From the NCBI GenBank assembly GCA_000751555.1, contig CCEZ01000014.1, positions 22,302-46,301 of the forward strand: DNA of 24,000 bases, read 5' to 3'. Shown here piece by piece: positions 1-24,000 of the stretch. The DNA is from Anaerosalibacter massiliensis. Its GTDB lineage: Bacteria; Bacillota; Clostridia; Tissierellales; Sporanaerobacteraceae. How positions within the stretch are numbered: the first letter of the stretch is position 1; each line of letters starts with the position of its first letter. The position numbers and the translations under genes were made by a program. The notes under the pieces are model-generated. The model worked only from the letters and a program-made list of their open reading frames with translations, did not search any database and was not told where the DNA came from.

Positions 1-829
1 ACATTTGTCCTTTATTATAAGTAAGTATATTTATTATTATATGAGGAATTATCACATTAGCTAACTCATCTATTATTTTCATTTCTTTCTCTTTTTCTTT
101 TAGGATAAAACATAAAAATCCTAAATTTTTTTGAGGAATTTTTAGAGGATAGAGAATATAATATTCCTTATCATGTAAAACTATTTGATTTGTAAAACTG
201 TGTTTATTATTTATATTGCTAGTTAATAAGCTGTATATTTTGTCTATTGGTATTTTACGTTTTTTAGCATCATGTTCAGGTTTTGAATAATTTATTATTT
301 GAAAATCTTCTGCAAAAAGAACTACGGGCTTATCAATATAAATGTTTAATAAACTTAGTATATTGTCCATAGTAAAGTAATTACTATTTTTTAGAGCATT
401 TAAATTTAAGCTAAACTGGTCAAAAAAACATTCGTTTGCATAATTTTTTGGAATTATTCTACTAACTATATTTTTAAAAGTTGTAGAAGTAGAAAAAATA
501 AATATAGGGAAATCTAAATCATTATTTAATATATCAATATCTTTTAGTGCATTATCTATATTATCAATAGGTGATTGGTTACATACTATTCCTAAGGCAG
601 AGATATTTTTTTTATTTAATAATTCTACAGTATTAAATATATTAAGATTATTTTTTTCAAAGATGTAGTTATTAACTAGTAGAAATGAGTTTTTTTCTAT
701 TTTGTATAAATGTTCTGGAACATCAATTATGTCTATATGATCTATATCTTTATTCAAATCAAAATTTTTATTTAAAAGCTTAATTTCCTTTGGTGAATAT
801 TTTATACTAATAAGTTCTTTTATTTTCAT
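1..829 (-). CDS. hypothetical protein, N-terminal part only (gene runs off the left edge); absent from the supplied ORF track
   Basis: The reverse strand reads ATG (complement of 827-829) with AAGGAG (complement of 841-846) 11 nt upstream. The frame then stays open for about 276 codons to position 1, in very AT-rich DNA where stops are frequent. It begins MKIKELISIKYSPKEIKLLNKNFDLNKDIDHIDIIDVPEHLYK. I checked the frame by hand at 61 and at 191-241. No family recognised. Confidence 0.6.
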   Translation of the reverse strand, partial: MKIKELISIKYSPKEIKLLNKNFDLNKDIDHIDIIDVPEHLYKIEKNSFLLVNNYIFEKNNLNIFNTVELLNKKNISALGIVCNQSPIDNIDNALKDIDILNNDLDFPIFIFSTSTTFKNIVSRIIPKNYANECFFDQFSLNLNALKNSNYFTMDNILSLLNIYIDKPVVLFAEDFQIINYSKPEHDAKKRKIPIDKIYSLLTSNINNKHSFTNQIVLHDKEYYILYPLKIPQKNLGFLCFILKEKEKEMKIIDELANVIIPHIIINILTYNKGQM

Positions 830-1022
830 TATATGCTCGGCTCCTTTTTTAAATAATTAGCAATATGAGAATAAGAATAGAAAATTTTAAAATAGATGAT
901 TTTATCTAATATAGAGTTTTCAAAAGATTTAAAAAATATTATTTTTATTTTACATTAGGAAGATTATAAAATCAATATGTAATTTAACAAAATCTGATTT
1001 ATATATCATTTTACAAAAGCTA

Positions 1023-1049
1023 TAAACTTTTATTATTGGTTGACGATAT
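1023..1049 (+). promoter_or_regulatory. distal sigma-D/sigma-28-type promoter candidate for flagellin (TAAA-N15-GACGATAT)
   Basis: TAAA at 1023-1026, a 15-nt spacer, then GACGATAT at 1042-1049. Bacillus-type sigma-D consensus is TAAA-N15-GCCGATAT. This copy has a perfect -35 and one mismatch in the -10. Confidence 0.5.
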
Positions 1050-1092
1050 ATATAATGCATAGGAAATTTTAATTATAAAAACATAAAAACTA

Positions 1093-1119
1093 TTAACTTT
1101 TATTTATCTTTGCCGATAT
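1093..1119 (+). promoter_or_regulatory. proximal sigma-D/sigma-28-type promoter candidate for flagellin (TTAA-N15-GCCGATAT)
   Basis: Perfect GCCGATAT at 1112-1119 with TTAA at 1093-1096 (one mismatch to TAAA). It lies about 120 nt upstream of the flagellin ATG and sits in a roughly 70-nt unit that repeats the distal promoter unit. Confidence 0.6.
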
Positions 1120-1190
1120 GTATAGTATAGAAAAATTAAATATTATTTATCATGTTAATAAGCCATATAGGCTTGTTATATATAACTAAA

Positions 1191-1231
1191 TGCGAAAAAG
1201 GAGTTTCGCAAAATAAAAATTTCAAGGAGGA
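1191..1231 (+). promoter_or_regulatory. flagellin 5' leader with two GGA-motif sites (hairpin loop plus Shine-Dalgarno), CsrA-type translational control candidate
   Basis: Perfect 7-bp stem TGCGAAA (1191-1197) / TTTCGCA (1204-1210) presents the loop AAGGAG (1198-1203). A second AAGGAGG at 1224-1230 is the SD for the ATG at 1238. This is the same two-site layout known for CsrA repression of hag in Bacillus subtilis. Confidence 0.5.
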
Positions 1232-1237
1232 AGAAAA

Positions 1238-2407
1238 ATGAGAATTAATAACAACATGATGGCAATGAATGCCAACAGACAATTAGGTATCAACAATACA
1301 GGAACAGCTAAATCCTTAGAAAAATTATCATCAGGATTTAGAATCAACAGAGCAGGAGACGACGCAGCAGGACTAGCAATATCAGAAAAAATGAGAGGTC
1401 AAATCAGAGGATTAAACATGGCTTCCAAAAATGCTCAAGATGGTATTTCATTAATCCAAACTGCAGAAGGTGCATTAGATGAAACTCATGCAATCCTTCA
1501 AAGAATGAGAGAGTTAGCAGTTCAATCAGCTAATGATACAAATGTTGAAGTAGATAGAGGTGAAATTCAAAAGGAAATAGATCAATTATCAGCAGAACTT
1601 ACAAGAATAGCTGATACTACAGAATTCAATACTCAAAACTTATTAGGTGGAGATTTTAGTGGTAAGTTCCATGTTGGAGCTAATTCAGGACAAAACGTTG
1701 ATTTAGCTATTGGTAATATGAGTGCTGAAGCGTTAAATGTTCAAGGAGTAGTATATGATGCAACAGATGTTGAAGATGTTGAAGGTCTTCAAGTTAGAAG
1801 TAAAACTGGTGATGCCCTAGAAATTGAGTATAAAGCTCTAGGAGGAGATGCAGAAATAAAAGAAACAACAGCAGAGTTTGATGCTGAGAGTGGTAAGATA
1901 ACTATTACTCTTGCACAAGATGATGCTAATCAAGGTACTGCAACTCATGCTGATATAAAGGCTGCATTGGAATCTGTAGCTGAAAAAGCTGGAATATCAA
2001 TTTCCACAACAGATGATTTTGCAAAAGATACTGTAGCTACAGCAGCTCCAGCAGCAACAACAGTAAATGTAGCTGATGTAGACGAAGAAGCTAGTAAAAA
2101 AGTAGGAATTAACGTTTCTAGTCAAGAAGCGGCAGATGCAGCAATAACTACTATAAATAAAGCAGTTGAAACTGTTTCATCTGAAAGATCTAAACTTGGT
2201 GCTATGCAAAATAGATTAGAACATACTATCAAGAACTTAGACAATGCTTCTGAAAATCTACAAGCAGCAGAATCAAGAATTAGAGACGTAGACATGGCAA
2301 GAGAAATGATGGAATTTACAAAACAAAACATCTTACAACAAGCTTCAACAGCTATGTTGGCTCAAGCAAATAGCCTTCCTCAAGGAGTATTACAACTTTT
2401 AAGATAG
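1238..2407 (+). CDS. fliC: flagellin (FliC/Hag family), contiguous unspliced reading frame of 389 aa
   Basis: Conserved flagellin N-terminus (MRINNNMMAMNANRQLGINN...LSSGFRINRAGDDAAGLAISEKMRGQIRGL) and C-terminus (SKLGAMQNRLEHTIKNLDNASENLQAAESRIRDVDMAREMMEFTKQNILQQASTAMLAQAN...LLR). Strong SD. The last 15 codons (2363-2407) lie inside the predicted intron. Confidence 0.95.
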   Translation: MRINNNMMAMNANRQLGINNTGTAKSLEKLSSGFRINRAGDDAAGLAISEKMRGQIRGLNMASKNAQDGISLIQTAEGALDETHAILQRMRELAVQSANDTNVEVDRGEIQKEIDQLSAELTRIADTTEFNTQNLLGGDFSGKFHVGANSGQNVDLAIGNMSAEALNVQGVVYDATDVEDVEGLQVRSKTGDALEIEYKALGGDAEIKETTAEFDAESGKITITLAQDDANQGTATHADIKAALESVAEKAGISISTTDDFAKDTVATAAPAATTVNVADVDEEASKKVGINVSSQEAADAAITTINKAVETVSSERSKLGAMQNRLEHTIKNLDNASENLQAAESRIRDVDMAREMMEFTKQNILQQASTAMLAQANSLPQGVLQLLR

Positions 2408-2772
2408 TGTGACATTAGAACGTTTTATTTGCCACATAAAGATGAGGAAACTATTTACGGGTCCCTCAAAGAGTAATTTTTGAGAGAAAATTGGGTGAAT
2501 TGCTGGAACTTCCTAAAGCTCTACTTCCTACAACGTAGTTGGAAACAGCAAACGTGAAAGGTTTAGAATAGTAGAGATGAAACAATGGATAATCAGCAGC
2601 CAAGCTCCTGTACTGAAAAGTTGGAGAAGGTTCAACGACTAGGATATACCACCTAAGGTTTTGCTATGGTGATGAAGTCTATAGGAGAAGAGGTCCTCCA
2701 AAGTGCCCAACAGCCACAATATTATGGTTGAAGATATAGTCTGGCATATATTGAAAGATATGTGATGGTCCG
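2363..2772 (+). ncRNA. ORF-less group I intron interrupting the flagellin C-terminal codons
   Basis: Core elements read by eye: P-like AATTGCTGGAA 2498-2508; Q-like AATCAGCAGCC 2591-2601; R-like GTTCAACGACTAG 2630-2642; S-like AAGATATAGTCT 2731-2742. Pairings: P3 TTGGGTG 2491-2497 / CACCTAA 2650-2656; P4 TGCTG 2501-2505 / CAGCA 2594-2598; P6 CTCC 2605-2608 / GGAG 2623-2626; P7 GACTA 2637-2641 / TAGTC 2737-2741; P2 CTCAAA 2465-2470 / TTTGAG 2479-2484; P5-type CTCTACT 2519-2525 / AGTAGAG 2570-2576; P9 2744-2749 / 2758-2763. P1 pairs exon GGCT (2359-2362) plus C2363 with GGGTC (2459-2463), placing U2362 opposite G2460. The last intron base is G2772. Confidence 0.8.
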
Positions 2773-2817
2773 CAAGCAAACCAAGCACCTCAAACAGTAC
2801 TACAATTATTAAGATAA
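2773..2817 (+). CDS. fliC: flagellin 3' exon (14 codons plus TAA) joined to 1238-2362 after intron excision
   Basis: CAAGCAAACCAAGCACCTCAAACAGTACTACAATTATTAAGATAA translates to QANQAPQTVLQLLR*. It is in frame with codon 375 (GCT, 2360-2362), matches the canonical flagellin terminus, and is followed directly by the only strong terminator. Confidence 0.75.
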   Translation, partial: QANQAPQTVLQLLR

Positions 2818-2826
2818 TTAGGAAAC

Positions 2827-2861
2827 AAAATTTAAGCCGAGAATTTCTCGGCTTAAATTTT
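2827..2861. terminator. bidirectional rho-independent terminator
   Basis: Perfect 15-bp stem AAAATTTAAGCCGAG (2827-2841) / CTCGGCTTAAATTTT (2847-2861) with loop AATTT. The A-run and T-run flanks would let it serve flagellin (+) and the convergent ORF 2853-3098 (-). Confidence 0.85.
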
Positions 2862-3098
2862 ACCTTCTTTTTGCTTATCTTTTTTCCCTGTTTGCATTTT
2901 TTTATATATTTTATTCATATATTCTTCACTTTTTTTAAGCCCAAGTTTTGAAGCCTTAGTTCTCAGAGTTGATTCTGTATATCCTAATTTTTTAGCTAAT
3001 TTATTATTATCAGAATTAGGATATTCATTTTTCATGATTTGTTTTTTTTCATTTAAATTATATTTTGAGATGTTACCACCTTCCATATATACAAACAT
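2853..3098 (-). CDS. small hypothetical protein with an HTH-like segment
   Basis: 81-aa ORF containing NKLAKKLGYTESTLRTKASKLGLKK (helix-turn-helix-like) and a lysine-rich tail. No convincing SD at any of the three candidate ATGs. A TATAAT on the reverse strand lies just upstream of the first ATG, so the mRNA could be leaderless. The stop codon sits inside the terminator stem. Confidence 0.4.
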   Translation of the reverse strand: MFVYMEGGNISKYNLNEKKQIMKNEYPNSDNNKLAKKLGYTESTLRTKASKLGLKKSEEYMNKIYKKMQTGKKDKQKEGKI

Positions 3099-3223
3099 AT
3101 GTTTTGCATATTATATCATATTGTATTATATATATCTAGCGTGCTTATATATTTTCATGTAACTTTTAAAATTAGATATTTGATTATTACAAAAATTTAA
3201 GCACAAATTTATGCAAAATTTTG

Positions 3224-3243
3224 ATACTTTCTTAAGAAAGTAT
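3224..3243. repeat. perfect 20-bp palindrome ATACTTTCTTAAGAAAGTAT
   Basis: Read directly. It lies in the divergent intergenic region between ORF 2853-3098 (-) and ORF 3462-4622 (+). No T-run follows, so an operator is more likely than a terminator. Confidence 0.4.
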
Positions 3244-3461
3244 GTTATTGTATATATGATTTCAAATACTTTCATATTAAAATTAATGTAGATATTATCT
3301 TTATATTAATTACTATTTAAACTTAATAAGTCAAAATTTTATTAAAAGGAGTGATTAAATTTATTAAGTTTTAACTGTACATAATAAGGAAGTTTAGCAA
3401 TTATATAGATTGTAAATTTAAAATAGGCTTAATACATTTTAATGTAGGAGGGGGAAAATAG

Positions 3462-4622
3462 TTGAAAGAGAAGGCTATAGTGAAATCTATAAATAAAGAA
3501 TCTTTCTTTTGGTTATTTGGTATTTTTATTTTTTTTGGATTATTTATCCATGTTATGGGAGCAGCTAATATGTTTAAAACAATGATGGCCACTGCTCATG
3601 ATTTAATTCTAAATACAGCTTTTTTTATTATGGGAGTTGCTGTGCTTTCTAGTGCTTTTTCATCTATATTATCTGAGTTTGGAATTGTTGCTATTATTAA
3701 TAATATATTAAGTCCTATTATAAAACCTTTGTTCAATCTTCCTGGAGTAGCAAGTCTTGGAATATTGACGACTTATCTTTCTGATAATCCAGCAATTATT
3801 TCTTTAGCACATGAAAAGGATTTCAAGAAGTATTTTAAGAAGTATCAGCTTCCTGCTATTACAAACTTAGGTACATCTTTTGGAATGGGACTTATAGTAT
3901 CAACTTTTATGATGGCCCAAGCTAAAAATGGTGAGAATTTTTTAGCTCCAGTTGTAATAGGAAATATAGGTGCTTTTATAGGAAGTATAGTAAGTGTAAG
4001 ATTGATGCTAAACTATACCAAGGAGATTTACGGTACAGAAGAATATGTGTTTTTTGGTGAAGATAGTTCTTATGATATAACGAAATGTAGGGAAATAAGA
4101 TCAGGAACTACATTACAAAGGTTCCTTGAAGCAATACTTGATGGAGGAAAGGTAGGAGTTGATTTAGGATTATCTGTTATTCCAGGAGTTGTGATTATTT
4201 GTACATTTGTAATGATGTTTACTAATGGTCCATCTGCAAGTGGAATGTATACAGGTTCAGCTTATGAAGGTATAAGAGTACTTCCTTGGATAGGAGAAAA
4301 GTTAAAGTTTATATTATATCCGCTTTTTGGGTTTAAAAATCCTGAATCAATAGCATTTCCAGTTACTTCTTTAGGTTCTGTAGGGGCAGCTCTAGGGCTT
4401 GTAACAAAATTTTTAGCAGAGGGTCTTATTGGTAAAAATGAAATAGCAGTATTTACAGCTATAGGAATGTGTTGGAGCGGATATTTAAGTACTCATGTAG
4501 CAATGATGGATGCATTAGATATGAGGGAATTAACAACTAAGGCCATTATTAGTCATACTATAGGAGGATTATGTGCAGGTATAGTTGCCCATTTCATCTA
4601 TCTTATATATTCTATTATATAA
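3462..4622 (+). CDS. polytopic membrane protein, nucleoside-recognition (Gate) domain-like
   Basis: TTG start 6 nt after AGGAGGGGG. The protein has multiple hydrophobic helices. The segment PLFNLPGVASLGILTTYLSDNPAIISLA resembles Gate/YjiH-SpmA-type proteins. The family call is from memory only. Confidence 0.5.
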   Translation: MKEKAIVKSINKESFFWLFGIFIFFGLFIHVMGAANMFKTMMATAHDLILNTAFFIMGVAVLSSAFSSILSEFGIVAIINNILSPIIKPLFNLPGVASLGILTTYLSDNPAIISLAHEKDFKKYFKKYQLPAITNLGTSFGMGLIVSTFMMAQAKNGENFLAPVVIGNIGAFIGSIVSVRLMLNYTKEIYGTEEYVFFGEDSSYDITKCREIRSGTTLQRFLEAILDGGKVGVDLGLSVIPGVVIICTFVMMFTNGPSASGMYTGSAYEGIRVLPWIGEKLKFILYPLFGFKNPESIAFPVTSLGSVGAALGLVTKFLAEGLIGKNEIAVFTAIGMCWSGYLSTHVAMMDALDMRELTTKAIISHTIGGLCAGIVAHFIYLIYSII

Positions 4623-5040
4623 TAATATGTTTTGAATATTATTAGTTATGTTTTAATATTACAAACAGGAAGTAATACTAGGTTGAATTTTAGCATGGGA
4701 GTTAGAAAGAGCATACGAAAACAATGTTAAATAGTATTAAGCTATTGTAAATTATATTTATAAAATTGTTGGAATATATGTTTATCATATAATAAACATA
4801 TAGAGAAGGATATAAAGGAACAATTAGAAGCTATAAATAATAAGGAAATACTAAATGAACTAGCTAGAAATGCAGTCAAGACTAAATTATTAGAAGAATT
4901 TAAAGAACCATTAGATAAGACATTAGAATAAATTCAGGAATCTTATAGGATTTCATTTTGGATTTTAGGCAGTACTACTTCTAAAAATTGCCTTGTATGT
5001 TTAAATATATTAAGTGGAAAATACATATGAGGTGATAATA

Positions 5041-5202
5041 TTGAAAGAAAAGAAAAATGATAAAAAAAATAATAAGAATTTTTTCAAACAAATGAATTAT
5101 GAAATTGCTGGTGAACATGGCATAATAGATAATGAAGACATGAAAAACAATAGAAAATTAAATAATAAAGATAGGCAAGATCAGAAAGATAATAAAAAAT
5201 AA
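5041..5202 (+). CDS. small highly charged hypothetical protein (53 aa from TTG 5041; the ORF track's longer form starts at 5014)
   Basis: GAGGTG lies 6 nt upstream of TTG 5041, whereas GTG 5014 has no SD. The product is Lys/Asn/Asp-rich with a NYEIAGEHGI motif. A strong terminator follows immediately. Confidence 0.45.
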   Translation: MKEKKNDKKNNKNFFKQMNYEIAGEHGIIDNEDMKNNRKLNNKDRQDQKDNKK

Positions 5203-5206
5203 ATAG

Positions 5207-5241
5207 AACCCTAGTTGCTATAAATTATAGTGACTAGGGTT
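5207..5241 (+). terminator. rho-independent terminator
   Basis: AACCCTAGT (5207-5215) pairs with ACTAGGGTT (5233-5241), with an inner CTATA/TATAG pairing. A T-rich tract (GATTTTATTTT) follows. Confidence 0.7.
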
Positions 5242-5411
5242 AATGATTTTATTTTAATACATTTTTATAAAACTTGTAGGATATTTTATTTTACTATAAT
5301 ATAGGGATATATATTTTCTGTACATAACTTACTTATCATTAGTGAAGTAACATGTAATAGATTTAGAAATTTTACTTATGTATAATTTTATTAGAAAGGG
5401 TTCGTATAACT

Positions 5412-7232
5412 ATGAATAAAAGACAATGTGATTTATTAAAAAAGTTAATAACTCAGAAGAAATATATGCCTATGAAGTATTTTTCTGACATATTAAACAT
5501 ATCAAGGAAAACGGTATCAAATGATATTGATGAAATTGAAAAAATTATTAATCCTATTGGTGCTAAGATAGATAGGAAACAAGGAATAGGCATAAGGATA
5601 TACTATACTCCGTCTCAATTAGATGAATTGAATAATATACTAAACAATATTAAAGTTTCTAACAAAGACAATGATTTAGAATATAGAAGAATACAGATTT
5701 TATTGAACTTACTTATCCCTACTAGTGAATATACTACAATTCAAAAACTTTCAGACGAACATATGGTGAGTAGAACCTCTATTAATAATGACTTAGATGA
5801 AATCCAAAAGATATTAGATATATACAATTTAAGTCTATCAAAAACATTAAAGGGAACAAGAATAGTTGGTAGTGAAATAAATATTAGAAAAGCTTTGGTT
5901 TCTATAGTTCAAGAATATGGAAAGACTAATCCTGATTATATTGTTGAGTATCAGAACATTCGCCATAAAGAACTTAATATTGATGAAATCAATACTATAC
6001 TAAACAAGGAATCTGTTTTCTTTTTTGAAGAATTATTGAATGAATTAGAAAATAAATTGAAACTGGTAATATATGAACCTTATTATACAAATCTGCTAAC
6101 CCATTTAGTAATTATGACAAATAGGATTATTAATGGGAATTATATTGATGATATTTTAGATTTAAATGAATCTGTATTGGTATTGGATGAAGAATTGTAT
6201 AGTAGTGCTATTTATCTAATAAGGGAAATAGAAAAGAAATTTAATATTGAGATTGACAAGCAGGAAATAGTATACATATATAAACACTTAATATCAATAG
6301 GGCTAAGCCATGACAATAAGGATGATAATAATGAAAAGAATATTAAGGAATTTGATTTGCCACCAGCTCATTTTACAGAATATTTAATAGATATTGTATC
6401 ACAAATGTCAAATACTAACTATAGATTAAGGCCTAATTTATACGATAGATTGTTGCTACACATTAAGCCTATGCTAAATAGAATAAAATATAATATTCAG
6501 ATTAAGAACCCTTTGTTAAATGATTTTTTGAGAGAATTTGAAGAAGAGTTTTTTATAATGAAGATTGCTTGCTTTTTAGCTTGCAATAAATTTGGAATAA
6601 ATAAGATAAATGACCATGAGGTATCCTATATTCTTTCTTATTTTATATCTGAAAACGAAAAAATTGTAGAGGCAATGAAAATAAAAATATTGGTTATTTG
6701 TCATAGTGGATATGGTACTAGCCAGTTATTAGCAGCTAGGTTGGAAAAGGCTTTTAATAATATTGAGGTAGTTAATATTGTTGCATCTAAATCAGTAGAT
6801 AGTATTGATTTAGATAAAATAGATTTAATAGTTTCTACTGTAAATTTAGATATAGAACAACCGTATTTAATAGTATCTGCATTTTTAAATGAAATTGACA
6901 AGGAAAATATAAGAAATTATATAGAAATGATACTAGAGAACAAAAGAAAACTTTCCTCAAATAATCCTGTAAAAACAATCTCATTAGAAACTATTAATAG
7001 CTGCAAAGATATGGAAGAATTTAAGAAGTATTTTATTGAAGATAACTTAATCCATATAAAAAATAATACCTATGTATACCTTGTATATAGTGGACAAGAT
7101 TCAGTTAAAAAATATGTATATGAACAGGATAATTCATGGAAGCATATATTTGCTATAAGGTATTCTAACTATGTATATTTATCAGAGGTATTAAGGCAGA
7201 TTGCGGGGGGATGTTTAAATGAGGAAAGATAA
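5412..7232 (+). CDS. PRD-domain transcriptional regulator of the MtlR/LicR/ManR type (two N-terminal HTH domains, two PRDs, an EIIB-like domain)
   Basis: N-terminal winged-HTH segments (ISRKTVSNDIDEIEKI; VSRTSINNDLDEIQKI). PRD-like histidine helices (LLTHLVIMTNRI; LLLHIKPMLNRI). EIIB(Gat)-like KILVICHSGYGTSQLLAARLEKAF with the phosphorylatable Cys. Confidence 0.8.
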   Translation: MNKRQCDLLKKLITQKKYMPMKYFSDILNISRKTVSNDIDEIEKIINPIGAKIDRKQGIGIRIYYTPSQLDELNNILNNIKVSNKDNDLEYRRIQILLNLLIPTSEYTTIQKLSDEHMVSRTSINNDLDEIQKILDIYNLSLSKTLKGTRIVGSEINIRKALVSIVQEYGKTNPDYIVEYQNIRHKELNIDEINTILNKESVFFFEELLNELENKLKLVIYEPYYTNLLTHLVIMTNRIINGNYIDDILDLNESVLVLDEELYSSAIYLIREIEKKFNIEIDKQEIVYIYKHLISIGLSHDNKDDNNEKNIKEFDLPPAHFTEYLIDIVSQMSNTNYRLRPNLYDRLLLHIKPMLNRIKYNIQIKNPLLNDFLREFEEEFFIMKIACFLACNKFGINKINDHEVSYILSYFISENEKIVEAMKIKILVICHSGYGTSQLLAARLEKAFNNIEVVNIVASKSVDSIDLDKIDLIVSTVNLDIEQPYLIVSAFLNEIDKENIRNYIEMILENKRKLSSNNPVKTISLETINSCKDMEEFKKYFIEDNLIHIKNNTYVYLVYSGQDSVKKYVYEQDNSWKHIFAIRYSNYVYLSEVLRQIAGGCLNEER

Positions 7233-7695
7233 TATGGAAGACAAAAATATACTTAGTCTAGATAATATTATTTTAAATAGTAAACTACATTGTAAAGAAG
7301 AAGTTATTGATAAATTATTTGATATTCTAGTAGATTCAGGGGCTGTTTTAGATAAAAAAACGTTTATAGAGGACATATATGAAAGAGAAAGTAGAGGGTT
7401 TACTTTTGCTGGAGATTATTTAGCTATTCCCCATAGCTTTTCTAATTGTGTAGCTTGGCCTCAAATAGCTATTATTAGGACAAATAATGCTTTTGTATGG
7501 GATGAAAATGAAAATTTAGTAAAATTGGTTATTATGCTTGCTATTCCTGAAAGTACTGAGAGGGAAAAAGAATTAGAGATACTAAAAAATATTGTTTATT
7601 CATTAGGAGATGTGAATTTAGTTAAAGATTTATTGGAGGTCAATACAAAGGAAGAATTAATTAAACTTATTTATAGTTATGCTGATAATCAATAG
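7219..7695 (+). CDS. PTS EIIA, type 2 (fructose/mannitol/Ntr family)
   Basis: GDYLAIPHSF active-site His context and typical EIIA-2 length. Overlaps the regulator stop by 14 nt. An alternative start is ATG 7234, behind GAGGAAAG. Confidence 0.75.
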   Translation: MRKDNMEDKNILSLDNIILNSKLHCKEEVIDKLFDILVDSGAVLDKKTFIEDIYERESRGFTFAGDYLAIPHSFSNCVAWPQIAIIRTNNAFVWDENENLVKLVIMLAIPESTEREKELEILKNIVYSLGDVNLVKDLLEVNTKEELIKLIYSYADNQ

Positions 7696-7704
7696 GAGGT
7701 TATT

Positions 7705-8244
7705 ATGAGAGTAAGTATATTTAAAAGAGGAATAGCTACAATACTTGATATTTATATATCATCAGTTTTGGCTCATATACCTATTTTATTAATTTATAGT
7801 ATAGAAACTGGTGAAGTACAGATGACTAAGGAATTATCAGCTTTATCTACATTAAATGGAGTATTAGCTTGCATATTAGGAATTTTAATAGCCTTATTTT
7901 ATTATGTAATATTACCTGTGTATAAATTTGATGGACAAACTTTAATGAAAAAAACATTAGGCTTTAAAGTAGTAAAGATGGATGGCAATAATGTAGATTT
8001 AAATACAATGTTTAAAAGAGAATTATTAGGTTCTATGATTTTAGAAGGCGGATTCGTAATTGGTGGAAGTTATTTAAGGCAATTAATATTAATAATTATT
8101 GGCTCAAAATCATTATATAAGGGACTTTTATATGTTTCTTTTGTAACTACGATTTTATCTATAATAATTATGATTTTTTCAAAGTCAAATAGGGCTATCC
8201 ACGATTATATTGCAGGTACTAAAGTTTTAAATTTAAAAGATTAG
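7705..8244 (+). CDS. RDD-family-like integral membrane protein
   Basis: AGGAGG SD. N-terminal FKRGIATILDIYISS and C-terminal NRAIHDYIAGTKVL match the Arg...Asp...Asp pattern of RDD proteins. Three or four hydrophobic helices. Confidence 0.55.
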   Translation: MRVSIFKRGIATILDIYISSVLAHIPILLIYSIETGEVQMTKELSALSTLNGVLACILGILIALFYYVILPVYKFDGQTLMKKTLGFKVVKMDGNNVDLNTMFKRELLGSMILEGGFVIGGSYLRQLILIIIGSKSLYKGLLYVSFVTTILSIIIMIFSKSNRAIHDYIAGTKVLNLKD

Positions 8245-8289
8245 TATATTAATTTTTTTATATATAAAACCATAATAATGGAGGTGGAA

Positions 8290-8616
8290 ATGATGAAAAA
8301 GATATATTTGTTTTGTGATAATGGAATGAGTACAAGCATGATTGCTAAAAAGATGCAAGATGTTGGTGATAAGCACAAATTATCCATAGAAGTAAAGGCT
8401 TTTCCAATTAGAAATTTGGAGAAGATATTGGATGAGAAGAATCCTGACTGTGTATTATTAGGGCCACAAGTTAGACATTTATTTGAGGATACTAAAAACA
8501 GAGTGAAAGATTATAATGTTCCAGTTGGAGTTATTGATTCCGTTGATTATGGAATGATGGATGGAGAAAAAGTGTTAAAAAAATCAATAGTATTGATGAA
8601 AAAATATAAAGGTTAG
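8290..8616 (+). CDS. PTS EIIB, lactose/cellobiose family
   Basis: MMKKIYLFCDNGMSTSMIAKKMQ carries the conserved phospho-Cys in a CxxGMSTS context. The ORF-track start 8278 contains the SD GGAGGTGG itself, so ATG 8290 or 8293 is the likelier start. Confidence 0.85.
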   Translation: MMKKIYLFCDNGMSTSMIAKKMQDVGDKHKLSIEVKAFPIRNLEKILDEKNPDCVLLGPQVRHLFEDTKNRVKDYNVPVGVIDSVDYGMMDGEKVLKKSIVLMKKYKG

Positions 8617-8627
8617 GGGAGGTTAAA

Positions 8628-9974
8628 ATGTTTGAAAAACTAGAGAAGGTCTTAATGCCTGTAGCAGATAGGTTAGGCAAGAATAAAGTTTTAGTTGCTA
8701 TACGTGATGGTTTTTTGGTATCAACTCCATTGATAATTGTAGGGTCTCTATTTATTTTAATAGCAAATTTCCCAATACCAGGATGGTCTGAGTTTTGGGC
8801 AAAAATATTTGGAGAAGGATGGGAATCCTATTTATCTAATGTAGCAAGAGCAACTTTTGATATTATATCGTTATTAGCAGTTATTGGTATAGGATATTCT
8901 TATTCTAGACAAATAGGAGCAGATAGAATACAAGGAGCAATTGTTTCTCTTGTGTCTTTTGTAATTTTAATGCCTACAACAATTGTATATGAAGGTGCAA
9001 AAGGGACTGAAACATTGAATGCTATAAGCTTTTCTTTTACAGGAACAAGTGGAATATTTTTATCAATGATTGTTTCAATTTTATCTGTTCGAATATTTAA
9101 CTGGGCTTATAAAAAAGGCTGGACAATAAAGCTGCCAGAAGGAGTGCCACCAGCTGTTTTTAATTCTTTTGCAGCTTTGATTCCAAGTGCTATAGTAATG
9201 TTTATATTTTTCCTAGTAAGAATTTTATTTGAGCTTACACCATATGAATCTGCACACAATTTTATATATACTGTATTGCAAGCTCCTTTAATGGGAGTAG
9301 GAAATAGTTTAGGTGCACAAATTATTTATGTTGTATCTTGTTCTGTTTTCTGGTTCTTTGGAATAAATGGTCCTGCAGTTGCAAACTCAGTTTTCTCGCC
9401 AATATTTAGAACTTTGTCAATAGAAAATTTAAAGGCTTTCCAAGCGGGACTAGCATTGCCACATATATATACAGGACAGTTTGTAGACTTATTCCAAACA
9501 TTTGGTGGAGGAGGAAGTACTCTCTCCCTAGTTATACTTATGGTGACAGTTTGCAAATCTGAAAGAATTAAACAATTAGGTAAATTGTCCATTGTACCTG
9601 GTGTATTTGGTATTAATGAACCTATTATATTTGGTTTGCCAATTGTACTAAATCCTGTGATGATTATACCTTTTATAGGGGTTCCATTAATAAATACTAT
9701 TTTGTCAGCTATAGCTTTTGAAAGTGGGTTCTTGCCTTATACAAATGGAGTTGAAATACCGTGGACAACACCTTTAGGATTTTCAGGATACTTATCAACA
9801 GGTAGTTTAAAGGCAGCATTATTTCAAGTTATATTAGTAGTATTAGGCTGTGTAGTCTACTATCCATTTATAAAGATACTAGATAAGAATTACCTAAAAG
9901 ATGAGCAATCTCAAACAGAAGAAGATGAATTGGAAGATATTTCATTTGATGATATATCTTTAGATGATATTTAG
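8628..9974 (+). CDS. PTS EIIC, lactose/cellobiose (chitobiose) family permease
   Basis: 448-aa polytopic protein whose N-terminus LMPVADRLGKNKVLVAIRDGF is typical of CelB/ChbC-type EIIC. GGGGAGG SD. Acidic C-terminal tail. Confidence 0.85.
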   Translation: MFEKLEKVLMPVADRLGKNKVLVAIRDGFLVSTPLIIVGSLFILIANFPIPGWSEFWAKIFGEGWESYLSNVARATFDIISLLAVIGIGYSYSRQIGADRIQGAIVSLVSFVILMPTTIVYEGAKGTETLNAISFSFTGTSGIFLSMIVSILSVRIFNWAYKKGWTIKLPEGVPPAVFNSFAALIPSAIVMFIFFLVRILFELTPYESAHNFIYTVLQAPLMGVGNSLGAQIIYVVSCSVFWFFGINGPAVANSVFSPIFRTLSIENLKAFQAGLALPHIYTGQFVDLFQTFGGGGSTLSLVILMVTVCKSERIKQLGKLSIVPGVFGINEPIIFGLPIVLNPVMIIPFIGVPLINTILSAIAFESGFLPYTNGVEIPWTTPLGFSGYLSTGSLKAALFQVILVVLGCVVYYPFIKILDKNYLKDEQSQTEEDELEDISFDDISLDDI

Positions 9975-9983
9975 GAGGTAAAT

Positions 9984-10505
9984 ATGAAAGTTTTAATGAT
10001 ATTTGACCAAATACAAGCTGGGATGGGAGGAAAGGAAAGAGCTAATCTTCCATTAGGTGGTAAAAAAGGAGAGATAGGTTCAGTTCCTATGATTGATCCT
10101 CATCTTAAAAAAGTAGAAGGTAAGGTCATTGCTTGCTTGTATTGTGGTGACAGTTATTTTAAAGAAAATGAAGAGGAAGTAGTTAAAAAGATGACTGTAA
10201 TGGTGAAAAAATTAGATCCAGATGTAGTTATCTGTGGACCAGCATATAATTATAATGGCTATGCTTATATGTGTGCTGCTATTTCAAAAGAGATAAGTGA
10301 AAAGGCAAATATACCAGTAGTTGCTGCTATGTCTCAAGAAAATGAAGAAACCATTTTAAAATATAAGGAAATAGTGAATATTGTAAAGATGCCTAAAAAA
10401 GGTGGTACTGGGTTAAATGAATCATTAAATAATATTTGTATACTAGCAAGAAAACTATTTGATAAAGAGGACATTAGTAAATTGAAAGAAAAGATATGCT
10501 ATTAA
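9984..10505 (+). CDS. stand-alone homologue of the N-terminal region of GrdB/PrdB-type reductase selenoprotein B; function unknown
   Basis: MIFDQIQAGMGGKERANLP...CGDSYFKENEEEV...DPDVVICGPAYNYNGYAYMCAAISKEI...IPVVAAM parallels the GrdB N-terminus as I remember it (YINQFFAGIGGEEKAD...CGDSYFAEN...PDLFIAGPAFNAGRYG). The ORF ends at TAA after 173 aa, with no in-frame TGA. Confidence 0.55.
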   Translation: MKVLMIFDQIQAGMGGKERANLPLGGKKGEIGSVPMIDPHLKKVEGKVIACLYCGDSYFKENEEEVVKKMTVMVKKLDPDVVICGPAYNYNGYAYMCAAISKEISEKANIPVVAAMSQENEETILKYKEIVNIVKMPKKGGTGLNESLNNICILARKLFDKEDISKLKEKICY

Positions 10506-10511
10506 ATATAT

Positions 10512-10537
10512 AGGTAGTCTATGTACATAGACTACCT
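10512..10537 (+). other. perfect intra-operon hairpin (palindrome AGGTAGTCTATGTACATAGACTACCT)
   Basis: 26-nt perfect palindrome in the 64-nt gap between 9984-10505 and 10570-11694. A T-run (GGTTTTT) begins about 10 nt downstream. It could be a partial terminator or an mRNA processing/stability element. Confidence 0.4.
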
Positions 10538-10569
10538 TATATATTGGTTTTTATAATGGGGGTTATATA

Positions 10570-11694
10570 ATGGAAGAAATTTTAAATGATAAGATTGAAT
10601 ATTATAAAGATGAATTATTGAAGTCTATTATAGATCTTGTTAATATAGGAAGTATCAAGGAAAAATCAAAGATAGATGCTCCTTTTGGAGAGATGCCAAA
10701 AGCTGCATTAGTAAAAGCATTAGAAATAGCTGAAGGTTTAGGATTCAAAACCAAGAATTTAGATAATTATATTGGATATGCTCAGTATGGTGAAGGAGAA
10801 GATTATATAGGAGTTTTAGGACATTTAGATGTAGTCCCTGTAGGGGAAGGTTGGAAATTTCCACCTTTTAGTGGTCATATTGAAAATGGAAAAATATATG
10901 GCAGAGGTGTACTGGACAATAAAGGTCCTATTATATCAGCACTTTATGCTTTATATGCTATTAAGGAAGCTGGATTAAAAATCAATAAGCCAGTGAGAAT
11001 TATATTTGGTACTGATGAGGAAAGTGGATTTAATGATATTCCATATTATCTGGAAAGAGAAAAACCTCCTATAATGGGATTTACTCCTGATTGTAAATAT
11101 CCAGTTGTATATGGAGAAAGAGGAAGAGCAAATATTCAATTTCAAATAGAGTATAACGATGAAAACTATGAGAGAATTATAGAAGAGTTTTTTAACTTTT
11201 TAAATACTTATATTCTTTCTAGTAAGAGTAATGGTGACAGATTAGGGATTAACTTTAGTGATGAAGAATTTGGTACTATGGAGATGAGAAATTACAATAT
11301 TGGAATAGAAGAATCTAAACTATTATTTAATATTAGTTTAAGCTATCCAGCTATTGTTAGTATTGATGAAATATTAGAAAAGATGGAGTCAAAATTAAGT
11401 GAAAACATAAAACTAGAATTATTATTAAATTATAATCCAGTTAAATTTGAAAAGGATTCTTTTTTAGTTAGATCTTTACAAAAAGCCTATGAAGATGTTA
11501 CAAATTTAGATGGAACTCCTGTCACTACAACAGGAGGAACTTACGCAAAAATAATGCCTAATATTGTACCATTTGGACCTTCCTTTCCAGGGCAGAAGGG
11601 AATTTCGCACAATCCAAATGAATACATGGATATAAGTGATATTATTTTAAATGCAAAGATATTTTCTCAAGCAATATACAATTTGGCAAAGTAA
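10570..11694 (+). CDS. M20-family metallopeptidase (PepV/Sapep-like dipeptidase)
   Basis: GHLDVVPVGEGWKFPPFSG...GKIYGRGVLDNKGP and FGTDEESG metal-ligand motifs characteristic of M20 dipeptidases. Confidence 0.8.
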   Translation: MEEILNDKIEYYKDELLKSIIDLVNIGSIKEKSKIDAPFGEMPKAALVKALEIAEGLGFKTKNLDNYIGYAQYGEGEDYIGVLGHLDVVPVGEGWKFPPFSGHIENGKIYGRGVLDNKGPIISALYALYAIKEAGLKINKPVRIIFGTDEESGFNDIPYYLEREKPPIMGFTPDCKYPVVYGERGRANIQFQIEYNDENYERIIEEFFNFLNTYILSSKSNGDRLGINFSDEEFGTMEMRNYNIGIEESKLLFNISLSYPAIVSIDEILEKMESKLSENIKLELLLNYNPVKFEKDSFLVRSLQKAYEDVTNLDGTPVTTTGGTYAKIMPNIVPFGPSFPGQKGISHNPNEYMDISDIILNAKIFSQAIYNLAK

Positions 11695-11730
11695 ATATAA
11701 TTTTAAAATGAATAGAAATGGGGGATAAAT

Positions 11731-12690
11731 GTGAAGTGGGCAATTATAGCTACATGGAGGATGGCTTTAGAAGGTGTTCAGAAGGCAAATGAATTGTTAA
11801 AGAATAAGGAAAGTTCTGGGGATGCTATTGAAACAGCTATAAAGATGGTAGAAGATTTCCCATATTATAAATCTGTTGGATATGGTGGTCTTCCTAATGA
11901 GAATGGAGAAGTAGAATTGGATGCTGCTTATATGGATGGTGATAGTCTATCTATTGGAGCTATTGCAGGTATTAAGGATTTTAAAAATCCAATAAGTATA
12001 GCTAGAAAATTAAGTGAAGAAAAATTCAATTGTTTTCTAGTTGGTCATGGAGCAGAAGAATATGCTCATAAAAATGGATTTGAAAGAGCTAACATGCTTA
12101 CAGATAGAGCTATTATTCATTATAAAAATAGGTTAAAAGAGACTGTAGATAAAGGTTTAAGTCCTTATGCAGGACATGACACTGTAGGAATGGTTGCGTT
12201 GGATTCCAATTATTCTATGGCTTGTGGTACATCTACAAGTGGATTATTTATGAAAAAAAGAGGAAGAACTGGTGATTCACCATTATCTGGTTCAGGTTTT
12301 TATGTAGATAGTGAAATAGGAGGGGCTACTGCTACTGGACTAGGAGAAGATATTATGAAAGGATGTATATCCTATGAAATTGTCAGATTAATGAAGGATG
12401 GTTATACACCTCAAGAGGCAGCAGATAAAGCTGTATATGAATTGAATAAATTGCTTGTTGATAGAAGAAAAGAAGCAGGAGATATTTCTGTTGTTTGTAT
12501 TAATAATAAAGGTGAATTTGGTGTAGCTACCAATATTGAAGGATTTTCTTTTGTAATAGCTACTGATAAATTGGCACCAACTGTATATGTATGTTCAGTA
12601 GAAAATAATAAAACAATTTATGAAGTTGCAACTAAAGAATGGCTAGATAATTATATGAATAAAAGGACAGCTCCTTTAAAATTAAAATAA
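11731..12690 (+). CDS. Ntn-hydrolase of the glycosylasparaginase (N4-(beta-N-acetylglucosaminyl)-L-asparaginase) / isoaspartyl peptidase family, AGA-like
   Basis: GTG start after GGGGGA. The autoprocessing site GHDTVGMVALD, the N-terminal IIATW motif and GDSPLSGSGFYVDSEIGGATATGLGEDIMK resemble AGA (HDTIGMV; GDSPIPGAGAYAD..GAAAATGNGD) more than IaaA-type asparaginases. Confidence 0.75.
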   Translation: MKWAIIATWRMALEGVQKANELLKNKESSGDAIETAIKMVEDFPYYKSVGYGGLPNENGEVELDAAYMDGDSLSIGAIAGIKDFKNPISIARKLSEEKFNCFLVGHGAEEYAHKNGFERANMLTDRAIIHYKNRLKETVDKGLSPYAGHDTVGMVALDSNYSMACGTSTSGLFMKKRGRTGDSPLSGSGFYVDSEIGGATATGLGEDIMKGCISYEIVRLMKDGYTPQEAADKAVYELNKLLVDRRKEAGDISVVCINNKGEFGVATNIEGFSFVIATDKLAPTVYVCSVENNKTIYEVATKEWLDNYMNKRTAPLKLK

Positions 12691-12709
12691 CTAAATCTAA
12701 TAGAGAAAG

Positions 12710-13045
12710 ATGGTGAATACTATGGAAGGTATAGAATTATTAAATTTCCAGATAATTAGCAATGTAGGAGATGCAAAATCATTTTTATTTGAAGCATTGA
12801 AAGCAGCAAGGGAAGAAAGATTTGAGGATGCTGAAAAATTTATAAAGGATGCTGAAAATAGTTTAGGGAAAGCCCATGAAATTCATGTGGATTTACTGCA
12901 ACAGGAAACCCAGGGAGAACCTATTGAGATATCTCTTTTATTAATGCATGCTGAGGATCAAATGATGTCAACTGAAATGTTAAGAGATGTTACTAATGAA
13001 ATGCTATTAGTTCATAAAAAATATTCAAATGTTAATAAAGAATGA
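12710..13045 (+). CDS. PTS EIIA, lactose/cellobiose family
   Basis: 111-aa helical protein with ELLNFQIISNVGDAKS...AHEIHVDLLQQE...LLLMHAEDQMMS. The phospho-His context (MHAEDQ) is typical of ChbA/LicA/LacF. Confidence 0.85.
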   Translation: MVNTMEGIELLNFQIISNVGDAKSFLFEALKAAREERFEDAEKFIKDAENSLGKAHEIHVDLLQQETQGEPIEISLLLMHAEDQMMSTEMLRDVTNEMLLVHKKYSNVNKE

Positions 13046-13059
13046 TATTAATTATAAAT

Positions 13060-13115
13060 AGCAAGGATATTTTGCAGGTATAAATACTTGTAAGATGTCT
13101 TTGCTTTTTATTTTA
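13060..13115 (+). terminator. rho-independent terminator of the PTS operon
   Basis: Outer stem AGCAAGGAT (13060-13068) / GTCTTTGCT (13097-13105) and inner stem TTGCAGGTA (13072-13080) / TACTTGTAA (13085-13093), both with G-U pairs. TTTTTATTTT follows. Confidence 0.7.
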
Positions 13116-13322
13116 CATATTTATTAAATATATATTCTAAAATTACTAAAGCGGGTATTCTAAATACAAAACTTATAATGAAATAATCAACATAGGGGAA
13201 CAGTATTTTGTAAGATGGTAAAGTACTGTTTCCCTAACTAGTATTTATAATGCATAAAGCAATTAATCATTTATATGTTAAAATATATAGATAGTGATTA
13301 ATAAATTAAAAGAGGTGGGTTC

Positions 13323-14744
13323 ATGAGAGATACATATCTTAAGAATATAAATATGAAATATGTAGATGCTATAATGATTGTTGATAACAAGGGTAGAATA
13401 GTATATTCAGTTAGATTTAATCCTAGATTTGATAAAGATGGTTGTGAAGATGAACTTGAAAGTATCATTAATAGAAAATTTTTAGAAGTATATCCTACAA
13501 TAAAACCTGAAGAAAGTTCAGTTATAACCTGTCTTAAATACGGTCTTCCAATATATAGAGAACATCAAAAATTCTATGATGAAAAAAGAAGGGTATACAA
13601 CACTCAAAATTTAACATTACCTATTATAAGAAGTGGTAAAATACTTGGTACTATTGAATTATCTAAAGATATTACTAGAATCAAAGAAGATACACCTCTA
13701 ATAGAAAAGGAGTCTGTATCAGTAATAAATACACCTTTTAGATCAGATGAATTTTCTGTAAAGTATGAATTTAAAGATATAATCACTAGAAATGAGGAAA
13801 TGAAGGAAAATATAGAAAAGGCTAAACTAATTGCAGACAGTTCCTCTTCTATTCTTGTCTATGGAGAAACAGGTACAGGGAAAGAACTCTATGTACAATC
13901 TATTCACAATTATAGTTCAAGGTACAATAGACCTTTTATAGCACAAAATTGTGCTGCTTTACCAGAAAGTTTATTTGAGTCAATACTGTTTGGCTCAGTA
14001 AAAGGAGCTTTTACAGGATCAACAGATAAACCAGGATTGTTTGAACAAGCTCATGGTGGAACTCTATTCTTAGATGAAATAAATTCTATGCCAATTAGTC
14101 TTCAAGCCAAGCTTTTAAGAGTGTTGCAAGATGGTGTTATAAGGAGAATAGGTGATTCAAAAGATAGAAAAGTAGATGTAAGGATAATTGTAGCTATGAA
14201 TGTTGAACCATTAAAAGCTATTGAAATAGGTCAACTTAGAGAAGATTTATTTTATAGACTTAATGTAGTGAATATAAGATTAGTTCCTTTGAGAGACAGA
14301 AAAGAAGATATTCTATTATATGTAGAGCATTTCATAAATAAATATAACAAAGAGTTAAATAAAAATGTTAAGGGAATATCAAAAGAAGTAGAGGAATTAT
14401 TTATGTTATATAACTGGCCTGGCAACGTAAGGGAACTACAGCATATTATAGAAGCTTCTGTTAATATTATAAATGAAGGAAATATAAAATTAGAAAATCT
14501 TCCAATATACTTATCAGAAAAAATAAAAACAGAAGATGATGAATCACCAGAAGAACATTTTTATTTTAGTTTATTAGAAGGTTGCGAGTCACTAGATAAT
14601 GTAGTAAATAGTATAGAGAAAAAAATGATTATTGATGCACTTGAAAAATCAAAAGGAAATATTTCAAAGGCAGCAGAAGTACTAAAAATAACAAGACAAA
14701 GACTGTACTATAAAATGGATAAACATAATATACAATGGGGGTAG
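13323..14744 (+). CDS. sigma-54-dependent transcriptional activator (PAS-like sensor, AAA+ domain, Fis-type HTH)
   Basis: Walker A GETGTGKE, the sigma-54 contact loop GAFTGS, Walker B LFLDEI, and WPGNVRELQ. The C-terminal HTH reads NISKAAEVLKITRQRLYYKM. Confidence 0.9.
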   Translation: MRDTYLKNINMKYVDAIMIVDNKGRIVYSVRFNPRFDKDGCEDELESIINRKFLEVYPTIKPEESSVITCLKYGLPIYREHQKFYDEKRRVYNTQNLTLPIIRSGKILGTIELSKDITRIKEDTPLIEKESVSVINTPFRSDEFSVKYEFKDIITRNEEMKENIEKAKLIADSSSSILVYGETGTGKELYVQSIHNYSSRYNRPFIAQNCAALPESLFESILFGSVKGAFTGSTDKPGLFEQAHGGTLFLDEINSMPISLQAKLLRVLQDGVIRRIGDSKDRKVDVRIIVAMNVEPLKAIEIGQLREDLFYRLNVVNIRLVPLRDRKEDILLYVEHFINKYNKELNKNVKGISKEVEELFMLYNWPGNVRELQHIIEASVNIINEGNIKLENLPIYLSEKIKTEDDESPEEHFYFSLLEGCESLDNVVNSIEKKMIIDALEKSKGNISKAAEVLKITRQRLYYKMDKHNIQWG

Positions 14745-14793
14745 TGTAAAAATTCATACGTCAAATAATATTACATAGTGTAGGAAATCATAC
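14742..14793 (+). repeat. two 18-nt direct repeats (TAGTGTAnnAAnTCATAC), candidate upstream activator sites
   Basis: TAGTGTAAAAATTCATAC (14742-14759) and TAGTGTAGGAAATCATAC (14776-14793) share 15 of 18 positions with a 34-nt period. They lie 45-95 nt upstream of the -24 element. Confidence 0.4.
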
Positions 14794-14796
14794 ATT

Positions 14797-14832
14797 AAAA
14801 GAAGGAAAGTTAGCAATGTTCCTTCTTTTTTT
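14797..14832 (+). terminator. rho-independent terminator of the activator gene
   Basis: AAAAGAAGGAA (14797-14807) pairs with TTCCTTCTTTT (14819-14829) around an 11-nt loop and runs into a T-tract. Confidence 0.75.
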
Positions 14833-14834
14833 AT

Positions 14835-14850
14835 TGGTATCAATATTGCA
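14835..14850 (+). promoter_or_regulatory. sigma-54 (-24/-12) promoter
   Basis: TGGTAT-CAATA-TTGCA matches TGGCAC-N5-TTGCA with correct GG-N10-GC spacing. It lies directly downstream of a sigma-54 activator gene. Confidence 0.7.
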
Positions 14851-14903
14851 GTGTATATAGTCGTAATAATAAATTTTAAAATAGATAGAAAGGAGGAGGA
14901 CAA

Positions 14904-15178
14904 ATGGTAGGATTTAAAAAGGGTGATGCTAAAGGTTTTAAATGTATAAAAGCTCCAAATACTTTGGAACACAGACATTTAAATGAAGATGTAGGATATG
15001 GATTAGTATTTATGACAGATTTGTGAAAACGATTGTAAGTAGATATACCTGTTATGAATTCTGTTATAAATATTGCTTTAGCATTAATGGACAAAGATTA
15101 CAGGAAAGAGGAAAAAGCACTATAAAAACATTAGGGTTAGAAAAATATGATGTTAAAGAATTAGATAACATTTTTTAA
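14904..15178 (+). pseudogene. decayed 3' remnant of an opine (octopine/nopaline-type) dehydrogenase family gene
   Basis: ATG 14904 follows AGGAGGAGGA. Reading gives MVGFKKGDAKGFKCIKAPNTLEHRHLNEDVGYGLVFMTDL*KRL*VDIPVMNSVINIALALMDKDYRKEEKAL*. After a -1 shift near the A-run it continues GKSTIKTLGLEKYDVKELDNIF*. This resembles the C-terminal helical domain of opine dehydrogenases (RYLTEDIPYGLVP...PTPVIDALI...GRTLERLGL, from memory). There are two in-frame stops (TGA, TAA) and one frameshift, and the N-terminal roughly 260 codons are absent. Confidence 0.6.
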
Positions 15179-15199
15179 AAATATGAAGGAGGTTATCAT

Positions 15200-16612
15200 A
15201 TGGACCCAGCAACGAGTTATGGAATATTATCTTTACTACCACCATTGGTAGCAGTTATTCTAGCTTTTATTACAAAAGAAGCAGTGTTTTCACTTCTTAT
15301 AGGGATTTTGGTAGGGATATTTATAACAGGACAAAATGTTTTATTTGGTTTCACTGGTTTAGTTCAAGATGCATTAGGAAATGCAGATTTTATATGGGTA
15401 GTATGTATTGAAGTTTTTGTAGGTATAATGGTTGCTTATTTCCAGAAATCTGGTGCAATCAATGCTTTTACAGATAAAATAAGTAAAAAGAACATAAAAG
15501 CAGCAGGAGCTCAAATAATGGCTTGGTTGCTTGGAATATTTATTTTCTTTAGTGACTATTTCAGTCCATTATATGTAGGTACAGTAATGAAAGGAATTAC
15601 AGATAAAGCTAGAGTGTCTAGAGAAAAGCTTTCTTATATATGTAGTTCTACTTCCGCTCCAGTTTGTACTTTGATACCTTTTTCAGCATGGGGAGTCTAT
15701 GAAGCTGGATTACTTGTAGGAATAGGAGCTTTTGCTAACAAAACTATAGCCACAAATGCAGTAGTTAAAATGGTGCCATATAATTTTTATGGAATAATTT
15801 CAATCTTGTTAGTAGGACTTATTGCTGGTGGAATTGTACCAGATTTTGGGCCTATGAAAAAAGCGGAAAAAAGAGCAAGAGAAACAGGAAAAGTTATTGC
15901 TGATGGAGCAAAGCCAATGATAGGTAAAGAACTTGAACAAATAAAGCCAAATGAAGGTACAAGGCCTAATCTTTTAATTAACTTTTTCGCTCCAGCAATA
16001 ATAATAATAGGTGTCACTTTAGGAACTTATTTAATATCAGGGAATGCAAAAACTCTTGAAGGATTTATTGCAGCAGTAGTGTTTCAGTTTATAACTATGC
16101 TTATTCAAAAAATGGCTACAGTACAAGAACTTGTTGATACAGCTATAGAAGGAATAAAGGGTATTATGTCTGCTGTAATTATACTGTCTTTAGCTTATTG
16201 TTTAAATGCTATTAGTAAAGAATTGGGAACTGCAAACTATGTAGTGTCTATAACTAAAGCATGGATGACTCCAACACTTTTATTAGTATTTACATTTCTC
16301 ACCTGTGCATTTGTTTCCTTCTTTACTGGGACAAGCTGGGGAACTTATGCCATAATGACTCCAATAGCTATTCCATTAGCCTTTGAACTTACAGGAGGAG
16401 GAATAACAAATATTATTTACGCAACCATTGCAGCAGTTATGGGTGGAGGATGTTTTGGAGATCACTGTTCTCCAATATCTGATACAAATATACTTTCATC
16501 TTTAGCATCAGGCTCTGACCATATGGATCATGTAAAAACTCAAATGCCTTATGCATTAACTGCAGCAACCATTAGTTGTATATTATATCTGATACTTGGA
16601 TTTGTACTATAG
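15200..16612 (+). CDS. NhaC-family Na+/H+ antiporter-like transporter
   Basis: 470-aa polytopic protein with a GAAGGAGG SD. The N-terminus GILSLLPPLVAVILAFITKEAVFSLLIGIL is typical of the NhaC family. Substrate unknown. Confidence 0.7.
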   Translation: MDPATSYGILSLLPPLVAVILAFITKEAVFSLLIGILVGIFITGQNVLFGFTGLVQDALGNADFIWVVCIEVFVGIMVAYFQKSGAINAFTDKISKKNIKAAGAQIMAWLLGIFIFFSDYFSPLYVGTVMKGITDKARVSREKLSYICSSTSAPVCTLIPFSAWGVYEAGLLVGIGAFANKTIATNAVVKMVPYNFYGIISILLVGLIAGGIVPDFGPMKKAEKRARETGKVIADGAKPMIGKELEQIKPNEGTRPNLLINFFAPAIIIIGVTLGTYLISGNAKTLEGFIAAVVFQFITMLIQKMATVQELVDTAIEGIKGIMSAVIILSLAYCLNAISKELGTANYVVSITKAWMTPTLLLVFTFLTCAFVSFFTGTSWGTYAIMTPIAIPLAFELTGGGITNIIYATIAAVMGGGCFGDHCSPISDTNILSSLASGSDHMDHVKTQMPYALTAATISCILYLILGFVL

Positions 16613-16651
16613 TTTGAAATTAAATTTTTAATATATAGGGAGGAATAAAAA

Positions 16652-17770
16652 ATGATAATAGGTATAGCAAAAGAGATTAAAAACAATGAATACAGAGTTG
16701 CTTGTACTCCTAATGGGGTTAAGGAATTTATCAAAAGAGGGCATACTGTTTTAGTAGAAAAAGATGCAGGATTAGGAAGTGGATTTTCAGATAAGGATTA
16801 TATTGGACAAGGTGCAAAAATAGTTGCCACAACAGAAGAATTATACGAAAAATCAGAACTTATATATAAAGTAAAAGAGATACTGCCAGAAGAATATAAG
16901 TATTTAAGGGAAGGTTTAATAGTATTTACTTATATTCATTCTAATGCTCATAGAGACCAGACAGATATTCTTTTAGAAAAGAATGTTATAAGTATTGCTT
17001 ATGAAGATGTTAATGATAAAGATGGAGAATTTCCATTACTTAAGCCTATGAGTGAGATAGCAGGAAAAGGTGGATTTATAGCAGCACTTAATTTCTGCCA
17101 AAGTATTCATGGAGGAAAAGGACTATTGTTAGCTAGAGTTCATGGAGTAAGGACTCCAGAAGTGACAATCATAGGAGCAGGAAATGCAGGATTAGGAGCA
17201 GCGGAGTTGGCTTCATCTTTTGGGAACAAAGTAACTATATTAGATATTGATACAAATAAACTTGAATATGCGAAAAATATTTTGCCATCAAATGTAGAAT
17301 TATTATATTCAGATGAACAAAATTTAATTGACTGTTTAAAAAGAACAGATGTATTGATAAATTGTATTCTTTGGCCAAAATGGAGAACAGATCATCTAGT
17401 TTCAAGACAAATGTTAAAAATTATGAAACCAAAATCATTAATTGTTGATGTGTCTTGTGATGACAATGGGGCTATAGAGACATCTAGATCAACAAGCCAT
17501 GATAATCCAATATATGTAGAAGAAGGTATAACTCACTATGTAGTGGACAATATACCAGCAGCATTTCCACAAACTTCTACTTATTCACTATGCAATGCTA
17601 CTTTACCTTTTGCTTTACAGATTGCAGATAAAGGAGTAGAAAAAGCATTGGTTGAAAATAAATATTTGAGAAGAGGGCTAACAACTTGGAATGGAAAGCT
17701 AACTCTTGAGGAAACAGGTAAGAAACAAAATAGACCTTATACTACTCCAGAAAAGGTTTTAGGAATATAA
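16652..17770 (+). CDS. ald: alanine dehydrogenase family enzyme
   Basis: MIIGIAKEIKNNEYRVACTPNGV...GHTVLVEKDAGLGSGF. Catalytic positions R15, K75 and H96 are present by my count. NAD-binding motif IIGAGNAGLGAA. Several otherwise conserved stretches diverge from typical Ald. Confidence 0.75.
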   Translation: MIIGIAKEIKNNEYRVACTPNGVKEFIKRGHTVLVEKDAGLGSGFSDKDYIGQGAKIVATTEELYEKSELIYKVKEILPEEYKYLREGLIVFTYIHSNAHRDQTDILLEKNVISIAYEDVNDKDGEFPLLKPMSEIAGKGGFIAALNFCQSIHGGKGLLLARVHGVRTPEVTIIGAGNAGLGAAELASSFGNKVTILDIDTNKLEYAKNILPSNVELLYSDEQNLIDCLKRTDVLINCILWPKWRTDHLVSRQMLKIMKPKSLIVDVSCDDNGAIETSRSTSHDNPIYVEEGITHYVVDNIPAAFPQTSTYSLCNATLPFALQIADKGVEKALVENKYLRRGLTTWNGKLTLEETGKKQNRPYTTPEKVLGI

Positions 17771-18005
17771 GTCTAAAGTCTTAGTTTAACAAATATTTTG
17801 AAATTATAACCATCTGTGAAATGGGTGGTTATGATCATACATAAAAAGATGGTGTATTTAATAATCCTTTATTTGTAGAGATGGTATCAAATTTTGATAG
17901 TTTTTTAAATTTTATATTTACGGCAAGAAAGAATATTAACGAATATGGAGGGTATTATCATAGAAAAAATTAAAACTTAAAATATTTATGCATAAATACT
18001 GTTAT

Positions 18006-18057
18006 AGCCATGAAGCTGATATATACAAAACTTTAATTAGCTTGATGGCTTTTTTTA
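18006..18057 (+). terminator. rho-independent terminator about 235 nt downstream of ald
   Basis: AGCCATGAAGCT (18006-18017) pairs with AGCTTGATGGCT (18039-18050) with one mismatch, followed by T7. No convincing ORF lies between 17771 and 18005. Confidence 0.6.
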
Positions 18058-18174
18058 TTATGTTATAATTAGATTGCTATATTAGTTTATATTATTTTAT
18101 TAAGACTAGGATAGTTTAATATTTGGGGTATTCTAACAAAAGTGGAATAAGAGACTAGATAAGAGGGGATTTAT

Positions 18175-18750
18175 ATGAAATTTGATAATCGAAGAATAGA
18201 AGATTTAATATATGAAGAGGAATATGTAGAAAGTTTAAGATATATTGAATGTACATTTTATAGTTGTCAGTTCTTAGATACGAAAATGAAGAATTGTAAT
18301 TTTGATAATTGCCAATTTATCAATTGCACATTTAGAAATTTACAATTTGAAGTTTGTAGATTTCTAAATTGTGCTTTTACTGAATGTAATTTAATAGGAA
18401 TAAATTGGGCAGAAATACAAGGACGTAGTGCCATCTTTTTTCCTGCAAAGTTTATGAAAGAATGTGTTATTAAATATAATAATTTTATGGATATGCAGCT
18501 AATATCCTTTGATTTTAGTGGTTCAACTATACATGATACATATTTTCAAGAATGTGATTTGACAAAAGCGAATTTCAAAAATGTTAATTTTTCAAATTCA
18601 TTATTTCAAAACTGTGATTTAAAAGAAGCTGATTTTAGGGAAGCACATAATTATTCAATTGACATTAGTAGTAACAATATAAAAAGGGCTAAATTTTCAT
18701 ATCCAGATGTAGTAAATTTGCTTAGTACACTTGATATTAAAATTGAATAG
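18175..18750 (+). CDS. pentapeptide-repeat protein, Qnr/MfpA-like
   Basis: Tandem A(D/N)LxX-type pentapeptides run throughout (CQFLDTKMKNCNFDNCQFINCTFRNLQFEVCRFLNCAFTECNL...ANFKNVNFSNSLFQNCDLKEADFREA). At 191 aa it is close to Qnr-family size. Confidence 0.8.
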   Translation: MKFDNRRIEDLIYEEEYVESLRYIECTFYSCQFLDTKMKNCNFDNCQFINCTFRNLQFEVCRFLNCAFTECNLIGINWAEIQGRSAIFFPAKFMKECVIKYNNFMDMQLISFDFSGSTIHDTYFQECDLTKANFKNVNFSNSLFQNCDLKEADFREAHNYSIDISSNNIKRAKFSYPDVVNLLSTLDIKIE

Positions 18751-19286
18751 TAATTTATCCTTACAAATTGAAATAAGGTTACTCTATGAAAAAAGTAGCA
18801 ATTTTTATAAGAGTGTTAGTTTACTTTGTTATTATCTACTTTAATAAATATTAAAGAAGCAGACACTATGATAGAATTGTTTAAAGAAAAGCTAAAGGGT
18901 TAATTTATATATAAGGAGAATTAATTTTAATTACTTATTTGGTAAAATTCATATAGAATTTGTTAATTGGAAAAAGTATCAAGAAATATTCCAAAGATGA
19001 TGGTGATAATTGTTTCTACATATAAATGAAAAAAATATATTGGAGTTATAATTGAATAACTAATTAGTTATATAGAGTTACCTAAATAAATGGGTAGCTC
19101 TATTTTCCTATTCATGGTAAAGGCGGTATTAATATCATATATATAAATGTATAATAATAAAGGATTTTGATGAAAAAAATAGAATAATTAAAAAATACTT
19201 AGTTATTTCTGTATAAAGATTGATGAAATAAATATATGTAAAGTGACAACATATGAAAAATAACTTAAATTTAATATTGATTCTTT

Positions 19287-19316
19287 AAAAATAGAGGCTA
19301 AAGCCTCTATTTTTTT
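19287..19316. terminator. orphan bidirectional-looking terminator
   Basis: AAAAATAGAGGC (19287-19298), loop TAAA, GCCTCTATTTTT (19303-19314), with flanking A- and T-runs. There is no adjacent annotated ORF. Confidence 0.6.
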
Positions 19317-19372
19317 CAAAGTATATAAAAGTAAAACTAGTATATATTTTATTTACAGTATTGCAAACGTTA

Positions 19373-19445
19373 TCAAAATAGTAAAAATACTATTATGAAA
19401 ATAGTTTTATTTTCAAAATAGTAATGATTTTTCTGAAAATATTGA
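19373..19445 (+). repeat. cluster of RAAAATAGT repeats, candidate UAS for the LevR-like activator
   Basis: TCAAAATAGTAA occurs twice exactly (19373-19384 and 19413-19424). Related copies are TGAAAATAGTTT (19396-19407) and CTGAAAATATTG (19433-19444). There is also the inverted repeat AATAGTA (19377-19383) / TACTATT (19388-19394). The cluster lies 55-125 nt upstream of the -24 element. Confidence 0.45.
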
Positions 19446-19499
19446 GAAAAGGTTGAAATACTAAGGGGTTATTCCAGTATTAAAAAATCAAAAAAGTAT

Positions 19500-19515
19500 T
19501 GGCATGACCATTGCA
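19500..19515 (+). promoter_or_regulatory. sigma-54 (-24/-12) promoter
   Basis: TGGCAT-GACCA-TTGCA is a near-perfect match to TGGCAC-N5-TTGCA. It sits 25 nt upstream of the SD-supported ATG 19540. Confidence 0.8.
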
Positions 19516-19539
19516 GTATATAAAGACAGGAGGATCAAG

Positions 19540-22482
19540 ATGGAGAAAAAAGTAGTTTCTTTAATAAATAATGAAGATGAGAAGAATCCTTTGACTGATA
19601 ATCAGATATCAAAGAAGCTAAACGTTCAAAGAGAGTATGTTACTATGATAAGGAATAAAATGGGTATTCCTAATTCTAGAGATAGAATGAAAGAAGTACT
19701 TTTTCCTAAGATTCAAGAAATATTAAATGAAGATAATGATATTACAGAAAGTGATTTAGCAAAAATACTTAAAAAAGAAGGATATAAAATATCTTTGAAT
19801 TCAGTGATTAAATATAAAGAAGAATTGTTAAGAAGCAAAGAAGTAAATTATTTTGATAATAATTTAAAAGAGAGTCCAAGTAATTATGTTTTAGAGGAAG
19901 AGAAGAATTTTTCGTTTAAGGATATTATTGGCTGTGAAGGTAGTTTGAAACTTTGTATACAACAGGCTAAAGCAGCAATCTTATATCCACCCAATGGACT
20001 CCATACCCTTATATTAGGACCCTCTGGAGCAGGGAAAAGTGATTTAGCCACAGCAATGTTTAAATATGCTAAAAAATCAGGAACTATTGAAAAAAAAGCT
20101 TCATTTATAGTGTTCAATTGTGCAGATTATGCTGAAAATCCTCAATTACTTATGGCACAGTTATTTGGATATAAAAAGGGAGCTTTTACTGGGGCTAATG
20201 AAAATAAAGCAGGCTTAGTTGAAAAAGCAGATGGAAGTATATTGTTTTTAGATGAAGTGCATCGGCTTCCACCAGAAGGTCAAGAAATGCTGTTTTATTT
20301 ATTAGATAAGGGAAGATTCAGAAGGCTAGGAGATGAACAAGAGAGAAAAGTCCAAGTAACTATTATCTCAGCTACAACTGAAAGTCCTGATTCAGTTTTA
20401 TTGACTACTTTTAGAAGAAGGATACCTATGGTTATAGAGTTACCTGATTTAAATTCTAGACCATTGAAAGAAAGATTTAATTTAATAAAGTATTTTTTTA
20501 GTAAGGAATCTTATAGGACCAAGAAAGTTATAAGAATAAGTAGTGAAGCTATGAAAGCCCTCCTTCTTTATGACTGTCCCGGAAATGTTGGTCAGTTGAG
20601 GAGTGATATACAAGTTTCTTGTGCTAGAAGTTTCCTAAATAGTTTGGTGAAACAAGATAATAAGATGGAAATCACATTAAATGAGCTACCTGTAAATGTA
20701 AAAACTGGATCTTTAAAAATTCAAAATAATCGGAAAGAAATACATAATCTTGTAAATAGTTCAGGACTTGTTGTATTCCCTAATAATAGGGCAGATAAGA
20801 TTTCTTTAAAAGAAGATCTCTATGTATTATCTAATGAAATATACACAGATATTGAAGAAAGATATATACATTTACAAAATAAAAAAGTTAATCAAGAAGC
20901 TATAAATTATATTATTGGCAATGAAATGGAGCAAAGATTAAAGAACTTTATGAAAAAAGTAAATAGTAGTGTTAGAAGTATAGAAAAAAGTGGTTTAACT
21001 AGTATTGTAGGAGAAGAAATTGTTTATATAACAAATAAAATCTTAAATATAGCAAAATTAAGACTTAGTATAGATGTAGATAATTTGTACTATGTTCTTG
21101 CTATCCATTTAAATACTACTATTAATAGGATTAAACAAGGTAAACTTTTAAAAAATCCTCAATTAGATAATGTAAAAAAAGAGTTTGAAGAGGAATTTGA
21201 AGTAGCTAAGGAAATGGTATCTATCATTAATGATGAATTAAATATAAATTTATCAGAAGATGAAGCTGGATTTATAACTATGTATTTAAGGATGTCTGTT
21301 GAAGGACAGAATCAAGATATAGAAGGAAGAGTAGGAGTCTTGGTTATGACCCATGGCAATGTAGCTAAGGGCATGTTAGATGTTGCTAATAGATTATTAG
21401 GAGTTAATTTTGGCAAATCATTGGAAATGTCCCTAGATGAAAAGCCACAGGCAATGTTAGATTTAGCTATTGATGTTGTAAAGAAAATAGATGAAGGAAA
21501 AGGAGTTCTATTGTTAGTAGATATGGGTTCTCTTACTTCTTTTGGAGAATTAATAAGTAAGAAAACAGGAATGGATATAAGGGTGTTGCCAAGAGTAGAT
21601 ACTGTTATGGTCATAGAAGCAGTAAGAAGAGCTATACTTCCAAGTTCAAATTTAGATGATATTGCAGATACATTATTGGAAGAAAATATTAAGGTATTAG
21701 ATAACTCTTCTAATAATCTTATTAAAAATAGAAAAGAACCTAAAACCAAGGCTATAATTACTATTTGTATTACTGGCCAAGGTTCAGCTAAAAAGATAAA
21801 AGATGTATTGTCAGAAAAAATAGGGGCTATAGAAAATAATATAGATATTATTCCTATAGGTGTAGTGGATTATGGGTTCAAAGAGCTTATATTAAATATA
21901 AAAAAGAATAATAATTTAGTTGCTATAGTAGGCACTATAAATCCTAATATTTATGGGATACCCTATGTTTCTTTTCAAGAAGTTTTGGATAGCGATGGAA
22001 TATCTAAAATAGAGAGGTTATTAAGAAATCATGATTATATTTCTAGTGATAATAGAGATGTTCAAGATTTTGAATTAATAGATATAGTTAGACCTTCAAC
22101 TACCATTTTAGATATGAATGTAGAAAATAAAGAAGATGCAATATTAAAATTAGGTCATTTATTATATGAAAAAGGTTTTGTTGAGAAGGAATTTATACAA
22201 TCTGTACTTGATAGGGAAGAAATGGGACCAGTGTTTTTTACAGAAGGAGTAGTAATACCTCATGGAGATGTTAAGTATGTAAAAGAGACATCTATTGCTT
22301 TTGGAAGGATACAAGAAGGAATAGAGTGGGGAGTTAGCAGAGCCATGTTTGTAGGAGTTATAGCTATAAAGTCAAGTGATGTAAATATTGTACAAAGTTT
22401 ATATGATTTTTTAAATAGGAAAGATACTTTGGAAAAAATAATGGATGCAAAATCATACAATGATTTTATTAGACTATTTTAA
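19540..22482 (+). CDS. sigma-54-dependent PTS regulation-domain activator, LevR-like (HTH, AAA+, PRD, EIIA-Man-like, EIIB-Gat-like, C-terminal EIIA-2-like)
   Basis: Start moved to ATG 19540, 6 nt after AGGAGG. The ORF-track ATG 19504 lies inside the -24 element. Supporting motifs: GPSGAGKS Walker A; GAFTGAN; LFLDEVHRL; PRD helix LAIHLNTTINRI; EIIA-Man-like VGVLVMTHGNVAKGMLDVANRLLG; EIIB-like AIITICITGQGSAKKI; EIIA-2-like GVVIPHGD near the C-terminus. Confidence 0.85.
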   Translation: MEKKVVSLINNEDEKNPLTDNQISKKLNVQREYVTMIRNKMGIPNSRDRMKEVLFPKIQEILNEDNDITESDLAKILKKEGYKISLNSVIKYKEELLRSKEVNYFDNNLKESPSNYVLEEEKNFSFKDIIGCEGSLKLCIQQAKAAILYPPNGLHTLILGPSGAGKSDLATAMFKYAKKSGTIEKKASFIVFNCADYAENPQLLMAQLFGYKKGAFTGANENKAGLVEKADGSILFLDEVHRLPPEGQEMLFYLLDKGRFRRLGDEQERKVQVTIISATTESPDSVLLTTFRRRIPMVIELPDLNSRPLKERFNLIKYFFSKESYRTKKVIRISSEAMKALLLYDCPGNVGQLRSDIQVSCARSFLNSLVKQDNKMEITLNELPVNVKTGSLKIQNNRKEIHNLVNSSGLVVFPNNRADKISLKEDLYVLSNEIYTDIEERYIHLQNKKVNQEAINYIIGNEMEQRLKNFMKKVNSSVRSIEKSGLTSIVGEEIVYITNKILNIAKLRLSIDVDNLYYVLAIHLNTTINRIKQGKLLKNPQLDNVKKEFEEEFEVAKEMVSIINDELNINLSEDEAGFITMYLRMSVEGQNQDIEGRVGVLVMTHGNVAKGMLDVANRLLGVNFGKSLEMSLDEKPQAMLDLAIDVVKKIDEGKGVLLLVDMGSLTSFGELISKKTGMDIRVLPRVDTVMVIEAVRRAILPSSNLDDIADTLLEENIKVLDNSSNNLIKNRKEPKTKAIITICITGQGSAKKIKDVLSEKIGAIENNIDIIPIGVVDYGFKELILNIKKNNNLVAIVGTINPNIYGIPYVSFQEVLDSDGISKIERLLRNHDYISSDNRDVQDFELIDIVRPSTTILDMNVENKEDAILKLGHLLYEKGFVEKEFIQSVLDREEMGPVFFTEGVVIPHGDVKYVKETSIAFGRIQEGIEWGVSRAMFVGVIAIKSSDVNIVQSLYDFLNRKDTLEKIMDAKSYNDFIRLF

Positions 22483-22502
22483 TTTTATAGGAGGAAATAA
22501 AT

Positions 22503-22979
22503 ATGAAGGCAGATACAACTAAGGCAAATCTATATGACAATATCACAGTAAGCCGTATTGAAGGAAACAATAATAAAGAAGTACTTGAAAAACTATCAAA
22601 GGTAATGTTAGAAAAAGGATTTGTTAAGGAAAGTTATATTGATGCTATATATGAAAGGGAAAAAATTTTTCCAACAGGATTACCTACTGATGATATTGGT
22701 GTAGCTATTCCACATACAGACTACTTTCATGTAGAAGAGACATCTATTGGTATAGGAATACTTGAGAAGCCAGTTGAATTTAATGTTATGGCAGATTTAG
22801 AAAATACTGTTGAAGTAGAGATTTTATTTATGCTTGCTATAAAAGATTCTGATGGGCAATTAGAGGTTTTGCAAAAATTAATTGGCTTATTTCAAGATGG
22901 ACATACATTACAAGATATAAAAAATGCTGAAAATGAGGAAGAGATTTCTGAATTAATTAGAAAGTCCTTATCTCTATAA
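22503..22979 (+). CDS. PTS EIIA, type 2 (fructose/mannitol family)
   Basis: GVAIPHTD active-site context, 158 aa, AGGAGG SD. Confidence 0.8.
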   Translation: MKADTTKANLYDNITVSRIEGNNNKEVLEKLSKVMLEKGFVKESYIDAIYEREKIFPTGLPTDDIGVAIPHTDYFHVEETSIGIGILEKPVEFNVMADLENTVEVEILFMLAIKDSDGQLEVLQKLIGLFQDGHTLQDIKNAENEEEISELIRKSLSL

Positions 22980-23045
22980 ACATATATAGTTTGGGTTTTA
23001 CTTATGGTAGATAACAATTTAGATTGATAAGTGGAGGAATATAAA

Positions 23046-24000
23046 ATGAAGGCAGCAGTTTACTATGATATTGGAGATATACGATATGAGGAGGTTGACA
23101 AGCCTGCCATTGGTTTTGGAGAAGTGCTTGTTAAGATGGAAGCCTGTGGGCTTTGTGGAACAGATATTCATAAAATGTTACATAAAACTGTAGACACTCC
23201 TGTAGTATTGGGACATGAGGCAGTAGGAAAGATAGTAGAAGTAGGAGATGGAGTAGAAAAATTTAAAGTAGGTGATAGGGTTTTTTTTGCTCACCATGTT
23301 CCATGTTTTACTTGTGAATACTGCATAAGAGAAAAGTATACTTTATGCAATCAATTTAAAGAGACAAATATACATCCAGGTGGATTTTCAGAGTATATCA
23401 GAGTACCAAGATTAAATGTTGAAAATACAATGCATATAATTCCAGAAAGCTTAAGTTATATGGAAGCTACTTTGATTGAACCTTTATCTTGTTGTTTATA
23501 TGGTCTTAAAAAGTTAAATATAAGATATGGAGATAAAGTTTTAATAATGGGTGCTGGACAAGTAGGTGCTCTATTTTGTCAACTTGTAAAAAGTTTAGGT
23601 GTAGGGGAAGTTTTCGTAAGTGATATTTCAGATTATAAATTGGAAAAAATTAAGGATTTTGGAGTTAGCGGAACTATAAACGTATTTGAAGAAAATATAG
23701 TGGATAGCATAAATAAGCTTACAAACAATAAAGGAGTTAATATAGCTATTGTGGCAGCAGGAGTTCCTTCCTTATTAAAGGATGCTATAAATTGTGTTGA
23801 TCGAGGTGGACAAGTTCTAGTGTTTTCTCCATTTAACTCTGAGACACTTATGGAAATAGATGGAGATAAGTTTTTCAATGATGAAATATCTGTAATAGGT
23901 AGCTATTCCTCTACTCCATATGAGTATGATATTGGAATGAATATGATTGCCAATAAAGAAATAGATGGAAATAAAATGATAACCCATGTTTTAAAACTTT
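23046..24000 (+). CDS. Zn-dependent medium-chain dehydrogenase (sorbitol / galactitol-1-phosphate / threonine dehydrogenase-like), 3' end beyond the window; absent from the ORF track
   Basis: ATG 23046 follows GGAGG. The product begins MKAAVYYDIGDIRYEEVDKPAIGFGEVLVKMEACGLCGTDIHKM...VLGHEAVGKIVEVG...GDRVFFAHHVPCFTCEYC...IMGAGQVGALF. Catalytic and structural Zn ligands and the GxGxxG motif are present. The frame is open to position 24000. Confidence 0.85.
   Translation, partial: MKAAVYYDIGDIRYEEVDKPAIGFGEVLVKMEACGLCGTDIHKMLHKTVDTPVVLGHEAVGKIVEVGDGVEKFKVGDRVFFAHHVPCFTCEYCIREKYTLCNQFKETNIHPGGFSEYIRVPRLNVENTMHIIPESLSYMEATLIEPLSCCLYGLKKLNIRYGDKVLIMGAGQVGALFCQLVKSLGVGEVFVSDISDYKLEKIKDFGVSGTINVFEENIVDSINKLTNNKGVNIAIVAAGVPSLLKDAINCVDRGGQVLVFSPFNSETLMEIDGDKFFNDEISVIGSYSSTPYEYDIGMNMIANKEIDGNKMITHVLKL

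Follow-up and report, generated by a model that had tools for sequence, protein, structure and literature searches.

A group I intron in a clostridial flagellin gene carries an in-frame copy of the downstream exon

Introduction

Group I introns in the protein-coding genes of bacterial chromosomes are treated as rarities (PMC3984707). The closest described systems are found in thermophilic Bacillus species, Geobacillus stearothermophilus among them, whose flagellin genes contain group I introns reported as IA2 (Hayakawa and Ishizuka 2009, 2012; cited in PMC3984707 and PMC4853749), and the same two citing papers credit Hayakawa and Ishizuka with reports that these introns are self-splicing.

Here we describe an intron of this kind in a window of 24,000 nucleotides, the whole stretch of DNA that was analysed. 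As the thermophilic Bacillus introns are described in the citing papers, the window's intron shares with them a flagellin gene as host and hence a chromosomal protein-coding context in a bacterium. Both also have an IA-type fold with P7.1 and P7.2, a comparison made by description only, and on the same descriptions the lack of an endonuclease gene in the window's intron counts as a further likeness. The host differs, being a low-G+C Clostridia/Tissierellia-like anaerobe, unlike thermophilic Bacillus.

Results

The flagellin locus contains the following features.

1093..1119, + strand, probable sigma-D (sigma-28) type flagellin promoter, read off the sequence (TTAA, 15 nt, GCCGATAT)
1238..2362, + strand, flagellin exon 1, codons 1-375, ending ...AMLA with last base U2362 (ORF)
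2363..2772, + strand, group I intron, 410 nt, subgroup IA-like, without an endonuclease ORF (RF00028, family conservation)
2363..2407, + strand, tail1, a copy of exon 2 in frame with exon 1, QANSLPQGVLQLLR, stop at 2405-2407
2773..2817, + strand, exon 2 (tail2), QANQAPQTVLQLLR, stop at 2815-2817, a native-type terminus (sequence, relatives)
2827..2861, + strand, intrinsic terminator of the flagellin transcript, 16-bp stem (terminator scan)

Pfam Flagellin_N and Flagellin_C both matched the called flagellin gene, the homology search found flagellin homologs in thousands, and the closest named one, from Anaerosalibacter bizertensis, is 74% identical. The consensus used for comparison with the putative promoter is TAAA-N15-GCCGATAT. 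The ORF list gives an uninterrupted flagellin reading frame, 1238-2407, of 389 amino acids with the C-terminus ...AMLAQANSLPQGVLQLLR*. The intron interrupts the gene after codon 375 (Ala, GCU) and before codon 376 (Gln), in the conserved C-terminal helix region. The first-pass annotation placed a single strong terminator beyond the second tail, and 2827-2861 is indeed the sole + strand terminator-like site within 900-3400. It faces a small ORF, 2853-3098, which is convergent with the flagellin gene. This ORF was considered as a candidate homing endonuclease; it has no Pfam match and only weak PHROG matches (E 0.002-0.004), and it was not used as evidence. In Anaerosalibacter, fliW and csrA lie immediately upstream of the intron-bearing flagellin gene.

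On the evidence of sequence and covariance, 2363-2772 is a group I intron, both in its ribozyme identity and in its boundaries. The Rfam model RF00028 matched 2434-2763 over its full length (1-253) at 95.4 bits (E 9.5e-24), well above the gathering score of 50 bits, so the covariance-model check proposed earlier was positive. This was the sole Rfam match within the whole 24 kb window, and the score is among the highest measured across the flagellin intron family. The P, Q, R and S elements recognised in the first-pass annotation, AATTGCTGGAA at 2498, AATCAGCAGCC at 2591, GTTCAACGACTAG at 2630 and AAGATATAGTCT at 2731, each occur only once in the window. The hand count of 23 G+C in the 60 nucleotides of 2461-2520 was correct. 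The intron has 39.0% G+C and its core 40.8%, a large contrast with the downstream spacer (21.1%; whole window 28.8%) but a small one with the upstream coding sequence, as exon 1 has 35.9%. Between 2408 and 2772 the ORF list is empty for the + strand and gives just mechanical ORFs of 35-49 amino acids for the - strand, and no homing endonuclease ORF was found in it inside the intron.

The two tails are identical at 32 of 45 nucleotides, a similarity that might also arise if 2408-2817 were the decayed coding sequence of a second, tandem flagellin gene of which the last 14 codons survive. However, 2408-2772 has no flagellin coding homology and matches the ribozyme model over its full length, its helices covary, and an intron-less allele, described below, has the precise junction. 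This rules out the gene remnant against which the intron had originally been set, and we consider it exceedingly improbable.

A pattern scan found the flagellin intron in at least 120 other Firmicutes species, always at the same codon. The matches listed include Bacillaceae, Planococcaceae, Exiguobacterium and at least 16 clostridial lineages, which corrects the earlier doubt about such introns in clostridia. Clostridial carriers include Clostridium tyrobutyricum, C. acetireducens, C. gallinarum and C. aromativorans, as well as Tissierella, Anaerosalibacter, Fusibacter and Caloranaerobacter. Homologs are also present in Anaerosalibacter bizertensis and Priestia megaterium. Homologs in thermophilic Bacillaceae occur in Anoxybacillus (L178) and Paranoxybacillus (L126), in genes that carry two introns. 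As the S element, the terminal G and QANQ were built into the search pattern, their presence in the relatives is not an independent observation on the family. When the R...S pattern was run against viral contigs, the matches listed were generic phage introns. The window's intron agrees with its family at 142 of the 144 conserved columns (those at least 95% conserved in 97 relatives); at 2566 and 2700 it differs from bases that are invariant elsewhere.

The core of the intron folds into the following elements, with pairing counted in 98 relatives.

2465..2485, + strand, P2 hairpin (RNAalifold consensus fold and single-sequence fold)
2491..2496, + strand, P3 5' strand, pairing with 2705-2710 (97-98/98 canonical)
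2498..2601, + strand, P4 (2501-2506/2593-2598, P and Q elements), with P5 and the P5 extension inside (98/98 canonical, Rfam alignment, consensus fold)
2605..2626, + strand, P6 and P6a with a GAAA loop (98/98 canonical)
2630..2642, + strand, R element, with the P7 5' strand at 2637-2641 pairing with 2737-2741 (98/98 canonical)
2642..2699, + strand, P7.1, P7.1a and P7.2, between P7 and the P3 3' strand (subgroup IA hallmark)
2705..2710, + strand, P3 3' strand (pairing count with 2491-2496)
2712..2729, + strand, P8 hairpin (Rfam alignment and consensus fold)
2731..2742, + strand, S element, with the P7 3' strand at 2737-2741 (Rfam, pairing count, sequence)
2745..2764, + strand, P9 hairpin (Rfam alignment and consensus fold)

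The P3, P4, P6 and P7 complementarities first seen in the single sequence are 97-100% canonical across the 98 related introns. Compensatory changes occur in P3, with CG/UA exchanges at both 2491/2710 and 2492/2709, and in P6, with four to five pair types per position in P6a. P3 had been given seven base pairs; six stand (2491-2496/2705-2710), the seventh, G2497-U2704, being left out of the count. P7.1 (2642-2645/2677-2680) and P7.1a (2650-2653/2668-2671) are canonical in 94-98 of 98 relatives with many compensatory types, while the consensus fold is the sole source for P7.2. The extra P7.1/P7.2 helices of the predicted fold place the intron in subgroup IA, an assignment at the level of IA that does not distinguish IA1, IA2 and IA3. 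As the MAFFT columns for P2, P8, P9 and the P1 extension were out of register between clades, these four elements rest on folding and duplex tests.

The elements at the splice sites are as follows.

2359..2363, + strand, 5' strand of the P1 core, which crosses the 5' splice site between 2362 and 2363 and pairs with 2459-2463
2368..2373, + strand, P1 extension, 5' strand, AAAUAG, tail1 codons 2-4, pairing with CUAUUU at 2451-2456
2374..2450, + strand, L1 loop, with the remainder of tail1, its stop and an insertion of about 32 nt specific to the window (relatives)
2451..2463, + strand, P1 extension 3' strand (2451-2456) and internal guide sequence GGGUC (2459-2463) (fold, comparison)
2772..2772, + strand, terminal G (omega-G), 3' splice site between 2772 and 2773 (sequence; junction in L243)

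The boundaries agree with those first proposed: a 5' site after U2362, which pairs with G2460 in P1, and an intron end at G2772. An unconstrained fold of 2350-2490 gave the same P1 and P2, with P1 immediately 5' of P2 as claimed, and the P1 core pairs 2360-2363/2459-2462 are canonical in 98/98 relatives by column count. The opening codons of tail1 covary with the strand that immediately precedes the guide sequence, and the equivalent of the P1 extension occurs as at least 12 different helix sequences across the family. In permutation tests that ignored kinship among the sequences, matched P1 duplexes averaged -10.2 kcal/mol against -7.9 for mismatched ones, and matched extension duplexes -5.65 against -3.18 kcal/mol; in each test 0/2000 permutations reached the observed value. 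An alternative extension, GCAAAU 2366-2371 with AUUUGC 2427-2432, is possible in the window but was rejected, the family-consistent and minimum-energy helix being 2368-2373/2451-2456.

Many group I introns can do without P10. In the window only C2773-G2459 plus AAA/UUU is possible, and family-wide P10 had no support beyond chance (matched -2.14 against mismatched -2.00 kcal/mol, with 104/2000 permutations reaching the observed value). The wobble base of the last exon-1 alanine is T in 105/105 intron-bearing genes, but intron-less paralogues also have GCT, in 15/16 cases, so the invariance of U-1 was set aside as evidence for the splice site.

The junction is confirmed by an intron-less strain, L243, whose gene is 98.3% identical. 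In the comparison with intron-less alleles that had been suggested earlier, L243 carries exactly the predicted excision product, ...AMLA joined to QANQAPQTVLQLLR*. Differences between the window and L243 are scattered along the gene, with none in 2264-2362, and show no sign of a donor-derived co-conversion tract. Among intron-less genes 9/16 have the modal tail2 sequence, compared with 3/104 tail1s. We therefore rejected the idea that tail1 is the resident end and the ribozyme with tail2 the mobile part, because the tail2 type is the one seen in alleles and paralogues that lack the intron. The near-invariant QANQ of tail2, imposed by the search pattern, was likewise rejected as evidence of mobility.

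Beyond the intron, tail2 is 96-98% identical in nucleotide sequence to relatives, while the next 100 nt are only 42-52% identical. In the same relatives identity is 83-88% for the intron cores and 85-95% for the 150 exon nucleotides next to them; core and adjacent exon thus diverge roughly in parallel, giving no signal of recent horizontal spread in the Tissierellia-like group. These figures bear on whether the ribozyme has stopped splicing, leaving a gene that ends at 2407 and 2408-2817 as a 3' UTR relic that has yet to decay. Several features fit such a relic: the ORF is complete without splicing, P10 is weak, two otherwise invariant positions have changed, L1 is about 32 nt larger, and the close intron-less strain has a gene without apparent defect. 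A relic is hard to reconcile, however, with 142/144 conserved columns intact and a 95-bit score among the family's highest, or with an intact tail2 at 96-98% identity beside cores at 83-88% and downstream flanks at 42-52%. The retention of an intact architecture in more than 100 species is also hard to square with general inactivity. We consider loss of splicing improbable.

The first tail had been taken as incidental, but it is a conserved, in-frame, intron-borne copy of exon 2. Its equivalent is intact (14 codons plus stop) in about 100 of 108 related loci, and it sits in the P1 loop and distal P1 stem. As tail1 copies exon 2 in frame and ends in a stop, the gene is complete without splicing. 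Spliced and unspliced flagellins would differ at three residues, tail residues 4, 5 and 8, and their tryptic C-terminal peptides would be QNILQQASTAMLAQANQAPQTVLQLLR (spliced) and QNILQQASTAMLAQANSLPQGVLQLLR (unspliced). The tail pairs are never identical in 104 loci, the differences being mainly at positions 2-5, and their Arg codons differ, so the tails are not being homogenised. In tail1 the amino acids are conserved while third codon positions vary, with mean entropies at codon positions 1/2/3 of 0.66/0.33/1.27 bits over codons 5-14; the tail2 values are 0.53/0.22/1.09 bits. Both tails thus appear to be under protein-level constraint, although diversity older than the intron insertion could partly account for the codon periodicity of tail2.

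Some relatives appear from their sequences to need splicing. The first tail1 codon of Oceanobacillus arenosus (L142) is TAA, and in twin-intron genes read-through of the upstream intron gives only YALAA*. The distance from the tail1 stop to the guide sequence also varies, being 51 nt in the window but 17-23 nt in L244, L196 and L156.

Discussion

It seems probable, at about 0.8, that 2363-2772 is an IA-type group I intron that very probably splices itself and in which tail1 acts mainly as a fail-safe. Following standard group I chemistry, the GGCU at the end of the 5' exon would pair with the guide GGGUC (2459-2463), placing U2362 opposite G2460, and a free guanosine bound at P7 would attack after U2362. 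G2772 would then enter the guanosine site and the exons would be ligated, giving an mRNA for a 389-residue flagellin ending QANQAPQTVLQLLR. A ribosome on the unspliced RNA would also make a flagellin of 389 residues, ending QANSLPQGVLQLLR. As both messages would give full-length flagellin, a failure to splice would not be lethal to the gene, and the fail-safe may explain how an intron persists in one of the cell's most heavily translated genes.

The two outputs might instead be adaptive, with splicing acting as a switch, set by temperature or translation rate, between two flagellin isoforms. The tail1 stop of a typical family member is a few nucleotides from the P1 3' strand, and a ribosome terminating there would cover that strand and the guide, leaving the message unspliced, while translationally repressed messages, for example those bound by CsrA, could fold and splice. 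The apparent protein-level constraint on both tails, their non-identity in all 104 loci, mainly at positions 2-5, and the position of fliW and csrA just upstream in Anaerosalibacter are consistent with such a switch, as is the temperature dependence of splicing that PMC4853749 cites as reported for the Bacillus introns. However, the tails have no known functional difference, and their non-identity is also expected from the RNA pairing constraints on tail1 and from the tendency of identical direct repeats to recombine the intron away. The window's own stop is 44 nt away from the P1 3' strand, which would weaken occlusion by the ribosome there, and the case for a switch is inferential throughout. 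We think it unlikely that the gene is a switch of this kind. It is possible, though less likely than not, that the exon 2 copy in P1 is no accident but an evolved device that keeps the intron family phenotypically silent with or without splicing, and that might also couple the choice of C-terminus to ribosome traffic, temperature or CsrA/FliW control of flagellin translation.

The analysis has wider consequences. The flagellin intron is a large family across Bacilli and Clostridia, in at least 120 species; its host gene is among the most heavily expressed and translated, and nearly all members carry the in-frame exon substitute. This offers an answer to how a ribozyme could survive under coupled transcription and translation: non-splicing is made harmless. 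Gene callers place the end of these flagellins at the tail inside the intron or, for twin-intron genes, at a truncated end, and database proteins are therefore not the ones that spliced mRNA encodes. If the exon 2 copy is an evolved device of this kind, the family would be a natural case of ribozyme-made alternative protein isoforms in bacteria. In the literature searched we found no mention of the family's size (at least 120 species) or of its presence in clostridia; if undescribed, it would be a widespread case in bacteria of a self-splicing intron that brings its own replacement for the displaced exon.

Two further known systems help to place the locus. The group I introns called IStrons and the c-di-GMP-dependent allosteric ribozyme of Clostridioides difficile are likewise in clostridial chromosomes and can likewise give alternative RNA products. 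However, no IS200/605-type transposase module is present in the 410-nt intron by the ORF list, and no riboswitch matched in the window at the gathering threshold. The alternative outputs also differ in kind: spliced or unspliced message in the window, alternative splice sites in the C. difficile ribozymes.

In phage and bacterial group I introns such as T4 td, an early in-frame stop is thought to exclude ribosomes from the ribozyme core (PMC3984707). The window differs from the td type in that the 14 codons before its stop copy the whole downstream exon, and the predicted unspliced product is full length, not truncated. By contrast, in Bacillus flagellin genes with twin introns the one lying upstream, intron A, shows the usual short type, YALAA*. 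Group I introns in flagellin genes of thermophilic Bacillus have been published before, and the window adds a member to that known kind, with the twist that tail1 encodes the displaced exon again.

Results

Read as an open reading frame, the flagellin gene spans 1238-2407 (389 aa, ending ...AMLAQANSLPQGVLQLLR*), and its closest named relative is the flagellin of Anaerosalibacter bizertensis (74% identical). Its last 14 codons can be read again 365 nt beyond the ORF stop, where 2773-2817 gives QANQAPQTVLQLLR*. These two 45-nt ends, tail1 and tail2, have 32 of 45 bases in common and both begin with the same 8 nt, CAAGCAAA. The first-pass annotation proposed a group I intron running from just after U2362 to G2772, and placed the only strong terminator after the second tail, which is where the sole forward-strand terminator-like site of 900-3400 lies.

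Features of the flagellin locus
1093-1119, forward: sigma-D-like promoter (TTAA, 15 nt, GCCGATAT) upstream of the flagellin gene
1191-1210, forward: hairpin presenting GGA (GCGAAAAAGGAGUUUCGC) in the 5' leader (1191-1235)
1238-2362, forward: flagellin exon 1, ending ...AMLA
2363-2772, forward: group I intron, 410 nt
2363-2407, forward: tail1, the intron-borne copy of exon 2 with its stop
2773-2817, forward: exon 2 (tail2)
2827-2861, forward: terminator
2853-3098, reverse: ORF of 81 aa

Rfam Intron_gpI (RF00028) aligns over its whole length to 2434-2763, scoring 95.4 bits (E 9.5e-24; gathering score 50), and is the sole Rfam family detected across the 24 kb window. The P, Q, R and S elements recognised by eye are each present once, at 2498, 2591, 2630 and 2731, and the hand count of 23/60 G+C for 2461-2520 is exact. 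The broader claim that the intron is GC-richer than its flanks is true of the downstream spacer (39.0% vs 21.1%), but the difference from the upstream coding sequence is modest (exon 1, 35.9%); the whole window has 28.8% G+C, in keeping with the Clostridia/Tissierellia-like host that the nearest named flagellin indicates. No forward-strand ORF lies inside the intron besides the 14 codons continuing exon 1, so it encodes no homing endonuclease.

Of 144 columns with a family conservation of 95% or more, the window intron retains 142. The hallmark of subgroup IA is a set of helices between P7 and P3', a place taken here by P7.1 and P7.1a.

Core helices: strands at window coordinates, and canonical pairs among 98 aligned homologs
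P3, 2491-2496 with 2705-2710: 97-98/98; CG/UA exchanges at two pairs
P4, 2501-2506 with 2593-2598: 98/98
P6, 2605-2608 with 2623-2626: 98/98; five pair types at 2606/2625
P6a, 2612-2614 with 2619-2621: 97-98/98; 4-5 pair types per position
P7, 2637-2641 with 2737-2741: 98/98
P7.1, 2642-2645 with 2677-2680: 97-98/98; many compensatory types
P7.1a, 2650-2653 with 2668-2671: 94-98/98; many compensatory types

The guide sequence directly 5' of P2 is conserved, as GGGCG in bacilli and GGGUC in clostridia (window 2459-2463). The proposed pairing of the exon end with this segment was borne out: G2360, C2361, U2362 and C2363 pair with 2459-2462 in all 98 homologs, the U.G pair is invariant, and the window gains a fifth pair, G2359-C2463. 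Past an internal loop, the helix is extended by pairing of tail1 codons 2-4 with bases that follow the tail1 stop (in the window AAAUAG, 2368-2373, with CUAUUU, 2451-2456). The sequence of this extension differs across the family, with at least a dozen versions, including CAAAUCA/UGAUUUG, ACAACA/UGUUGU, UUUCCA/UGGAAA and GAAUACA/UGUAUUC. Matched P1 strands average -10.2 kcal/mol against -7.9 for cross-species strands, and the extension alone -5.65 against -3.18; none of 2000 permutations reached either observed value, with kinship left uncorrected. An unconstrained fold of 2350-2490 reproduces the P1 core, its extension and P2, at an unremarkable z-score of -1.3. Energy and permutation testing across the family found P10 pairing no better than chance. 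The wobble T of the last exon 1 Ala codon was set aside as splice-site evidence: it is invariant (105/105) yet nonspecific, because GCT is also the codon in 15 of the 16 intron-less paralogues of the same loci.

Intron length in the family has a mode of 369-375 nt, and the 410 nt seen here reflect about 32 extra bases in the P1 loop (2408-2450) relative to the closest relatives. The tail1 stop lies 51 nt from the guide sequence, compared with 17-23 nt in L244 (Anaerosalibacter), L196 and L156. As the flanks TGTGA and TGAGGAA are alike, the extra bases may stem from local duplication or insertion.

Comparison with an intron-less allele supports the predicted exon junction most directly. With 2363-2772 taken out, the window is 98.3% identical to L243, a contig of a different sample whose gene ends AMLA-QANQAPQTVLQLLR*. 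As L243 covers 428 nt ahead of the start codon, and 41 other nt downstream replace about 330 nt (window ~2821-3151), it looks like a genomic allele of another strain; the sample could be DNA or RNA.

An intact tail1, 14 in-frame flagellin-terminus-like codons and then a stop, opens the intron in about 100 of the 108 loci with enough upstream sequence. Tail1 varies as coding sequence does, with mean entropies over codons 5-14 of 0.66 bits at first, 0.33 at second and 1.27 at third codon positions (tail2: 0.53, 0.22 and 1.09). At positions 8 and 14 the two tails share lineage-specific residues, and in none of 104 loci are the tails the same. They are not being homogenised, since tail1 prefers AGA/AGG for Arg and tail2 CGU. 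QANQQPQGVLQLLR is the modal tail2 (64/104), is rare as tail1 (3/104) and ends 9 of 16 intron-less paralogues; the intron-less genes L243 and L245 also carry the tail2 type. The window's tail1 type, QANSLPQGVLQLLR, recurs in the intron-bearing genes L244, L196 and L156. We conclude that tail1 is part of the intron and tail2 the native exon. Against relatives, the window's tail2 is 96-98% identical, the intron core 83-88% and the next 100 nt 42-52%. In Oceanobacillus arenosus (L142) the first tail1 codon is TAA, not CAA, with the guide G pairing kept; a Cerasibacillus MAG (L180) has a shortened tail1, QFEQVA*, in a 338-nt intron.

We scanned one representative genome per species for an S element, a 15-45 nt gap, G and QANQ codons, and found the pattern in at least 120 species. 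Among the matches listed, nearly all share the window's 54-nt spacing and run on as a flagellin terminus and stop codon; the S element, terminal G and QANQ are fixed by the pattern and are not independent observations in these relatives. Bacilli among the matches listed are Priestia megaterium, Peribacillus, Neobacillus, Metabacillus, Oceanobacillus, Sporosarcina, Planococcus, Exiguobacterium, Brevibacillus and Anoxybacillus. At least 16 clostridial lineages carry the tail intron, among them Clostridium tyrobutyricum, C. acetireducens, C. gallinarum, C. aromativorans, Clostridium sp. Cult2, Tissierella praeacuta, Fusibacter, Caloranaerobacter and MAGs of Peptostreptococcaceae, Acetivibrionales and Syntrophomonadaceae; Anaerosalibacter is one further clostridial host. 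When 18 loci were searched together at the Rfam gathering threshold, L196 and L220 gave no RF00028 match. Their intron cores share 85-86% identity with the window intron, which scores 95 bits, and the missing match is probably a speed-filter effect at the larger search size.

In several Bacillaceae the flagellin gene has another group I intron (Rfam 52-92 bits), upstream of the tail intron by about 75 nt; the window lacks it. The hosts listed are Priestia megaterium, Paranoxybacillus, Anoxybacillus, Neobacillus niacini and a Bacillaceae isolate.

Upstream introns, by locus
L176, 4586-4936, reverse
L126, 6233-6582, forward (Paranoxybacillus)
L178, 1732-2087, forward (Anoxybacillus)
L147, 4931-5244, reverse
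L159, 911-1274, reverse (Bacillaceae bacterium C204)

In L176, L126 and L178, the loci whose upstream ORF was translated, this intron follows ...AESRIRDVD, and read-through adds only YALAA* or YALAV*, with no exon copy. The Xylanivirga thermophila protein P0032 ends ...RIRDVDYAEAA, and such proteins look like a clostridial counterpart of this truncation. In the tail intron of L159, about 325 inserted nt stand between the tail1 stop and P3 in place of the guide-sequence region; the insertion brings a ribosome-binding site of its own and an ORF of about 90 aa, and neither GGGCG nor GGGUC was found in that interval.

The ORF at 2853-3098 is convergent with the flagellin gene, opposite its terminator, and falls in the stretch missing from L243. 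It has no Pfam match and weak PHROG matches to a D5-like regulator (E 0.002) and an HNH endonuclease family (E 0.004). L156, L220, L182 and L135 carry homologs of it (31-55% identity), 1-2.6 kb downstream of their intron-bearing flagellin genes. Genes further downstream (5412-9974 and 9984-10505) have no motility link and include a PRD/Mga-type regulator and PTS EIIA, EIIB and EIIC components. A 173-aa ORF matches the N-terminal half alone of glycine/sarcosine/betaine reductase protein B (profile 3-167 of 347), and its end could be a selenocysteine UGA misread as a stop. In three Bacilli, c-di-GMP-I riboswitch aptamers (69-83 bits) lie a few kb from intron-bearing flagellin genes (L176 6974-7059, L183 2608-2704, L229 7385-7480).

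Discussion

We have high confidence in the identity and boundaries of the intron at 2363-2772, and put the probability that it is active in vivo at about 0.7. Splicing is suggested by the near-complete retention of conserved columns, and by the reported temperature-dependent self-splicing of flagellin introns in thermophilic Bacillus (Hayakawa and Ishizuka 2009, 2012, as cited in PMC3984707 and PMC4853749). With the TAA codon of O. arenosus and the truncated tail1 of Cerasibacillus, full-length protein would come from spliced RNA only, and the YALAA* read-through implies that twin-intron genes need splicing for a complete flagellin.

The intron would remove itself by two standard transesterifications, leading to a tail2 protein. 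Ribosomes on unspliced RNA would instead make a tail1 protein, differing at tail positions 4, 5 and 8, and the in-frame stop of tail1 would keep them off the ribozyme core. Tail1 is most simply seen, though with less assurance than splicing itself, as a fail-safe that would make non-splicing harmless where ribosomes closely trail polymerase. Splicing could possibly be a regulated switch between two flagellin isoforms: in typical members a few nt separate the tail1 stop from the P1 3' strand, and a terminating ribosome would block P1; in the window the two are 44 nt apart. A fail-safe remains our preferred explanation.

The leader of the gene invites a comparison of its own. Its second GGA lies inside the Shine-Dalgarno sequence, AAGGAGGA, and the Bacillus subtilis hag leader has two CsrA sites. 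By sequence, the window leader with its two GGA motifs resembles that layout. In Anaerosalibacter (L244), fliW and csrA are immediately upstream of the intron-bearing flagellin gene.

The literature searched, secondary to the primary Hayakawa and Ishizuka papers, makes no mention of the breadth of the family, its clostridial occurrence, or the exon copy and twin introns. The breadth, the clostridial hosts and the conserved exon copy with twin-intron genes may be unreported. Flagellin group I introns themselves are a known kind, of which the window intron is a fresh example in a new host group.

Follow-up and report, generated by a model that had tools for sequence, protein, structure and literature searches.

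A flagellin gene in the 24,000-nucleotide stretch of Anaerosalibacter massiliensis DNA analyzed here (the window) is interrupted near its 3' end by a putative self-splicing group I intron, the first 45 nucleotides of which provide, in frame with exon 1, a stand-in for the terminus displaced downstream. The substitution pattern across homologous introns shows that this exon mimic evolves like a translated exon, under purifying selection at the protein level. Its 5' end is, as judged from strong compensatory covariation, dual-coded for protein and for an RNA helix. On this evidence, the mimic is likely to be a surrogate terminus with a dual code, through which translation of unspliced mRNA is buffered. 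Group I introns in flagellin genes have been described before; no description of the in-frame exon mimic was found in the literature searched. The features concerned are the following.

1238 to 2362, + strand: flagellin exon 1, 375 codons, ending in GCU (Ala) (ORF list)
2359 to 2363, + strand: 5' strand of the P1 core (exon GGCU plus intron C1), with the wobble pair U2362·G2460 at the splice site (minimum-energy fold)
2363 to 2772, + strand: group I intron, 410 nt, from the U2362/C2363 junction to the omega G at G2772 (Rfam and homologues)
2363 to 2407, + strand: surrogate flagellin C-terminus (exon mimic), 14 codons reading QANSLPQGVLQLLR plus TAG, in frame with exon 1 (window sequence, ORF list)
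2368 to 2382, + strand: 5' strand of the P1 extension (AAAUAG..UUCCUCA), coinciding with mimic codons 2–7 (fold, relatives, covariation)
2409 to 2441, + strand: 33-nt insertion in the P1 loop, specific to the window and missing from its closest relatives (alignment A3 with loci L077 and L036)
2434 to 2763, + strand: ribozyme body, P2–P9 (Rfam RF00028 match)
2443 to 2456, + strand: 3' strand of the P1 extension (UGAGGAA.CUAUUU) (fold, relatives)
2459 to 2463, + strand: internal guide sequence GGGUC, the 3' strand of the P1 core (minimum-energy fold)
2773 to 2817, + strand: genuine 3' exon (exon 2), QANQAPQTVLQLLR plus TAA (window sequence, homologues)
2827 to 2861, + strand: intrinsic terminator of the flagellin transcription unit, a 16-pair stem followed by a T-run

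The flagellin reading frame in the window's ORF list (1238–2407) encodes 389 residues ending in AMLAQANSLPQGVLQLLR and a stop, and the called product is recorded with the Pfam domains Flagellin_N and Flagellin_C. To judge from its core, the U·G at the 5' splice site, and the terminal G, the segment 2363–2772 is a complete group I intron. Rfam family RF00028 matches at 2434–2763 over the full length of the model (positions 1–253) with 95.4 bits and an E value of 9.5e-24, the gathering score being 50. Among the matches listed, exon 1 ends in aTGYTRGCT in all homologues, and every homologue has T at position –1 and G as the last intron nucleotide. One 5' splice site (GCU/C) and one 3' splice site (G/CARGC) are kept across 104 loci among these matches, and no alternative splice sites in use were found in them. 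The insertion falls between an Ala and a Gln codon in the C-terminal motif conserved among flagellins, AMLA/QANQxPQxVLQLLR, and the ligated exons, AMLA/QANQAPQTVLQLLR, agree with intron-less flagellin paralogues ending in AMLAQANQQPQGVLQLLR. Solved flagellin structures were searched for a mimic-type terminus, and all five residue-level alignments shown end in AQANQQPQ. The intrinsic terminator begins 10 nt past the exon 2 stop, and the mimic stop is not followed by a terminator-like site. With regard to a homing endonuclease, the 410-nt intron of the window has no + strand ORF except the mimic, and both integrase and endonuclease genes are absent from it.

An earlier, sequence-only reading of this DNA had placed an in-frame copy, QANSLPQGVLQLLR and a stop, in the first 45 nucleotides of the intron (2363–2407) and the true 3' exon, QANQAPQTVLQLLR and a stop, exactly 410 nt downstream at 2773–2817; both statements match the window sequence. 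A recount also returned its three residue differences between the peptides (S/Q, L/A, G/T), its 13 differing positions between the two 45-mers, and its Asn codon and two Leu codons that differ only synonymously. The stop codons are TAG in the mimic and TAA in exon 2. The mimic-ended product is predicted to terminate in AQANSLPQGVLQLLR, and the C-terminal tryptic peptides expected from the sequence are QNILQQASTAMLAQANSLPQGVLQLLR for the mimic form and QNILQQASTAMLAQANQAPQTVLQLLR for the spliced form.

Homologous introns were collected by a genome scan whose pattern comprised the intron core and the 3' exon, with the mimic left out of the pattern. The scan yielded at least 120 loci across Bacillota; the figure is a minimum, not a full count. 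Among the matches listed, 104 of 116 assessable loci have an in-frame mimic of the same 14 codons followed by a stop, which is the outcome favorable to the mimic in a survey that had been named beforehand as a test. In the 103 unique mimic-bearing loci among these matches, which belong to Bacillales, Clostridia, and one Erysipelothrix MAG, the length is exactly 14 codons plus the stop without exception, and exon 2 has its stop at codon 15 in all 103; the mimic-carrying intron family spans more than 100 species. Because the scan pattern fixed exon 2 codons 1–3 and 6–7 (Q-A-N and P-Q), conservation of exon 2 is meaningful for codons 8–14 only, and the statistics were recomputed on these codons.

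Across the 103 unique loci among the matches listed, pN/pS for the mimic was 0.199 overall, 0.115 for codons 6–14, and 0.095 for codons 8–14. The corresponding values were 0.150 for exon 2 codons 8–14 and 0.146 for the exon 1 tail (the range for the real exons being 0.12–0.15), whereas frame-shifted controls on the same nucleotides gave 1.1–7.4. That the ratio is far below 1 only in the reading frame indicates translational selection on the mimic, in keeping with the earlier proposal that it is kept translatable. Codons 8–14, which lie in a loop, combine high synonymous turnover (pS about 0.5) with no conserved pairing. Among the same matches, all 103 loci have Leu at mimic positions 10, 12, and 13 (six different codons at each), and 102 of 103 have Val at position 9 (four codons). 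The window and its closest relatives among the matches listed, L077 and L036, encode an identical mimic peptide despite 8 nucleotide differences in 42, including a Ser AGC/TCA switch that is accompanied by compensating changes in the pairing strand. Given such protein-level selection in more than 100 species, the mimic looks like a built-in fail-safe.

The pairing strand belongs to P1. In the minimum-energy fold, the P1 core consists of G2359-C2463, G2360·U2462, C2361-G2461, U2362·G2460, and C2363-G2459; in alignment A2, all 30 sequences have the U·G and a P1 core that is 100% paired, and the guide sequence occurs in the family as GGGCG or GGGUC. Family-wide, mimic codons 2–5 form the 5' strand of the P1 extension, and codons 6–14 with the stop occupy the P1 loop. 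The extension had been drawn earlier as 2368–2373/2451–2456 and 2376–2382/2443–2449, both of which recur in the minimum-energy fold, together with an isolated pair, 2366/2458, which is missing from it. Covariation, the check proposed for this helix, was pronounced: in the family alignment, all six pairs have changed on both sides, 0 of 500 shuffles equaled the observed score, and slid controls scored far lower, while an alignment-free pairing test gave z = –13.8. Between the window and both L077 and L036, the compensatory change is AAAUAG/CUAUUU versus AAAUUC/GAAUUU. The distance from the mimic stop to the guide sequence is 6–12 nt in most loci among the matches listed and 51 nt in the window.

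A further proposal, that the 3' exon replaces the mimic on the guide strand in a P10-like exchange, fared poorly. In the window, pairing of guide and exon 2 came to –1.8 kcal/mol versus –6.0 for guide and mimic; a comparison that included shuffled exon 2 gave –2.4 kcal/mol for guide and exon 2, –1.9 for the shuffled exon, and –6.0 for guide and mimic. The 8-nt prefix common to mimic and exon 2 occurs in only 11 of 92 loci, the shared stretch typically being 3 nt. The exchange is a weak candidate; it is not a feature of the family, and it is not adopted here as part of the mechanism.

Based on these data, a simple model would assign two tasks to the same 45 nucleotides. As RNA, intron nucleotide 1 and the exon end would pair with the guide sequence to form P1, and mimic codons 2–5 (2–7 in the window) would pair with the segment just past the mimic stop to form the P1 extension. 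As message, the mimic would extend the exon 1 frame by 14 residues that copy the flagellin terminus, closed by a stop, such that a ribosome passing the 5' splice site before splicing would finish a full-length, near-normal flagellin and not a D0-truncated form. Spliced mRNA would yield the canonical flagellin terminus. As a fail-safe, the mimic would render intron retention, or translation outrunning splicing, phenotypically silent. If the dual-coded module is real, a ribosome on the mimic must occlude P1, so that a competition between translation and splicing would be built in.

Counting against a fail-safe is the poor codon adaptation of the mimic (0.52, compared to 0.75 for exon 2, which is closer to the usage of flagellin exon 1), which shows either that another terminus is the one mainly translated or that the mimic is under further constraints. 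Exon 2, unlike the mimic, uses the codons preferred by the gene, and for this reason the spliced route is probably the major one. The selection pattern points to translation of the mimic in vivo, with both proteins being made; the mimic product would presumably assemble into filaments, and the intron of the window is presumably spliced in its source organism. More generally, we lean toward the view that bacterial group I introns include a widespread lineage with an evolved dual-coded 5' module, in which a P1 extension and loop are joined with a translated, selected replica of the displaced exon, making the intron phenotypically silent whether spliced or not.

Several loci count against a fail-safe. 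About 35 of them, among the matches listed, also bear a second homologous intron 80 nt upstream, at RIRDVD/MAKEMM, where the in-frame read is merely YALAA and a stop, and two lineages with an intron 4 nt upstream of the insertion site in the window are likewise without a mimic. Flagellin genes hence tolerate unbuffered introns. In addition, the mimic of one locus, L022, carries two nonsense codons, and another locus, L060, no longer has a mimic.

The mimic is systematically unlike exon 2 at residues 2–5 (position 2 is Ser in the mimic and Ala in exon 2, position 5 Met or Leu in the mimic and Gln in exon 2), and temperature-dependent splicing of flagellin introns is cited in PMC4853749. Both would suit an intron that acts as a switch, for example a temperature-dependent one, between functionally different flagellin C-termini that are distinct in assembly or in binding to FliS/FliW (chaperone/regulator). 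Two functionally distinct isoforms of this kind, which the sequence-only reading had also envisaged, are unlikely: the differing residues are exactly those of the P1-extension codons, and since these codons pair and covary with the partner strand, RNA constraint explains the differences. No single residue is isoform-specific, position 5 taking at least eight different residues, and at positions 8 and 14, which are host-specific, the mimic has the residues of exon 2 in the same host, which favors equivalence over divergence. The clear pairing constraint on codons 2–5 could conversely be read as the mimic's only role, making it a leftover of duplication at the time of insertion that is kept just for the P1 extension and loop, its translation having no selective effect; stops in frame shortly after the 5' end of bacterial group I introns are frequent and are believed to assist folding (PMC3984707). 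Such a relic is very unlikely to account for a pN/pS of 0.095, at pS of about 0.5, in the unpaired loop codons 8–14, with 1.1–7.4 out of frame, or for a length fixed at 14 codons in 103 of 103 loci among the matches listed. Moreover, locus L060 has lost the mimic and keeps both the P1 extension and a ribozyme scoring 76.7 bits, indicating that the ribozyme survives without the loop content and does not need it.

The coding appearance of the mimic could also stem from repeated overwriting by gene conversion from exon 2 or flagellin paralogues. Residues 8 and 14 usually equal those of exon 2 at the same locus, and some minority residues share a codon in both copies (TCA/TCA, CAG/CAG, CAA/CAA), such that occasional conversion is possible; as the general explanation, conversion is highly unlikely and largely rejected. 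Third-position identity of the mimic is 0.454 to its own exon 2, 0.422 to exon 2 of other loci, and 0.510 between mimics. Exon 2 writes its final Arg as CGT, for which the mimic has AGA, AGG, or CGG, and the difference in codon adaptation noted above points the same way. Residues 8 and 14 match the host exon 2 through other codons (in mimic and exon 2, respectively, TCG and AGC for Ser, GGA and GGT for Gly, GCA and GCT for Ala), often ones not interconvertible in one step, as with TCG and AGC. Exon 2, from these codon choices, does not simply overwrite the mimic. If instead the intron were dead, the mimic would be the only real C-terminus, and the ribozyme and "exon 2" a non-functional 3' UTR remnant. 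Gene callers annotate the 389-residue mimic-ended ORF, one locus (L110) has an intact mimic ahead of a degraded ribozyme (17.9 bits), an L081 paralogue has a mimic-like terminus that is not followed by an intron, and orphan fragments of intron plus exon 2 exist. Nevertheless, a dead intron is very unlikely in view of the full-length ribozyme in the window and most loci and the U·G pair and terminal G that are invariant among the matches listed. Among these matches, the frame and stop of exon 2 are preserved in 103 of 103 loci, with a pN/pS of 0.15 and the best codon usage, and the terminator is placed after exon 2, not after the mimic. The buffering, dual-coded terminus remains the preferred explanation, and in this respect the earlier interpretation is supported.

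The closest known systems are the flagellin introns of thermophilic Bacillus and Geobacillus, reported to self-splice (Hayakawa and Ishizuka 2009, 2012, as cited in PMC3984707 and PMC4853749). As in these, a group I intron, putatively self-splicing in the window, interrupts a Bacillota flagellin gene, here within the conserved C-terminal coding region; the mimic-bearing family extends far beyond thermophilic bacilli, to more than 100 species including Clostridia. Thermophilic relatives in Anoxybacillus and Paranoxybacillus (L058 and L005) carry the same intron plus a second one upstream. A full-text literature search, which reached the work of Hayakawa and Ishizuka through the two citing papers, returned no description of an in-frame exon copy, and neither citing paper mentions one. 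The introns of L039 and L110 have ORFs inserted after the mimic; neither ORF matches a Pfam family, and the two are not related.

PMC3984707 reviews stop codons that lie in frame a short way into group I introns of bacteria and phages. In such introns, as in the flagellin family, a ribosome arriving from exon 1 would terminate soon after the 5' splice site, in most flagellin loci shortly before the guide strand (at the 6–12 nt given above). The tail in the former is arbitrary and the product truncated, whereas the flagellin mimic is a selected 14-residue copy of the missing exon and would give a full-length product; the T4 td intron is an example of the former. Phages and islands that integrate in tRNA, tmRNA, or protein genes bring along a new 3' end for the gene that they interrupt, and in the Allomyces mitochondrial atp6 gene a C-terminal duplication adjoins a mobile endonuclease ORF. 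In these integrating elements, too, the element edge gives an in-frame substitute end and the original end remains downstream as a direct repeat. They are DNA insertions whose displaced end goes unused, however, whereas the displaced flagellin end would be used after splicing and both ends are under selection. The Clostridium tetani group II intron and IStrons (such as CdISt1, mentioned in PMC4853749) resemble the flagellin intron in that a bacterial self-splicing intron permits more than one protein product per gene; they do so through alternative splice sites and diversified products, in contrast to the near-identical products of spliced and unspliced flagellin mRNA proposed here.

Since gene callers return a normal full-length flagellin, database entries show neither the intron nor the true terminus, an annotation blind spot. 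Few bacterial protein-coding genes contain group I introns, for the supposed reason that ribosomes enter the intron before it folds. The mimic family would be a tangible example of how this difficulty is circumvented, apparently with success, in a gene that ranks among the most heavily translated of the cell, in that the ribosome finishes a correct protein from the intron. It is also a clear natural example of protein selection and RNA-helix selection acting on one sequence, and the conflict between translation and splicing should be accessible with simple alleles in tractable hosts, namely Priestia megaterium, Metabacillus, Exiguobacterium, and Clostridium tyrobutyricum. If the dual-coded 5' module is real, it would give a selfish intron a hitherto undescribed means of persisting in a strongly expressed protein gene of an organism that couples transcription to translation.

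Comparative sequence analysis shows the flagellin gene of the window to contain a complete group I intron, in which the P1 extension and loop also serve as an in-frame replica, under selection, of the exon that the intron displaces. This intron is the single family found by Rfam across the 24-kb window, and the called flagellin product has recorded matches to Flagellin_N and Flagellin_C. The minimum-energy fold places the 5' splice site after U2362, at the end of exon 1 (1238-2362), with P1 pairs G2359-C2463, G2360·U2462, C2361-G2461, U2362·G2460 and C2363-G2459; the last intron nucleotide is G2772.

Features of the flagellin gene and its intron
1238-2407, + strand: flagellin ORF of 389 aa, ending in AMLAQANSLPQGVLQLLR and a stop (ORF list, sequence)
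2434-2763, + strand: group I intron, full-length Rfam match (95.4 bits, E 9.5e-24)
2773-2817, + strand: genuine 3' exon of 45 nt (exon 2), reading QANQAPQTVLQLLR and a stop (sequence)
2827-2861, + strand: strong intrinsic terminator (terminator scan)

The sequence-only reading had described the first 45 nt of the intron (2363-2407; hereafter the mimic) as a surrogate flagellin terminus, and this observation is correct as written: 13 positions separate the two 45-mers and three residues the two peptides, with purely synonymous differences in the Asn codon and in two Leu codons. No terminator follows directly on the first stop, that of the mimic. In public gene calls (NCBI GCA_024623155.1 and Logan assemblies; L121-L123) the mimic-ended 389-aa ORF 1238-2407 is annotated as the flagellin, so protein databases show neither the intron nor the genuine terminus. 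Upstream of the start codon, at a distance of about 120 nt, lies GCCGATAT (1112-1119), a match to the sigma-D type -10 element common at flagellin promoters; a sigma-70 scan around these positions gave nothing convincing. Convergent with the flagellin gene is an 81-aa lysine-rich ORF (2853-3098, - strand), called as a gene in public assemblies and without a Pfam match.

One genome per species was scanned with the pattern AGATATAGTC-N(15-45)-CARGCNAAYNNNNNNCCNCA, which covers the intron core and the start of the 3' exon and is neutral as to the intron's 5' end. At least 120 loci matched, nearly all of them flagellin 3' exons with a group I core ahead of them. Conservation of the in-frame terminus in homologous introns had been left as a question by the sequence-only reading; among the matches listed, the layout of the window recurs in 104 of the 116 loci with enough upstream DNA. 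Its order is exon 1 ending in AUGYURGCU, a 14-codon in-frame flagellin-like tail with a stop, the ribozyme, and a final G followed by CARGCNAAY. The loci listed include Bacillaceae, Planococcaceae, Sporosarcina, Exiguobacterium, Brevibacillus, Paenibacillus and Clostridium, as well as Tissierella, Caloranaerobacter, Fusibacter, Peptostreptococcaceae, Acetivibrionales and an Erysipelothrix MAG. The closest relatives among them are L077 (Clostridium sp. Cult2) and L036 (UBA4916), which share with the window both the mimic peptide and the exon-2 peptide.

Several features point to selection on the mimic as protein. Its length never departs from 14 codons plus a stop (103 unique loci among the matches listed); positions 10, 12 and 13 are Leu in 103/103 loci with six codons used at each, and position 9 is Val in 102/103 with four. 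Nei-Gojobori counts over 51 disjoint nearest-neighbour pairs gave pN/pS values for the mimic of 0.199 over all codons, 0.115 over codons 6-14 and 0.095 over codons 8-14, compared with 0.146 for the last 14 codons of exon 1 and 0.150 for exon-2 codons 8-14, the only fair comparator in that exon because its codons 1-3 and 6-7 are fixed by the scan pattern. Reading these nucleotides in the two remaining frames gave 1.1-7.4, and the picture is unchanged in the 39 pairs with 15% or less divergence in the intron body. The mimics of the window, L077 and L036 show 8 nucleotide differences in 42 nt, among them a Ser AGC/TCA codon-family switch, and zero amino-acid changes.

Third-position identity, Arg codons and codon adaptation argue against the mimic being a mere copy of exon 2. 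Third-position identity is 0.454 between a mimic and its own exon 2, 0.422 between mimics and the exon 2 of other loci, and 0.510 between mimics; the final Arg codon is AGA, AGG or CGG in most mimics and CGT in most exon 2s. These differences make the mimic a separately evolving lineage. In Bacillales, adaptation to flagellin exon-1 codon usage is 0.746 for exon 2 versus 0.520 for the mimic, with exon 2 ahead of its own mimic in 80 of 88 loci (p 2.5e-15), and the direction is the same in Clostridia; these codon data suggest that spliced mRNA is the source of most flagellin. At the host-variable residues 8 and 14, the mimic usually has the amino acid of the host's exon 2, often through different codons (TCG or TCC versus AGC, GGA versus GGT, GCA versus GCT), which looks like selection for the host's own terminus, possibly with some gene conversion.

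The mimic is also part of an RNA structure. The long P1 extension proposed earlier is present in the window fold, where AAAUAG (2368-2373) pairs with CUAUUU (2451-2456) and UUCCUCA (2376-2382) with UGAGGAA (2443-2449). In most loci the guide sequence, the ribozyme strand that pairs with the 5' splice site (GGGCG or GGGUC), lies 6-12 nt past the mimic's stop, and mimic nucleotides 6-11 and further ones pair with the stretch immediately behind the stop, in some loci overlapping the stop itself (AAUCAAA/UUUGAUU, CACAACA/UGUUGUG, CAAUAG/CUAUUG, CAAAUAAUC/GGUUAUUUG, UUUCCA/UGGAAA). An alignment-free test took a single representative of each of the 61 distinct 5' strands: cognate duplexes averaged -7.57 kcal/mol and non-cognate ones -4.09, and the cognate value was reached by 0 of 5000 permutations (z = -13.8). 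Covariation likewise bears out the extension: in a 30-sequence alignment all six extension pairs changed on both sides, with a score of 0.322 versus 0.122 for shuffles (0/500 reached 0.322) and no more than 0.071 for slid controls; in the P1 core pairing was 100%, with U·G in 30/30 sequences. This pairing accounts for the variable amino acids at mimic positions 2-5, and codons 6-14 and the stop form the P1 loop. Relative to L077 and L036, the window has a 33-nt insertion in this loop (2409-2441) and a longer extension. The suggestion that exon 2 replaces the mimic on the guide strand in a P10-like exchange fared poorly: guide:exon 2 pairing averages -2.4 kcal/mol versus -1.9 for shuffles and -6.0 for guide:mimic, and the 8-nt prefix shared by mimic and exon 2 occurs in only 11 of 92 loci, 3 nt being typical.

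Some loci depart from the common layout. L060 (Cerasibacillus MAG) reads QFEQVA and a stop in place of the mimic; exon 2 is intact, the ribozyme scores 76.7 bits and a P1 extension (UGAACAG/CUGUUCA) is retained, so the loop content is not needed by the ribozyme. L022 (Oceanobacillus arenosus) keeps the mimic sequence with two nonsense codons (A-stop-SQQMP-stop-GVLQLLQ-stop); both are natural mimic-loss alleles. In L004 (Desulfovirgula MAG) and L088 (Thermoanaerobacteraceae MAG), an intron with a similar core is found 4 nt ahead of the usual insertion point (AUGCU/A GCA CAG), with in-frame tails EVLAA-stop and DEMAA-stop and no mimic. About 35 Bacillales loci among the matches listed (including L005, L016, L020, L043, L044, L056 and L058) have a second homologous group I intron about 80 nt upstream, at RIRDVD/MAKEMM; in L039 (reverse-complement orientation) it lies about 1057 nt before exon 3. 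This intron, which the window's gene lacks, reads only YALAA-stop in frame, without a mimic, and its 3' end reads GEDIVWSF in frame because the GAAGATATAGTCTGG core is shared. The same gene can thus tolerate introns that have no buffer, a finding that moderates the idea that the mimic buffer is essential.

Two loci, L110 and L081, are suggestive only, in that the mimic may be able to serve as sole terminus. L110 (Lentibacillus populi) has a degraded downstream ribozyme (17.9 bits) and an inserted ORF, and its frame ends on an intact mimic. The long flagellin paralogue of L081 (Heyndrickxia sporothermodurans; 3764-5512, + strand), which has a large insert in its centre, ends in AMLA-QSQQASQGVLQLLR and a stop; this terminus is mimic-like (Ser2, Gln3, Ser6, AGA Arg) with no intron after it, and may have arisen as a mimic that became the real terminus once the intron had been deleted. 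Inserted ORFs of about 93 aa (L039, Bacillaceae bacterium C204) and about 116 aa (L110, 5951-6298, minus strand) lie in the P1 loop directly past the mimic's stop. At least one of the two has a Shine-Dalgarno sequence of its own; neither matches Pfam, and they show no similarity to each other. Orphan 3' intron fragments with exon-2-like remnants, unattached to flagellin exon 1, occur in L007, L033, L052, L074, L075 and L112, some with a mutated or internal stop. The L112 fragment (Brevibacillus MAG) follows an intron-less flagellin gene at a distance of about 1.9 kb, and a c-di-GMP-I riboswitch (69.3 bits; 7385-7480, + strand) lies just downstream of the fragment.

Group I introns are known in flagellin genes of thermophilic bacilli (Hayakawa & Ishizuka 2009, 2012, as cited in PMC3984707 and PMC4853749). 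No description of an in-frame exon copy was found in the literature searched, which covers Hayakawa & Ishizuka through the citing papers. Closest in concept are phage and bacterial introns with arbitrary in-frame stops, DNA elements that supply a new 3' end to the gene in which they insert, and the alternative splicing of IStrons and of the C. tetani group II intron. In none of them do a live ribozyme, a live genuine exon and a selected surrogate exon within the intron occur together.

In the proposed mechanism, ribosomes that pass the 5' splice site before splicing would stop at the mimic's stop and release full-length flagellin; with the region cleared of ribosomes, P1 would form and splicing would yield the canonical terminus. 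The mimic's stop, placed just ahead of the guide strand, fits the general view that bacterial group I introns keep ribosomes off the ribozyme by in-frame stops close to their 5' end (PMC3984707).

The extreme C-terminus of flagellin is part of the D0 helix, required for polymerisation and chaperone binding. Flagellin short of its 14 C-terminal residues is plausibly useless or harmful, which would provide a rationale for selection on the mimic.
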